This document shows, piece by piece, positions 1 to 64,000 of a DNA stretch of 64,000 nucleotides. A program made the position numbers and the translations under genes. Within the stretch, counting starts at the first letter, position 1; each line of letters begins with the position of its first letter. The DNA comes from a bacterium. Lineage in GTDB: Bacteria > UBA8248. Where the stretch lies: positions 1,728,001 through 1,792,000 of the forward strand of contig CBDBZU010000004.1 of NCBI GenBank assembly GCA_965213625.1, written 5' to 3'. A model generated the notes under the pieces. The model saw nothing but the letters and a program-made list of their open reading frames with translations. It made no database searches and was not told where the DNA came from.

Positions 1-83
1 ATTCAGAAGCATCGAACAATCAGGACATTAAAACGAAGGAAGGCGGCAACATTTTTTTGAAACCTCGATGAGGAGAAATACAC

Positions 84-1313
84 ATGAGGAAAATTCTGTT
101 AGCTCTATTTACGATGGCGCTCGTCTTGTCGTTCACCTTGCCCTCGTATGCAGCCGACTTGAAATTCAGCGGCTTCTTCCGGGTACGTGGTTCCAGTGAA
201 AACGTCAACAAAGACGGTGACGATGACAGGGATGACAAAGCAAACTACCTGGACGCGCTCATCCGCCCGCGCTTCACGGCGAAAAGCGGCGCAGTCACGG
301 CCGTGTGGGAGCCCGAGTTCGTAAGCGCGAACGGTGGCTTCGCCATCGGCCCCGGCCGGCAGACCGTCGGCGTCAACCGCTGGGTGATCGACTTCGCCGT
401 TCCGGGCAGCGCGCTCCGCATCCGCATGGGCCGGACGGACTACTTCTCGCCGGACAAGGAAATCTATGACAGCGGCGGTCGTCATCGTGAGCCTGGCATT
501 GCACTTTACGGCAAGCTCAGCAAGAACATGTCGCTCAGCGCGTTTATGACCAAGGCGAACGAAGACGCTGGCCCAGATAACAACGATAAGACGGATTACT
601 ACATCGGCGTGGGTGTCAAGGTGACCCCCAATCTCACGCTCTCGCCGTGGGCGGCCAACTCCAGGGACGCTGCGGAAGGCGGTTATGACTACAGCTTCCT
701 CGGTATCAACGCCAAGACCAAGGTGGGCATCCTGAACGTGAACGGTTCTGTCGTCATCCAGGAAGGTGACCTCTCGAGCGGTGATGAGCTCTCGGGTTGG
801 GCCGTTCTGCTGAGGACTTCCACGACTCTCGGCAAGCTGAAGCTCAGCGGCAACCTCACGATGCTCTCCGGCAACGACGGCACCAAAGCTGGCGAAGACG
901 GACGCTTCAGGACGCCTCAGGAAGGCGGTTCCGGCTGGTTTGTCGGCGGCCACATCATGACTTCGCGCCGCTGGACGACTCTTAACAACGGTATCAGAAG
1001 CGTGCACCTGGGCGCCTTGAACGGCGCGACTGTGCTCGAGGGGCTGGCCGATTTCAAAGTCAGCAAGACCTTGACGCTGGGCGGCGGCGTATCCCTTTAC
1101 AATTCCGCCGAACCTTCCCTCGCAGCGAACACGATGGACGCGAAGGAATTCGGCACCGAGCTCAACGCCGGCTTCAAGTGGAAGATCCACTCGAACCTCG
1201 AGCTTCGCGGTGTGGGCGCCGTTATTCTGCGCGGCGATTACGGCAGAGAGATCGGCGGTTCCGAGACGGATGACGGCTGGGCGGTCGGCTGGACGCTGCG
1301 CCACATCTTCTAG
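84..1313 (+). CDS. Outer-membrane beta-barrel porin (alginate-export/major porin-like)
   Basis: Signal peptide ending SYA-A, SGFFRVRG first strand, alternating beta-strand pattern, C-terminal Phe; GAGGAG RBS and strong terminator. Confidence 0.75.
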   Translation: MRKILLALFTMALVLSFTLPSYAADLKFSGFFRVRGSSENVNKDGDDDRDDKANYLDALIRPRFTAKSGAVTAVWEPEFVSANGGFAIGPGRQTVGVNRWVIDFAVPGSALRIRMGRTDYFSPDKEIYDSGGRHREPGIALYGKLSKNMSLSAFMTKANEDAGPDNNDKTDYYIGVGVKVTPNLTLSPWAANSRDAAEGGYDYSFLGINAKTKVGILNVNGSVVIQEGDLSSGDELSGWAVLLRTSTTLGKLKLSGNLTMLSGNDGTKAGEDGRFRTPQEGGSGWFVGGHIMTSRRWTTLNNGIRSVHLGALNGATVLEGLADFKVSKTLTLGGGVSLYNSAEPSLAANTMDAKEFGTELNAGFKWKIHSNLELRGVGAVILRGDYGREIGGSETDDGWAVGWTLRHIF

Positions 1314-1354
1314 CAATATGACGGACCTTCGCGTTCTCACTTGACGCGACGACG

Positions 1355-1385
1355 ACCGGGGGGCTTCGGCCCCCCGGTTTTTTTT
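1355..1385 (+). terminator. Rho-independent terminator of porin gene
   Basis: ACCGGGGGGC-TTCG-GCCCCCCGGT hairpin followed by T-tract. Confidence 0.9.
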
Positions 1386-1415
1386 GTATGGAAATATTTG
1401 CGACGGCATTACGCT

Positions 1416-1552
1416 GCAGGGACAGGCCTACGTGCCTGTCTTGATGAAGGCCTTCTTGCCGATGAAAGCGAAGGACAACCACTGAATGTTGTCCCTAAAG
1501 GACCGGACCAGGAATCACGAAGGGCAGGACAGCCCGAAAGGGTTATCCCTAC
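1416..1552. repeat. Cluster of three GTAG-type REP-like hairpins
   Basis: GCAGGGACAGGC..GCCTGTC (1416-1440), GGACAAC..GTTGTCCCTA (1473-1497), GGACAGCCC-GAAA-GGGTTATCCCTAC (1527-1552). Confidence 0.55.
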
Positions 1553-1581
1553 GCCTGCCTTCTGGCGCTGGTTGCATATTT

Positions 1582-1857
1582 GGGGTTGTTGGAAAACACT
1601 GTTTAGAGAACCCCGAAGAAGGGAGAGTTTATCGGTTCGCTCACCGCTCTAAATAGGGCGCCTTTCCCTCACCCCGAGTAGGCGCCGAAGGTAAAACTCG
1701 ACTGAGGAAGGAGCGTTTGTATCGAAGGGCGGAGGGGAGTCGAACGCCTTGCGTTGGGGCGAGAATGCAATTCCTCTTTCATTAGTCGGAATTGACCTTC
1801 GATACGCGGTTTCACCGCTACTCAGGATGAGACGGAGAGGACTTTTTCAACAGCCCC
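1582..1857. mobile_element. MITE-like element (276 bp) with IS1182-type terminal inverted repeats
   Basis: Ends GGGGTTGTTGGAAAA / TTTTTCAACAGCCCC resemble the IS at 32973; internal IR pairs CTCACCCCGAGTAG/CTACTCAGGATGAG and GTATCGAAGG/CCTTCGATAC. Confidence 0.7.
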
Positions 1858-1979
1858 ATATGCCCACTCCGCCCGCATTTCAGACGATATCGCTTGAGGG
1901 GTTTGGCGGGGGATGGTATATCCTTGGTGCGTAGCCGCGCGTTCGTCCGAAACGACACACATCAGGGAAAGAGCGAGAA

Positions 1980-3119
1980 ATGAACAAGCACCACCTCATG
2001 GCCCCCGGTCCCACGCCGGTTCCTCACCGGGTGCTCGAAGCGATGGCGCGGCCCCTGATCCACCACCGGACGCGAGAGTTCGAGGCGCACTTCGAAGGAG
2101 CGCGGCGCGATCTGGAATGGCTCTTCCAGACGAGCGGCGACGTCATCACCCTCGCCGCTTCTGGTTCGGGCGGCATGGAGGCGGCGGTGGCGAACCTGCT
2201 CTCTCCGGGCGATTCCGCGCTCGTCATCGAGGGCGGCAAGTTCGGCGAGCGCTGGACGGAGCTTTGCGCGGCGTACGGGGTCGAGGCGGACGTCCTGGAG
2301 GTGGAATGGGGCCGTTCGGTCGACTTGAATGTTCTGGAGGCGCGCCTCGAGCGTGGAGGGCACAAGGCCCTGCTGATGCAGGCGAGCGAGACCTCCACGG
2401 GCGCCAAGCACGACGTCCATGCCGTCGCGAGGGTCGTGCGCGAGCGATCGCCAGAGACGCTCGTGGTGTTGGACGCCATCACGGCTCTTGGCGTTTATGA
2501 TCTCAAGACCGAGGATTGGGACCTGGACGTGGTGATCACGGGGAGCCAGAAAGCGCTCATGCTCCCGCCGGGACTGGCCTTCGTCTGGCTGAGCGAGCGG
2601 GCCTGGCGCGCCACGGCGGATTCGACTTCGCCCAGGTATTATTTCGACCTCGCCATCGAGCGTAAAAGCCAGATGAAGAACACCACCGCCTGGACGCCGG
2701 CGATTTCCCTTCTGGCGGGTCTGGCGGTCGCGCTCGACATGATGCGCGAGGAGGGGCTGGAAAATATCTTCGCGCGGCATGCGCAGCTTGCGCGGGCGAC
2801 GGGGGCGGCCGTCGAGGCTCTTGGTCTCGCCATATTCCCCCGCGATTTGAGGAGCGAGGCCGTTACCGCGGTCTGCGTGCCCGATGCAGTGGACGGGAAG
2901 GCGATTCCCCTGAGGATGCAGGATGCGCACGGCGTGACCATCGCCGGAGGACAAAACGGCTTGAGCGGCAAGATTTTCCGAATCGGGCATCTGGGGTATG
3001 TGGATTCCTCAGACGTGCTGGCAACAGTCGGCGCGCTGGAATCGACTCTCGCCGAGCTGGGCTATTCACTCCAAAGAGGATGCGGTCTCGCAGCGGCGCA
3101 GGAGGTGTTCAACGAATGA
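1980..3119 (+). CDS. Class V PLP aminotransferase (serine/alanine-glyoxylate family; probable phosphoserine aminotransferase)
   Basis: PGPTPVP, ETSTG, DAIT, GSQKALMLPPG (PLP Lys), FRIGHLG; overlaps serA start. Confidence 0.9.
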   Translation: MNKHHLMAPGPTPVPHRVLEAMARPLIHHRTREFEAHFEGARRDLEWLFQTSGDVITLAASGSGGMEAAVANLLSPGDSALVIEGGKFGERWTELCAAYGVEADVLEVEWGRSVDLNVLEARLERGGHKALLMQASETSTGAKHDVHAVARVVRERSPETLVVLDAITALGVYDLKTEDWDLDVVITGSQKALMLPPGLAFVWLSERAWRATADSTSPRYYFDLAIERKSQMKNTTAWTPAISLLAGLAVALDMMREEGLENIFARHAQLARATGAAVEALGLAIFPRDLRSEAVTAVCVPDAVDGKAIPLRMQDAHGVTIAGGQNGLSGKIFRIGHLGYVDSSDVLATVGALESTLAELGYSLQRGCGLAAAQEVFNE

Positions 3120-4716
3120 ACCAGTCGTTTCGCGTATTGATTGCCGAGCCGCTCTCGCTGAGGGCGCATGAGATACTTAAAGACCAGCAGGGCTTTGAAG
3201 TCATCGACCTCACCTCCTCCTCGCGTGAGGAAATACTCGAAGCGGTCAAGACCGCCGACGCGCTCATCGTCAGGAGCGGCACGCGGGTGGATGATGAGCT
3301 TCTGGGCGTAGGCGAGACGCTCAAGGTGGTCGCGCGCGCAGGCATCGGGGTGGACAACGTGGACCTCGAGGCCGCCAGTATGCGCGGCATTCTGGTGGCG
3401 AACGCGCCCGACGGCAACGTCATCACCACGGCGGAGCACACCATCGCCATGATGTTCTCGCTGGCGCGAAAGATTCCCTCGGCGGTCTCCTCCCTCAAGG
3501 GAGGGAAATGGGAGCGCAGCCGTTTCGTGGGGAGCGAGCTTACCTCAAAAACACTGGGCGTCGTGGGCATGGGGCGCGTGGGTTCGCAGACGGCGACGTT
3601 CGCCCGCAGCCTGGGTATGAACGTACTCGCCTACGATCCCTACATCTCCGCAGAAGTGCTCTCCCAGCGCGGGGTGAACCCGGTGGACTTCGAGGAACTG
3701 CTGGCCAAATCCGACTACATCACACTGCACGTGCCCAAGAACACCGAGACGGGAAACCTGATCGGCGCTGCGGAAATCGACCTGATGCGCGACGGCGTTC
3801 GCATTATCAACTGCGCGCGCGGGGGGCTGATAAACGAGGAGGCGCTGGCCGAGGCGCTCGACAGCGGAAAGGTCGGAGGCGCGGCGGTGGACGTATACCA
3901 ACAGGAGCCTCCCGACCCGGACGACCCGCTCATCGGACGGGACGACGTCGTCTGCACGCCGCATCTGGGCGCCTCGACCACCGAGGCGCAAGAGAACGTG
4001 GCTGTCAGCGTGGCGAAGCAGGTCGTGGAATATCTTACCGAAGGCGTGGTCGGCCACGCGGTGAATCTACCCTCTCTGAGTCCCGAGGTGCTCGAGCAAA
4101 TCGGCCCCCATCTGGATCTGGCCGATCGCCTGGGTGATTTCCTGGCCCAACTCGCCGGCGGGGGATTGCAAACGCTCGAAGTGGTATACGGCGGCTCCGT
4201 CGACATACCCATGAAGGCGCTGGCCGCTTCCGCCATCAAGGGGATGCTGGGCCGGTTCCTCTCCAGCGTCCGCGTGAATATGGTGAACGGCCTCCTGCTC
4301 GCGAAAGAACGCGGCATCGAGGTGAGGACGACGACTCGTACGGAGAATCTGCTCTATACGGATTTGATCGAACTTCGCGTGAAGACCGACTCGGGCGAGC
4401 GCTCCGTGGCGGGGACTTTTCTCCGCAAGAACGACCCCAGAATCGTTCGGATAGACGACTATTCGGTCGACGTGGCGCTCCGCGGCTATCTCCTCATATT
4501 CCGAAACGAAGACCGGCCCGGCATGATCGGCAAGATGGGCACCCTGCTGGGGAATCACAACATCAACATCGCCGGCATGCAGCTGGGGCGCGTATGGCAG
4601 CATGACATGGCCGTCGCCGTCCTGATACTCGACGATCCGGTGCCCGAACCCGTCATGGAAGAGGTTCGCGCCATTCCCCACGTCTATGACGCCTGCCTCG
4701 TCAGGTTGGGTTTTTC

Positions 4717-4720
<4 letters not shown>
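3116..4720 (+). CDS. serA: D-3-phosphoglycerate dehydrogenase
   Basis: RAGIGVDNVD, GMGRVG, NCARGG, TPHLGAST, C-terminal ASB+ACT (DRPGMIG); ATG at 3116 overlaps upstream TGA. Confidence 0.95.
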
Positions 4721-7325
<2,605 letters not shown>

Positions 7326-7451
7326 TCGGATTTCTTCAACCCGGCGACTTTGTCCCGTACGGTGTTTTCCTGTGATAAAATAATTCGTTTGGATTCGGTA
7401 TAATAGACCGAATCGCACGCTTGGCCGCCAGGATTTTGGTAGGGAAAAACA

Positions 7452-8348
7452 ATGGCCCCTGAAAATGTGTCTTTAAGCTTGGCTTTCGCGGCGGGGGTGC
7501 TCAGTTTCGCCTCCCCGTGCATCCTCCCGCTGGTTCCCAGTTATCTTTCCTATTTGACGGGTTTGTCCTATGAGGAAATAAGAGAGAGCGGCGAGGCCGC
7601 CCGCGTGAGAAGCGTTATCCTGATAAATTCCCTGTTCTTCGTGGCGGGGTTTTCTATCGTCTTCATCATGTTGGGCGCCAGCGTGTCCTATGTGGGAAAT
7701 ATACTCTTTCAATATCAGGATCACGTCAGACTGCTGGGCGGCATCTTGATAACCATGTTCGGTCTTTATGTCGGCGACAGGGCCTTTGATTTCCGGCTCC
7801 AGATGTTTTTCTCGGGAAAACCGACCGGCGTGAGCGGCGCTTTCGCCGCCCTGGTATTCCTGGCGGGGCTGATGGGTCTACAATTGGGCTACCCCACACT
7901 CGGTGGCGTGCTCACGGCCGTCGCCCTATATGTCTTCATGGCCGTTTTCGCGCCAGTGCTCTCGTCTGAAAACCGTATCATGCTGAAAAGCAAGCCTGCC
8001 GGCTGGCTCGGCAGTATGCTGGTCGGTATCACGTTCGCCGCCGGCTGGACGCCTTGCGTCGGCCCGATTCTGGGCAGCATTCTATTGTTCGCCGGAACGC
8101 ATCAAACGGCGGGACAGGGCGTCGTTCTGCTGGCGAGCTATTCCGCGGGCCTGGGTGTCCCGTTCCTCTTGAGCGGTCTGGGCGTTGGTTATTTCTTCCG
8201 GTTCTATCAATCGTTCCGGCGCTATTTCCGTGGGGTCGAAATCGCGAGCAGCGCCATGCTTCTGCTGGTGGGCGTTTTGCTGATCTCGAACTACCTGAAC
8301 GCCATTTCCTCTTATCTCATCTTCTGGACGGGATTCGCGGGCATCTAG
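7452..8348 (+). CDS. ccdA: Cytochrome c biogenesis protein CcdA
   Basis: SFASPCILPLVP and GWTPCVGPIL redox-Cys motifs, multiple TM helices. Confidence 0.9.
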   Translation: MAPENVSLSLAFAAGVLSFASPCILPLVPSYLSYLTGLSYEEIRESGEAARVRSVILINSLFFVAGFSIVFIMLGASVSYVGNILFQYQDHVRLLGGILITMFGLYVGDRAFDFRLQMFFSGKPTGVSGAFAALVFLAGLMGLQLGYPTLGGVLTAVALYVFMAVFAPVLSSENRIMLKSKPAGWLGSMLVGITFAAGWTPCVGPILGSILLFAGTHQTAGQGVVLLASYSAGLGVPFLLSGLGVGYFFRFYQSFRRYFRGVEIASSAMLLLVGVLLISNYLNAISSYLIFWTGFAGI

Positions 8349-8352
8349 CGTT

Positions 8353-8634
8353 TCAGCGCACCTCGAACGTGGCCGGCGCCCCGCTAGGTGTTATCTCCTC
8401 TTCAAGGATGTCATAGACGTTCGCCAGCGGCGGCCCCTCCCTGCACCATGCAATGAGGGCCTCGAGCGCTGAACTCTCGCCTTCGGCGACCAACTCCACG
8501 CTCCCGTCGCCTAAGTTTCTCACCCACCCGGTGAGGCCGAGTTCCCGGGCGATTTCCTGGGCGCTGCCCCGGTACCATACGCCCTGCACACGGCCCCTGA
8601 TGATGAGGCGAATCCGCCGCGTCTTCTCTTGCAT
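8353..8634 (-). CDS. acyP: Acylphosphatase
   Basis: [19 protein letters not shown]. Confidence 0.93.
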
Positions 8635-8813
8635 ATTGAGGCGGCGCTCACCCGGATTGCGCGCAGGTTTCGGGCAGTCTGGGTACGTCCAGCGCGCTGA
8701 TGATTCTACCGGCGAGGGTTGAATGGGCGCAGGAGTCCGGGGAATTCAAAAGGTCTTCCTCATACGCGTCCGGGGACGTAATTCGTCATGATTGGCGGGG
8801 CGCTCGTAAGGGA

Positions 8814-9581
8814 CTAATCCGAATCATCGTCATCGTCGTCTTCCCATTCCTTCTCCCTTTCTTCCTCGCGCTTTTTCTTTCGCTTCATGATGATTTTCGA
8901 GACGATGATGCTGATCTCGAACAACACGATGACGGGGCCTGCGAGAAATACCTGCGTCACCACGTCGGGCGGCGTGAGCAAAGCGGAGAGGACGAATGCG
9001 CCGACGAAGACGTACCCGCGGTTTTTCGAGAGGAATTCGGGTGTGATGACGCCGATCTGCACAAGCAGGATAGTGACGATCGGCACCTCGAACACCAGAC
9101 CGAACGTAAAGATAAGCTTGAAGGCGAAGGAGATGTAAAAACCTATCGAAATCTGGGGCGTCAGGTTTTCGGTGGCGAAGCTCAACAGAAATGCGAGACC
9201 GTAAGGAAGAATGAGGAAGTAACAGAAAAGAGCGCCGACGATGAAGCTCAGCGTCGAGAAAAACACGAAGGGCACGATGTAGCGTTTCTCCCTGTGCAGC
9301 AGCCCCGGGGCGCAGAAGCGCCAAATCTGAAACAGGATGATGGGAAGGCTGATGAACACCGAGCCGAAAAACGAGACCTTGATATGCGCGAAAAACGCTT
9401 CCGTCGGCGAGAGGAAAACGAGTTTCTGTCCGGCGATGGGACGCTGCATGAAATTAAGCAGTTCGGCAGAAAAAAAATAGGCGCCCAGAAACACGACGAG
9501 AATCGTGCCCAGGATGTAGAGTATTCTGTTGCGCAACTCTGTCAGGTGCCCGGTGAGGGGCATGGATGATTCGCCGCTCAC
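8814..9581 (-). CDS. tatC: Twin-arginine translocase subunit TatC
   Basis: HLTELRNR, SPTEAF, WRFCAPGL, FEVP, TPPD; start may instead be ATG at 9563. Confidence 0.95.
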   Translation of the reverse strand: MSGESSMPLTGHLTELRNRILYILGTILVVFLGAYFFSAELLNFMQRPIAGQKLVFLSPTEAFFAHIKVSFFGSVFISLPIILFQIWRFCAPGLLHREKRYIVPFVFFSTLSFIVGALFCYFLILPYGLAFLLSFATENLTPQISIGFYISFAFKLIFTFGLVFEVPIVTILLVQIGVITPEFLSKNRGYVFVGAFVLSALLTPPDVVTQVFLAGPVIVLFEISIIVSKIIMKRKKKREEEREKEWEDDDDDDSD

Positions 9582-10033
9582 GTCTGCTTGTCGTCCTCTC
9601 GCGCGGGTTCGGTCTTATCCTCGGCCGCTTCGTTCTCCGTGGCGGCGGCCTCGATCTCTTGCTCGGCATCGCCTGCCTCTGGCGTGGGTTCGTCCGTTTC
9701 TGTCCGGATAGGATCTGCGGTCTGCTCCGCCGTGTCGTTTTCTTCTTCTTTATCTTCTTCCTGATCGCCTGCGTCGTTGTCGTCGTCTTTTTCGTCGTCT
9801 GATTCCTCGTCGCTTGTTTTTTTCTCTTTTTCCTTGCCTTCCTCATCCAGCACGTCGAGATCGTAATCGTCTTCCATGCTGAAGCTGCTCTGGAAGTCCG
9901 ACGTTGCGCGCTTGAAGTCGCCCAGGGCCTTTCCGAGCGTACGGGCCAACTCCGGTAGACGCTTGGGTCCGATGACGACCAGGGCGACCACCATAATTAC
10001 GATTAACTCCGTCATTCCGATGCTTCCGAACAA
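9578..10033 (-). CDS. tatB: Twin-arginine translocase subunit TatB with acidic tail
   Basis: FGSIGMTELIVIMVVALVVIGPKRLPELAR; TTG start at 10033 with GAGGAG RBS; upstream of tatC. Confidence 0.85.
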   Translation of the reverse strand: MFGSIGMTELIVIMVVALVVIGPKRLPELARTLGKALGDFKRATSDFQSSFSMEDDYDLDVLDEEGKEKEKKTSDEESDDEKDDDNDAGDQEEDKEEENDTAEQTADPIRTETDEPTPEAGDAEQEIEAAATENEAAEDKTEPAREDDKQT

Positions 10034-10151
10034 GGCTGCTCTCCTCAGGAATAGACCACGTATTTGGGTTATACCAAAACACACGCGCATGGTGAACGAG
10101 CTTACCGGTAAAGGGCTATGATCCTCATGCGCTTTCTGCTACATTTGGTGA

Positions 10152-12074
10152 ATGTCCAGCGACCGACGGCTCATGTCTTCTCAAAAACGCAGGCTTAAAG
10201 TTCAGGAAGCGGCGCGAGAGAAAAGGGTGGTGATTCAAGAATCAGCCGCATTTCAATATGTCCGTAATGCCTTGAACCTCAAAGAGATAGACGACTCGAC
10301 AGCGTTCGATATTCTTGGCCCCCTTTTTGAAAATATCGCCGTGAACGGATCGAACGGCCTCATGAGCGAGAAAGAGGCCGCCCGTTTACTCTCCCGCCCG
10401 CATCTTCCCGATACCACATTCGCCATCGTCGATATCGAGACCACTGGCGGGCGTCCTCCCCAGCACCGGATTACGGAGTTGGCCGCCGTCAAGGTTCGCG
10501 CCGGCGAAGTGGTGGATTCCTGGGACGCCCTGGTCAATCCGGGCAGGGAGATTCCCTGGAACGTCGTTCGCCTGACGGGCATCACCGACGCCATGGTGGC
10601 TGACAAACCGGGGCTGATGGAAGTGCTGCCCGGATTTCTGGATTTCATCGATGGGTGCGTGTTTGTCGCCCATTGTGCGAATTTCGACCTCCATTTTCTT
10701 CAGTATTACGCAAAAGAGTTCCTGAAGCGCGATTTCTCGCCTCAGGTACTTTGCACGTTCGAATTGGCGAATCAGTTGCTGCCGGGCCAAAAACGCTTCA
10801 ACCTCGGGGAATTGAGCGCGTCCCTAGGTCTTCTCGATTCGAAGGAGGGAAGACACCGCGCTTTGAGCGATGCGCAGGCGACGGCGCATATATTCATCCG
10901 CTTTACGCAGATGTGCCGGCTGCTGGGGCTGGACAGCCTCGAATCCATGATCGAGTTTCAACAACCAGACGAGGGAATTCTTCCACCGATGGCGGAGGGG
11001 GTTCGGATCGACCCGGCGAAGATTGAGTCTCTCCCGCGTGATCGCGGCGTTTTTCGCCTCTATGACAAGGACGAAAGACTCGTGTTCGCGGGCAAGGCCA
11101 ACGACATGCAGCGGGCGGTGCGGGATATGTTCTTTCCAAAAAATCGCTCCGCCGGCCGGTTTGCACTCAGACTCAAGAGCGTGCGCCATGTGGAGGCGAA
11201 GAGCCTCCTGAGCGAATTGGCCATGAACGTCGAGGCTTTCCGCGCTATGCGAAAATCCAGCCTCATGAACGGGAACCACGCCGTAGCGGGCGGGGGGTTT
11301 TTGAGGCTCTCGTCCGATGGCGACCGGCCCGGGGTATCCTTTGTATCCCGTCTCGCTCTCGACGGCGCCAGCTACTATGGCCCGTTTCGGAAAAAAGCGC
11401 AGCTCGCCGAATTGCTGGAGGCCATTTGCGCGGCCTTTCCGCTCCCCTACGAAGCGCCGGAATCGCACCGCGACGCCAAGAAGCGCGGGGCATTCCCTCG
11501 CGGGAGAAAACGGCCCCGGCTACCGGATGCACATGATGCGGTATTGTTCGAAGCGTTGCGGGATATCCTGGAGGGCCGTCTCCCGAAAGAGGATGAGAGC
11601 GTGTTTTCCCTTCTGCAGAAGGCCTGGGGCGAAGAAGGGCCATCGCCGGGCAGGTTGAGACGCCATATCGCCCGTCTTCATCATCTCGCGCGTATGTACG
11701 CCCTCTCGGGGCCGTCCGTCGAGAAGAGAAGGCTCATCATCGTCGAACCCGGCCAGACGCGTGAGGAGAGATATTGCTATTTCATCAAGGATGGGCTCCT
11801 TGCGCATGAGATATCCTTCGAGAAAAACGAGCCGCCCGTTCGCGCCCTGGCAGAGAAGATAGAAGAGATATTTCTTGACGAGCGCTTCGCTGGACCCAAA
11901 GCGGCACCGGAGGAATTGGACGAGGCTGCGGTGTTCGCGGGCTGGATGAGGCGCGAGTTGATGGATGGCTTCATGCTGAATCTCGAGGACCGCGCCGCCT
12001 CGGCAGATGTGATGGAGGCGCTCCTCGGCGCGCTCGACGACCCGCAGGCGGCGGGAACGACGATAACCTTTTGA
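10152..12074 (+). CDS. DnaQ-like DEDDh 3'-5' exonuclease fused to a degenerate GIY-YIG/UvrC-like domain
   Basis: DIETTG, AHCANFD, HRALSDA, then LPRDRGVFRLYD..VFAGKA and YYGPF. Confidence 0.8.
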   Translation: MSSDRRLMSSQKRRLKVQEAAREKRVVIQESAAFQYVRNALNLKEIDDSTAFDILGPLFENIAVNGSNGLMSEKEAARLLSRPHLPDTTFAIVDIETTGGRPPQHRITELAAVKVRAGEVVDSWDALVNPGREIPWNVVRLTGITDAMVADKPGLMEVLPGFLDFIDGCVFVAHCANFDLHFLQYYAKEFLKRDFSPQVLCTFELANQLLPGQKRFNLGELSASLGLLDSKEGRHRALSDAQATAHIFIRFTQMCRLLGLDSLESMIEFQQPDEGILPPMAEGVRIDPAKIESLPRDRGVFRLYDKDERLVFAGKANDMQRAVRDMFFPKNRSAGRFALRLKSVRHVEAKSLLSELAMNVEAFRAMRKSSLMNGNHAVAGGGFLRLSSDGDRPGVSFVSRLALDGASYYGPFRKKAQLAELLEAICAAFPLPYEAPESHRDAKKRGAFPRGRKRPRLPDAHDAVLFEALRDILEGRLPKEDESVFSLLQKAWGEEGPSPGRLRRHIARLHHLARMYALSGPSVEKRRLIIVEPGQTREERYCYFIKDGLLAHEISFEKNEPPVRALAEKIEEIFLDERFAGPKAAPEELDEAAVFAGWMRRELMDGFMLNLEDRAASADVMEALLGALDDPQAAGTTITF

Positions 12075-12263
12075 TTTGTCTTTTCTGCGTTGCTCGGCGC
12101 GGAATTTCGAGCATTCCAGGAAATAGTTTTCTTGCGCGCCACTCTTCGGTGTGCTATTTTTTTTAACGTCTCTTTCCGAGATTTTCGTCTGTAAATTGAA
12201 TACGGGTTGTGGGGTGCGGGACGGGTTTGCTCGCTTTATTCTCTACAAGAAGGTTCCGCGACC

Positions 12264-13592
12264 ATGGTGGGCAACGGTGATTTTTGGGATCAGCGCATCG
12301 AGCGCATGACGCGAGATGAACTCGCTTCCATGCAACTCGAACGCCTCAAGTGGCAGGTCCGCCGCTGCTATCAAGAATCCGAATTCTATCGGGAACGCCT
12401 CGACGCAGCGGGCGTGGGGCCCGATTCGATCCGCACGCTCGACGATCTGCGGAAAATTCCTTTCGTCACCAAGCAGGAACTCAGAGACGAGCAGCAAAAG
12501 CATCCGCCATTCGGGAGATACACGGTCGCCGAGCCTTCGGCATGGGGGGAGCTTCACCCCTCCACGGGGACGACCGGGGTGCCCGTGAGCACGATATGGA
12601 GCAAGCAAGACGTCGAGAACATCGCGGATTTCACGGCGCGCACGATGTGGAGCTTCGGGGTGCGCCCGGGCGACGTCGTCCAGAACGCTTTCAGCTACGG
12701 TCTGTGGGTCGCCGGAATGAGCGTGCACTACGCCACCCAGAAGATCGGTTGCTTCGTGATTCCCATCGGCGCCGCGATGACGGAACGCCAGATTCTCTAC
12801 CTCACCACCATCGGCTCGACGGTGCTCCTGAGCACGCCTAGCTATGGCTTGTATATCGGCGAGAAACTCACCGAAAGCGGCGTGGCCCCCGGTGATATCC
12901 CACTCAAAATCGGTTCCTTCGGCGGGGAGGCGGGCGCGCAGAACCCATCCACGCGCTCCCGAATCGAGGCCGCCCTCGGCGTCGACGCCTATGATTATTA
13001 CGGGCTGGGCGAGATCGGCCCGACCTTCGCGAGTGAATCGGTGGCGAAGTCGGGACTCATCTGGGCGGAGGATCACCACATTATCGAGGTGGTCGACCCC
13101 CAGACGAAAGAGCCGACGCCCGAAGGCGATGTGGGCATTCTCGTGATTACGCATCTCACGCGCGAGGCCACGCCCATGCTGCGCTACTGGACGAACGATT
13201 TCGCGCGCGTGGACAGCTCTCCCAGCCCATGCGGCAGAACGCACCTGCGCTCGCCGGGAGGCATTCTCGGACGCCATGATGACCTCGTCATCTACAAGGG
13301 GGCGAAATTCTACCCGATTCAGGTGGAAGAAGTGGTGCGGAGTTTCTCCGGTCTCAGCAACGAGTTTCGCGTAGAACTACACCCGGATGATTCGACGGGG
13401 CGGGACCGCTGCGTCGTCGTGGCCGAAGCGGCCGAAGGGGAGGCGAACTTGGGTCTGGGCGATAAGTTGCGCGATAAACTGGGGTCGGAACTCCTGGTGA
13501 CGCCCGAGGTGGAGGTTTTGCCCGCGGGCTCTTTCGAGCGAACGACGTTCAAGGCGAAAAGGTTCGTGGATCTGCGCGAATCGCGCGTATGA
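12264..13592 (+). CDS. Phenylacetate-CoA ligase family acyl-CoA synthetase
   Basis: STGTTG, FSYGLW, TPSY, YGLGE, EATPMLRY, GRHDD, KAKRF; ATG at 12264. Confidence 0.88.
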   Translation: MVGNGDFWDQRIERMTRDELASMQLERLKWQVRRCYQESEFYRERLDAAGVGPDSIRTLDDLRKIPFVTKQELRDEQQKHPPFGRYTVAEPSAWGELHPSTGTTGVPVSTIWSKQDVENIADFTARTMWSFGVRPGDVVQNAFSYGLWVAGMSVHYATQKIGCFVIPIGAAMTERQILYLTTIGSTVLLSTPSYGLYIGEKLTESGVAPGDIPLKIGSFGGEAGAQNPSTRSRIEAALGVDAYDYYGLGEIGPTFASESVAKSGLIWAEDHHIIEVVDPQTKEPTPEGDVGILVITHLTREATPMLRYWTNDFARVDSSPSPCGRTHLRSPGGILGRHDDLVIYKGAKFYPIQVEEVVRSFSGLSNEFRVELHPDDSTGRDRCVVVAEAAEGEANLGLGDKLRDKLGSELLVTPEVEVLPAGSFERTTFKAKRFVDLRESRV

Positions 13593-13612
13593 ATACAGCG
13601 AGGGGGTGAGAC

Positions 13613-14773
13613 GTGCGCGGCGTATCGATTATCGGAGTGGGCATCACGCCCTTCGGGGTGCGGGAGGAGAGCCTCGTCGCCCTGGGGGCTATCGCTTGCA
13701 GGAGTGCGCTTGAGGACGCCGGTCTCGCGCCAGAACAAATCGACGCGTTTTTTCTGGGGAATTTCGCGGGCCAGGCCTTCGTCGGCCAGAACCACATCGC
13801 GCCCATGGTGGCGCACGCGGCGGGGCTGGGCGCGGTGCCCTGCACCCGTCTCGAGGGCGCTTGCGCCTCGGGCGGACTCGCCATGCGCCAGGGGGTGCTG
13901 GCGGTGGCTTCGGGCCAGGTGGATTTCGCGCTCATCGCAGGGGTGGAGAAGATGACCTCGGCGGAGACGGACGAGACGGCCTCCATCCTCGCCGCCGCCG
14001 GGGACGTGGCGGTGGAGGCGAGCGTCGGCTCCACGTTTCCCGCCCTTTTCGGCCTCATCGCCAGACGCCACATGCACGAGCACGGGACGACGCGCGAGGA
14101 GATCGCCCACGTGGCGGTGAAAAATCACGCCCACGGCAAACTGAACCCGAACGCGCACATGCAAAAAGACGTAACGCTCCCCCAGGTCATGGACGCCAAG
14201 CCCGTAGCCGAGCCGCTCGGGCTTTTTGATTGCTCGCTCATCAGCGACGGCGCGGCGGCCGTAGTGCTGTGTCCGACCGAATCGGCTTCTTCGCATCACG
14301 AAAAACCCGTCGAGATTCTCGCGTCGGCGCAGGCATCGGATTCACCCGCACTATCCGACAAGCGCGACATCACGTCGTTTTACGCCACGCAAAAAGCGGG
14401 AGAGGAGGCCTTCTCCCAGGCGGGGCTGAGCCGCGAGGACGTCGACCTGGCCGAGATTCACGATTGCTTCACAGTCGCCGAGATCATCGCGCTCGAGGAT
14501 TTGGGATTCTTCGCCAAAGGCGAGGGGGGCCGCGGCGCGCTCGAGGGAATGACGAAGCTCGGCGGCGCGATGCCGGTGAATACCAGCGGCGGCCTGAAAT
14601 CGAAAGGCCATCCGGTGGGGGCGACGGGCGTGGCCCAGATTCATGAACTCACGCTTCAGTTGCGCGGAGAGGCGGGCGCGCGCCAGGTTCCGGGCGCCGA
14701 AGTGGCCCTGGCCCACAATCTGGGGGGCTCTGGCGCCACGTGCGCCGTGCACATCCTGGGGTCGACCTCCTGA
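13613..14773 (+). CDS. Thiolase-domain protein (SCP2/archaeal type)
   Basis: GACASG, AVKNH, DCSLISDGAAA, EIHDCF, SGGLKSKGHPVGATG. Confidence 0.9.
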   Translation: MRGVSIIGVGITPFGVREESLVALGAIACRSALEDAGLAPEQIDAFFLGNFAGQAFVGQNHIAPMVAHAAGLGAVPCTRLEGACASGGLAMRQGVLAVASGQVDFALIAGVEKMTSAETDETASILAAAGDVAVEASVGSTFPALFGLIARRHMHEHGTTREEIAHVAVKNHAHGKLNPNAHMQKDVTLPQVMDAKPVAEPLGLFDCSLISDGAAAVVLCPTESASSHHEKPVEILASAQASDSPALSDKRDITSFYATQKAGEEAFSQAGLSREDVDLAEIHDCFTVAEIIALEDLGFFAKGEGGRGALEGMTKLGGAMPVNTSGGLKSKGHPVGATGVAQIHELTLQLRGEAGARQVPGAEVALAHNLGGSGATCAVHILGSTS

Positions 14774-14811
14774 ACGAAGGTCGACCGGCTGAGCGCAGAA
14801 AGGTTGGATGA

Positions 14812-15123
14812 TTGCGCATGGAGACGTATGTTTGCGCCGGATGCCGCCGGATTTATCTGGAGAAGTCGAAGCGTTGCGGGCATTGCGACGCAGAGATGGA
14901 GGAGAGGCAAGCCTCGGGGCGGGGAGTCGTCTACAGCTTTTCATCGGTACACATGGGCGCCCAGGGGCTGCCGACGCCCTACCTGCTCGCTCTGGTGGAA
15001 TTGGAAGAGGGGGGGCGTATTCTCGCCCGTCTGGCGGATGACGATGAACCTGAGCCGTCCATCGGCGATTCAGTGGTTTTTTCCGGCCTTTCGGATACCG
15101 GACCGGTCTTTCGGAAGCTTTGA
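14812..15123 (+). CDS. DUF35 Zn-ribbon/OB-fold protein
   Basis: CAGC..CGHC, GRGVVYSFS, LVELEEGGR; follows thiolase. Confidence 0.85.
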   Translation: MRMETYVCAGCRRIYLEKSKRCGHCDAEMEERQASGRGVVYSFSSVHMGAQGLPTPYLLALVELEEGGRILARLADDDEPEPSIGDSVVFSGLSDTGPVFRKL

Positions 15124-15129
15124 GGGTTT

Positions 15130-16521
15130 GTGCAGGTGAGTGCAATCGATAAGGAAGCGACACGCGCCAAGGCGCTATTCGTGGGCCACATTACGCCGGG
15201 TAGAGAGGGTTTGCTCGGCGGCTTGCGGAACATCGGCATGGAGACGCTTTATTTCGATTCGCCGCATAAGGCGCGCGCGCGCACGAATTGGTGCGATTTC
15301 ATTCTTTACGGGGCGGCCGACCCCGCCGAGGCGGCTCCGATGCGAAGGATTGCGGAGACCGGCAAACCTTTCGCCGCAGTGCTGCGCCCCGAGGACAAGG
15401 GGTTCACGCCCTTGAGCATCCGCGCGGGCGCGCGGAGCGTTTTCGTCGACGAAGTGCATCCCGAAGAAGTGTTTCAGTTCTCCCGAACGTTGAGTGAGGA
15501 GGGGAATCTTCGCAGGGAGCTCAGGTGGCTTCGCACCGAGGCGAGGGAAGAGCATGGTGGATGGCGGTTCGTGGGAACGAGCGCAGCGGCCGAGAGGCTC
15601 AGGCGTTCGATTCAGCGCGCGGGGCAGAAATACAGCTCTATTCTTCTCGAGGGGGAGAAAGGGCTGAATTTTCAGCTCGTCGCCCGCGCACTGCATTCCC
15701 AGCATCCGGGGGCGCGGCAACCGTTTTTGCATTGGGGGCCGAAAATGAAGCGCGCCTCGATACTGGACAAGGCCATCAAGCGTATGGAGGACAAGCGCGG
15801 TGAAGAGGGTGACATCGTCGAAAAGGGGGGGACGCTCTTCATCGAAGACGCTCAGTTCATCGGCAGGGATCTCCAGAAGGCGCTGGCCAGGGTTTTGCGG
15901 AAAAAAAGTCTCTCGAGGGAGTTTCGCGTGATATTCGGCTGCACGCACGACCCCGAAAGACTGATACAGGACAAAATCCTCAAGCGTCTGTACAGCGAGG
16001 AAACGACTTGTTTCATCAAGATTCCTCCGCTGCGTGACAGGAAAAAGGACATTGCACTCGTGGCCCAGGGGGTTCTGGATGAATTCTCGAGCCGCATCGG
16101 GCAGCCGAGAAGGCGGATTACGCCCGCGGCGATGGATTGGTTCTCCGGACAGGAGTGGTGGGGAAATGAATCCGAACTCGAGATGGCCGTGTGCCGCGCC
16201 TTTCTCGTGAGCGAGGGTAACTCGATTTCACTCGATGACTTGAGTTCCTCTCCCCGAAGGAATAGCGGTGGCGGCGACATCGAGGGCTTTTTCCGAGAAA
16301 GGCTCTCCTCGGTGGTCACCGCCCTGGGTGACGGGGAGAGCAGCGACTTCTATGATCACACCATCCGCAGCGTTGAAAAACCCCTCCTCGAACTGGTGCT
16401 CCGCGAAGCGGGCGGAAACCAGGTGCAGGCGTCGCGTCTGCTGGGCATGAACCGCAACACGCTGAGAAGAAAACTCCTGGAATTCGGACTCACCAAGTCC
16501 TCCCCCTCTCGCCGGAGATAA
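15130..16521 (+). CDS. Degenerate NtrC-like/Fis-family regulator
   Basis: VARALH, GGTLFIED, IPPLRDRKKDI, WWGNESEL, intact HTH GGNQVQASRLLGMNRNTLRRKL; no GAFTGA. Confidence 0.75.
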   Translation: MQVSAIDKEATRAKALFVGHITPGREGLLGGLRNIGMETLYFDSPHKARARTNWCDFILYGAADPAEAAPMRRIAETGKPFAAVLRPEDKGFTPLSIRAGARSVFVDEVHPEEVFQFSRTLSEEGNLRRELRWLRTEAREEHGGWRFVGTSAAAERLRRSIQRAGQKYSSILLEGEKGLNFQLVARALHSQHPGARQPFLHWGPKMKRASILDKAIKRMEDKRGEEGDIVEKGGTLFIEDAQFIGRDLQKALARVLRKKSLSREFRVIFGCTHDPERLIQDKILKRLYSEETTCFIKIPPLRDRKKDIALVAQGVLDEFSSRIGQPRRRITPAAMDWFSGQEWWGNESELEMAVCRAFLVSEGNSISLDDLSSSPRRNSGGGDIEGFFRERLSSVVTALGDGESSDFYDHTIRSVEKPLLELVLREAGGNQVQASRLLGMNRNTLRRKLLEFGLTKSSPSRRR

Positions 16522-16526
16522 ATTTT

Positions 16527-17288
16527 TTGGCGCATCGAGGCGATGGGTTCGCCGCCGTGATCCTTGCCGCCGGCCAGGGCAAGCGCATGGAATCCCCGCT
16601 GGCGAAAGTGCTGCATCCCGTGGGTGGACAGCCCATGATCCGCCACGTCGTGAACACCGTGAGAGAGGCGGGCGCCCGGCCCGTCGTCATCGTCGTGGGT
16701 CATCAGGCCGGCGGCGTTCGCGAGGTGTTTTCGGGAGATGATGCGGATATCGTATTTGCCGTTCAGGAGGAGCAACACGGCACGGGCCATGCCGCCGAGG
16801 TCGGCTTGTCCGTCCTGTCGGCCGAGGCGAAACATCTATATCTCCTGTGCGGCGATGCGCCCCTGATACGGACCGCCACCTTGAGGCAGCTGGCCCGCTT
16901 CCATGAAGAGGCGGGCGTGGCGGCCACCATGCTCACGGCCACCGCGGGGGAGCCGTACGGGTATGGCCGCGTGGTGCGCGAGGGGGCGGAACTCATCGGC
17001 GTGGTGGAAGAAGCGGACGCGACGGATGCGCAGAAGAAAATTACCGAGATCAACACGGGCGCCTACGCCTTCGAAGCTGCTTTCCTGCGAGCCGCCCTGC
17101 CGAGAATCAGGGCCGAGAACAACCAGGGGGAGTTCTATCTGCCAGATGTTTTCCCCATTGCGCGCGCCGAGGGCCGCGCCATCCTGGGACTTGACCTGGT
17201 GACGCCCGAAGAAGCGCTGGGTGTGAATACGAAAGCGGATTTGCGCCGCGCGCAGGAGTTCTACGAGAAGCGCCGACTCAATACCTGA
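16527..17288 (+). CDS. UDP-GlcNAc pyrophosphorylase (GlmU N-terminal domain only)
   Basis: LAAGQGKRM, KVLH, QEEQHGTGHA, GDAPLI, GYGRV, EINTG, NNQGEFYLPD, GVN; ends before any LbH domain. Confidence 0.85.
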   Translation: MAHRGDGFAAVILAAGQGKRMESPLAKVLHPVGGQPMIRHVVNTVREAGARPVVIVVGHQAGGVREVFSGDDADIVFAVQEEQHGTGHAAEVGLSVLSAEAKHLYLLCGDAPLIRTATLRQLARFHEEAGVAATMLTATAGEPYGYGRVVREGAELIGVVEEADATDAQKKITEINTGAYAFEAAFLRAALPRIRAENNQGEFYLPDVFPIARAEGRAILGLDLVTPEEALGVNTKADLRRAQEFYEKRRLNT

Positions 17289-17309
17289 TGCGCGCATCGC
17301 CGCCCGATT

Positions 17310-17318
17310 TGCTATAAT
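17310..17318 (+). promoter_or_regulatory. Extended -10 promoter element upstream of the nucleotidyltransferase-glmS operon
   Basis: TGCTATAAT (TGn-TATAAT) about 80 nt before the GTG at 17396. Confidence 0.5.
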
Positions 17319-17395
17319 TTCCCGCGCAAGATAGAAAAAACGAGAGGAATCGCCCGTTTCGGGGCAATTTTGAGCGAATTTCAGAAAGGTGTCTC

Positions 17396-18601
17396 GTGAG
17401 AGCATTGATTCTGGCGGCCGGCCGCGGGGCCGGTTTATACCCGTTTACGAATACCCGGCCGAAGGCGATGCTGCCGATGGCGGGTGAGATGCTCCTGCAT
17501 TCGGCGCTCAAGAAAATACGCGCCGCAGGCGTAAGCGATCTGGTCGTCGTCGTGGGGCACCGCGCCGACAGGATCATCAACGAATTCGGGCAGGGTTCGC
17601 GCTACGGGATGACGATTCAGTACATCCGCCAGGAAGAGCCCACGGGAATCTGCGACGCCATCAGCCTCGCGAAAGGGCATTTCCAGGAAGATGAGTCGTT
17701 TTTGCTCGTCTATGCGGACGTGCTGGCGTCCGAGAACATGTACCGTCAGGTCGTGCAGGCGTTCGGCACGTTTCAACAGCCCGTGGCGGCGATTTGCCAC
17801 ACGCCCCACGCACAGAACTACGGGACGGTCTATCTCGGCAAGGATATGCAGATAGAGCGCCTGGTGGAAAAGCCCGTGGAGCGCGAGGTGGGCAACTACG
17901 TTCTGGCCGGCGTGTTCGTCATGCCCTACCGGCTGTTCGATCTGCTGGAGCGCCTTCAGATGGACGAGGCGTTCAACGAATTGTGCGCGGGCGAGGGAAT
18001 CCGTTCCTCGATTTGGGAGGAACCCTGGCTGGACGCCCAGCACCCCTGGGACCTGCTCAAGGGCAACCAGATGGTCATGGACACCTGGAGCGAAGCCCGC
18101 GTGGACGGAAGCGTGCGGCTCCGGGGCGCGGTGCAGTTTCGCGGGCCTGTGATGATCGAAAAGAACGTGGTGATCGAGTCGGGCGCCTCCATCTTCGGCC
18201 CTTGCTTCATCGGGGAGAACACGTTTCTAGGGAACGGGGTTCTGGTGCGCCCCTATACGGCCATTGGAGCGAACGCGACCATCGGCTTCGGCGTGGAGCT
18301 TAAGAACTGCATCCTGTTCAACGGCGTTCGCGTGGGACGCCTCTCCTTCGTGGGCGACAGCGTCGTCGGCGAGGACGCCGTGGTGGGTTCGGGGACGATA
18401 ACGCTGACCCAGGAACTGGACCCGGCCCCCGTCGTTGTGCGCATGCCGGAGGGAGAGGTCGATTCGGGCCTCGAGAAGGTGGGCTCGTTCCTGGGAGACG
18501 GGGCGCAGGTGGGCGCTTCGAATACGCTGGCCTCGGGCACCGTCGTCCCGCCCGGCGAGGTCGTTCCGCATCACTACACCTACCCGCGGGGAGAGAACTA
18601 G
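17396..18601 (+). CDS. Bifunctional sugar-1-phosphate nucleotidyltransferase/acetyltransferase (archaeal GlmU-like)
   Basis: LAAGRG..PFTNTRPKAML, VEKP, PWDLL, C-terminal hexapeptide LbH (GFGVELKN, LSFVGDSV). Confidence 0.8.
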   Translation: MRALILAAGRGAGLYPFTNTRPKAMLPMAGEMLLHSALKKIRAAGVSDLVVVVGHRADRIINEFGQGSRYGMTIQYIRQEEPTGICDAISLAKGHFQEDESFLLVYADVLASENMYRQVVQAFGTFQQPVAAICHTPHAQNYGTVYLGKDMQIERLVEKPVEREVGNYVLAGVFVMPYRLFDLLERLQMDEAFNELCAGEGIRSSIWEEPWLDAQHPWDLLKGNQMVMDTWSEARVDGSVRLRGAVQFRGPVMIEKNVVIESGASIFGPCFIGENTFLGNGVLVRPYTAIGANATIGFGVELKNCILFNGVRVGRLSFVGDSVVGEDAVVGSGTITLTQELDPAPVVVRMPEGEVDSGLEKVGSFLGDGAQVGASNTLASGTVVPPGEVVPHHYTYPRGEN

Positions 18602-18602
18602 C

Positions 18603-20426
18603 ATGTGCGGCATCGCGGGCATGGCGGCGAGCGCGAACGTCTCGCAAAAGCTTCTGCGCTCCATCGCGTCCCTGGAGTACCGGGGTTACGACTCCTGCGG
18701 CATGGCCGTTCAAAGAAACGGCGCGATAGACATCCGCAAGAACGTGGGCACCGTGGAGACGGTGAACGCCCTCGAGCGCTTCACCGACATGAAGGGCCTC
18801 GTGGGCATCGCGCATACGCGCTGGGCGACGCACGGAGGGGTGACGCAGGCGAACGCGCACCCTCACGCGGACAACGAAAGCCGTCTGGCCGTGGTCCACA
18901 ACGGCATCATCTCGAACTACAAGGAACTGAGAGAGAGGCTTTCGCGCGAGGGCGCCGCGTTCCGCTCCGAGACGGATTCCGAGGTTATCGCGCATCTGGT
19001 GGCGCAGAAAATCGCGCGAAACGGACAGGACGTGGAGGAGGGATTCGTCGAGGCGATAGACGAGCTAGAGGGCACCTTCGCCCTGGCGGTCATATCGGTC
19101 GACGCGCCGGGGCGGATTCTCTGCGTGAAGCGCGAATCGCCCCTCATCATCGGACTGGGGGACGACGCCAACTACGTGGGGTCGGATTTCAGCGCGTTCT
19201 TCGAGTACACCCGACGGGCGATCATCATGGAAGACGGCGAATACGCGCTCATCACCCCGGAGAGCTACGCGGTCAAGAGCCTGCTCACCAGAGAACGCGT
19301 CGACAAGGAAGTCACCGAGATCGAATGGGACGCGGAAAAAGCCCGCCGGGGCGGCTACCCCCATTTCATGCTCAAGGAGATTTACGACCAGCCTACCACC
19401 GTCCAGGCCGCCCTCCAGATTCCAAGGGAAGATTTAAAGTCTCTGGCGGCGATGATTCACGAATCGCGGCAATGTTTTCTGGGCGGCGTGGGGACGACCT
19501 TCTACATCGCGTCGATGGGGCAGTATTTCTTCAGCCGTCTGGGGGGGCGATATCTGCCCGTCGTCAGCACGGACGAGTTCGCCCACATCGCGGAAATGGG
19601 CCCCGAAGACGGATTTTGCGCCATCAGCCAGTCGGGGGAGACCTACGATACACTGAGCGCGCTGCGCCATGCGAAAGCGAGCGGGGCCAGGACGGCGGGC
19701 ATCGTGAACGTGATGGGCTCCACCCTGGTGCGATCGGTGGACGTGCCGATTCTCCAGGGCGCGGGACCCGAAAAATGCGTCATCAGCACCAAGACGGCCC
19801 TGAGCCAGGCGGTCGTATTGCTGCTCGCCTCGCTGGAACTGGGACTGCTTGCGGGGCGCATGAGCGAGGCGGAGGTCGCTGCGCTCCGGGAGGAGGTCGC
19901 CACCTTGTCCGACCTCGTGCTGGAGACGCTCAACGAGCGCTCGGGCTATTTCCACACGGCAGCGTACGCGCACCAGCACATGAAGAACTGGCTCTACCTG
20001 GGCCGCGGCATCTATTATCCCGCGGCGCTCGAATGCGCGCTCAAGATGAAGGAAGTCACCTACCTCCACGCGGAGGGGATGAGTGCGGGCTTCCTCAAGC
20101 ACGGCACCATCTCCCTCATCGACGAGAACATGTACACCATCGTCCTGATGCCCACGCCCGAAGAGGCCGAACTGCACGCGCTCACCAGGAGCAGTGCGGA
20201 AGAAGTCCGCGCGCGCGGCGGCTTCGTGCTGGGCTACCGCTTCGAGGGAGACGAGGTGGTGGAGGGGCTGTTCAGCGAAGAAATTGTGCTTCCGAGGGTA
20301 TCCCCCCTGCTTGCGCCCTTCCTGCACCTGGTCTCGGGACAGTTGCTCGCCTACTTCCTCGCGGTGGCCTTGAAGCGCGACGTCGACAGGCCGCGCGCCC
20401 TGGCGAAATCCGTCACCGTCGCCTAA
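18603..20426 (+). CDS. glmS: Glutamine-fructose-6-phosphate transaminase
   Basis: MCGI start (ATG 18603), LEYRGYDS, HTRWATHG, HNGII, SQSGET, LKHG, LAKSVTV. Confidence 0.95.
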   Translation: MCGIAGMAASANVSQKLLRSIASLEYRGYDSCGMAVQRNGAIDIRKNVGTVETVNALERFTDMKGLVGIAHTRWATHGGVTQANAHPHADNESRLAVVHNGIISNYKELRERLSREGAAFRSETDSEVIAHLVAQKIARNGQDVEEGFVEAIDELEGTFALAVISVDAPGRILCVKRESPLIIGLGDDANYVGSDFSAFFEYTRRAIIMEDGEYALITPESYAVKSLLTRERVDKEVTEIEWDAEKARRGGYPHFMLKEIYDQPTTVQAALQIPREDLKSLAAMIHESRQCFLGGVGTTFYIASMGQYFFSRLGGRYLPVVSTDEFAHIAEMGPEDGFCAISQSGETYDTLSALRHAKASGARTAGIVNVMGSTLVRSVDVPILQGAGPEKCVISTKTALSQAVVLLLASLELGLLAGRMSEAEVAALREEVATLSDLVLETLNERSGYFHTAAYAHQHMKNWLYLGRGIYYPAALECALKMKEVTYLHAEGMSAGFLKHGTISLIDENMYTIVLMPTPEEAELHALTRSSAEEVRARGGFVLGYRFEGDEVVEGLFSEEIVLPRVSPLLAPFLHLVSGQLLAYFLAVALKRDVDRPRALAKSVTVA

Positions 20427-20443
20427 GGACGCGTACTCCCAAA

Positions 20444-22375
20444 ATGCCGAACGCGAAGTTTCAGGGAACGGACGGGGTTCGCGGCCTCGCCGTGGATGAA
20501 CAGCACCCGCAGGCGGTGGGGGTCGACCCACGCGCGGCGTATCTGGAAAACGGGGTCCTGACGCCCCGGTTCATCGAGCACTACGTCTTTGAAGCGGGTA
20601 AATGGCTACTGGAGCGAGCTTCCGAAGGGCTCATTTCTCCCACGGCGGTCGCGCTGGCCTGGGACCCGAGGGACGTGGAGGGAGAATTATCCGCTGCTTG
20701 CGTGAATGGTCTCCTGCGGGCAGGCGCGCACGTGCTCTCGTTGGGCGTGATGCCCACACCTGTGGCGGCGGCCTATCTGGCGGGCGTGGGCGGAGCGGGC
20801 GCGGTGGTCCTCACCGCCTCTCATAACCCCGCGGAACAAAACGGCGTAAAAATCCTGTCGGCTCCCGACTCGATGAAGCCCTTGCCGGATGAGGATGCGG
20901 CGTTAAGCGCCCGCGTCTGGGCGAGTGAATGGAGCGCGGTTGCACAAACGCCCGAGAGCGGACACGGGGTGGAAGCAGCCGCCGAGGCGCGCGCGTTTTA
21001 TGTGGACTACGTCACCCGGCTTCCCAACGCCTGGCTGCGCGAGGGCGACCTCGCCCGGTGGAGCCTCGTGGTGGACCCGGCGGCAGGGGCCTGGAGCGGT
21101 GTGGCCGCACAGGTGCTGGAGGAGTCAGGCCCTCTGAACGTGTGTGAGGTGAACGGTTTGAGTGAGGGCCGCGTGAATGAGAACGGCGGCGTGGTCGCGC
21201 TCGAGGGCAGGCGCATCATCGAAGGAGAGGATGCCTGTTTCATCGCCGGTCACGCGGGCGCGGGCGCGCTTTTTGAGGTTGGCCGTGCGCGGCGCGAGGA
21301 GCTTAAAAGAGGCGATGGGCTGGCGGCTGCCTGTGTCCTGGACGCAGACGGCGACAGGGGCTACACCCTCGTCTACAATCCGTTTCGGGACGCGCTCCAT
21401 ATCCTGGACGGGGACGACGCGCTCGTCCTACAGGCCCGTTTTCTGCAAGGAGAGGGCGAATTGCCCGGTGGGGGCGTGGCCGCCATCACGATAGAGAGTG
21501 ATTCGGGCGCGGCGGCGGCTCTGGCCGAGACGGGGCTTCGGGTCGTCTTCACCCCCGTGGGGGATAAGTGGATATTGAACGAGGCGCGCAGATGGGGCGA
21601 CCGATTCGCGCTCGGCGGTGAGGAATCCGGCCACACGGTTGCGCCGGGGCTGCTCGTGAACGCGGTGGGCGAGGGGCGCAGGATCGCGGTGGGAGACGGT
21701 CTCAAGAGTTTCCTGAACACCTGCGCTGCGGTGCGTAGCCTTTTCGATGAGGTGAGCGCCGAAGAATCGTATGCCGCCATCGCCGCGCCGTTTCCCCGGG
21801 GGTTCAAGAGGTCTTATTATGCCTACCATGTGGAGCGGAGCCGTTTTTCGCCGGGTACGGAGGCGTGGGAGGCCATTGCCAAGAAACTGATGGAAGGCGC
21901 TGCAAAAGTATTCTCGGGCGCAGCCGCCCCGCGCTTTGCGCCTTTGGAGGATGACGCGGGCGTCATGTATCTCGCCCTGGTAGACGAGGCGGGCGGGCCG
22001 CTGGGTTCGATTTATGTGAGAAACTCAGGGACCGAGAGCAGGACGGGCGTAGTGATGAGAGGCCCCGCCGAATGGGAAGAAATGCTCTGCGCAGTGGGGG
22101 AAGAGGTGCTGCGCGAGATTCTGGTGCGTATGAAGGACAATGACGCTCCCGGCGCGCGGGCGGAGGCGTGTCTGCTGGAGGCCTTGCGCGAGCGCGAGAT
22201 GGACGCTGTGGCGGCGGATACGCTTTTGGAATCGGACGCCGAGACACGCTTCGGCGCTCCCCTCAGCCCGCCCGACATACGAAAAGAGGTTCTGCGCGGC
22301 GGCTTGGCGCAAGAAGAGGCCGGAACATTCAGCATCACGCCGCTGGGCGAGTGGTATCTGGAGCAGAAAAAATGA
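20444..22375 (+). CDS. Phosphoglucosamine mutase/phosphohexomutase-like protein, extended
   Basis: GTDGVRG, TASHNP phosphoserine loop, DADGDR metal loop, VGDKWI, GGEESGH, RNSGTE; true start ATG 20444. Confidence 0.8.
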   Translation: MPNAKFQGTDGVRGLAVDEQHPQAVGVDPRAAYLENGVLTPRFIEHYVFEAGKWLLERASEGLISPTAVALAWDPRDVEGELSAACVNGLLRAGAHVLSLGVMPTPVAAAYLAGVGGAGAVVLTASHNPAEQNGVKILSAPDSMKPLPDEDAALSARVWASEWSAVAQTPESGHGVEAAAEARAFYVDYVTRLPNAWLREGDLARWSLVVDPAAGAWSGVAAQVLEESGPLNVCEVNGLSEGRVNENGGVVALEGRRIIEGEDACFIAGHAGAGALFEVGRARREELKRGDGLAAACVLDADGDRGYTLVYNPFRDALHILDGDDALVLQARFLQGEGELPGGGVAAITIESDSGAAAALAETGLRVVFTPVGDKWILNEARRWGDRFALGGEESGHTVAPGLLVNAVGEGRRIAVGDGLKSFLNTCAAVRSLFDEVSAEESYAAIAAPFPRGFKRSYYAYHVERSRFSPGTEAWEAIAKKLMEGAAKVFSGAAAPRFAPLEDDAGVMYLALVDEAGGPLGSIYVRNSGTESRTGVVMRGPAEWEEMLCAVGEEVLREILVRMKDNDAPGARAEACLLEALREREMDAVAADTLLESDAETRFGAPLSPPDIRKEVLRGGLAQEEAGTFSITPLGEWYLEQKK

Positions 22376-23148
22376 GTGCGACGACGCCGGAAACCTATTT
22401 CCGAAAGCTCGGCGAGTTTCCCCACGCCGCTTTCCTCAAAAGCGTGACGCACACCTGGGAGGCGGTCGGGCGCCTTACGGATTTCGTCCAAAAACTGGTG
22501 GATGAAGCCGACGCGCCTGCAAGCGAAGCTCCCGCCCTTCGGGTGGAGGAGGGCCTCGTGGTGAGCGAGGGGCTGCTCGTAACAGGAGAGAGCCTGAAAA
22601 TCGCCTCCGCCGGCCTGCTCATCGAGGCGGGCGTGCGGGTGGAGCCGGGCGTCGTCATCAAGGGGCCGACGGTGCTTTGTTCAGGCGCGGAAGTAAGGCA
22701 CGGGGCGTATCTCCGGGGCGGCTGCCTCATCGGGCCGGACGCCGTCGTGGGCCATGCGACCGAAGTCAAGAACAGCGCCTTTCTGAACGGCGCGCACGCG
22801 GGGCATTTCGCCTACGTGGGGGACAGCATTCTGGGCGCCGAGGCGAACCTGGGCGCGGGCGTGAAGCTCGCGAACCTCGAACTCAGGACGGAAGAAGAAA
22901 AAAGAACGGGCGTGGTGAAAAACATCGTCCTTCGCGCAGCGGGAGAGCGAATCGATACCGGACTCACGAAACTCGGCGCCGTGATTGGCGATGACGTCGA
23001 GATCGGGTGCAACACGGTGACATCTCCGGGCGTATTGCTGGGTCCCGGCTCCTGGATAGCGCCGAACGTAACCGTCTCCAAGGGAGTATATCCCGAAGGA
23101 ACGCTCATCCGCGCTCCCAAGCCGAGCGTGGGCCGACGCAGGTTTTAA
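22372..23148 (+). CDS. Stand-alone LbH hexapeptide acetyltransferase (GlmU C-terminal-like)
   Basis: GAYLRG, GHATEVKNS, GHFAYVGDSILG, NLGAG, KLGAVIGD; ATGA overlap with upstream gene. Confidence 0.8.
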   Translation: MSATTPETYFRKLGEFPHAAFLKSVTHTWEAVGRLTDFVQKLVDEADAPASEAPALRVEEGLVVSEGLLVTGESLKIASAGLLIEAGVRVEPGVVIKGPTVLCSGAEVRHGAYLRGGCLIGPDAVVGHATEVKNSAFLNGAHAGHFAYVGDSILGAEANLGAGVKLANLELRTEEEKRTGVVKNIVLRAAGERIDTGLTKLGAVIGDDVEIGCNTVTSPGVLLGPGSWIAPNVTVSKGVYPEGTLIRAPKPSVGRRRF

Positions 23149-23165
23149 CTCGAAAATATAGATCC

Positions 23166-25475
23166 GTGGACTATCTGAAAGACTTGAATCCCCAACAGAA
23201 AGAGGCGGTACTTGCGCCGCCGGGCGCGAATCTCGTGCTGGCGGGCGCGGGTTCGGGCAAGACGCGCGTGATCGTCCACCGCATACAGCGCCTGCTCGAA
23301 GAAGGTCTCGCTCCACACGGTATTCTCGCCATCACGTTCACGAACAAGGCGGCGGGCGAGATGCGGGCGCGCCTGTTCGCCTCGTTGGGCGCGGGCGCGC
23401 GGGGCATCTGGGTGGGCACCTTTCACGCCGTGTGCGCAAGGATTCTGAGAGCCGAAGCCGAAGCGGCGGGTTTGTCGCCCAGCTTCACCATTTTCTCGCG
23501 CGGGGAATGCCTAACACTCATCAAAAGGTGCCTGTCGGCGGCGAACATCAGTGAGGAGCGCTACGCGCCCCGATCGGTTCTGGAGCAGATTGGACGCCGC
23601 AAGACCTCTTTTGTAGAAGCGGATGATTCGGAATCGCCTCCGTTCAGCATCGAAGCCACGGCACGGAAAGTCGCCCCTGCCTATGAGCGCGCCCTCGGCG
23701 AGGCGGGCGCGGTGGATTTCGATGATCTGCTGGCGCGCCCCCTGCAAATGTTCCGGCGGCATCCCGACGTTCTACGGAAATACCAGGAACGCTTCGAGGA
23801 AATCCTCGTCGACGAATACCAGGACACCAACCCCGTGCAGGACGAGCTCGTGGCCCTGCTCTCGCGCGCTCACGGGCGCGTGTTCGCCGTGGGGGATGAC
23901 GATCAGGGCATCTACGGCTGGCGGGGCGCGCGGGTGGAGAACATCCTGCAATTCGAGCGCAGGTTCCCAGGCGCGCAGGTGTTTCGTCTGGAGGAGAACT
24001 ACCGCTCGAGCGGCGCGATACTCGGCGTCGCCTCGCGCATCGTGGGTGAAGCGGCGGCGCGTCACGAGAAGCGCCTTTTCACCCGGAATCCTGCGGGGGA
24101 GGCCGTCCACTATCTGGCGGCGCCGAACGCGGAAGATGAGGCGGAAGCCGTTATCAAACTCCTCATGGATGCAGGGGCGGGTGGTGCGATTCCCTGGGGA
24201 GAGGCCGCCGTCTTCTACCGCATCAACACGCAATCACGCCCCCTGGAGCAAGCGGCCCGAAGACAGGGGATTCCCTACCAGGTGGTGAAGGGTCAGCGGT
24301 TTTTCGACCGCGCCGAGGTTCAGGACCTGGCCGCTTATTTACGGCTGCTCATCCGGCCCGAGGACGGCGAGGCATTCTCGCGCATTATCAACCGCCCCCC
24401 ACGGGGGCTGGGCCCCGAGCGCCTGAGGGCGATAGCGGGCGAAGAGGCGCAGGGCGTCACGATAGCCGATGCGCGGGCCGCCCTGGACCAGGGCCGCATC
24501 CGGGGAAACGCCGCCCAAAACCTCGGGGATTTGCTCAAGTTGCTTGAGTCTCTCGCTGCCCTGAAAGCGGGACCCGCGCGCCTGATCGAAGAGATTCTCG
24601 AGCGGACGGGCTACCGCGCCTGGCTTGCGGGCGCTGCGCAGAGGAGCACGTCGCCGGAGCGCCGCCGCGCCGCCGCGCGCGCGATGGAGGGCGCCGAGGA
24701 GTTCGTCTCCGCCGCCCGCGCGTTCGAGGAGCGGGTTCAGGAGGAAGAAGGCGCATCGTCCGAATCGGATGAGTCCAAGACATTGTTCTTAGAGGAGTTG
24801 GCCTTGATGGGCGAGGCGGATGAGATGTCCGATGAAAGCGGCGCGCTCTCCTTGATGACGCTTCATGCGGCGAAGGGTCTCGAGTTCGCCGCGGTTGGAA
24901 TCGTGGGTGTGCAGGAGGGTCTGGTTCCGCACAGCCGATCCCGCGACGAGCCGGGCACGCTCGATGAGGAGAGAAGGCTCCTCTACGTGGGCGTCACGCG
25001 GGCGAAGGAGTTTTTAAGTCTCTCCTGGGCCAAGGAGCGCCGGCCCGACGGGGCGAAGGAAAGCTGGGTGTCGCACCCGAGCCGCTTTTTAAAAGGACTG
25101 GGGCCTGAACTCATAAAACGCGTGGGCGATCACGCGCCTGCGCAACGGCGCGCCCCGCGCGATTTCAGAGCGCCGCGCGATTCCACCGACTCGCGCTATG
25201 CGGAAATTTTATCCGAAGCGAAGACCGGAAATCGTCCCAAGACAAAGAGCGCGCCCGTCGTTCCCGCCGAGGCGCTCGGCCCCTTTGCGCCCGGCGCGCG
25301 CGTCAAGCACAAGAAATTCGGCATGGGCGTCATCCGCGAGCGTGAAGGAACGGGAGACCGCACCGTGGTGAGCGTGGAGTTCGAAAAGGTGGGACCCAAG
25401 AAGCTGGTTTTGAAGTACGCGCCGCTCACCCCTGCGGATGAGGACGTTGACGGGGGCGAGAACCGGGCGGTATAA
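23166..25475 (+). CDS. pcrA: UvrD/PcrA DNA helicase
   Basis: LNPQQ, AGAGSGKT, TFTNKAA, DEYQD, GDDDQ, NYRS, TLHAAKGLEF, EERRLLYVGVTRA, C-terminal Tudor-like domain; GTG start 23166. Confidence 0.9.
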   Translation: MDYLKDLNPQQKEAVLAPPGANLVLAGAGSGKTRVIVHRIQRLLEEGLAPHGILAITFTNKAAGEMRARLFASLGAGARGIWVGTFHAVCARILRAEAEAAGLSPSFTIFSRGECLTLIKRCLSAANISEERYAPRSVLEQIGRRKTSFVEADDSESPPFSIEATARKVAPAYERALGEAGAVDFDDLLARPLQMFRRHPDVLRKYQERFEEILVDEYQDTNPVQDELVALLSRAHGRVFAVGDDDQGIYGWRGARVENILQFERRFPGAQVFRLEENYRSSGAILGVASRIVGEAAARHEKRLFTRNPAGEAVHYLAAPNAEDEAEAVIKLLMDAGAGGAIPWGEAAVFYRINTQSRPLEQAARRQGIPYQVVKGQRFFDRAEVQDLAAYLRLLIRPEDGEAFSRIINRPPRGLGPERLRAIAGEEAQGVTIADARAALDQGRIRGNAAQNLGDLLKLLESLAALKAGPARLIEEILERTGYRAWLAGAAQRSTSPERRRAAARAMEGAEEFVSAARAFEERVQEEEGASSESDESKTLFLEELALMGEADEMSDESGALSLMTLHAAKGLEFAAVGIVGVQEGLVPHSRSRDEPGTLDEERRLLYVGVTRAKEFLSLSWAKERRPDGAKESWVSHPSRFLKGLGPELIKRVGDHAPAQRRAPRDFRAPRDSTDSRYAEILSEAKTGNRPKTKSAPVVPAEALGPFAPGARVKHKKFGMGVIREREGTGDRTVVSVEFEKVGPKKLVLKYAPLTPADEDVDGGENRAV

Positions 25476-25495
25476 GAGCGCAAAGGGGGAAAGAG

Positions 25496-25780
25496 ATGTC
25501 GATTTCGCGGGAAGAGGTGATTCACGTGGCCAGGCTGGCGCGGCTGAATCTCAGCGAGGATGAGATCGGGAAATTCACCGAACAACTCAGCGCCATTCTC
25601 GAACACATCGCCAAGCTGAACGAGGTGGATACCGAGGGTGTGGAGCCCACCTCGCACGTGCTCGACATCACGAACGTGTTCCGCGAGGACGAGGTAACCG
25701 AATCCCCCATCGAGAACATGGAAAAAATGGCGCCTGATTTCGCTAAGGGCCATTTCCGCGTCCCCAAGGTCATCGAGTAG
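25496..25780 (+). CDS. gatC: Asp/Glu-tRNA amidotransferase subunit C
   Basis: HVARLARL, LNEVDTEGVEPT, FRED, FRVPKVIE. Confidence 0.93.
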   Translation: MSISREEVIHVARLARLNLSEDEIGKFTEQLSAILEHIAKLNEVDTEGVEPTSHVLDITNVFREDEVTESPIENMEKMAPDFAKGHFRVPKVIE

Positions 25781-25795
25781 TTTCCCCCGAATATC

Positions 25796-27259
25796 ATGGC
25801 GTACGCCTCCCTTAAAGAATTCGTCGACGCTTTAGAGCGCGCAGGCGAGTTGCGCCGCGTCAAGGTTCCTGTGGACGTGGAACTCGAAATTACCGAGATC
25901 GCCGACCGCTCGGTGAAGAGCGGCGGCCCCGCGCTGTTGTTTGAAAAACCGGTCACCCCCGACGGGCATGAGTATGACGTTCCCGTACTCATCAACGCCT
26001 ACGCTTCCGAGGAACGGATGAAGCTGGCGCTCGGCGTCGAGAGCATGGACGCGGTGGCGGACGAGGTGGCCGAGCTTCTGGAGATCAAACCGCCCGAGGG
26101 CATCATCGAGAAGGTGAAGATGCTGCCCAAGCTCGCGCGGCTCGCGTCTTTCTCGCCCAAGTCGGTGAGCGCGGCCCCGTGCCAGGAAATCGTCGAGACC
26201 GAAAACCCGAACCTCTTCTCTATTCCCGCCATCAAGTGCTGGCCCGAGGACGCGGGACGCTACATCACATTCGGGCACATCTACTCGCGAAACCCCCGGA
26301 CGGGCAGGCGGAACGTGGGCCTCTACCGCGTGCAGTTTTTCGACGAGAAGACCGCCGGCATGCACATGCACTTACACCACGACGGGGCGCAGAACTTTCA
26401 GGAAAGCTCGAAGATGGGCGCGCGCATGGAGATGGCGATTGCGTTAGGGGGCGACCCCGTCTACGTCTACGCGGCGAGCGCGCCGCTGCCCCCCGCGATA
26501 GACGAGTTGAACCTCGCCGGTTTCCTGAGGCGAAAGAGCGCCGAGCTGGTCAAGTGCAAGACGGTGGACGTGGAGGTTCCCGCGGATTCTGACATCGTGG
26601 TGGAGGGCTACCTGAACCCCGGCGAGTTGCGCGAAGAAGGACCCTTCGGCGATCACACGGGCTGGTATTCCCTGGCGGACGATTATCCCGTCTTTCACGT
26701 CACGGCCATCACGAGGAAGCGCGCGGCCATATACCCCACCACCATTGTGGGCCGCCCGCCGATGGAGGACTACTGGCTCGGCGGGGCCACAGGGCGCATA
26801 TTCCTGCCGCTCATGAAGATGCAGCTGCCGGAAATCGTGGACGTACACATGCCGGCCGAGGGCGTGTTCCACAACATGGTGATCGTCTCGATACGCAAGT
26901 CCTACCCCTACCACGCGCGGAAGGTGATGTACGCCCTGTGGGGGATGGGGCAGATGGCGCTGGCGAAGGTGATCGTCATCGTGGATGAGGACGTGAACGT
27001 GCACGACATCAGCGAGGTCTCCTGGAAGGTGCTCGGCAGCATCGACCCGAGGCGCGACATGGTGTTCGTCGACGGCCCCGTGGATGCGCTCGAACACGCG
27101 GCGCCGCGCCTCCACGTGGGCAGCAAGGTGGGCGTGGACGGCACGCGGAAGTGGGCGTCCGAGGGTTTCGAGCGCGAATGGCCGCCCGAGATCGTGATGA
27201 CGGATGAGATTAAGGAGCGCGTCACGAGGCGTTGGGAGGAGTACGGCCTTGGCGGCTGA
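25796..27259 (+). CDS. UbiD-family decarboxylase (menaquinone futalosine pathway, MqnL-like)
   Basis: GPALLF, RNVGLYR, EGPFGDHTG, GRPPMED, VDEDV; adjacent to ubiA and menG. Confidence 0.9.
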   Translation: MAYASLKEFVDALERAGELRRVKVPVDVELEITEIADRSVKSGGPALLFEKPVTPDGHEYDVPVLINAYASEERMKLALGVESMDAVADEVAELLEIKPPEGIIEKVKMLPKLARLASFSPKSVSAAPCQEIVETENPNLFSIPAIKCWPEDAGRYITFGHIYSRNPRTGRRNVGLYRVQFFDEKTAGMHMHLHHDGAQNFQESSKMGARMEMAIALGGDPVYVYAASAPLPPAIDELNLAGFLRRKSAELVKCKTVDVEVPADSDIVVEGYLNPGELREEGPFGDHTGWYSLADDYPVFHVTAITRKRAAIYPTTIVGRPPMEDYWLGGATGRIFLPLMKMQLPEIVDVHMPAEGVFHNMVIVSIRKSYPYHARKVMYALWGMGQMALAKVIVIVDEDVNVHDISEVSWKVLGSIDPRRDMVFVDGPVDALEHAAPRLHVGSKVGVDGTRKWASEGFEREWPPEIVMTDEIKERVTRRWEEYGLGG

Positions 27260-27266
27260 GGCGTCG

Positions 27267-28127
27267 ATGGCGAGAAGTTTCCGGCAGTTCCTGCGCATGG
27301 TGAAATTCGAGCACACCATCTTCGGCCTCCCCTTCGTGCTGATGGGCGGGGTAATGGCGGCAGGCGGGATTCCCTCCGCCTGGGTCTTGTTCTGGATGGT
27401 GATGGCGGCGGTGGGCGCGCGGAATTTCGCCATGTCGCTCAACCGCTTCGCCGACAGGGACATCGACCCCAAAAACCCGAGGACGAAAGACCGCGCCGAG
27501 TTTCAGGCGCTTCTCCACTCGAAATCCATCCTCGCGATGCTGGCGGGCTTTCTGGCGCTCTTCGTACTCTCTGCCTGGATGCTGAATCCGCTCGCGTTCG
27601 CGCTTTCTTTCGCGGTGACGGCGTGCATCGTTTTTTATAGCTATTCCAAGCGCTTCACCTCCTGGACGCACCTGTTCCTGGGCTTCGTTCTGGGCGCTGC
27701 GCCTGCGGGCGCATGGGTGGCCGTGCGCGGCGATCTGGACCCGGTGGCCGTTCTGCTTTTTCTGGGCGTCACCCTCTGGGTGGGCGGGTTCGACCTCATC
27801 TACGCCTGTCTGGACGTGGATTTCGACAGTGAGGAGGACATCCACTCCCTGCCGCGTCTATTAGGCATTAAAGGCGCGCTCATTGTATCGGCGCTCGCCC
27901 ATCTGGGGACGATGGCCTGTTTCTTCGCGGCGGGTCTGGCGTTCGGATTGGGCGCGCTTTACTGGGTCGCGCTCGTGGCGGCGGGGTGTCTTCTATTCTG
28001 GGAGCACTGGATCGTGCGGCCGGACGACCTGAGCCGCGTGGATATATCGTTCTTTAATCTCAACGCCTGGGTGTCCGTGGTCATCGCATCGGGCGCGGTC
28101 GCCGACGTGCTCATCGGCGCGGGCTGA
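27267..28127 (+). CDS. UbiA-family prenyltransferase (MqnP-like)
   Basis: KFEHTIFGLPF, NRFADRDIDPKNPRT, YSYSKRF, FDLIYACLD. Confidence 0.88.
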   Translation: MARSFRQFLRMVKFEHTIFGLPFVLMGGVMAAGGIPSAWVLFWMVMAAVGARNFAMSLNRFADRDIDPKNPRTKDRAEFQALLHSKSILAMLAGFLALFVLSAWMLNPLAFALSFAVTACIVFYSYSKRFTSWTHLFLGFVLGAAPAGAWVAVRGDLDPVAVLLFLGVTLWVGGFDLIYACLDVDFDSEEDIHSLPRLLGIKGALIVSALAHLGTMACFFAAGLAFGLGALYWVALVAAGCLLFWEHWIVRPDDLSRVDISFFNLNAWVSVVIASGAVADVLIGAG

Positions 28128-28135
28128 GCGCACGC

Positions 28136-28846
28136 GTGCCGACCCGCATTGAAAAAAAAGAAGTACAGGCGATGTTCTCGGACATCGCGCCCACCTACGA
28201 CCTCTTAAACCGTCTTTTAAGTTTCGGCGTGGACCGCCTCTGGCGCAAGCGCGCCGTGGCGAACCTCCTGCAAGGTTCGGGTGGGAAAGAGGCGCGGTTC
28301 CTCGACCTGGCAACTGGCACGGCGGACGTCGCCCTGGAGGTCCACAGGCAGGCCGATAGCGGCGCGCGCATATTCGGCGTTGATTTCGCATACCCCATGC
28401 TCGCGCGCGGCAAGACGAAGGCGGCGGCGGGGGGCGCTGCGCTTTCTCTCATCCAGGGAGACGGCTTAAGTCTGCCCTTCGGGGAGGGCGCGTTCGACGG
28501 GGTGATTATCGCGTTCGGCCTGCGCAATTTCGAAGATCGCGAGGCGGGCCTGGCGGAAATGGGGCGCGTTCTGAAAGCGGGCGGCAGGATTGTGGTGCTG
28601 GAATTCGGGCATCCAGTGGGTATATTCGGGCTTTTGTACGCCTTTTACTTCCGGGTGCTCCTCCCGGTCATGGGGCGGCTCGTCTCCGCGCACCGAAGCG
28701 CGTATAATTACCTTCCAAACACGGTATACGAATTTCCCGAAGCCGAGAGGCTCTCGGCGATGATGCGCGAGGCGGGCTTTCGCGATGTGAGCCATCGCCC
28801 GATGACGGGCGGCATCGCCGAGCTTCACACCGGGGTGCGTGGATAA
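28136..28846 (+). CDS. menG: Demethylmenaquinone methyltransferase
   Basis: IAPTYDLLNRLLSFG, LDLATGTAD, IAFGLRN, RVLKAGG. Confidence 0.9.
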   Translation: MPTRIEKKEVQAMFSDIAPTYDLLNRLLSFGVDRLWRKRAVANLLQGSGGKEARFLDLATGTADVALEVHRQADSGARIFGVDFAYPMLARGKTKAAAGGAALSLIQGDGLSLPFGEGAFDGVIIAFGLRNFEDREAGLAEMGRVLKAGGRIVVLEFGHPVGIFGLLYAFYFRVLLPVMGRLVSAHRSAYNYLPNTVYEFPEAERLSAMMREAGFRDVSHRPMTGGIAELHTGVRG

Positions 28847-28881
28847 CCCGCGAACCCCGCGCTCCCGAGGGAGGGAAGGGC

Positions 28882-31257
28882 GTGACCCCTCCGCCAAAGA
28901 CGAACGCCATCGAGCAGGACGAAGCCGACATTCTGCGGCGCATCGAGAAGCGGCTCCTGTGGCTTTCCACCTACAGCGTCCATTACGCGAACAACCTGCG
29001 CGAAGGCTCCGAGAGCATAAAGATAGGCGGCCACCAGGCGAGTTCTTCCTCCATCGTGAGCCTGATGACGGCCATGTTCTTCCGCTGGCTCAAGACGGGA
29101 GACAGGCTGGCCATCAAGCCCCACGCCTCGCCCGTGCTGCACGCGGCCCACGCGCTCCGGGGTGATCTGCCGATGGAGCGCCTGCGGGACCTGCGCGCCT
29201 TCGGCGGCCTCCAGGCGTATCCCAGCCGTTCGAAAGATGAATTCCCCGTCGATTTCTCCACCGGCTCGCTCGGGCTTCCCTCGGTGGCCGCTTCGTTCGC
29301 GGCGCTCATGCAGTCCTACATCGACGGTCATTTCGGCGTTGGTCCGAGGCAGCGCTTCATCTCCCTGGTGGGGGACGCGGAACTCGATGAGGGGAACATC
29401 TGGGAGGCGCTGGCGGAGGAATACGTGGCGCATCTGGGCAACGTGATCTGGGTGGTGGACCTGAACCGACAGAGCCTCGACCGCGTCGTGCCCGACGGCA
29501 AGGCGCAGCAGATTCGCGATCAGTTCCGGCTGCACGGCTGGCACGTGGTGGAGCTCAAGTACGGAAAGCGCCTGCAAACCGCGTTCGCACTCAGGAACGG
29601 CGAGTCGCTGAGGCGGCGCATCGACGACATGTCGAACAGCGAGTACCAGATGCTCATCGGGAGAAGCGGGGGCGAGATAAGAGAGGGTCTCATGCGCGGT
29701 GAGGCGGGCGATTACAAGGGCCTGGCAGGGATTCTGGACCGCTACCCGGACGAGGAACTGCCCGCGCTCTTATCCGACTTAGGGGGCCACGACATCGAGT
29801 GCATCCTCGAAGCGTTAGAGGAGGCGGACGGCGTTCGTGACAAGCCCGTGATGATCCTCGCCTACACCATCAAGGGCTGGGGGCTTCCCATCGCGGGCGA
29901 CCCGATGAACCACTCCCAACTCCTGACCGAGGAGCAGATCGCGGAACTGCGCGATTCCGCAGGCCTGGGGGAGGGCGAGGAACTGGCGGCCCTGGCGGGA
30001 GAAAGCGCAGAGGCCCGCGCGGTCGAACGAGCGGTGGCGCGCTATGACGCCAGGGCCACCCTCGAAAGAGAAGAGGTCGTCCCCGGTTCCATACCAGAGG
30101 AAGTGGGTGCGAGCTTCGCCACAAAGTCTTCCACGCAGGAGGCTTTCGGCGCCATCATGACGCGACTTGCGCGCGAGGACGCGCTCGCGCGCCACATCGT
30201 CACCACCTCGCCCGACGTGGCGGTGAGCACGAACCTGGGCGGCTGGATCAACCGGCGCGGCGTGTATCACCCCGAGGGCAAGGCGGATTTCTTCTCTTTA
30301 CAGCAGGTGCAGCGGCTCCTCAAGTGGGAGGAGTCGCCTGCGGGCCAGCACATCGAGCTGGGAATCTCGGAGAACAATTTAATGCTCCTGCTCGCCGCCT
30401 TCGGCGTCTCGAAAGAGCTATGCGGGGTGCGCGTCTGCCCCATCGGCACGGTGTATGACACCTTCATCAGCCGCTGCTTGGACGCGCTCCGCTACGCTGT
30501 CTATAACGGCGGGCGCTTCATCGTGGTCGCGACGCCGAGCGGCACGAGCCTATCGCCAGAAGGCGGCGCGCACCAGAGCATCCTGACGCCGGCTATTTCG
30601 CTTGAGATGCCGGGGCTGGAAGCCTATGAGCCGACTTTCGCCGTCGAGGTGGAGTGGCTGCTTCTCTCGGCAATCGGCCGCGTTCTCGGGGATGCCGATT
30701 GCCCGGCGTTTTACCTTCGCCTGAGCACGAAAGCCGTCGATCAGAATCTCCTGCCCGCAGACTGGCTCGCAGACCCCTTGAAGCGCGAGGTGTTGAGAGG
30801 GAACGTACTGGGCGGCGGCTACCTGCTCCACTCGGCAAAGAACACCCCCGGCTACCGCGCGGGCGTGAACGCGGTGAACCTCTTCGTGAGCGGGGTAATG
30901 ACGCCCGAGGTCCTAGCCGCCGCACGCGCGCTTGCGGGCGAGGGCGTATACGCGAACGTGTTCGTCCTCACGAGCGCGGACAGGATATATGCGGAGCACA
31001 AAATGGCGAAAAAAGCGGGCCGCCCCTCGCGCCTCGAGATGATGGTGGGCGATGCGCACCGCGACAACCCGGTCGTCTCCGTTCTGGACGGCCACTCGCT
31101 GGCGCTCTCCTTCCTCGGCGGCGCGCTGGGCGCCGACCAGAGATGCCTGGGCACGGACCAGTTCGGCCAGAGCGGCCTTCCGCACGAGGTCTACGACGCC
31201 TTACAAATCGGACAAGCGCACATCGAGGCGGCGTGCAGGGAGGTTTTGGGGGGTTAG
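28882..31257 (+). CDS. AceE-like homodimeric 2-oxoacid dehydrogenase E1/transketolase-like ThDP enzyme
   Basis: GGHQAS, GLQAYPS, STGSLG, GDAELDE..N ThDP motif, ELGISE, EGGAHQS, FGQSG. Confidence 0.85.
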   Translation: MTPPPKTNAIEQDEADILRRIEKRLLWLSTYSVHYANNLREGSESIKIGGHQASSSSIVSLMTAMFFRWLKTGDRLAIKPHASPVLHAAHALRGDLPMERLRDLRAFGGLQAYPSRSKDEFPVDFSTGSLGLPSVAASFAALMQSYIDGHFGVGPRQRFISLVGDAELDEGNIWEALAEEYVAHLGNVIWVVDLNRQSLDRVVPDGKAQQIRDQFRLHGWHVVELKYGKRLQTAFALRNGESLRRRIDDMSNSEYQMLIGRSGGEIREGLMRGEAGDYKGLAGILDRYPDEELPALLSDLGGHDIECILEALEEADGVRDKPVMILAYTIKGWGLPIAGDPMNHSQLLTEEQIAELRDSAGLGEGEELAALAGESAEARAVERAVARYDARATLEREEVVPGSIPEEVGASFATKSSTQEAFGAIMTRLAREDALARHIVTTSPDVAVSTNLGGWINRRGVYHPEGKADFFSLQQVQRLLKWEESPAGQHIELGISENNLMLLLAAFGVSKELCGVRVCPIGTVYDTFISRCLDALRYAVYNGGRFIVVATPSGTSLSPEGGAHQSILTPAISLEMPGLEAYEPTFAVEVEWLLLSAIGRVLGDADCPAFYLRLSTKAVDQNLLPADWLADPLKREVLRGNVLGGGYLLHSAKNTPGYRAGVNAVNLFVSGVMTPEVLAAARALAGEGVYANVFVLTSADRIYAEHKMAKKAGRPSRLEMMVGDAHRDNPVVSVLDGHSLALSFLGGALGADQRCLGTDQFGQSGLPHEVYDALQIGQAHIEAACREVLGG

Positions 31258-31369
31258 AAACTCTTCACCTTTTTTGGTCTTAAGTACGACATCCATCAGA
31301 CAATCAAAAATGACGCATCCTCCACGAGCGTGGTATTCTCGCGGACTGCAAGTGTTGAAAATGGGTTTT

Positions 31370-31397
31370 GTAGGGGCGGCTCGTGAGCCGTCCCTAC
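31370..31397. repeat. GTAG-type REP palindrome
   Basis: GTAGGGGCGGCTC-GT-GAGCCGTCCCTAC; related copy at 32701-32728. Confidence 0.7.
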
Positions 31398-31399
31398 GA

Positions 31400-31656
31400 G
31401 GGATTCTTGAAAAGCCCCCTCATCGGAGTGCATCGCATCCCCCCACTGATGCGGGATGGATTGCCGGGCGACGGAGAAGAGACGGTCTTTCCGCATCAAT
31501 CGGGCTTTCACCTGTAGGGGCCGCATATATGCGGCCCATGGCGGGCGGCCCAAAAGGCCGGGTCGCATTTATGCGACCCCTACAACAGAAATGACAATGA
31601 CGCCGGAATGACGGCGGTGGTGAATTCCGAGCGAGAAGGGGATTTTCAACAACCCC
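31400..31656. mobile_element. MITE-like element (257 bp) with IS1182-type ends carrying a GTAG REP doublet
   Basis: GGGATTCTTGAAAAGCCCC / GGGGATTTTCAACAACCCC (16/19 inverted match); internal GTAGGGGCCGCATATATGCGGCCC (31514-31537) and GGGTCGCATTTATGCGACCCCTAC (31560-31583). Confidence 0.6.
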
Positions 31657-31704
31657 TACAAGGTCGTAATTTGTCGTATCGATCAGCCTTTGGGAAAAAC
31701 AGAC

Positions 31705-32643
31705 ATGAAGCCGAACATTGCTGAACGTATCAGGAAGTATCCAATGTGGTGCGGAGCAAGCTGGATTGTTTTACTCGGTATTTTGGCTTGGCTTTTTCAT
31801 AGTTGGCCGGGAGGGTTTTGGGATTGGCTGCGAGAGACGCCGAATGGTTATGAATCGGGATCGACGACGTTCCGGAATCTTGGCCTTATTGTTGCGGGAA
31901 TGATTGCTCTTCCGCTCACCCTATGGCGCATCAGGGTGGCGGATCAGCAGGCGAAGGCGGCACAGGAACAGGTGGGGACGTCGCAACAAAGTTTGCTGAA
32001 TGAGCAATACCAAAAGGGCGCAGAGATGCTCGGCAGCGAGGTTCTCTCGGTTCGCCTCGGCGGAATTTACGCCCTAGCGCGTCTGGCCCGTGAGCATCCT
32101 GAGGAATATCATGTTCAAATCATGCGTTTGCTCTGTGCTTTTGTCCGCCGCCCGTCGCCAGAAAATAGCGAAGTAACCGATGAGGATGAGGTTTGGCTAC
32201 CCTCCAAATTACGCCTTGATGTCCAGGAAATCATGAAAGAAATTGGCCAGCGAACCAATAAGCAAATCGAGGTGGAAGTAAAACAAGACGATTATAACAG
32301 GCTGGATTTGCATGGCGCAGAATTGATTCATTCGTATTTATCTGATGCGAACTTTTCCTATGCGAACCTTATGGGTGCAGTTTTGAAAGAAGCGTTACTG
32401 AAGGACGCAAATCTAACAAGAGCGGTTCTGGTTGGTGCGGATTTGACGGGTGCTATTTTGAGTGGTTCGAATCTCACAGGCGCTGAATTTTCAGTGAACG
32501 GCAAATTGCCAGCAATCGGACTGACACAAAATCAAATAGATATAGCTATTGCTGATCCGAATAACCCACCCAAGTTAGATGGTGCCCTTGACGCCAAAAC
32601 GGGTGAGCAACTGATTTGGCGCGGAAAACCCCTCAACGAATGA
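31705..32643 (+). CDS. Membrane-anchored pentapeptide-repeat protein
   Basis: Two N-terminal TM segments, LGSEVLSVRLGGIYALARLA motif, A(N/D)L.. repeats; AT-richer than neighbours. Confidence 0.85.
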   Translation: MKPNIAERIRKYPMWCGASWIVLLGILAWLFHSWPGGFWDWLRETPNGYESGSTTFRNLGLIVAGMIALPLTLWRIRVADQQAKAAQEQVGTSQQSLLNEQYQKGAEMLGSEVLSVRLGGIYALARLAREHPEEYHVQIMRLLCAFVRRPSPENSEVTDEDEVWLPSKLRLDVQEIMKEIGQRTNKQIEVEVKQDDYNRLDLHGAELIHSYLSDANFSYANLMGAVLKEALLKDANLTRAVLVGADLTGAILSGSNLTGAEFSVNGKLPAIGLTQNQIDIAIADPNNPPKLDGALDAKTGEQLIWRGKPLNE

Positions 32644-32700
32644 CATTCCACACTAACTAAACCACATCACTTTCGACAATAGAGATGATCTGCTGATAAA

Positions 32701-32728
32701 GAAGGGCGGCTCGCGAGCCTCCCCCTAC
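32701..32728. repeat. GTAG-type REP palindrome (degenerate)
   Basis: GAAGGGCGGCTCGCGAGCCTCCCCCTAC resembles 31370-31397. Confidence 0.55.
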
Positions 32729-32972
32729 GGAACCGTTTCTTCATAAGAAGGGAAACCTACAAACGCTCGTTCTTCGGGGTTGTTGAAAAAGCCCAGCGGA
32801 GCGATTTTGGTTGCGCGCATGCTTGTGAAGTTCACTCCCCCTTGAGGGGGAGTCGAAGAGGCCGAGCGGTTTATGCGAAGGCCGATTCGGTGGGGGGACA
32901 TGCCACAGTAAAAATCTCCCCACACCAGTTCGCTTTCGGGCTAACGCCCTCAGCTCACTGACTCCCCCTCAA

Positions 32973-34492
32973 GGGGCTGTTGAAAAACCCCCGGCATTGT
33001 GATTGGGTGTAATGACACTATCTCGCCCGAGATGGGAGTTCCCTCGATGATAGGCAGCAAGAGGCGCGAGCAGATGGATTTGTTCGTGGCCGGTTCGCTG
33101 GATCGGCTGATCCCCGAGGATCACGTCCTGATGCGCGTGGACCGCGTACTGGATTTGAGTTGGCTTCGTGAGGAGGTGGCGGATTGCTATTGCGCGGACA
33201 ATGGTCGACCGGGGATCGACCCGGAGGTGGCGCTCCGCTTGATGCTTGCGGGTATGTTGCTGGGCTACGTACACGACCGGCGTCTGCTTCGCGAGGCGCG
33301 TGCGCACCTGGCGATCCGGTGGTTCATCGGATACGGGTTGCACGAGGAGTTGCCGCATCATTCGAGCCTGACGCGGATTCGTCAGCGGTGGGGGGAGGCT
33401 CGGTTCAAGGAGATATTCCGCCGGACGGTGCAGGCTTGTCTGGAGGCGAATGTGGCGAAGGGGGAAGTGGTGCACGTGGACGCCTCGTTGATACGCGCGG
33501 ACGTGAGCTGGGAGAGCCTGGCGGCGCACCACGCGGAGAAGGTGATTCAGGAGAATCCCGTCGATGATGAGGTCGGGAAGAAGGGAGGAGGCCGCGGTGG
33601 CGGGGGTCCGGTGAGCCGGACGGACCCGGACGCGCGGCTTGCGCGCAAGAGCGCGCGGGCGGGGTTCGAGCCGAGCTACAAGCAGCACGCGGCGGTGGAC
33701 GATGAGCGGGGTGTTGTTCTCGACGTGTCGGTGACGGAGGGGACGCGGAACGAGCGTGAGATGATGGCGTCCCATATAGAGGCGGTAAGCGAGTTGTCGG
33801 GCCGCGCGCCGGAGATGGTGACGGCGGATTCGGGGTACGCGTACTCGAAGGTTTATGGCGAATTGGAGCGGCGGGGCGTGGAAGCGCTGATACCAGCGAA
33901 GAAGGAACCCAGCCAGAGCCGTGTTCCGCTGCAGTTGTTCCACTACGACGCGCGCAACGAGGTGGTGAAGTGTCCGGGAGGCAAGACGCTGCGCCCCCGG
34001 CAGGCGACGGAGCGGGGGCGCTCCTATGTATCGAAGACGCGGGATTGCGCGGGCTGCGCGCTCCGTGCGGATTGTCTGTCGAAGTCGCGCACGAGCAGGA
34101 CGGTGTTGATTCCGCACGCGTATCCGGCGCTGTTGCGCGCGCGTCGGCGGCATGCGCGCTGGGGGGAGGAGGAGAAGCGTCTCTATGGCCGCCACCGTTG
34201 GCGCTCGGAGGGCTACCACGGCGAGGCGAAGAGCCGGCACGGACTGGGGCGGGCGGTGCGCCGGGGCCTTGCGAACATGCGGATCCAGTCCTACCTGACG
34301 GCGATAGCGGTGAACCTCAAGCGGCTGGCCGCCGCTTTTGCGGCGCGTATATTCGCCCTCTGGACGGCCTGTGCCGCCCGGAGACGCCGGCTGCGCGCAC
34401 ATGGCGCCCTCACGCGCCAATTGGGCTGCCTCCCCGCCGCCGCGTGAGCCGCCAAAACGCCCGCTTCCAACACCGGGTTTTTCAACAGACCC
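32973..34492 (+). mobile_element. IS1182-family insertion sequence
   Basis: 18-bp TIRs GGGGCTGTTGAAAAACCC / GGGTTTTTCAACAGACCC; CTCAA direct repeat at 32968-32972 and 34493-34497. Confidence 0.9.
33047..34447 (+). CDS. IS1182-family DDE transposase
   Basis: IPEDH, GRPGIDP, AIRWF, PHHSSL, VDAS, TDPDA, ADSGY, CAGCALRADC, RSEG..K..HGL, NLKRL; ATG 33047 with GGGAG RBS. Confidence 0.92.
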   Translation: MIGSKRREQMDLFVAGSLDRLIPEDHVLMRVDRVLDLSWLREEVADCYCADNGRPGIDPEVALRLMLAGMLLGYVHDRRLLREARAHLAIRWFIGYGLHEELPHHSSLTRIRQRWGEARFKEIFRRTVQACLEANVAKGEVVHVDASLIRADVSWESLAAHHAEKVIQENPVDDEVGKKGGGRGGGGPVSRTDPDARLARKSARAGFEPSYKQHAAVDDERGVVLDVSVTEGTRNEREMMASHIEAVSELSGRAPEMVTADSGYAYSKVYGELERRGVEALIPAKKEPSQSRVPLQLFHYDARNEVVKCPGGKTLRPRQATERGRSYVSKTRDCAGCALRADCLSKSRTSRTVLIPHAYPALLRARRRHARWGEEEKRLYGRHRWRSEGYHGEAKSRHGLGRAVRRGLANMRIQSYLTAIAVNLKRLAAAFAARIFALWTACAARRRRLRAHGALTRQLGCLPAAA

Positions 34493-34581
34493 CTCAAGGG
34501 GGGAGTGATTGTTGGACGCTCTGCAAAGGGGGGCGACCCGCAAGGATTTTTTCAACAACCCCTCATCACTCGCGTTTGACC

Positions 34582-35019
34582 TCAACACCATTTCGGGCGG
34601 CGTCCGCCGCGGTAGGGCAGGGCGTGGCCAGTGGCGAGGAGCAGCGTGGCGAGGTCGCGCCCGTCCGCAAGCAGGACGCTCGCCACGACGCGGCGGCCGA
34701 ACTTGCCGTGCGACACGTTGACGAGCCAGACCTGCTCGCCGATGACCCTGCGGACGAATTCGCGCGCCGCCTTGCCCCTCCGGCGTTCATACTCGCCGCA
34801 CTTCGCGCGCCTGATCTCGGGCGTGTCGATTCCCCGCACCCGCACATTGGCTTGCGCGATGATGCCCGGCCACACCCCGGCTTCGACCTTGAAGGTGTCG
34901 CCGTCGATCACTCTTTTCACACGCGCGGGCACGCGCTGCTCGAACGCCGCCGCGTTGGCCGCGAGGGCGAGGGCTATGGTGATGATGCCGCATACGATGA
35001 GTCGGGTCCTGTAGCGCAT
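34582..35019 (-). CDS. Secreted thermonuclease (SNase) family protein
   Basis: Signal peptide, RVIDGDTF, VRVRGIDTPE, GKFGRRV, LLATGHA; ATG 35019 with AGGAG RBS. Confidence 0.85.
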   Translation of the reverse strand: MRYRTRLIVCGIITIALALAANAAAFEQRVPARVKRVIDGDTFKVEAGVWPGIIAQANVRVRGIDTPEIRRAKCGEYERRRGKAAREFVRRVIGEQVWLVNVSHGKFGRRVVASVLLADGRDLATLLLATGHALPYRGGRRPKWC

Positions 35020-35230
35020 TTCGGGTCTCCTCGTGTTCCTCGTGTGGTGGTTCAGGGTCTCCTCGCGTGGTGGATGGGACTCCACATGTAAGAAGAGAGT
35101 ATAGAGCAAGTGGAGGGTTGGTGAACGGGGAGTGAGATGGGGGCGAGCCGTGCGATTCGAACCCTCGATGTGGTAGCGTAGCGAAATATAATCAATACGT
35201 TCTTGACGGCCGAGAAAGGGGACATCAGGC

Positions 35231-36073
35231 ATGCCGACGATTGACGCCCAGGTGCACGCCTATGAAAGAAACCACCCGGGGCGGCCTTGGGCCGGGGATC
35301 TGCCGGGACCGCCCGAGGTCACCGGCGACGACATGGTCGCGGCCATGGATGCGGTGGGGGTAGACGCCGCCGTGCTTATCTCGCCGTTCGCCCTGTACCG
35401 CTACGACGCCGGTTATGCGCTCGAGGTTCGCGCCGTGCATCCGGGCCGGTTCGCCCTGATCAAGCCTGTCGACCCGACCGACCCGGCCGTGGCGGAGACG
35501 ATTGCCGAGTGGGCTGCGCAGGAGGGGACGGTGGGGGTCCGTATCATGTTGAACCCAGGCCCCGGCCTCGACCCGGCCCATCCGGGGGTCGACCGGGTTC
35601 TCGCCGCCGCCGCGCGCGCCTCACTGCCGGTCAACCTCATGTGCTGGGGCTTGCTGGAGCACGTCGCGCGGTATGCGCGCGCGCACGCGAACACGATGCT
35701 GGTGGTCGACCATCTGGGACTCGAGCAGCCTTTCCACCCGCCTGCGCCGCCTGATCCCTTCGCCGACCTCCCCGAGCTCCTGGCCCTGGCGGAACACGAC
35801 AACGTCGTCGTGAAGATAACCGGCGCTTGCACGCTCTCACACGCACCCCACCCATACGACGACATCTGGGACCCGCTCCGCCGGGTCTTCGACGCATTCG
35901 GCTTCGACCGGTGCTTGTGGGGCACCGACTGGACCCGCGCGGTCAATCTGCTGACCTACGAGCAGGGCGTTACGCCGTTCCGCCTCACGGACCGCCTGAG
36001 CGATGAGGAGCGCGCGACTCTCATGGGAGGCGCCTTGCAGCGGATATACAACTGGTCGCCGCAGATCACCTGA
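35231..36073 (+). CDS. Amidohydrolase_2 family metallo-hydrolase
   Basis: IDAQVH, VGVR, VDHLG, NVVVKI, WGTDW. Confidence 0.85.
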   Translation: MPTIDAQVHAYERNHPGRPWAGDLPGPPEVTGDDMVAAMDAVGVDAAVLISPFALYRYDAGYALEVRAVHPGRFALIKPVDPTDPAVAETIAEWAAQEGTVGVRIMLNPGPGLDPAHPGVDRVLAAAARASLPVNLMCWGLLEHVARYARAHANTMLVVDHLGLEQPFHPPAPPDPFADLPELLALAEHDNVVVKITGACTLSHAPHPYDDIWDPLRRVFDAFGFDRCLWGTDWTRAVNLLTYEQGVTPFRLTDRLSDEERATLMGGALQRIYNWSPQIT

Positions 36074-36631
36074 CCGGTGGGGAGGGGTAGAACACCGACT
36101 CCAGGCGATGCGTCCTGGATGGTGCTGATGGTGCAAGCGTCCCGCATGCCGCGCGCCTGGTTTCTCTCACAAGCCCCGGACTCCCCCGAATCTTCTCCCT
36201 AGTCATTCGACTCGACCATCGGCCTGAGGCGAATTTCGGGATCGTCCACAGTAGAACGAATGCGTATTTGCCCGCATTTGCCGTGGCCGTGTTCTCGGGC
36301 GCGGCGGGGTATGATGGGAAGGCCCTCCGTCGGCTTTTTGGTTTTTCGGGTGTCGAATCAGGCGCCGATCGCTGGAGCCGGGTGTCCGCTCCGTCGAGGC
36401 GTAGATCATGAATAATGCAAATAATAATTCCTGAAAATTTCGATAAAATTAGATAAATTCACGGGGTAATTCCCTAAATTATTGACAATTTATTTGCTTG
36501 GGAAATGACGCCGCGGAATCCGGACGCAGGGGAATTCTGCCATAATCCGCGCATCTCAAGATGACGGTAAATGCGGGGAGTTGCAGGGGTGAAAATCCCC
36601 CGGACGGGCGCCCGGGGGAGTCATCACTTGG

Positions 36632-37834
36632 CTAGTTCTTGCTCAAGACGAACACGCTGGAGACCGCGCCGGGGCCGCCCAGGGTGTGGCCGAGCGCGCG
36701 TTTCGCGCCCTTGACCTGGCGGTCGCCGCAGCGCCCGAGGAGCTGGTGCGTCAGGTCGGCCACCACGCGAGCGCCCGTGGCGCCGATGGGATGGCCGCAG
36801 CTTTTGAGGCCGCCCGAGGTGTTCACGGGCAGTTCGCCGCCGAGTCTGCTCGCGCCGCTTTTTACGAAATCGGGACCCTCACCCTTCTTGACGAAGCCCA
36901 AATCCTCATAGTTCAGAATCTCCGTAATCGTAAAACAATCATGCACTTCCGCTAAGTCTATCTCCTCGAGAGGGTTCGTTACGCCGGCCTGCTCATAGGC
37001 CTGGCGCGCGGCCTCCTGCGTGGCCTCGAAGCCGATGAAGCTGAACCTGGGGTTGAACGCCGTGGTGATGTAGCCCGTGGCGCACGAGAGACCCATGCCG
37101 TCGATGAGCACGTAGTCTTTCTTGTCGAAGCGCTTCTCGGCCAGCTCCGCCCGGCAGAGCACGACCGCGGCCGCGCCGTCCGTCGTGGGGCAGCAATCGT
37201 ACAGCCCCAGAGGTTCGGTGACCGGCGGGGCCTTCAGGACCTGCTCCTTGGTGATCTCCTTCCTGAAGTGCGCGCGCGAGTTCAGGCTCCCGTGGTAGTG
37301 GTTCTTCACCGCCACCTCGGCGAGGTCTTCCTTATCCGCGCCGAATTCCTCGAAATACCGCCTCGCCAGAACGGCGAAACTGCCCGGCGCCGTGCGGCCC
37401 TTCGAGTACATAGGATGAAGTTTTTCAACGTGTTGCGCGACAAGGCTGCCCCGCGGCGGGACCTCGCGCATCTTCTCGGCGCCGACGGCGAGGACGACGT
37501 CGTGCATGCCTGAGGCCACGGCCATCGCCGCCATGCGGACGGCCTCCATGCCCGTGGTGCAGTAGTTCGAGACCCGCGAGACGGGCTTCGGGTAGAGGTT
37601 GAGCGCCTCTGCGAGCGAGGGTCCGCCCGTGCCGTCGAAGCCCCAGCCGAGCGGCAGATACGTGCCCAGCCACGCGGCTTCGATGTCCTCGCCGCTCACG
37701 CCCGCATCCTCATAGGCCTCGAAGGCGGCTTCCACCACGAGGTCGTTATAGCTCTGCTCGAAGAGTTCCCCGAATTTCGTGATGCCCGCGCCGATGATGG
37801 CGACTTTTCCGGCGATGGTTCCGCTCATGGCCAA
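36632..37834 (-). CDS. Thiolase-domain protein (SCP2/PhlC-like)
   Basis: NYCTTG, AVKNH, DCCPTTDGAAA, EVHDCF, SGGLKSCGHPIGATG. Confidence 0.9.
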   Translation of the reverse strand: MAMSGTIAGKVAIIGAGITKFGELFEQSYNDLVVEAAFEAYEDAGVSGEDIEAAWLGTYLPLGWGFDGTGGPSLAEALNLYPKPVSRVSNYCTTGMEAVRMAAMAVASGMHDVVLAVGAEKMREVPPRGSLVAQHVEKLHPMYSKGRTAPGSFAVLARRYFEEFGADKEDLAEVAVKNHYHGSLNSRAHFRKEITKEQVLKAPPVTEPLGLYDCCPTTDGAAAVVLCRAELAEKRFDKKDYVLIDGMGLSCATGYITTAFNPRFSFIGFEATQEAARQAYEQAGVTNPLEEIDLAEVHDCFTITEILNYEDLGFVKKGEGPDFVKSGASRLGGELPVNTSGGLKSCGHPIGATGARVVADLTHQLLGRCGDRQVKGAKRALGHTLGGPGAVSSVFVLSKN

Positions 37835-37875
37835 CTCCTTGAAAATAGAGGTTTTTCTTCGGAAAATATAAAGCC

Positions 37876-39279
37876 CTATTCGGCGGGGCGCAGTTTCCAG
37901 AAGTAATTATAATACCCATCGCCCTGATGGAGAAGCCTGAAAGTGAGTTCGCACTCCATACCGATGTGGACCTCGTCTTTCACCTGGCTCGTCATCTGGC
38001 CGTAAAAGCGCCCGCCGCCCTCTAGCTCCACCGTGGCCATCGTGATGAAGCCCTCCGGCGATGGGGGCAGGTAGTCATGGATGAAGGTGAAGATTTTGCC
38101 CCGGCGGCTCAGTTTCCGCTCATCCCACTCATCCCGCGCGCCGCATGCGTTGCAGACCTGCTGGCGGGGATACTGAAGCTCCCCGCACGAGCGGCAAACC
38201 CCGGCCATGAGGCGCATGGTCGCCCTGTTTTCCTTCCACAGGATGCTGGGCGAGGTGAAGGGCTTGATTTCCTCCTCGGGTGATAACCCATTGAATTTCA
38301 ACCATTGTCCATAGTTCGGGATGGCCCGCGCGCGCTCCACGGACCAGCCGACTCCCCGCTGCGTCCTCAGGGAATGGACCTTGTCCGTCGCCCGCAGCAG
38401 GATGGCTTCCCCCCCGCTCCCGTGACCGGCGACGATGATGTGCTCGCCCGGTTCCGCGCTCTGGAGCGCATCGACGAGGGAGAGCAGGGGAGCAGCGGCT
38501 CCTGAGTCCCCGAGGCGCGCGATGAGGGGGCTTTCGGGATAGGCCGAGTCGGGAAAGCCCAGTTTCCGGGCGATTGCGGCGTGGGTGCGGGCGTCGGGGG
38601 CGTAGACGAGTACGCGCGCGATGTCCTCTCTCGTGGCGCCTGTCTGGTTGAGCAATCCCTCGACGGTGGCGACGCTCTGGCGCACATAGCCGTAATCCTG
38701 GATGAATTTGGCGTCACCGGCGGAGACGGCTCCCTCGCCGGGCAGACGCCACCTGTCGATGAAATCCTCGGACCATGAGTAAACCGCCTCGATCTCGGCG
38801 GCGACGTCCTCTCCCTTGCCGAGCAATACCGCCGCAGCGCCGTCGCAAAGACTTAATTCATCGGGACTTCCCGGCAGCGCGGGCCTTTTCTCCGCCGCCA
38901 CCACGGCCGCCGATTTGGAGGAGCCGGCTTCAATGGCGTCACACGCCGCTTTGAGCGCGGACGTGCCTGCGCGCACAGAGCCGCCTGCATCCAGGGTAAA
39001 GAGTGTTTCTGGCAGATCGGCCGCCGCGGCGAGGACGGAAGCGTTTGATTTTTCGGCATATGGGTGGGTCGTTGAGGCGAAATAGAGTGAATCGACCTCG
39101 GAATCGCCCCAGCCCGCCGCGTTGATCAGCGCTTCCACCCCCATGGTGATGGGGTCTTCGTCAAAACCGGCCAGCGGGCGTGAAGCCCTCCGGTTGCCGG
39201 CCCCCCAAACGGATCGCACGGTCTCTCCGGCCAGGCGATGAAAGGGAATATATGCTCCCACACGTGTGATACCAGCCAT
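37876..39279 (-). CDS. HMG-CoA synthase/FabH-like domain fused to DUF35 Zn-ribbon/OB-fold
   Basis: GAYIPFHRL, DEDPITM, DGAAAVL, then CRSC..CNAC, GKIFTF, YFWK. Confidence 0.82.
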   Translation of the reverse strand: MAGITRVGAYIPFHRLAGETVRSVWGAGNRRASRPLAGFDEDPITMGVEALINAAGWGDSEVDSLYFASTTHPYAEKSNASVLAAAADLPETLFTLDAGGSVRAGTSALKAACDAIEAGSSKSAAVVAAEKRPALPGSPDELSLCDGAAAVLLGKGEDVAAEIEAVYSWSEDFIDRWRLPGEGAVSAGDAKFIQDYGYVRQSVATVEGLLNQTGATREDIARVLVYAPDARTHAAIARKLGFPDSAYPESPLIARLGDSGAAAPLLSLVDALQSAEPGEHIIVAGHGSGGEAILLRATDKVHSLRTQRGVGWSVERARAIPNYGQWLKFNGLSPEEEIKPFTSPSILWKENRATMRLMAGVCRSCGELQYPRQQVCNACGARDEWDERKLSRRGKIFTFIHDYLPPSPEGFITMATVELEGGGRFYGQMTSQVKDEVHIGMECELTFRLLHQGDGYYNYFWKLRPAE

Positions 39280-39489
39280 TTCTCCTCCTTGAAGTTTTTC
39301 TACGGAAATCGGGGTGATTTTTCTCTTGTGTGGGCCAAATAGTCAAGCCGCGTGAGGGTTTTATGGTTGTATGAGTGCGCAGCAAATCAGATTTCAGGGT
39401 TTTGCATCTCGCACGCCTTCTCTAAATGCCCCGATTCTTCTATGATGCGGGTGTTCGAAGACTGGTATCTTCCTATGGAGAGGGGATGA

Positions 39490-39732
39490 ATGAAACTTCA
39501 CGTTGAATACTGCGAGAAATGAAACTACGGGCCACGCTATGAGCAGTTGGCTCAGGATTTGAAAAAACATTTCCCGGACCTGGAAATCGCCGGAAACGAG
39601 GACGGAAATTTTCGCGTCGGCTCCTTCGAGCTGGTGCTCGACGGTGATCTCTTGTGGTCGAAACTGGACTCGGGCAATTTCCCCACGGAAGAAGAAGCGG
39701 TCAATCTACTCCAAGAGCATGTAAAAGCATGA
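39490..39732 (+). CDS. Rdx/SelW-family selenoprotein (CxxU; UGA at 39520-39522)
   Basis: ATG 39490 after GGAGAGG reads MKLHVEYCEK-U-NYGPRYEQL in frame with ..GSFELVLDGDLLWSKLDSGNFP; hairpin just downstream of the TGA. Confidence 0.88.
39529..39553 (+). promoter_or_regulatory. Candidate bacterial SECIS hairpin
   Basis: GGGCCA..TGGCTC outer stem with inner GCT-ATG-AGC, starting 6 nt after the in-frame TGA. Confidence 0.45.
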
Positions 39733-40199
39733 CTTTCGAGGGCGAGGTAGTCTCGGTCCACATCGCATCGGTGGGCGGCGAACCCATGATGGAGATTACC
39801 CAGGCGCAGGCGGTCATAGGGTCCGGCCTGGCCGGAGACCGCTATGCCGAGGGCGTAGGCACGTATTCCAAGAAGCAGGGGCCTGATCGTCAAGTGACGC
39901 TCATCGAAATCGAAGCCATCGAGGCGCTTGTGCGCGATCACGATATCAAACTCGACGTGGGCCAAAGCAGGCGAAACATCGTGACGCGAGGCGTTCCGCT
40001 CAATCACCTGGTGGGGGCGGAGTTTCAGGTGGGTGGTGTGAAGATGCGCGGCGTTCGCCTGAACGAACCATGCAAGTATTTTGAGAATTTGCTGGGGATC
40101 GATGGTTTACACGACGCCCTCATCAACCGCTCGGGACTGAATGCTCAAGTTATAAGCGAGGGCTCCATTCGCGCGGGCGACGTCGTCAAACGCATCTAA
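39729..40199 (+). CDS. MOSC domain protein
   Basis: GLAGDRY, RQVTLI, RRNIVTRG, EPCKY conserved Cys, GLNAQV..GSIRAGD; ATGA overlap with the selenoprotein stop. Confidence 0.88.
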   Translation: MTFEGEVVSVHIASVGGEPMMEITQAQAVIGSGLAGDRYAEGVGTYSKKQGPDRQVTLIEIEAIEALVRDHDIKLDVGQSRRNIVTRGVPLNHLVGAEFQVGGVKMRGVRLNEPCKYFENLLGIDGLHDALINRSGLNAQVISEGSIRAGDVVKRI

Positions 40200-40224
40200 C
40201 CCGTTATTTTCCAAGAGAATACAC

Positions 40225-41013
40225 ATGTCATTTCCCATCGTTCAGGTGGATGCTTTTACCGATACGCCCTTTTCGGGCAATCCGGCCGCTGTCTGCATTC
40301 TGCCGGCGCAAGTGGATGCGCAGTGGATGCAGCGTGTGGCGGCGGAGATGAATCTCTCTGAAACCGCATTCCTGGTGAGACAAGAGGACGGCTACGGCCT
40401 GCGCTGGTTCACACCCGTGTGCGAGGTGGACCTTTGCGGGCACGCCACGCTCGCGAGCGCCCACGTGCTCTGGGAAGGGGGTCATCTCGGTTCTGAGGAG
40501 ACGGTCATCTTCCACACGAAAAGCGGGGTTTTGACCTGTGAGCAGAAAGACGAATGGATAGAGATGAATTTTCCCATCAGCAGGGAATCACCCGCAGCAC
40601 CACCTGACGCCTTGGTGGAGGGTCTTGGCTTCACACCTCGATATGTGGGGAAAAGCGAGTTCGATTATCTGGTGGAAGCCGAATCCGAGGCGGCGATCAG
40701 GGATATGGCTCCTGATTTTCAAGTTCTCGAGAACGTTACCATGCGCGGCTGCATCGTTACGGCTCGATCCGATGACTCCCGGTATGATTTCGTATCTCGT
40801 TTCTTCTCCCCGGGGGTTGGCGTGAAAGAAGACCCGGTGACGGGTTCCGCCCATTGCTGCCTGGGGCCATTCTGGGCGGAGCGCTTTAAAAAAGAAGAAC
40901 TTAACGCTTATCAGGCATCTGCGAGAGGCGGGGTGGTGCGAATGAAAATTCTTGGAGACCGCATTATTCTGGGCGGTAAGGCCGTAACCGTCCTGCAAGG
41001 GGATTTGTTGTAG
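40225..41013 (+). CDS. PhzF family isomerase/epimerase
   Basis: VDAF..FSGNPAAV, NLSETAF, LRWFTP, EVDLCGHATLA, EDPVTGSAH. Confidence 0.92.
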   Translation: MSFPIVQVDAFTDTPFSGNPAAVCILPAQVDAQWMQRVAAEMNLSETAFLVRQEDGYGLRWFTPVCEVDLCGHATLASAHVLWEGGHLGSEETVIFHTKSGVLTCEQKDEWIEMNFPISRESPAAPPDALVEGLGFTPRYVGKSEFDYLVEAESEAAIRDMAPDFQVLENVTMRGCIVTARSDDSRYDFVSRFFSPGVGVKEDPVTGSAHCCLGPFWAERFKKEELNAYQASARGGVVRMKILGDRIILGGKAVTVLQGDLL

Positions 41014-41107
41014 GATTGGGGGTTTTCCGCTCCGACGAGTTCGTTGAAATGACGGGGTATCCCCACGAGCGACAAGAGCCAAGACAGGTGAAAGGAACTA
41101 ACAAAAA

Positions 41108-41884
41108 ATGCAAAATCAGTATTTTGGTGATATTGGAGATTTTGTGAAATACGGACTTTTGCGGCAAATTTGCGGACTCACCTCAAAGAGGGGTAGCAAG
41201 AGTAAGCTGTCTCTTGGGGTCGTTTGGTATCTGATGCCGAACGGAGGCGGCAATGATGGCGGAAATACCTCTTATCTCCACAATCCCGAAGAATATCGGG
41301 AGTGCGATGTAGATTTGTACGATTTTCTGAAAAGCATCGTGTGTTCACACCGATTCACAAGAAAAGTGTCCCATATTCAGAAATCCATCTTGTTTCCGTC
41401 CAAAACAGCGTATCATGACAAAATTTTGCCATATGGCGATGGTATGGAAAAGGCTGGACTTCTTAAAAAGAGAGATGAGTGGTTAGGCTGCGCGAAACAC
41501 AAGGTACGCAATTGCGATGTCGTTTTCTGCGATCCCGATAACGGATTCGCAGTTAAATCTGTTGGAAAACAAAATGACTCCAAGAATAACAATGGAGGAA
41601 AATACGTTTTCTGGGATGAGGCAAAGACATTTTGCCAATTACATGAAAAACAAACTGTTGTCTATTATCAGCACAGAGACAGAAACAAGAACCAGGTAGG
41701 TGAAAAGGTCGGTAAAATTCGTAAGTTTCTCCCGGATGGAACTTGTGTCTTCTCAGTCCTGTTCAAGAATCGAATGTTTTTTGTGATTCCATCCCCAAAA
41801 CATCGGGACTTGGTATTGGGCCGCCTCAATGAAATGAAGGATGGGCCTTGGGCGCGCGTCGGTTTGGAAGTTTGTGACCATTGA
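41108..41884 (+). CDS. Hypothetical protein, AT-rich
   Basis: 258-aa ORF with QYFGDIGDFVKYGLLR and VFCDPDNG; composition differs from flanks. Confidence 0.7.
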   Translation: MQNQYFGDIGDFVKYGLLRQICGLTSKRGSKSKLSLGVVWYLMPNGGGNDGGNTSYLHNPEEYRECDVDLYDFLKSIVCSHRFTRKVSHIQKSILFPSKTAYHDKILPYGDGMEKAGLLKKRDEWLGCAKHKVRNCDVVFCDPDNGFAVKSVGKQNDSKNNNGGKYVFWDEAKTFCQLHEKQTVVYYQHRDRNKNQVGEKVGKIRKFLPDGTCVFSVLFKNRMFFVIPSPKHRDLVLGRLNEMKDGPWARVGLEVCDH

Positions 41885-41984
41885 CGCTACCCGCCAAGGA
41901 CTATAACAGGTAACCACAATCGCGGTTTTCAGTGCTTTGGATTAATTGTTTTTATTGTCATTTTCATTTGCAAGGAGATTTTAA

Positions 41985-43184
41985 ATGGTAGTTGCTTTTG
42001 ACTCCCAGGCCGTGGGTGCGAATCGCTTGGAAGAGATTCCCTTTTCTGGCATACGCAAGGTTTTTGACGCCGTGGCGAAGCTGGAAGGTGAGGGGCGCGA
42101 CGTCATCCACTGGCAGATTGGCCGCACAGATTTCGATACACCCGAGCACATCAAGCAAGGAGCCGCAGAATCCCTCGCACGCGGTGATGTGCATTACGCA
42201 CCCAGCACGGGAGTACCCGCCTTGCGGAAGGGCATTGCGCACAGGACGGAAATCGATACCGGCGTGGAGGTGAACCCCGATACGCAGGTAATCGTTATGG
42301 CGGGAGCGAATGAGGGCATCATGGTTTCCATGCTGGCGCTGGTCAATCCCGGCGATGAGGTGATTATCGCGCAGCCGAACTGGCATCATTATAAATCCTG
42401 CACCGCGTTGGCGGGCGGCGTGCCCGTCGAGGTGATGACGAAAGAAGAGAACGATTTCGCATTGCGCGCCGAGGATATCGAGGCGGTTTTAACGCCCAAG
42501 ACGAAACTCGTTTGCCTCACTTCCCCCGGCAACCCCACGGGCTGCACGATCCCGGAATCCGAACTGGCGAAAATCGCCGAACTGGCGGTGCAGCGTAATT
42601 TCATGGTGATGAGCGATGAGATATATGCACGCATTTATTATGGCGATGCGCCGTGCGCCCCGAGCATTTTCTCGCAGCCCGGCATGGCGGAACGCACGGT
42701 GATCATCAACGGATTCTCGAAATTCTACAGCATGGACGGCTGGCGCCTCGGCTGGACAGTGGCGAGTCCCGAGATTACCCGCCACTTGCTCAAGATCCGC
42801 CAATACACCACCGTATGCGTCAACACGTTCATTCAACATGGCGCAGCGCGTGGCGTACTGGAGGATCAGGCGCCCATGGAGGCGATGACGCGCGAATTCG
42901 ACAACAGGCGGCGTGTGATATCAGAAGGTTTGCGCGCCATCGAAGGCGTCACGCTGGCCGAGCCTACGGGCGCGTTCTATGCGTTCCCGAACGTGAAGGT
43001 ATTTGGGGAAACCTCGGGCGAGGTGGCGGACTATCTTCTGAACGAGCACGCCATCGCCACGGTGAACGGCGCTGTTTTTGGCGGCGAAGGATACCTCAGA
43101 ATCGCCTATTCGTGCTCGACGGAAGAATGTGAGCGTGGCGTAGAGCGCCTGGCCGCTGCTTTGGAGCAGCTTCGAAAAGGCTAG
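41985..43184 (+). CDS. Class I/II PLP aminotransferase (AspC-like)
   Basis: PGNPTG, SDEIY, GFSKFYSMDGWRLG, GAFY, YLRIAY. Confidence 0.92.
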   Translation: MVVAFDSQAVGANRLEEIPFSGIRKVFDAVAKLEGEGRDVIHWQIGRTDFDTPEHIKQGAAESLARGDVHYAPSTGVPALRKGIAHRTEIDTGVEVNPDTQVIVMAGANEGIMVSMLALVNPGDEVIIAQPNWHHYKSCTALAGGVPVEVMTKEENDFALRAEDIEAVLTPKTKLVCLTSPGNPTGCTIPESELAKIAELAVQRNFMVMSDEIYARIYYGDAPCAPSIFSQPGMAERTVIINGFSKFYSMDGWRLGWTVASPEITRHLLKIRQYTTVCVNTFIQHGAARGVLEDQAPMEAMTREFDNRRRVISEGLRAIEGVTLAEPTGAFYAFPNVKVFGETSGEVADYLLNEHAIATVNGAVFGGEGYLRIAYSCSTEECERGVERLAAALEQLRKG

Positions 43185-43213
43185 ATTAAGGTAAATTTCA
43201 TCTTGATGTGAGC

Positions 43214-43246
43214 AAAAATGCCCCCACATGCGATGGGGGCGTTTTT
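43214..43246. terminator. Bidirectional terminator between convergent genes
   Basis: AAAAATGCCCCCA-loop-TGGGGGCGTTTTT. Confidence 0.75.
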
Positions 43247-43269
43247 GGTTCGGGGATTTCAGTATTCTC

Positions 43270-43620
43270 TCAAACCCTCCCGTAATCGTCTTCTCGACGT
43301 TCGACGTCGTCCTCGCCGAAGTAGTCTCCAGTCTGCACCTCGATGAAAACGAAGGGCGTATCTCCTTTGTTTTCAACCCGATGCCATACTCCTTGCGGGA
43401 TATCCATGCTCTGGCCGGTGGAGAATGCGATTTCTTCTTCATCGCGGATTACGATGGCCTGTCCGGATATGGCGTGCCAGTGCTCTGACCTGCGCATATG
43501 ACGCTGCAGGCTGAGGCGATGTCCAGAATAAACGACAACCCGTTTAACCTTGTGGTCCGGCTCATCGGCCAAAACGGTGAAATACCCCCAAGGCTTAAGT
43601 TCCGTATGATTCTCGGACAT
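43270..43620 (-). CDS. Type II phosphomannose isomerase C-terminal cupin (stand-alone)
   Basis: KPWG, LSLQRH..RSEHW, HRVEN, IEVQTGDYFGEDD.ER.EDDYGR. Confidence 0.88.
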   Translation of the reverse strand: MSENHTELKPWGYFTVLADEPDHKVKRVVVYSGHRLSLQRHMRRSEHWHAISGQAIVIRDEEEIAFSTGQSMDIPQGVWHRVENKGDTPFVFIEVQTGDYFGEDDVERREDDYGRV

Positions 43621-43630
43621 CCGGATCCTC

Positions 43631-43669
43631 AAAGAAAAAACGGCGCCTCGGGAAGGGGCGCCGTCTCTT
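43631..43669 (-). terminator. Terminator downstream of cbtB-like gene
   Basis: ACGGCGCCTC..GGGGCGCCGT hairpin preceded on the + strand by an A-tract (U-tract on - strand). Confidence 0.65.
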
Positions 43670-43694
43670 GTCTGGCAACAGGTTGCCAGGCCTC

Positions 43695-43892
43695 TTAATG
43701 GCAGGGGAAGGCGAAGGCGTGGCGAGTGTCGTGGGCGGCGTCATGCAAGAGTTGGGGTTGGGCGAAACCCACGCCGTAGAGGATGAATATGCCGAAAACG
43801 ATCGCCAAAATAGCCGGTTTGACGGCCTCCAGACGCCGGATGAGGCCACCTGATACGACTTCTTGATTCACAGCGCTCTCATGTAAAGCCAT
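43695..43892 (-). CDS. cbtB: CbtB-like putative cobalt transporter subunit
   Basis: Single TM helix then GVGFA..LHDAAHDTRHAFAFPCH. Confidence 0.85.
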   Translation of the reverse strand: MALHESAVNQEVVSGGLIRRLEAVKPAILAIVFGIFILYGVGFAQPQLLHDAAHDTRHAFAFPCH

Positions 43893-44008
43893 CCAACCAC
43901 TCCTCTAAATTTTTACCGTATCGCCATGTATGGGGCAGATATTACCACATTTTCCCAAGAAGTCACTCCATCACGTTGTCCCCCGACTTTCATCATGAGG
44001 GATTCGGG

Positions 44009-44785
44009 TTAATCATCGATGATGGCCACCGCACGACACCAGGCGCCGCTGGCTCGCTCAATTTTGACGGGTAGCATCGAAACGGTGAACCCGAATTCAG
44101 GGATTTTATCGAGATTCATGAGTTTTTCCGCATGGATGTATTCTCTCTTACGTCCCAGGAAATGACTGCCGAAGAAATCTTTCGTGTTTCCCTGGCGTCT
44201 GAGTTCCGTCATCTTGGAGACGGGAATGTCGAAACCCCATGCGTCTATACCCATCACCTTGATCCCCTGATCGACGAGCCATTCCGTGGCGTCGACGCTC
44301 ATACCGGGGTGGGTTTGTTCAAAATCGGGGGTGTAGAGATACTTCGTGGTGTGATCGGTCCGAATGAGAACGATATCCATCGGCTTGAGTGAATAGCCTT
44401 TCTCTGCAAGGGATGACACCTTCTGCTGCGTTTCCTCCACCGTGATGTTGTGTCCGCGTTCGGCGTCATGAAAATCGAGGACCACCCCATCGCTCACGCA
44501 CCATTCGAGGGGGACGAGGTCGATCGTTTTCGAGGGTTTCCCCTCGGATTCAGGGCCGTAGTGGTAAGGGGAATCGAGGTGTGTACCACTGTGCGTGCTG
44601 ATGGCCGTGATGTTTTCGGTCGCGCAGTGCATGTGGTCGGGAAAATAACTGGTGTCCGGAAACTTGTATGATTTGGCTCGCATGCGCCCAAGTTCGGTGT
44701 GGTTTATGTATTGGATAGCGGCCGGGTTGTTCTCCATGGGCGCGTTTTGAAGGGGAACGCTTAAATCTACGATTCTACGGGCCAT
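44009..44785 (-). CDS. Cyclase/kynurenine formamidase family metallohydrolase
   Basis: DLSVPL, HSGTHLDSPYH, DIVLIRT, GIDAWGFD, EKLMNL, RAVA. Confidence 0.9.
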   Translation of the reverse strand: MARRIVDLSVPLQNAPMENNPAAIQYINHTELGRMRAKSYKFPDTSYFPDHMHCATENITAISTHSGTHLDSPYHYGPESEGKPSKTIDLVPLEWCVSDGVVLDFHDAERGHNITVEETQQKVSSLAEKGYSLKPMDIVLIRTDHTTKYLYTPDFEQTHPGMSVDATEWLVDQGIKVMGIDAWGFDIPVSKMTELRRQGNTKDFFGSHFLGRKREYIHAEKLMNLDKIPEFGFTVSMLPVKIERASGAWCRAVAIIDD

Positions 44786-44848
44786 TATTAGATACTCCTC
44801 ACATATTTGGTTTTGGGTGTTGGCCGCCCGGTGCCTGCAGGGTTCGGA

Positions 44849-45292
44849 TTATTCTTTATCCAACTTGAGGCCCGGCGGCGGAGCGGCGGCCTTTTCGCCG
44901 CGCTTGAGCAAGGGAAAAACCTCATTCGCGGCAATTCGAGCCGCCTGAAGCATATAGGGCATGCCGCAGTAAGTGGCCATCTGGATGATAACCTCCATGA
45001 TCTCGCGTTTCGTCGCTCCGCAGTTCCACGAGGCCTGAATGTGGGTGCGCAGTTGCGGATGCGCGTTGGCCATCACACATGCGGCCACGGCGCAAAGTTC
45101 TCTGGTTTTATGGGACAGGACGTTTCGGTCATAAAGCCCGCCGTAGCAGAAGTTCATGAAAAGTTCCATGAATTCCTCATCCGCCCATTCGGCCATGTCA
45201 TGACCGATGCGCTCGGTGAATTCCTTGGTCCATAGGTGTGTGCCGCGTTTGAGGGCGCTCGCAGGAATTTTGGGTTTTCGTTTTGGAGGCAT
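44849..45292 (-). CDS. Carboxymuconolactone decarboxylase family protein
   Basis: YGGLYDR..LSHKTREL, QLRTH, GATKREIME, YCGMP; ATG 45292 with GGAG RBS. Confidence 0.85.
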   Translation of the reverse strand: MPPKRKPKIPASALKRGTHLWTKEFTERIGHDMAEWADEEFMELFMNFCYGGLYDRNVLSHKTRELCAVAACVMANAHPQLRTHIQASWNCGATKREIMEVIIQMATYCGMPYMLQAARIAANEVFPLLKRGEKAAAPPPGLKLDKE

Positions 45293-45555
45293 TGTTTCTC
45301 CTTCAGTGGACTGATTCCGGAAACGGGCTTGTTTGGAAGACATTTGATCGAATTGGCGAAATTGCTAACACGCTCGAAAACGCCTGTCAAACCAAAACGG
45401 ATAGGTAACGAGAAAGTCTAATTAACGTACGGGTAATACTGTCGAAACGAGACTGAAATACTTCTCACCTACAAAAAATAGATGATGCTTCAGGGATGTG
45501 ATCTCTCGAAAATAGTAATTAGTGAAAATTATCAAAATAGATCGGAGGAGAGGGT

Positions 45556-46947
45556 ATGAGAAGAGGGTATCTCTACATGATGTCCGGACTGGTCTTCGCC
45601 GTAGGGGTTCTGTCCTTTGCCGACATAGGATTGGCGCAGGATGTAAAATCCATGGCAAAGAGCCTGGCGAATTTACAAGTCGCGGCGGACACTGTTTGGG
45701 TGATGGTGGCCGGGTTTCTGGTGTTTTTCATGCACGCAGGTTTTGCGATGCTCGAATCGGGACTTTGCCGGGCCAAGAACACTGTCGCTATTCTCTATAA
45801 GAATTTCGGAGTCGTCGCCGTCTCATCCCTGGCATTCTGGATATTGGGTTTCGCCCTCATGTTCGGCGATGGCAGCTCGATATTCGGTACGAACGGTTTT
45901 TTCCTGTCTGGGGCGGACAACAGCCCAGCCACGGGTGATGCGTACAAAGGTGTTTTCTCATCCCTGAATTGGACGGGTGTGCCGCTATACGCGAAATTTT
46001 TCTTCCAGCTTGTTTTCGCCGCGACGGCGGCGACCATCGTCTCGGGTTGTGTGGCCGAACGAATCAAGTTTTCCTCGTTCATGATTTTCAGCTTTCTGCT
46101 CGTAGCCATCATCTATCCCATCCAGGGCCACTGGATCTGGGGTGGCGGCTGGTTGGGAGGTATGGGATTTCTCGATTTCGCCGGTTCCACCGTGGTTCAC
46201 TCCGTAGGCGGCTGGGCTGGACTCGCCGGAATCATCGTTCTGGGTCCCCGGCTCGGGAAATATACGTCCGACGGTCGCATGCAACCGATGCCCGGCCACA
46301 ACATGCCGCTCGTCACGTTGGGTGGGTTCATCTTGTGGCTCGGATGGTTTGGATTCAACCCTGGTAGCACGATGGCCGCCGACGCGGGCGCCATCGCGCG
46401 TATCGCTGTAACGACAAATCTCGCCGCCTCTGCGGGCGTCGTGACTTCGAGCATTACTTCGCGGGCCATGTTCGGAAAAGCCGATCTTTCCATGAGCGTG
46501 AATGGCGCACTTGCAGGGCTGGTCGCCATCACGGCGCCATGCGCCAACGTTACTCCGCTGGGAGCGGTGATTATCGGTCTGGCCGCAGGCTTCATCGTCT
46601 GCGTTGCGATTCCGTTTCTCGATAAAATCAAGATTGACGATCCGGTCGGCGCCGTTTCCGTTCACTTGGTATGCGGTATATTTGGCACGCTTGCGCTGGG
46701 TTTGTTCGCCGCCCCTTCCGTTGACGATAGTGTCGTAGGTTTGTTCTACGGCGGCGGCGCAGGGCTCTTCATCAAACAACTAGTGGGAGTTGTCGCGGTC
46801 GGTGTCTTTACCTTCGTTTTGTCCTTTATTCTTTGGCATGTGGTGAAAGGTCTGATGGGCGTGCGCGTTTCCGCAGAGGATGAATTGGCAGGTCTCGACC
46901 TCTCGGAGCATGCGATGGAGGCCTACGCGGGCGAGAGGTTAGGTTGA
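45556..46947 (+). CDS. amtB: Ammonium transporter
   Basis: GFAMLESG, FQLVFA, GHWIWGGG, DFAGSTVVH, WFGFN, DDPVGAVSVH. Confidence 0.97.
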   Translation: MRRGYLYMMSGLVFAVGVLSFADIGLAQDVKSMAKSLANLQVAADTVWVMVAGFLVFFMHAGFAMLESGLCRAKNTVAILYKNFGVVAVSSLAFWILGFALMFGDGSSIFGTNGFFLSGADNSPATGDAYKGVFSSLNWTGVPLYAKFFFQLVFAATAATIVSGCVAERIKFSSFMIFSFLLVAIIYPIQGHWIWGGGWLGGMGFLDFAGSTVVHSVGGWAGLAGIIVLGPRLGKYTSDGRMQPMPGHNMPLVTLGGFILWLGWFGFNPGSTMAADAGAIARIAVTTNLAASAGVVTSSITSRAMFGKADLSMSVNGALAGLVAITAPCANVTPLGAVIIGLAAGFIVCVAIPFLDKIKIDDPVGAVSVHLVCGIFGTLALGLFAAPSVDDSVVGLFYGGGAGLFIKQLVGVVAVGVFTFVLSFILWHVVKGLMGVRVSAEDELAGLDLSEHAMEAYAGERLG

Positions 46948-47003
46948 TTCAGGCGCGAGGGGTTTATAACGAATGAATCTATCTGTTATCTTGAGAGGAA
47001 TGA

Positions 47004-47345
<342 letters not shown>

Positions 47346-47458
47346 GAATCTGCTCCGCAATGGGAGTTGTTTCCAGAACGAGGCGATGGCGTGGGCGATT
47401 CATGCTCATTTTCATTTGCCTCTAAATCGATTTCTAAGGCACGAATTTCCGACTTTCA

Positions 47459-47489
47459 GAAAACCGGCCCAGTTTCAAGGCCGGTTTTC
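47459..47489 (+). terminator. Probable terminator after glnK
   Basis: GAAAACCGGCC-loop-GGCCGGTTTTC. Confidence 0.6.
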
Positions 47490-47688
47490 TGCGTTTAAAT
47501 CTCTGAAACAGCACATTTTTTTAATGCGTCATTTTCAATAGACTCCCCGAAGTATCTGTTAATGCTGATTTTGAATGCCTTTCTTGAATTTAGTCATGCC
47601 TAAAAATATATTCAGCGAGGGTTGACTTTATTTTTATCTTCAGAATAAACTTATTTTGTAGGTTGTTTTTCTATGGGGAACCGAAAAC

Positions 47689-49650
47689 ATGATACGCGGC
47701 CTCAAAACGCCCGGGGCGAGGCTTGCTCTGCGAGTGAAAAATTCTTTGACGTTGCCGGCATGGCTTCTGGCTGCCGGTTTGCTGTTGATGGGTGTCTGCC
47801 CCGCTTCGGCGCATATCGTCCCTCCCGAGGAATTACACCCCGTTGCCGAAAGCTACCGTCGCACCAGTTTCATCTTGAATCTGAATCCCGTGCTCTGGCC
47901 GCAGGTGTGGTCCGATTTGAAGCGTATCGAAGATGCGCTCAGAAAAGTGAACTCTTCTGGCGTGAAGAAATTCCTGGAAGATCTGGCCAATGCCAAGCGT
48001 GTGGCACAACCCGTGGTGAGGGCTGATGAAGAACCGGACATGGTCGCCGCGCGCAAGATGGGGAGTCGTCTGGTTTTCTCGCTGTCCACGCGGGGGGTCG
48101 CTTCGCTGCTAATCTCTCAACTGGACGGAATCAAGGCGGGTTCTGGCAGAACTGAGGTGAAAAACCGCCTGGATGAGGCACGCAGAGTATTTCTGGCTTT
48201 CGCCGAGGCATTGCCGTACCTGGATCCTGAAGGTTGGAAGAGGATGCAAATCCATTGGCTCGAAGCGAATTCCAACCTCGGAGCCGCCGGGGTGATGGGC
48301 ATTGGTGCAAGGCCGATGAATATCGTGAAAATTCGCGAGAATATCGCGTTTATCCGACAGTATTTCCACTCGAACTTTTCCGGGTTCCGGGCCGGAAGAG
48401 AACACAGACTTCTGCCCCGTCCCAAAGCAAGCAAAACGTATATTGCAAAAGCAAAAGTACCGTGGCGGCTGCCTCCTGGTTCGGACATCAACAAACAACT
48501 CCCGCGTCCCAGACAAATTTTAGGCATGGCGGAGCGTGGAGTGAACGAGGCGGAAACATTTCTCATTGCCCTGGGCGATATGGCTTTTGACAGTGCGGAG
48601 ATTTTTGGTGAGCCCGCGCGCAGCTTAGGCGTTAGTTGCAACACCTGCCACAACAAGGGGGTGACGAATCCCAAATTCTTCATCCCGGGACTTTCCCGGA
48701 CGAAAGGCGGAATGGACGTGTCGAACAGCTTTTTTGCAGGGCACGCCAACAACGGTTTGCACGACCCGCTCGATACGCCCGACTTGAGGGGCATTCGCTT
48801 TACGGCCCCATACGGCAGAAACGGCCGTTTCGCCTCGCTCAGGGAATTCGTCCGCAACGTTATCGTGAACGAGTTCAACGGGCCCGAGCCCGACCCGATG
48901 ATCATGGACGGGATGATCGCCTACATGAACGAATTCGAGTTCTTGCCGAACCCGAAGCTGAAAAAAAGCGGCAGGCTCAATCCCGGGAAAGTTACAAAAA
49001 CGGCGCTGCGGGGCGAGAAGATTTTTCACCGGAAATTCCCCCAGATGATGGGCGGCATGAGTTGTGCGAGTTGTCACATCCCAAATGCGAACTTCGTGGA
49101 CCACAAACGTCACAACATCGGTTCCACGGGAGGAAGTAACCAGCCCTTTCATGTGGGCGGTCTAGATACGCCCACACTGCTTTCTTCGAAATTCACGGCC
49201 CCGTATTTCCACGACGGAAGCCTCCCCACCCTGCGGGCGGTCAATGATTGGTTCAACACGCAATTCAAGCTGGGATTGAACCGAAAGGATATCGACGACC
49301 TCACGGCCTACGTCGAAGCCGTGGGGGATGGCGTCCAGGGGATAGAAAAAACGGTTTACACGCTGGAGTCTGAGTTGGAGGAGTTCAAGTTTTTCCTCTC
49401 CACGTATGAGCGCTTGAAGAAGAAAAAGAAAAAAGAGTTGATCACCGTCTTGCTGAGAACGGTGGTCCGCGAAGTGCAGGCTCACAAATGGGATGTTCAG
49501 GACAAGGAGAATCTGCCGATTCTCAATGAAATGGAGAAGAAGCTGAATGAGGCCTTGCGAGCTCATCTCGCCGGCGACTTGAAGATAACCGACAGTAAAA
49601 TAGCAGCTTATCACGCCTTATATCAAGAAAACGTGGACAAACTTAAATGA
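47689..49650 (+). CDS. Secreted di-heme cytochrome c peroxidase/MauG-like protein with long N- and C-terminal extensions
   Basis: Signal peptide ending ASA; CNTCH (48637-48651) and CASCH (49063-49077); TPDLRG..APYGRNG, RGEKIF, TPTL..APYFHDGS. Confidence 0.8.
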   Translation: MIRGLKTPGARLALRVKNSLTLPAWLLAAGLLLMGVCPASAHIVPPEELHPVAESYRRTSFILNLNPVLWPQVWSDLKRIEDALRKVNSSGVKKFLEDLANAKRVAQPVVRADEEPDMVAARKMGSRLVFSLSTRGVASLLISQLDGIKAGSGRTEVKNRLDEARRVFLAFAEALPYLDPEGWKRMQIHWLEANSNLGAAGVMGIGARPMNIVKIRENIAFIRQYFHSNFSGFRAGREHRLLPRPKASKTYIAKAKVPWRLPPGSDINKQLPRPRQILGMAERGVNEAETFLIALGDMAFDSAEIFGEPARSLGVSCNTCHNKGVTNPKFFIPGLSRTKGGMDVSNSFFAGHANNGLHDPLDTPDLRGIRFTAPYGRNGRFASLREFVRNVIVNEFNGPEPDPMIMDGMIAYMNEFEFLPNPKLKKSGRLNPGKVTKTALRGEKIFHRKFPQMMGGMSCASCHIPNANFVDHKRHNIGSTGGSNQPFHVGGLDTPTLLSSKFTAPYFHDGSLPTLRAVNDWFNTQFKLGLNRKDIDDLTAYVEAVGDGVQGIEKTVYTLESELEEFKFFLSTYERLKKKKKKELITVLLRTVVREVQAHKWDVQDKENLPILNEMEKKLNEALRAHLAGDLKITDSKIAAYHALYQENVDKLK

Positions 49651-50555
49651 AGACTGCTATGCGTTTCATCCAGATTTCATTGTCGAAAGCACCGAGTGTT
49701 GCTCTCCTTGTATTCTCCATGTTCTTGTTCGCTTCGGTTCCCGTTCACGCTGCCGACAGAGAGATTCGGATCGCGTTCATTCCACTTGAGAATCCCGAAA
49801 AACTTATCAGCAACGTAAAGCCGGCGATGAATTTCCTGGAAAAAGAGTTGGGGCGCAAGGTCCGCTATTTCATCACCTTGAATTACTCGGCCGCAGTGGA
49901 AGCCATGATCTCGAAAAAAGCGGACGTAAGCTTCATGTCTCCGCTGCCCTATGTCCTGGCGAACAAGTATTCGGGAGTCAAGGCGGTCCTCGGGGAGATA
50001 TATGACGGAAAACCCTATTACTATTCCAGGATTTTCGTCCGCAAGGACAGCGGTATCAAGAAACTATCCGATCTCAAGGGCAAGACCATTGCTTATGTCG
50101 ACCCCATTTCGAGTTCGGGGTTTATGTACCCTCATGACATTTTCACTCGCGCTGGTTTGGTGAACGGGGGAGTGGCAAAGCCCGAGGGCGGATTTTTTAG
50201 AAGGGTTTATTTCGCAGGCGGGGATCAGCAGGCGATCAACTCGATAGTCGGAGGCTTCGTCGCCGCCGCCGGCGTCAGCCAATACGCCCTCAACCTCCTG
50301 CGTCCCGAGCAACGTGATCAGGTCGTCGCCATTGCGCAGTCAGCCAGAATTCCCAGTCACAACGTGGTGGTGCGCAAAGGGCTCGCCCCTGAAATCAGGC
50401 GAATATTCATCGCGGCGATGATGAAGATGAACCGGCCCGAAAATCGCAGTTTGATACGGGCTCTTTACGGAACGGATGGTTACGTGAAGGTTAACCACAG
50501 TCGATATAAGAAGGTGGCCGATATGGCTCGTAAGTATGGTTTCTTGAAGGAGTAG
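49647..50555 (+). CDS. PhnD-family phosphate/phosphite/phosphonate ABC substrate-binding protein
   Basis: Signal peptide, NYSAAVEAM, YYSRIFVRKDSGI..DLKGK, DPISSSG..P. Confidence 0.85.
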   Translation: MKTAMRFIQISLSKAPSVALLVFSMFLFASVPVHAADREIRIAFIPLENPEKLISNVKPAMNFLEKELGRKVRYFITLNYSAAVEAMISKKADVSFMSPLPYVLANKYSGVKAVLGEIYDGKPYYYSRIFVRKDSGIKKLSDLKGKTIAYVDPISSSGFMYPHDIFTRAGLVNGGVAKPEGGFFRRVYFAGGDQQAINSIVGGFVAAAGVSQYALNLLRPEQRDQVVAIAQSARIPSHNVVVRKGLAPEIRRIFIAAMMKMNRPENRSLIRALYGTDGYVKVNHSRYKKVADMARKYGFLKE

Positions 50556-50558
50556 GCA

Positions 50559-51404
50559 ATGTCGAAAGAAATGGTCATTCAGCTCGAAAATGCGCGCGTT
50601 GAGATGGGGGGACGGACGATTCTTTCTGTCGATCATCTCGAGGTCTATCGCGGGGAGAGAGTGGCCATTATCGGCAACAGTGGTTCCGGTAAGACGACCC
50701 TCATGAGAATGTTGAAGGGCTATGTGCCTTGTCAGGAGGGAAAGGTGGTTGTGATGGGGGATGTTTTTCCCATCAAGGAACCCAAAAAAATTAAAACCCA
50801 CCATCGCCATATCGGCATGATTCATCAGCATTTTGACCTGATTGGCCGCGAAACCGTCTGGCAAAACGTCTACCACGGAAGGCTCGGTTATGTGTCATTG
50901 CTTAAGAGCGTATTTGGAGTCTGCTCGCAACGCGATTTGCAAATCTGCGCACAGGCCATTCACGAAGTGCATCTCGAGGACAAGCAACGCCGCTTTGCCC
51001 GCACACTCTCCGGTGGAGAACAGCAGCGCGTGGCAATCGCCCGCGCTTTAGCGCAGGAGCCAGCGATTCTGCTTGCCGACGAGCCCGTATCGAGTCTGGA
51101 CCCGGCGTTGTCCGAGGACATTATGGATCTTCTCGTGTCGGTTTGCGACGCCTATGATCTCACGCTCATGATGAGTCTTCACCTTCCCGAGCTTGCGCGG
51201 AAGTATGCCGATAGAATTCTCGCGATGAAAAACGGAAAAATAATGTGGGATGGTTCTGCGGATTCCCTATCGAATGATAGGATATGTGAAATCTACGAGT
51301 TCATGGGAACGAACGGAGTCGTGAATGGGAACGGAACGAGAGCAAGCAGAAGCGCTTTCACCTGGCCGTATGGCTGGCAAGGTCAGCCTATTCCTGGTGG
51401 TTAG
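50559..51404 (+). CDS. PhnC-family ABC ATPase
   Basis: [47 protein letters not shown]. Confidence 0.9.
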
Positions 51405-52116
51405 CGCACTCTTATTCTGGTCTTTTCAGGGTTCTGAGTTTTCACCCGGGCAATTCTGGCGCGGGATTCCCCAACTGTTTCACTTCTTTGGACGCATGAC
51501 GCCGCCGGATTGGTCGGTCGGGGAAGTTTTGCTTACCTCGGCTGTCGAAACGCTGCAAACCACTATCGCAGGCACTTTTCTAGGCGCTTTGTTCGCCTAT
51601 CCGCTGGGTGTACTGGCGGCTTCGAACTGGACGCCGGTCTGGGTGCACTTGCCTATCAAGGCGTTCATGGCTTTCGTCCGCTCCATCCCCTTGCTGCTCC
51701 TCGCATTGTTGTTCGTCTCCGCTGTGGGACTCGGCCCCTTTCCCGGTGTGTTGGCGCTGGCGGTGCACTCGGTCGGGGTGCTCGGCCGTTTCGTGGCGGA
51801 GGAAATCGAGGCGACCGACCCGAAACCCCTGCTTGCATTGCAGGGTACAGGAGCCTCTCCCCTTCAAATCATTCAGCATGGCCTCATTCCTCAGGTGTTG
51901 CCGCAAATGGTGGCGCATCTGGCAATACGCTTCGAGATGAATCTTCGCGATTCCACGATTCTGGGTCTTGTCGGCGCGGGGGGCTTGGGATTTTACGTGT
52001 TCTTGTACGTGAAGCAGTTTCAGTGGCAAAAATCAGGCGTGCTGGTGCTGGCCATCATCGCCTTGGTCTTCGCGGGAGAATTCGCCGCATGGCAGGTCAG
52101 AAAGCGGTTGATTTAA
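51325..52116 (+). CDS. PhnE-family ABC permease
   Basis: PPDW, ETL, RSIP, VGLGPFPGVLAL, RFEMNLRDSTILGLVGAGGLG; start may instead be 51370. Confidence 0.88.
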   Translation: MGTEREQAEALSPGRMAGKVSLFLVVSALLFWSFQGSEFSPGQFWRGIPQLFHFFGRMTPPDWSVGEVLLTSAVETLQTTIAGTFLGALFAYPLGVLAASNWTPVWVHLPIKAFMAFVRSIPLLLLALLFVSAVGLGPFPGVLALAVHSVGVLGRFVAEEIEATDPKPLLALQGTGASPLQIIQHGLIPQVLPQMVAHLAIRFEMNLRDSTILGLVGAGGLGFYVFLYVKQFQWQKSGVLVLAIIALVFAGEFAAWQVRKRLI

Positions 52117-52203
52117 CCGGGATGCTCAATGAAGTCGAATGCAGAAAGACATCACCCTGCCTGCTGGGAGCTTTTCTGGAGGCAGAGGTAGGAGGAAACG
52201 CGC

Positions 52204-53880
52204 ATGGACACGCTAATTCACCTTCTCAAGGAAGCAACCGCGAAATTTCCTGACACGATTGCCCTGGAGGGTGACGTGGAAGGACGCGGCCGAGTGACAC
52301 TCACGAGAAAGGAGTTGTGCGGAAAATCGGTCGCTCTGGCGTGCGAGTTGATGGATGCGGGTGTAAAGCCGGGCGATTTCGTCGCACTTCTGGCGCCGAA
52401 TCAACCCGAATGGGGTTTGGGATATTTCGGGGCGTTGCTTGCCGGCGGTGTTTTGGTGCCTTTGGATGTGAATCTCAAAGAAGGTGAGATTGCGAACATC
52501 CTGGAGAAGGCAAGACCCGTTTGCCTGATGACGGACGCTCGGGAAGGGGAACGCGCGACGAAGCTTGCGGGCGAACTTGCATCTGCCTGTTCGGTGTTGC
52601 GCATCGATGATGAGAGAGAGCCTGACCACGCCGCTTCACTGGATTCGTTGCCGGGTGCTGAGCGCGGCCCGGACGATCTGGCGCTGGTTTCGTTCTCATC
52701 GGGAACGACGGGAACACCTAAGGGCGTAATGCTTTCCCACGGAAACATCACCTCCAATGTGCGCGCCGTACTCGAGCCTTTCTTCGCCGGGGAGGATGAC
52801 GTTTTTCTCTCGGTTTTGCCGCTTCATCACATGTTCGAGAGCACGGGCGGTTTTCTGATTCCACTGGCGGCCGGCGCCCGTGTGCATTACCTATCTTCTC
52901 TGAATCCTCGCCTCCTCGTCGAGGCCATGCAGAACGAAGGCATCACCATCTGCTTGATGGTGCCAGCGCTTGCACGGCTCATCCACAAGCGGATCATGTC
53001 GAACGTGGAATCACTGAGCGGTGCGAAGAAAATCATCTTCAAGATGCTTTTCGGGATTTCCGGCATTTGTCTCTCCATGGGCTTTCGCGTCGGGCATGTA
53101 CTATTTTCCCAGGTGAAGAAGAATCTCGGTCCGAATCTGCGCTATTTCGCGAGCGGAGGGGCTGCGCTCGACCCTAAAATTGCTCGCGATTTGCTCGTTT
53201 TGGGGATCGAGGTAATCCAGGGATATGGATTGACGGAAACCTCCCCGGTCGCCCATGTGACACCGCCGGGAGCGCCGAACAGAATCGGAACCGTCGGCCC
53301 GCCGATTCCGGGGGTGGAAGCGAGGCTCGTGCCTGTAGAGGGAGCGGATGAGGGAGAAGGCGAGATACTCATACGCGGGCCGAACGTGATGCAGGGCTAT
53401 TTTGAGAATCCCGATCTCACGGCGGAAGTCTTGCGGGATGGATGGTTTCATACAGGGGACATCGGTCGCATCGACTCAGATGGCTACCTTACGATCTGCG
53501 GCCGGTCCAAGAACGTCATCGTCTCCGAGGCGGGGAAAAACATTTATCCCGAAGAGGTGGAGGAGCAGCTCCTCGAGAGCGCATGGTTCCAGGATGTTTG
53601 CGTCATCGGCAGAAAAACGCCTCGCGGCGGCGAGGATGTGTTCGCCGTCGTGGTGCTCGACCCCGAAACCGATTTGCCGCAAGAGGACGAGAAGCGAGCC
53701 GCCCTGGCCGATTCCGAACTCAAGCGACTGAGCGCGCATCTTGCGGATTACAAGAGGGTGGCCGGTTTTTTCGTCTGGCCAGAGGAGGAATTGCCTAGGA
53801 CCACCACGCGCAAACACAAGCGAGAGGACATCAAGGCGATTTTACGGGAGCGGCCCGAATTCTCACTGGATGATTTTTGA
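52204..53880 (+). CDS. Long-chain fatty acid-CoA ligase (AMP-binding)
   Basis: SSGTTGTPKGVMLSH, LPLHH, GYGLTETSP, GWFHTGD, GKNIYPEEVE. Confidence 0.9.
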   Translation: MDTLIHLLKEATAKFPDTIALEGDVEGRGRVTLTRKELCGKSVALACELMDAGVKPGDFVALLAPNQPEWGLGYFGALLAGGVLVPLDVNLKEGEIANILEKARPVCLMTDAREGERATKLAGELASACSVLRIDDEREPDHAASLDSLPGAERGPDDLALVSFSSGTTGTPKGVMLSHGNITSNVRAVLEPFFAGEDDVFLSVLPLHHMFESTGGFLIPLAAGARVHYLSSLNPRLLVEAMQNEGITICLMVPALARLIHKRIMSNVESLSGAKKIIFKMLFGISGICLSMGFRVGHVLFSQVKKNLGPNLRYFASGGAALDPKIARDLLVLGIEVIQGYGLTETSPVAHVTPPGAPNRIGTVGPPIPGVEARLVPVEGADEGEGEILIRGPNVMQGYFENPDLTAEVLRDGWFHTGDIGRIDSDGYLTICGRSKNVIVSEAGKNIYPEEVEEQLLESAWFQDVCVIGRKTPRGGEDVFAVVVLDPETDLPQEDEKRAALADSELKRLSAHLADYKRVAGFFVWPEEELPRTTTRKHKREDIKAILRERPEFSLDDF

Positions 53881-54057
53881 TTATTGGGGATGGGATGGCA
53901 TATCGACTCAGTGAGAAGCCGTGAACCGAACAACCGAATGGTTTATCTCCATTGTTTGTGATATCTAGCCTTCATTGAAGAATTTCAATAAAAGGTTTCC
54001 GTACTCATTCGATGCGGGTTCTGCGTCCTGACAGGGCATAATTGGTGAAGCGAATTT

Positions 54058-55278
54058 ATGAGGTCTGACAATATGTCTGAATCGATACGGAATGCCTCCC
54101 TGGCGTTGCTACCATGGCTTTCGGAAACCAGGCGCACTATTCATATGAATCCCGAGCTCGGCTACGAGGAGCATGAAACTTCTCGGCTCATCGTGGATAA
54201 TCTTAAGAGTTTCGGCCTCGATGTGCACACTGGTATCGCGGAAACAGGGGTGGTCGGCCTGCTCGAAACGGGGCGCCCCGGCCCCACCATCGGTATACGC
54301 GCCGACATGGATGCGCTCTCCATCGACGAGTCCAACGACGTGCCCTACAAGAGCCGCCAGCCGGGGAAGATGCACGCCTGTGGGCATGACGCCCATGTGA
54401 GCATGCTGCTGGGCGCGGCGCGCCTGCTTTCCGAGAACAAAAACTGGCTCGATGGCCTGGGTGGCAACGTCAAATTCATCTTTCAACCGGCGGAGGAGGG
54501 CAAGGCCGGTGGAAAGAGGATGGTTGATGAAGGTGTTTTAGAGGAGCCCCGGGTCGATCTCCTCATCGCCGCACATGTGTGGCCCGACATGCCGGCGGGC
54601 CGCATCGGCACGCGTTCGGGTCCTTCGCTGGCGGCGGGGGACAGACTCCAGATTTACGTGAGAGGCGAAAGTTCGCACGCGGCGTATCCTCATAAATCCA
54701 AAGATGCCCTGCTTGCCGCCTGCCATCTGGTGACTGCGCTTCAAAGCGTCGTGAGCAGAAACGTCGGCCCTCTCGAGTCCGCCGTTCTCTCCATAACGAC
54801 GTTCGAGTCCGGCGTTGCTTTCAACATCGTGCCGCGCGATGCGAGGATAAAAGGCACTATCCGTACGCACGATCCGAAGGTTAGAACGAAGGTGGCCGAA
54901 CGCGTGCGAGCCGTGGCGCGCGGGGTGGCCGAAGCCTTCGACGTAGAGATCGACCTGGAAATCACTCCGGGATATCCCGTTCTGGTGAACCACGAGTCGG
55001 CCGCCGCTCTCGTCGAAAATGCGGGGGTACAGATTCTTGGCGAAGAGAACGTAAAGGAGATGCCGCTTTCGATGGGAGCCGAGGATTTCTCCTACATGGC
55101 GGAGAAGCGTCCCGGCGCCTTGTTCCGAGTGGGCATATCGAACCAAGAAAAAGGGTTCGTGCACGGGCTCCATTCCGATCTGTTCGACCTGGATGAGGAC
55201 GCGCTGCCGGTCGGCGTAAGCGTCTTCGCTCAGGCGGTGGTCGAGTTCCTGGGAAATTCCGAACAATACCTCGCCTGA
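54058..55278 (+). CDS. M20D amidohydrolase
   Basis: HMNPELGYEE, RADMDAL, MHACGHDAH, FQPAEE, EDF, LHS. Confidence 0.92.
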   Translation: MRSDNMSESIRNASLALLPWLSETRRTIHMNPELGYEEHETSRLIVDNLKSFGLDVHTGIAETGVVGLLETGRPGPTIGIRADMDALSIDESNDVPYKSRQPGKMHACGHDAHVSMLLGAARLLSENKNWLDGLGGNVKFIFQPAEEGKAGGKRMVDEGVLEEPRVDLLIAAHVWPDMPAGRIGTRSGPSLAAGDRLQIYVRGESSHAAYPHKSKDALLAACHLVTALQSVVSRNVGPLESAVLSITTFESGVAFNIVPRDARIKGTIRTHDPKVRTKVAERVRAVARGVAEAFDVEIDLEITPGYPVLVNHESAAALVENAGVQILGEENVKEMPLSMGAEDFSYMAEKRPGALFRVGISNQEKGFVHGLHSDLFDLDEDALPVGVSVFAQAVVEFLGNSEQYLA

Positions 55279-55344
55279 TTTATCCGGGCTCCTCCGGGGG
55301 AAAATATCTTTGAGGCCGTCGACTATCGCGCGGAGAATCCCGCC

Positions 55345-56214
55345 TTGCTGATCGAGCCGTTTGTTTTGCTCGCTCTTAGCGCGGCGCTCTCCTTTACTTG
55401 TGCGGATTTCTTCGCGCGCAAGGGCTTGCAGTACGCCAATCATTTCGTGGGCGCCACCATCACGCTGGTGGGAGAGGTGCTCTTCTTCATTCCGTTGGTT
55501 TTTATCTTAGTGCCCCCGTTCCCGGAAATGGGTGCGCATTATCTATGGGTGATTATTGGAGGCCTGTGTAACCCAGGTCTTTTCCTTATCTTTTTCCTTA
55601 TCGGCATCCACCGGATCGGCGTGGCGCGCGCGGCACCGATAAAGGGGATGTCTCCTATATTCGCTGCTCTTTTCGCGCTAATTTTTTTGGGCGAGGACCC
55701 GGCCTGGTATCATTTGATGGGCATTGTGTTCGTGGTTGGCGGCATCGTGTTGCTCGTATCGGGAAAAACACAAGGGCGATGGAGCCGCTGGGATGCACGA
55801 TGGCCACTGATTGCGGCGGTGATATCGGGGTTTGGAGCCATGTCCTGGAGAAAAGGGCTGGTCGCTTTCCCGAGCGCACTTACCGCCGCAATGATAGGTG
55901 CCACAGCCGCTCTCGTCGTGGTTGGCATATACACCTGTTACGCCTTGCGAGAAGAGAGCGCAGGCGACGTGAAGCGAGCGTTTTGGCCGTACCTTTTGGG
56001 TGGGATAGCGGCGGGGATGGGAATTTTACTCTTCACCTCCGCATTGCAGTTGAGCCAGGTTTTCAGGGTGGTTCCGCTCGTTCAGATCAGCCCTTTGTTC
56101 ACCGTGCTATTCAGTGTGATCTTTCTCAGGAGAGCCGAACACATCACATGGCGCGTACCCGCGGGAGCGACGCTCACCGTGAGCGGGGTGATACTCGTCG
56201 TCTTGCGTGCTTGA
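55345..56214 (+). CDS. EamA/DMT transporter
   Basis: About 10 TM helices in two repeats (SPIFAAL..FLGE / SPLFTVL..FL..E). Confidence 0.85.
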   Translation: MLIEPFVLLALSAALSFTCADFFARKGLQYANHFVGATITLVGEVLFFIPLVFILVPPFPEMGAHYLWVIIGGLCNPGLFLIFFLIGIHRIGVARAAPIKGMSPIFAALFALIFLGEDPAWYHLMGIVFVVGGIVLLVSGKTQGRWSRWDARWPLIAAVISGFGAMSWRKGLVAFPSALTAAMIGATAALVVVGIYTCYALREESAGDVKRAFWPYLLGGIAAGMGILLFTSALQLSQVFRVVPLVQISPLFTVLFSVIFLRRAEHITWRVPAGATLTVSGVILVVLRA

Positions 56215-56229
56215 AACAATGAAACAGGA

Positions 56230-56258
56230 TGGACTTCCGGCGCGAAAACCAGTATAAA
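56230..56258 (+). promoter_or_regulatory. Sigma70-type promoter for tRNA-Glu
   Basis: TGGACT-N17-TATAAA. Confidence 0.5.
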
Positions 56259-56311
56259 TCCACCCCTTGATGGTCTGGGGTTTCCCACCCCGGCGATCAT
56301 GGAATTTACTT

Positions 56312-56389
56312 GTCCCCATCGTCTAGCCTGGCCCAGGACACCGGCCTTTCACGCCGGCAACAGGGGTTCGAATCCCCTTGGGGACGCCA
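56312..56389 (+). tRNA. tRNA-Glu(TTC)
   Basis: GTCCCCA/TGGGGAC acceptor stem, CCGGC-CTTTCAC-GCCGG anticodon arm, GGTTCGAATCC, encoded CCA. Confidence 0.97.
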
Positions 56390-56534
56390 ATTTTGAATCT
56401 AGAGATCTCTTACCCGTCAAGTCGAGCGGCGCGAGGGTGTAACAACGCGCGCCTTGGGGGGACGGCCATCAGCGCCGTTACTCCGTTCACGCCACATACG
56501 TATGCCATGAGGCGTGGGAAAATGTGCCCGACGC

Positions 56535-58421
56535 ATGAAACAACTCATTTTAACCAGTATCGATTCCGTACCGGATGAGCGAAAGGCCGAGCATCTCGGA
56601 CCATGGTCACTCCCCGAGTCTGAGTTTTTCGGGTGGGAGTGGAGTAAATTCGGAATCGAACTCCCGCTTCGAAGCGAGGAAGTCCACTTCGTCTCCAGAA
56701 GGTTGGAGAAGGTTTGTGAATTTTACATTTTTCGATTGTCCTTGAGGCAAAACGAATACCACGGGCGTTCTTTTTTGAATCGCTACTGGCGCATTTTGTT
56801 GATGCCGTGGCTCGTCAATCTGGTCATGTGCGCATTCGAGCGCTTTTTGCGGATAAGAGATCGAGTGATGAGCGGTGTTCCGTATATGGTGTATCTCGCA
56901 CCGCGCGATGAGACTTTCTCACCTATCACGACGCCTCATTTCAATCAGATGATGATCGATGATCCGCTGAACCGGCTGATCTTCAGCAGGTTCATCTGTG
57001 CATTTCAGCCCCGAGGCTGGATAATGCGAGAGGGTGCTCCGGCCCCGGAAGATTTGTATTTTTCCTCGAACCTCTCCTTTAGCGCGTCTGAAACGGAAAA
57101 TTACGCCGTATTCAAAAAAGTGCAAAGAAAAATGGAGGTGTATCGCTGGGCGAGTATCCTGTCCTCAAACTTAGGCTTCGTGCAGTTTCATAAAGTGCAC
57201 GGCTTGAGTCCGATGGATGCCGCCTACATATCCTTGCGCATGCTGTTACGAAATAGAAAGTGCTGGCGGGAGGCTGCTGGATCGTTTCAGAAGTCGCATG
57301 AGGTGGAAAATGTGCGCCTCACCAAGCAAGACGTGATTCGGGAACTTCAATCGATTCAACAAATAACCACCAAGGAAGCCGGGATTTTCTTGAACGTTAT
57401 GGATGAACTCGTTTCTGAGACGATTCCGAAGATATTCACCGAGCACTATCTGGAAAATGAGAAAAAAGCTCACTTTAAGGTGAAGGCGACGGCTCCCTGG
57501 ACGGACACCATCACCTATGGCCATCTGGGTAATGACGATCAATCGAACTTTTACGTGGCGGCACTTCTTGAAAAACGTCCCGTAAGGCTGGTCATCAATC
57601 AACACGGAGGAAACTACGGGGTCATAGAATCGGCCCCCTGGCATCATCTCACGGAGTATAAGACGGCCGATCGGTTCATATCGTGGGGATGGAAGCGCCA
57701 ATCCGATTATCGGGTAAACGCTGTCCCGGCGGCTTCTCCTTTTCTTTCAAAGATGAGGCGGAGCAAGAAGCGAGGTACAGCCATCATTCTGGTCAGCTCC
57801 GAACTCACTGCCCATCTGAAATGGCTGGCAACGGACTGCCTTCCTGAAGACATACCGCACTATATGCGAGAGAAGGCGAGTTTTATCGAACACCTAGAAG
57901 ACGCGCCCCGGGCCGCTTTGTTGTACAGGCCGTATATGCGCAGGAGAAACAACCGCTATGATCAGGCCTATATCGAAACACGATATCCCGACGTAAAAAT
58001 ACTTCACGGGAAACTGTCGCGATACATGCCGAGCAGGCTCTCTCCCTCGTTGGCAGGATGCGGTGTTTGCGTTCTCGATCGTCCGGGGACCGCAGCAGCA
58101 TTCACCATATCGGCGGGCATTCCGACTCTATTCTTTGGTCATCAAAATGCCTGGCGGGTATCGCTTCATGCGAAGCCTCATATCAAAAAACTCTCAAGCG
58201 TGGGTGTTCATCATTCATCCGGCGAAGGTGCAGCAAAATACCTGAACGCCATCTGGCCCGATGTCGGTTCGTGGTGGGAGGAAAAACACACACAGAAAGC
58301 CGTCGCCGAGTTTACTCATTACTATTTCAGGAGCAGCAAGAACTGGCGCTCTGAGTGGGTGGACATCTTCTCATCCCCCGATTCCATGTTATGGCGAACC
58401 GATGAGGCAAAGACATACTAA
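56535..58421 (+). CDS. Putative glycan transferase (LIC12162-like)
   Basis: YWRILLMPWL, QHGGNYG, FISWGW, LYRPY; at the head of a nonulosonate cluster; family recalled, not searched. Confidence 0.6.
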   Translation: MKQLILTSIDSVPDERKAEHLGPWSLPESEFFGWEWSKFGIELPLRSEEVHFVSRRLEKVCEFYIFRLSLRQNEYHGRSFLNRYWRILLMPWLVNLVMCAFERFLRIRDRVMSGVPYMVYLAPRDETFSPITTPHFNQMMIDDPLNRLIFSRFICAFQPRGWIMREGAPAPEDLYFSSNLSFSASETENYAVFKKVQRKMEVYRWASILSSNLGFVQFHKVHGLSPMDAAYISLRMLLRNRKCWREAAGSFQKSHEVENVRLTKQDVIRELQSIQQITTKEAGIFLNVMDELVSETIPKIFTEHYLENEKKAHFKVKATAPWTDTITYGHLGNDDQSNFYVAALLEKRPVRLVINQHGGNYGVIESAPWHHLTEYKTADRFISWGWKRQSDYRVNAVPAASPFLSKMRRSKKRGTAIILVSSELTAHLKWLATDCLPEDIPHYMREKASFIEHLEDAPRAALLYRPYMRRRNNRYDQAYIETRYPDVKILHGKLSRYMPSRLSPSLAGCGVCVLDRPGTAAAFTISAGIPTLFFGHQNAWRVSLHAKPHIKKLSSVGVHHSSGEGAAKYLNAIWPDVGSWWEEKHTQKAVAEFTHYYFRSSKNWRSEWVDIFSSPDSMLWRTDEAKTY

Positions 58422-59716
58422 TGGCCAAAATATCGTTGACGGGAGATAAATTTGCCGACTTCTCAGTCGAAGATGGGCGGCTAGCTGGCGTCTATGGTCC
58501 CTCCTTGTCTCAAGACGTAGGTTTTTATGAAGAAGCTCTCAGAGAACGTATTCGAAACCCAATCGGCACGCCCCTTCTCAGGGAGATCTCCAAAGGTGCG
58601 GAGAAGGTATTAATTGTCACCGACGATAATACACGCCATACCCCTTTGCATCGGGTGCTTCCCCTCATTCTGGAGGAACTCGGCGAGGCGGGGGTCTCCG
58701 ATTCTTCGATCCGAATCCTGATCGGTTTGGGTACACACCGCGCCATGACGGATGAGGAAATACGACGCAAGTTCGGTGATGAGCTGATTGCGCGATTCGA
58801 GATTTTCAACCATGAATGGAAAAACCTCGCAAAACTGGTTTCCTTGGGAAAAAGTGAGTTGGGGTTCGAAGTACTGATGAACAGAGAAATCCAGGGGGCG
58901 GATCTCCTCATTTCCGTCGGCAGCATCATCCCCCATGCGACGGCGGGGTTTTCCGGCAGGCCGAAGAGCGTGATGCCAGGTATTTGCGGCGAGGCCACAA
59001 TAGAAGCAACTCATTGGGCCGCTCTGGATTATGAGATGAGAGAAATTCTCGGCATCTTCGACAACAAGGTGAGGGAAGCGTTCGTTCGCATCGCCCGCCG
59101 AGCCGGGCTGCGCTTTATCGTCAATACGATCATGATGGATGAGGAAAGAATCTACGACGCTGTTGCCGGAGATGTGGAATCGGCTCACGAGGCAGGCTGC
59201 AGGAGATGCCTGGAGCTATATGGCGTGCCGGTCGCTTCGAAGGCGGACGTCGTCGTTGCGGAAGCCTACCCCTCCGACATTGATTTGCGACAAGCCATCA
59301 AGGCCGTGTGCGCGGCGGACGTCGTCTGTCGGGACGGCGGGGTGATCATCTGAGCCGCGGATTGCCGGGAGGGCATCTCTCCACAATTCTCCGATTTTGC
59401 GCATTATGGATTCAAAGACCCCGACGCGCTTTACCGAATGGTCGAGGCGGGTGAATTTCGCGAAAAACTCCTCGCCTACACGCTGGTCGCCATCGGCAGA
59501 ATCATCTCAAGGCGCGTGAAGGGGGTGTTGGTATCTCGTCATATCGGTTGTGAAGAGGCGGAGCGAATGGGCTTCGGCTGGTCCGGGTCGATTGGGGCGG
59601 CGGTCGATCAAGCCTTGCAGACAAAAGGACCGGATTCGAAAGTCATCGTCCTTCGGCAGGCGGGACAAATCGTGCCCGTAATTCCAAGCAAGAATACGAG
59701 AGGAGAGAGGATGTGA
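58421..59716 (+). pseudogene. LarA-family (nickel-pincer racemase/epimerase) gene with in-frame TGA at 59351-59353
   Basis: NPIGTPLL, DDNTRHTP, GLGTHR, NH, PHATAGFSG..K..MPG; reading continues in frame past the TGA as AADCREG.. to 59716. Confidence 0.75.
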
Positions 59717-61305
59717 TCGTCGCCGTCATACCGGCCAAGCGGCATTCGGATCGCCTGGCGGACAAAAATTTATTGGAAATCGACGGATTGCCATTGGTGA
59801 CGCACGCGATTCGGTATGTACGAAGGTTCAAGAGTGTGGACAAGATCATCGTATCCACCGATTCGGAGGAGATCACCAAAATCGCCGGACGAGACGGCGC
59901 GATGGTTCATTTGCGTGGGCCAGAGTTGAGCGGGGAAACGTCCCTGCTCGAAATCTACCGGGACGTCGCAGAGAAATTGGGTCGTGAGAAAATATCTTTC
60001 CTGGTCGGAGTTCAGCCCGATCATCCAAACAGAAAGAGCGACCTGGACGTCCTCATTAGACACGTCAAAGACAACCGGATTGACGATTTGTGTACGGTGG
60101 ATCGACACGCCAAACGGAACGGAGCGCTCAGGATCATGAGTATGAAAGCCTTAAAGGCAGGCCTGACTCTTCACACTTCCATCGTTCAGGATGATTGCAT
60201 CAACATTCACTCCGCATTCGACTTCGCCATGGCGGTGCATGAGATGAGTCCATTTTCAAGAGAAATCACCGTCGGCGGAAAGATGATTGGAGCGGAACAT
60301 CCCACCTTCGTGATTGCCGAAGCCGGCTGCAACCACATGTGTGACTTGGGCACGGCCAAGGAGATGATCGACATCGCTGTCGAAGCCGGGGCGGATGCAA
60401 TTAAGTTCCAGACCTACAAGGCGGAGCGCCTGTCGCGCAAAGGGGCGATGACCTACTGGCATGGGACACAGATTCCGCAAATCGAGTATTACCGCAAGCT
60501 GGATCGCTTCGGTGCGGCTGAGTATGAAGCGCTTTTCGCTCATGGCCGTGAGAAGGGTATCATCACGTTCTCCACGCCGTTCGACATCGAAAGCGCCGAG
60601 ATGCTGAATGATTTGGGCGTGCCGCTCTTCAAAATCGCCTCCTGTGATCTTCCCGACAGCCGGTTGCTCAGGCGTGTGGCTGAATTCGGCAAGCCTGTCA
60701 TTCTATCAACCGGTGGTTCGACGGCAGAGGAAATCGACCGGGCTATCGACACTATTTTCGCTACAGGCAACTACCAACTCATCCTCATGGCCTGCATGTT
60801 GAGTTATCCAGCAGCGAACGAAGACGCGAACCTTCTGCGCATCCATTCATTAAAGGAAAGATATCCCGGCGTCATCATAGGTTTATCCGACCATACGGAA
60901 CCGGATGCGCACATGGTCATACCTGCACTGGGGTTGGCTCTGGGCGCGAATGCTATTGAAAAACACTACACCCTGGATCGTAGTCTGAGTGATTCGGGGC
61001 ATTTCTTTTCGATGAACCCGATAGATTTGAAGAAAATGGTGCAAAATGTCCGTCTTGCGGAGCGCATATTGGGTGACGGCGTGCTCGGAGTTGCCGAGGC
61101 GGAAATCTCCGCACGAAACAGCGCGCGGCGCAGCATCGTAGCCGAGCGTAATATAGAGCGTGGAGAGATTATCGAATCCTCAATGCTGGGCATGAAGCGG
61201 CCCGCCGAGGGGCTTCCCGGCTGGATGATGGATGAGTTGATCGGCAAACGGGCGAAGCTGGATATCCGGGCGGACCTGGCCCTCACGATGGATATGGTGG
61301 AGTGA
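59713..61305 (+). CDS. Fused cytidylyltransferase (NeuA-like) and N-acylneuraminate synthase (NeuB-like) with SAF domain
   Basis: IPAKRHSDRLADKN, VSTDS; IAEAGCNH, ADAIKFQ, STPFD, KIAS, LSTG, SDHT, EKH, RRSIV, KRPAEG. Confidence 0.88.
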   Translation: MIVAVIPAKRHSDRLADKNLLEIDGLPLVTHAIRYVRRFKSVDKIIVSTDSEEITKIAGRDGAMVHLRGPELSGETSLLEIYRDVAEKLGREKISFLVGVQPDHPNRKSDLDVLIRHVKDNRIDDLCTVDRHAKRNGALRIMSMKALKAGLTLHTSIVQDDCINIHSAFDFAMAVHEMSPFSREITVGGKMIGAEHPTFVIAEAGCNHMCDLGTAKEMIDIAVEAGADAIKFQTYKAERLSRKGAMTYWHGTQIPQIEYYRKLDRFGAAEYEALFAHGREKGIITFSTPFDIESAEMLNDLGVPLFKIASCDLPDSRLLRRVAEFGKPVILSTGGSTAEEIDRAIDTIFATGNYQLILMACMLSYPAANEDANLLRIHSLKERYPGVIIGLSDHTEPDAHMVIPALGLALGANAIEKHYTLDRSLSDSGHFFSMNPIDLKKMVQNVRLAERILGDGVLGVAEAEISARNSARRSIVAERNIERGEIIESSMLGMKRPAEGLPGWMMDELIGKRAKLDIRADLALTMDMVE

Positions 61306-61344
61306 TTTTGATGATGAGATGCGCTTTACACGGATCGTCTGGCG

Positions 61345-62751
61345 ATGCCTAAAGTCACGGTGTACATCCCCACCCACAACTACGGCCGTTTTCTCGATGT
61401 CGCGATACAAAGCGTATTGAAGCAGACCATGGACGACTGGGAGTTGATCGTAATCGATGACGGCTCGACGGACGACACTTCGGAAATTCTCAAACCTTAT
61501 AGAGTCCATCCTAAAATCCGCATTCTCGAGCAAAAAAACAGAGGTTTGAATTTCACGAACAACGTCGCTTTGCACATCGCTAGGGGCGAATACCTCATGC
61601 GGCTGGACGCGGATGATCTCCTGGATGAGAACATTCTCTTGGTTCTCTCCCATGTCTTGGACACGAAACCCGACGTGGGTCTGGTGTATCCGGATTATTA
61701 TCAAGTGGACGAGGATGGAGCGGTCACCCAAATCGTTCACCGCCAGAAGATCGGAGTAGAAGTCGATTTACTGGATCTTCCGGCGCATGGCGCATGCACC
61801 ATGTTTCGCAAGGAAATTCTGCTGGAAATGGGCGGTTATTTTGAGGAGTTCGATCGTCAGGATGGTTACGGCATGTGGCTGAAATTCATCGAGCGGCATC
61901 GTCCTTACAATGTGAATTTGCCCCTGTTCTATTATCGCCGCCACGCAAAGAGCTTGTCGAAATCCCGGGGCTTGGTTCTGGAGGCGCGCCGCAAAATCAA
62001 AAGACGGGTGGTGGAAGAGATGAACCTTTACCGTAAACCGAGAGTGTTGGCGCTAGTTCCCGTCGTCGTGGATGAGGGATTCGAATTCGGAAATCCTTTT
62101 GCGCAGTTCATGGGAAAAGCGCTGCTCGAACGAACGCTGGAGGAAATCAGTCAAGCGCGTTATATCGACAAGATAGTCGTATCCTCGAGCGATGAGGACG
62201 TATTGGCTTATGTCGATCGTTTCGAGGGAGTGGACAGCATCCACAGGCCTCAAGCACAGGTGAGACGAACCACCAGGACGGAGGACACGGCGCTTCATGT
62301 TTTGAAGACACTGGAGGAGCGGGGATATATGCCCGACGCCGTTTGCATATGCTGCATCAACACCCCTTTTCGCCGGAGCGCGCACATCGACAAGGCCGTG
62401 GATACCATGACGATTTTCAAGGTCGATTCCGTGATATCCATCGCCGAGGATGTTTCGTTTTTCTACCACCACGGGAAAAACGGGCTTACCCCCGTCAACG
62501 GTTCAGCCCAGAGAATGCTGTGTCTGGAGAAAAAAGCGTTGTTCAAAGAAAACGGCGCGATTTATCTAAGCCGGGTGGAGACCGTTTTAGAAGGAAAATT
62601 ATTGGGAGAAAGTATAGGGCACATCACGATGCTTCCGGAGGAAAGTGTGAGAATCAATTCCGAGTACGAGTTCTGGCTGGCTGAGAAAATAGCGGCCGAG
62701 TGGATGCAGACGGCTTCGTCTGCTAAACTTGTCGATGTTCAAACTCCATAA
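61345..62751 (+). CDS. GT2 glycosyltransferase fused to a cytidylyltransferase-like domain
   Basis: IDDGSTD, RLDADD, YYRRH; then VSSSD, TPFR, ENGAIY, INS. Confidence 0.85.
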   Translation: MPKVTVYIPTHNYGRFLDVAIQSVLKQTMDDWELIVIDDGSTDDTSEILKPYRVHPKIRILEQKNRGLNFTNNVALHIARGEYLMRLDADDLLDENILLVLSHVLDTKPDVGLVYPDYYQVDEDGAVTQIVHRQKIGVEVDLLDLPAHGACTMFRKEILLEMGGYFEEFDRQDGYGMWLKFIERHRPYNVNLPLFYYRRHAKSLSKSRGLVLEARRKIKRRVVEEMNLYRKPRVLALVPVVVDEGFEFGNPFAQFMGKALLERTLEEISQARYIDKIVVSSSDEDVLAYVDRFEGVDSIHRPQAQVRRTTRTEDTALHVLKTLEERGYMPDAVCICCINTPFRRSAHIDKAVDTMTIFKVDSVISIAEDVSFFYHHGKNGLTPVNGSAQRMLCLEKKALFKENGAIYLSRVETVLEGKLLGESIGHITMLPEESVRINSEYEFWLAEKIAAEWMQTASSAKLVDVQTP

Positions 62752-62951
62752 CCACCACTCCACGAGATAAAAAAGACCCACCACGAGGCAAAGGTTCCGG
62801 AAATATCGACCTGGTTCGAGAACGAGTGAAGATTTAGCGCATGGCGTAAGTTCCAAAGCGCAGTGAGTGTTTCTTTCAAGGCGCTCGGGATTTTCGGCCT
62901 GCTGTAATCGTTCAGTTTTCGGGCCATTCCCTGCTTAACCAAAGAAGCCGC

Positions 62952-64000
62952 ATGTGGAACGATAGGCAAAGGAATATTCTGGACGTCGCGCGGGATTACA
63001 AGGATTTTCTGTTCTTGTATCTGGGCATCCTCATTTTGGCGACGGTGTTCGAGAGCGTCGGTCTCGGGATGCTGATGCCCATCTTTCAGACGATTCAGGG
63101 CACCGAAACGAACCACGTCCTCACGGCGTATGCCGAACGGGGATTTGGCCTCATCGGCTTGGAGTTTTCACTCCTTAACCTCATCGCTTTGTTCACGCTT
63201 GCCATGCTGGTCAAATATGCTCTGGTAGCGATTTCGATGCGCTTCGCGAGGGTGTTGAGCGCGAGAATCGCATGCGACATGAGAGAAAAAATCTTACGGA
63301 ACCTCATGGAGTTCCCGCTCTCGTTTTTTTACCAGAAAAAAATCGGCGATCTCATCAGCGTTCAATTCACCTCTGCGAACAATTGCGGATTTGTTTTCGA
63401 ACACGTGATGCTTATTACGAACGCCGTTTTCTTCTGTGTTTTGTATCTGATTCTGAATCTGATGGTTTCTTTTTCACTGAGTGTGCTTGTCCTCGGCTTC
63501 ACGTCGCTCTCATTGTATTTGCTGCTCCCCTGGTTTCGGAAGGCCTATGCCGAAGGAGAGATAGAGTCGGAGGGAATGGAAAACGTCAGTTCTTATCTTC
63601 ACGACGTTTTCTCTGGAATCAAGACGGTCAAAGTGTTCGGAAATCTTGAGCACCACCTCAAAGTTTACTCGATGCGAGCGGGCGAATATCGCCGGGTATC
63701 GGTCCGGATAATGGAAAATAGAATCTTTGCCTCTTTCTTTTACGAACCCTTGATTTTCCTGATGATGGTTATTTGTCTGGTCATTTCGGTCACATTTCTG
63801 GAAATCCCCTTTTTCACCCTTACAGTATTTTTGGCTATCTTTTTGCAGGTGCTCCCCAAGCTCAAGCTGATAGGCAACTATTGGCTCATCGTGAGCGAAT
63901 TCACCCCCCACCTGGAGAGGGTTCTCAAATACGCCGAAGGCGAATATCAGGAATGTTTGCCGCAAGGAACCACCTCGGTCGGTTCTCTTCAAAAAGGGGT
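62952..64000 (+). CDS. ABC exporter/flippase (PglK/MsbA-like), truncated by window end
   Basis: Read directly (not in ORF track): MWNDRQRNILDVARDYKDFLFLYLGILILATVFESVGLGMLMPIFQ.., later FFYQKKIGDL and GIKTVKVF. Confidence 0.75.
   Translation, partial: MWNDRQRNILDVARDYKDFLFLYLGILILATVFESVGLGMLMPIFQTIQGTETNHVLTAYAERGFGLIGLEFSLLNLIALFTLAMLVKYALVAISMRFARVLSARIACDMREKILRNLMEFPLSFFYQKKIGDLISVQFTSANNCGFVFEHVMLITNAVFFCVLYLILNLMVSFSLSVLVLGFTSLSLYLLLPWFRKAYAEGEIESEGMENVSSYLHDVFSGIKTVKVFGNLEHHLKVYSMRAGEYRRVSVRIMENRIFASFFYEPLIFLMMVICLVISVTFLEIPFFTLTVFLAIFLQVLPKLKLIGNYWLIVSEFTPHLERVLKYAEGEYQECLPQGTTSVGSLQKG

Follow-up and report, generated by a model that had tools for sequence, protein, structure and literature searches.

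The four-gene cassette and its upstream region

Within the window, the 64,000-nucleotide stretch of DNA analyzed here, four closely packed genes on the forward strand encode a secreted di-heme protein followed by PhnD-like, PhnC-like and PhnE-like proteins (Table 1). Direct reading of the sequence places an ATGA stop/start overlap at the junction of the heme gene and the phnD-like gene, and phnD and phnC are 3 nt apart. If translation of phnE begins at its first ATG, the gene shares 80 nt with the end of phnC, and because of this overlap the start of phnE, and with it the phnC-phnE boundary, is uncertain; close relatives show the same overlap. The cassette is preceded by amt and glnB and followed by genes for an acyl-CoA ligase and an M20 peptidase. 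No C-P lyase, PtxD, HtxA or PhnX gene adjoins it in the window, and PhnJ had zero matches throughout the window's genome, which is 96.6% complete. The secreted two-CxxCH protein, the overlap, the gene order, the AT-rich promoter region and the lack of these adjacent genes had all been described in the original prediction and agree with the open reading frames, family models and sequence.

Table 1. Positions of features in the window and of segments within the di-heme protein.
Feature	Position	Strand	Remarks
Hairpin and T-tract, likely terminator	47460..47496	+	3' of glnB; AAAACCGGCC...GGCCGGTTTT, then CTGCGTTT
Promoter-like hexamers TTGAAT-17-TATATT	47584-47612	+	Span the palindrome
16-bp palindrome TTTAGTCATGCCTAAA, candidate operator	47589..47604	.	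Conserved in upstream alignment
Promoter-like hexamers TTGACT-18-TAAACT	47622-47651	+	TTGACT...TAAAAT pair conserved in upstream alignment
Di-heme protein gene	47689..49650	+	Secreted, 653 aa
ATGA stop/start overlap	49647-49650		Heme gene and phnD-like gene
PhnD-fold periplasmic binding protein gene	49647..50555	+	302 aa; altered pocket
PhnC-like ABC ATPase gene	50559..51404	+	281 aa; ABC_tran match; TIGR02315 237.4 vs cut-off 266.1 (below)
PhnE-family permease gene	51325..52116	+	263 aa; TIGR01097 266.5 vs cut-off 216.7 (passes)
Di-heme protein, signal peptide	residues 1-41		Predicted
Di-heme protein, mature N-terminus	from residue 42		Predicted; H42-IVPPE
Di-heme protein, helical docking domain	residues ~50-255		Predicted
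Di-heme protein, two-heme core	residues ~256-550		Predicted; divergent CCP/MauG-type
Di-heme protein, CxxCH motifs	residues 317, 459		CNTCH, CASCH
Di-heme protein, four-helix bundle	residues 550-653		Predicted; C-terminal

Upstream of the heme gene the GC content dips to 42% in surroundings of about 55%. The hairpin in this region was found by reading the sequence and is not among the terminators listed by a simple terminator scan; its stem is kept across 15 aligned Nitrospinaceae upstream regions, and it is likely a terminator dividing the cassette from the amt-glnB unit. Five promoter-like sites were found versus 3.0 +/- 1.4 in shuffled sequences, which is weak evidence alone.

Palindromes of two patterns were detected in front of the cassette in different genomes. 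Each of 17 Nitrospinota loci has a single copy of TTTAG-N6-CTAAA, invariably some 100 nt 5' of the heme gene, and each of another 17 loci has a single copy of TTTTGA-N4-TCAAAA; the 34 sites all lie directly 5' of the operon, with none elsewhere in 1.02 Mb of loci. When up to two mismatches were allowed, the palindrome in the window had no other close match in its genome except one 2-mismatch site. An unlinked outer-membrane barrel gene (n=1) bears the same palindrome, and no known manganese gene is among the members of the palindrome's genome-wide regulon, a point against the manganese reading discussed below.

Gene linkage, regulators and neighboring genes

Across 80 loci from about ten phyla (Nitrospinota, Planctomycetota, Verrucomicrobiota, Acidobacteriota, Hydrogenedentota, Sumerlaeota, Lentisphaeria, Oligoflexia and others), the heme gene is followed directly by the PhnD-like gene in all but one. 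PhnC was identified in 76 and PhnE in 75 of these loci, all misses being at contig ends, and 4-nt start/stop overlaps are frequent. The heme protein is encoded in 31 of 51 Nitrospinota genomes and the adjoining binding protein (at least 420 bits) in exactly the same 31, while other PhnD paralogues in the 51 genomes reach at most 158 bits, save one orphan at 254 bits. The genes thus stay together across taxa, and the proposal of a conserved system in which the heme protein works with the transporter is supported; the proposed cargo, a reduced P, As or Se oxyanion, is not, as discussed below.

A DtxR/MntR-family regulator is encoded in 24 of the 80 loci (one of them weak). All 16 regulators scanned with NCBIfam models score higher as MntR than as DtxR, and five exceed curated MntR equivalog cut-offs. 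Glu is found at the Glu99 position in 19 of 22 alignable regulators and Met at the Asp8 position in none, the roles of these residues being taken from PMC6860424. In three regulators (L057, L064, L071) the Glu99 position is occupied by Cys, and Asn or Gln replaces Asp8 in 10 of the 22; manganese may not be the cargo everywhere. Neither the window nor its close relatives have a regulator gene beside the cassette, and the link to a regulator therefore runs through the operator and analogy. An MntR-type regulator with 48% identity to the cassette-linked regulator of locus L016 is encoded elsewhere in the window's genome, where no NRAMP gene was found. The NRAMP cut-off is passed by none of the 31 cassette-positive and two of the 20 cassette-negative Nitrospinota genomes, a complementarity that amounts to two genomes.

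Outer-membrane channels neighbor the cassette in 24 loci (a MetA-type barrel in 21 and an OprB porin in three). Further neighbors include FeoB, a ZnuA-family protein, a ZIP transporter, TonB-dependent receptors, a Fur/PerR-like regulator, RNR small chains and AhpC. Among 114 flanking ORFs, no Pho-type regulator, PtxD, C-P lyase or other P-catabolic gene and no arsenic gene was recurrent.

The two periplasmic proteins and their predicted complex

Of the five cysteines in the heme protein, C37 belongs to the signal peptide, and the four left after its removal are all taken up by two CxxCH motifs, the only ones present. Two CxxCH hemes are also typical of the bacterial di-heme CCP/MauG/MbnH superfamily (PF03150), and the second heme domain aligns with its canonical members, including DTPTL and PYFHDG (hhalign E = 1e-14), whereas the first does not align. 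The Pfam CCP_MauG match (47 bits, cut-off 25.6) covers residues 442-517 only, and RoxA-like_Cyt-c scores 30.1 against a cut-off of 26.7. Profile matches in the PDB were hydrazine synthase gamma, CcpA, MauG and an MbnH-like enzyme, while the best Foldseek rows were bCcPs, all weaker than the E <= 0.001 line. Compared with PF03150 members, the protein is twice as large, adding a helical N-terminal domain of about 210 aa and the C-terminal bundle. Its scores are far below all equivalog cut-offs (NCBIfam MauG and MbnH models, 54.5 vs 362.85 and 31.9 vs 443.85), and W521/F522 occupy what we take to be the heme-ligand position, which is Tyr in MauG and Met in bCcP.

The binding protein matches PF12974 (2.8e-57) and belongs to TIGR01098, but does not pass the PhnD equivalog model (175.9 vs 261.1). 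Both fold and family models place it with PtxB, PhnD, HtxB, ArrX and AioX (PhnD fold, TCDB 3.A.1.9), its nearest solved relatives and all oxyanion binders, with the highest identity to PtxB (E = 2.9e-26). It shares with them an oxyanion half-site made up of the hinge Y125 and a Ser-rich anion loop, S155-S157. The histidine of the STS-H motif, however, is missing, and H238 stands in place of the capping Tyr and L47 in place of the Asp holding it. These replacements are invariant across 52 binding-protein sequences. A YFAGGD193xQ motif, invariant like H238, further sets the protein apart from these relatives, as does its constant pairing with a heme protein. Tyr, Asp and His residues abound in the cleft, whose conservation would be expected whatever the ligand.

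Co-folding, suggested as a check in the original prediction, favored the pairing: the heme and binding proteins scored 0.78, 0.79 and 0.82, and the best of three controls 0.00. Of 157 solved complexes, 116 attained this mark, as did two of 215 mismatched pairs; the calibration is only rough since our runs used custom alignments and two hemes. Contact agreement between runs was at least 86% and partner pLDDT at least 85. Docking of the heme protein onto the binding protein is thus strongly predicted by these models. Heme-protein residues 42-48, 184-208 and 597-606 form the predicted interface, in which the N-terminal histidine arm and the added helical domain would cover the cleft of the binding protein. 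It takes in 23 of 66 conserved binding-protein residues versus 13.1 expected (P = 6.5e-4); on the heme-protein side there are seven conserved residues versus 9.9 expected, which is not above the rest of the protein. Invariant aromatics at or near the interface are W190 and W601 of the heme protein and Y80, Y119, Y188 and Y274 of the binding protein.

Possible functions and known systems

Our leading, though tentative, reading is that the four genes could form a metal-regulated uptake module, probably for manganese or else a related metal, with a redox-active loading partner. We infer its cargo, redox direction and hand-off as follows. Many relatives encode an outer-membrane channel and an MntR-type repressor alongside. 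The di-heme protein would serve as the periplasmic loading partner of the binding protein, its helical domain and mature N-terminal His arm docking on the cleft face of the PhnD-fold protein. The two hemes may switch the metal between redox states, such as Mn(III) complexes and Mn(II), or release it from a complex with (pyro)phosphate or an organic ligand. Once loaded, the binding protein would depart and deliver its cargo to the PhnE/PhnC importer, and because the half-site is retained, an oxyanion could possibly travel with the metal. Lucker et al. (PMC3578206) noted that no manganese importer is known in N. gracilis, and that in suboxic zones dissolved Mn can consist mainly of Mn(III)-pyrophosphate. 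As the original prediction had supposed, no published description of this heme protein-importer system was found in literature searches; a metal uptake system of this kind would be undescribed, and the regulators in other phyla suggest that it does not serve phosphorus uptake. To our knowledge, PhnE-type permeases are known for anions and not for cations, which counts against a metal cargo.

It is unlikely that the heme protein is instead a MauG/MbnH-like maturation enzyme, which would draw on H2O2 and long-range electron transfer to alter a binding-protein residue and so make a cofactor or ligand site, leaving the binding protein to work alone. MbnH is known to act on MbnP. Characterized MauG-branch members act on partner proteins (for MauG, PMC6405878), and the weak NCBIfam matches, the strong predicted complex, the invariant aromatics and the strict gene linkage are consistent with such an enzyme. 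However, the MauG and MbnH scores fall far under their cut-offs, W521/F522 stand at the ligand position, and the modeled contact through the helical domain and an arm in the cleft resembles loading more than remote oxidation. Maturation alone also leaves the metal regulators and outer-membrane channels unexplained, while it is still compatible with a metal cargo.

The same architecture could carry iron, with the heme protein oxidizing Fe(II) or reducing Fe(III) complexes for a transferrin/FbpA-like site by the logic of EfeUOB and imelysin-peroxidase operons, yet we consider this improbable. A heme peroxidase with a helical accessory is a described theme of iron-regulated uptake operons (PMC3143127), and short forms of the heme core lie directly 3' of imelysin genes in 9 of 18 scanned loci. 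FeoB, a Fur-family gene and TonB-dependent receptors adjoin some cassettes, and the Cys at the Glu99 position of three regulators, the Tyr/Asp/His-rich cleft and a weak Transferrin Pfam match (E = 0.008, below cut-off) also point to iron. Against it, the scanned regulators score uniformly as MntR, five above curated cut-offs; the Fur-family neighbor scores best as PerR, below cut-off; and the docking domain has no detectable homology to imelysin (hhalign probability 1%).

We regard as quite improbable the cargo first proposed, a reduced P, As or Se oxyanion oxidized or released by the heme enzyme in the periplasm and imported by PhnDCE. The family membership and nearest solved relatives of the binding protein, its half-site and the PhnE score above the equivalog cut-off all argue for it. 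Short forms of the heme core neighbor a phosphoesterase in 11 of 18 scanned loci, a phosphorus link that counts against the metal reading. But the three defining phosphite/phosphonate contacts are invariantly missing or replaced, phosphorus and arsenic genes do not recur among the 114 flanking ORFs, PhnJ is absent from the window's genome, and the recurrent neighbors are metal-sensing regulators, channels and metal-uptake genes. Highly improbable is a plain periplasmic H2O2-defense peroxidase co-expressed with the importer for oxidative-stress protection: manganese import is a known peroxide-stress response, the protein belongs to the CCP_MauG superfamily and some cassettes have AhpC and a PerR-like gene in their vicinity, but co-regulation alone explains neither the adjacency, 4-nt overlaps and co-occurrence nor the dedicated docking domain and predicted complex, and the window's genome already has three ordinary CCP_MauG paralogues besides the cassette protein.

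A metal-loading module would resemble EfeUOB and imelysin/di-heme-peroxidase operons, as described in PMC3143127, in combining a periplasmic heme peroxidase-type protein, a helical accessory and a metal-repressed importer, and short forms of its heme core adjoin imelysins. However, a PhnD/PhnE-type ABC system stands in place of an Ftr1-type permease and a c-type, CCP/MauG-like heme protein in place of DyP or DUF1111, no imelysin homology is detectable in the docking domain, and the regulators are MntR-type. Its palindrome has no match to the enterobacterial MntR consensus AACATAGCnnnnGCTATGTT given in PMC1698941. With the MntR-controlled manganese importers MntH and MntABC/SitABCD the cassette shares an MntR-type regulator gene next to the transporter genes and a palindromic operator at the promoter, but the transporter family is different and the heme partner obligate. 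AztD-AztC and ZinT-ZnuA work by hand-off: a periplasmic accessory protein loads metal into the binding protein after docking on it. We propose that the cassette shares this principle, although those chaperones have no redox cofactor and their binding proteins have the cluster A-I (ZnuA) fold, whereas that of the cassette has the PhnD fold.

Layout and conservation of the cassette

The four ORFs of the cassette are arranged head to tail on the forward strand. Direct reading bears out the parts named in the original prediction, namely a secreted 653-aa protein with two CxxCH motifs and a CCP/MauG signature, the phnD-, phnC- and phnE-like genes that follow it, the ATGA overlap of the heme gene with the phnD-like gene at 49647-49650, and an AT-rich upstream promoter region, which is a 42% GC stretch with promoter-like hexamers after the glnB terminator. 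The phnC and phnE frames overlap by 80 nt (51325-51404) if phnE starts at its first ATG; this overlap is also seen in close relatives and is absent from distant loci, and it leaves the start position of phnE unclear. The C-terminal tail of PhnC is Gly/Asn-rich.

Features of the cassette and its flanks
Feature	Position	Strand	Remarks
amt (marine-subtype ammonium transporter) and P-II gene	45556-47345		directly upstream of the cassette; unit closed by a conserved hairpin terminator
Hairpin and T-tract ending glnB	47460-47496	+	read in the sequence
Palindrome, candidate operator	47589-47604		between one promoter-like hexamer pair, just before a second pair
Di-heme protein	47689-49650	+	653 aa ORF
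PhnD-like binding protein	49647-50555	+	302 aa ORF; profile matches
PhnC-like ATPase	50559-51404	+	281 aa ORF; profile matches
PhnE-like permease	51325-52116	+	263 aa ORF; profile matches
Acyl-CoA (long-chain fatty acid) ligase-like gene	52204-53880		87 nt past phnE

A word-based homologue search with the heme protein gave 982 matches among 8000 scored candidates. The best 120 of these 982 are 614-682 aa long with 94-100% query coverage, and by this comparison the heme protein is a member of a well-conserved full-length family. One genome per species was then scanned with patterns drawn solely from the C-terminal region of the heme protein, and the best 80 of 82 confirmed loci were kept. They span Nitrospinota, Planctomycetota, Verrucomicrobiota/Opitutales, Acidobacteriota, Hydrogenedentota, Sumerlaeota, Lentisphaeria, Oligoflexia and others. 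The four genes stay together across taxa, which was a check put forward with the original prediction. In 79 of the 80 loci the next gene after the heme gene is PhnD-like, the sole exception (L057) being a 2.5-kb contig that ends after a regulator gene located behind the heme gene. Of the 80 loci, 76 have PhnC and 75 have PhnE, with all misses at contig ends. The 4-nt start/stop overlap recurs in many distant loci, and in one locus (L073) an outer-membrane barrel gene is inserted between the heme gene and the phnD-like gene. Among 51 Nitrospinota genomes the heme protein occurs in 31, as a single copy in each, and the same 31, with no others, encode a binding protein with a score of 420 bits or more, each time at coordinates adjoining the heme gene.

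The remaining PhnD paralogues in these 51 genomes score at most 158 bits, except for one orphan PhnD-fold protein (L099, G009:C91:1530-2570, minus strand) with 254 bits and 38% identity to the cassette binding protein. FFAGGY replaces YFAGGD in the orphan, and the equivalent of His238 is retained. Two upstream ORFs have no Pfam match. Since both the heme gene and PhnCE are missing from its surroundings, the orphan was set aside as a sister paralogue.

The amt-glnB arrangement lies beside the cassette in 17/80 loci, all from close Nitrospinota relatives, and the acyl-CoA ligase occupies the same place in 20/80, all Nitrospinota-type. Both were rejected as parts of the module because their conservation is limited to such loci. 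We observed no obvious terminator between phnE and the ligase gene. Given its kept position, the ligase may be co-transcribed with the cassette in the Nitrospinota lineage.

Neighbouring genes, regulators and candidate operators

Our preferred reading, which we hold tentatively, is that the cassette serves as a module for the uptake of a metal, probably manganese, in which the heme protein readies the cargo and hands it over. It is drawn from metal-sensing regulators, a shared operator, outer-membrane channels, a rebuilt pocket and a partner that covers the cleft of the binding protein. All-against-all clustering of ORFs from the 80 loci identified only one further family common to distant loci, a MetA-type outer-membrane barrel (PF13557). 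In a Pfam scan of 114 flanking ORFs from 56 more distant loci, a DtxR/MntR-family regulator adjoins the cassette in 16 of the 56. A Fur/PerR-like gene, FeoB, a ZnuA-family protein, a ZIP transporter, TonB-dependent receptors, OprB porins, RNR small chains and AhpC were also detected there. Using tblastn on all 80 loci, the regulator was found in 24 (one weak, L077), the barrel in 21 and OprB in 3; in three deep Nitrospinota lineages (L016, L017 and L019) the regulator heads the operon.

An MntR model outscores the DtxR model for 16/16 regulators in an NCBIfam scan, and five of these 16 pass the curated MntR equivalog cut-offs (L028, L029, L032, L041 and L073). DtxR carries Met and Cys at the positions that are Asp8 and Glu99 in MntR. 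Asp8 and Glu99 mark the MntR family according to the available part of PMC6860424, and 22 alignable cassette-linked regulators have D (12), N (7) or Q (3) at the first position and E (19) or C (3) at the second. No regulator gene adjoins the cassette in the window itself; its genome encodes an MntR-type regulator elsewhere (the L095 ORF) with D14 and E106, which shares 48% identity with the regulator linked to the cassette in L016. A second DtxR-family regulator of this genome (L096, G000:C4:2918546-2921731) carries His in place of Asp8 and Cys in place of Glu99; the gene that immediately follows it encodes a binding protein weakly similar to the PhnS/Fe(III) type. The two are possibly an iron-responsive pair.

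Fifteen aligned Nitrospinaceae upstream regions share a conserved palindrome, TTTAG(G/A/T)CATG(C/T)CTAAA, and the promoter-like hexamer pair 3' of it is better conserved than the first pair. TTTAG-N6-CTAAA is found once in each of 17 Nitrospinota loci, about 100 nt 5' of the heme gene, and TTTTGA-N4-TCAAAA once in each of 17 distant loci, just 5' of the first gene of the cluster. Within 1.02 Mb of loci both patterns are confined to those upstream sites, in 34 of the 80 loci, against chance expectations of about 1 and about 0.06, respectively. The candidate operator is essentially unique in the window's genome. In five other genomes TTTTGA-N4-TCAAAA has 1, 1, 2, 3 and 2 sites, compared to 0, 0, 1, 0 and 2 for a control pattern; of the four extra sites, one precedes a MetA-type barrel gene and three are at unrelated genes. 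An unlinked MetA-type barrel gene of an Opitutales genome (L186, G054:C232, locus position about 1500) has the cassette palindrome (TTTTGAGTATTCAAAA) immediately ahead of it, which suggests that the barrel belongs to the regulon of the cassette. The palindrome bears no convincing likeness to the enterobacterial MntR box as given in the available portion of PMC1698941.

No known manganese gene was recovered in the palindrome regulon of the five genomes, and the metal is therefore not pinned by this search. One alternative is that the same architecture imports iron instead of manganese. We consider this improbable; FeoB and a Fur/PerR-like gene are among the flanking families, set against the consistently higher MntR scores of the regulators.

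The heme protein and its predicted partner

The heme protein starts with a signal peptide of the Sec type, whose last residues are ASA, and CNTCH at 317 and CASCH at 459 together hold all four cysteines of the mature protein. A helical domain (about 50-255) is followed by a two-heme core and a four-helix bundle (550-653). The two c-type heme motifs and a PF03150 (CCP_MauG) match above the gathering score (47 bits vs 25.6, residues 442-517 only) are bCcP traits, whereas other traits of that family are missing. There is no Met as second axial ligand of the electron-transfer heme: in an HMM alignment to S. oneidensis CcpA the column of the Met that we take to be the heme ligand is the invariant W521, and hhalign to three canonical paralogues of the window's genome places W521/F522 at the Met or Tyr ligand. 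An alignable N-terminal peroxidatic heme domain is also lacking, since hhalign against these canonical CCPs covers residues 433-546 only (second heme domain, E = 1e-14), and family members have about 320-400 aa, not 653 aa. Finer NCBIfam models (MbnH, MauG, bCcP, hydrazine synthase gamma) are all far under cut-off, and NF040606 gave 23.1 vs a cut-off of 150. The three paralogues are ordinary CCP_MauG proteins, two of them encoded in tandem outside the window (L082/L083, G000:C4:1868734-1870336). All three have Tyr310 (numbering of the first) where the CcpA Met ligand aligns, a position that would be MauG-like rather than bCcP-like.

The model of the whole heme protein, folded without heme, has a mean pLDDT of 73.5 with parts of the heme core at low confidence; the N-terminal helical domain folded by itself reached 88.9. 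Structure searches with the whole model returned weak bCcP rows only from the PDB using Foldseek, none at E <= 0.001, and a generic match of the C-terminal bundle alone using VIA-align (Z about 13, rmsd 1.9-4.6 Å, about 100 residues). The N-terminal domain matched generic helical bundles (best Z 7.3, rmsd 4.9 Å, 165 aligned, catenin-type), and a search of the ESM Atlas with residues 42-290 gave no usable match. An imelysin (Peptidase_M75/EfeO-type) origin of this docking domain was rejected at the sequence level: M75 is unmatched in a Pfam scan of the heme protein, and hhalign against nine imelysins encoded next to short forms of the heme core gave a probability of 1%.

These short forms came from a search of 1.84 billion representatives with the heme protein, which yielded 1894 matches at E <= 0.001 and 134 at E <= 1e-30. 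Some matches are only 430-450 aa long and align to residues 256-653, so that the docking domain is absent. Both PhnDCE and MntR are absent from all 34 metagenome loci of short forms (L100-L133). Short forms without the docking domain thus occur without PhnDCE, and on this comparison the N-terminal domain is the mark of the transporter-linked form. Among 18 scanned loci, an imelysin (PF09375) gene is directly upstream of the short form in nine and a PF04185 phosphoesterase (phospholipase C/acid phosphatase family) lies beside it in 11. The resulting three-gene cluster appears to be uncharacterised.

Co-folding of the heme protein with the binding protein had been a further check put forward with the original prediction, and it predicts a complex. 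Residues 42-653 and 36-302, respectively, folded with two hemes and row-paired alignments from 52 loci, scored 0.78, 0.79 and 0.82, vs 0.00 for the best of three controls. The mark used is reached by 116/157 solved complexes and 2/215 mismatched pairs, a calibration that is only rough for custom alignments and a ligand. Contacts agree between runs to at least 86%, and partner pLDDT is at least 85. The heme protein contributes an N-terminal arm (42-48, from the nearly invariant H42), the loop 184-208 (W190, L191, G198, G201) and 597-606 (H599, K600, W601), while the binding protein contributes its cleft face (N49, Y80, E85, E117, Y119, D152, Y188-Q195, R223, H238, Y274). Conserved residues of the binding protein are enriched at the predicted interface (23/66 vs 13.1 expected, P = 6.5e-4), which is not independent proof because a conserved cleft is expected whatever the ligand; those of the heme protein are not enriched (7/195 vs 9.9 expected). 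The cleft face is also the face that meets the permease. Before delivery can occur, a partner covering it has to dissociate, in keeping with a loading role.

Another possibility is a MauG-like maturation of the binding protein by the heme protein. MauG and MbnH act on a specific partner encoded nearby, and here the neighbouring binding protein is the predicted partner (0.79 vs 0.00). The curated MauG/MbnH models are failed by a wide margin (TIGR03791, 31.9 vs 443.85; TIGR04039, 54.5 vs 362.85), and we regard this alternative as unlikely.

Cargo of the cassette and relation to known systems

The binding protein matches the family-level models (PF12974, 2.8e-57; TIGR01098, 180.1 vs 112.05), and its closest solved relatives are PtxB, ArrX, HtxB, PhnD and AioX. 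PhnE passes its curated cut-off (266.5 vs 216.7) and PhnC scores below its own (237.4 vs 266.1). The pocket was compared using residue roles from the available part of the Ps_PtxB study of Bisson et al. (PMC5700983). The hinge tyrosine Y94 (here Y125) and the Ser-Thr-Ser anion loop S124, T125, S126 (here S155-S157) are kept. In contrast to the PtxB type, the STS-H histidine H155 is missing, with an invariant GGD193 in its place, the capping tyrosine Y203 that makes the P-H...pi contact is H238, and D16, the Asp that holds the cap, is L47; no dehydrogenase (ptxD) gene adjoins the cassette in the window. YFAGGD193xQ195 and H238, which replace PtxB residues, are invariant in 52 to 75 cassette binding proteins, where N49, Y80, E85, E117, Y119, Y125, D152, S157, R223 and Y274 are also conserved. 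Unlike a PhnD equivalog, the protein scores below the TIGR03431 cut-off (175.9 vs 261.1) and lacks both the STS-H histidine and a C-P lyase or other catabolic partner. GpxB was rejected as its identity, the residue set differing from that in the available portion of PMC12718374.

The original prediction had the periplasmic heme enzyme change the redox state of an oxyanion (reduced P, As, Se or similar), or release it, before PhnDCE import; the oxyanion half-site is indeed retained, yet the replacements are invariant, no Pho-type or phosphorus-catabolic gene recurs among the 114 flanking ORFs of the 56 distant loci and PhnJ has no match across the window's genome (96.6% complete), and we consider this reading improbable.

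Under the metal-uptake reading, the His, Asp and Tyr added to this half-site form a rebuilt pocket. The heme protein would prepare the cargo, either by changing its redox state or by freeing it from a complex, and would then pass it to the binding protein, with an oxyanion possibly bound or carried along with the metal. According to the accessible portion of Lucker et al. (PMC3578206), N. gracilis is without a known manganese importer, and Mn(III)-pyrophosphate can be the main form of dissolved manganese where waters are suboxic. NRAMP was not found in the window's genome and is above cut-off in 0/31 cassette-positive vs 2/20 cassette-negative Nitrospinota genomes, which is weak support. If so, "phosphonate ABC transporter" genes in at least 10 phyla, mostly uncultured marine and subsurface lineages, would serve not phosphorus but metal acquisition, as part of a machinery in which a heme partner is obligate, and phnD counts used as phosphorus-stress markers in metagenomes would need rereading. 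It would also be a new trace-metal uptake mechanism, with a redox enzyme docked on a binding protein, and a candidate manganese supply for Nitrospinota, whose specific importer was previously unknown (PMC3578206, in the part available).

A bolder and rather doubtful version is a new class of redox-gated, high-affinity manganese importer, running from the di-heme enzyme over a histidine arm to a re-purposed phosphonate-type cleft. The enzyme would take manganese from Mn(III)-ligand or (pyro)phosphate complexes, or oxidise Mn(II), and the ion would move through the N-terminal histidine arm into the cleft of the binding protein. Such a system would include the first heme-dependent metallochaperone of an ABC importer, would fill the reported gap in manganese import of Nitrospina-type nitrite oxidisers, and may be at work in many uncultured marine phyla.

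Metallochaperones that pass their metal on to a binding protein are known, and the logic proposed for the cassette is similar. Neither a di-heme protein coupled to a PhnD-type transporter nor an MntR-linked PhnD-type system is described in the full-text literature searched, which leaves most subscription journals outside, and the available part of a CCP_MauG superfamily survey (PMC6405878) makes no mention of such a pairing. The logic also resembles that of the EfeUOB/imelysin-peroxidase operons, as outlined in the accessible part of PMC3143127. ABC import and redox-assisted metal uptake are each known; it is the pairing of these parts that is without precedent in the literature searched.
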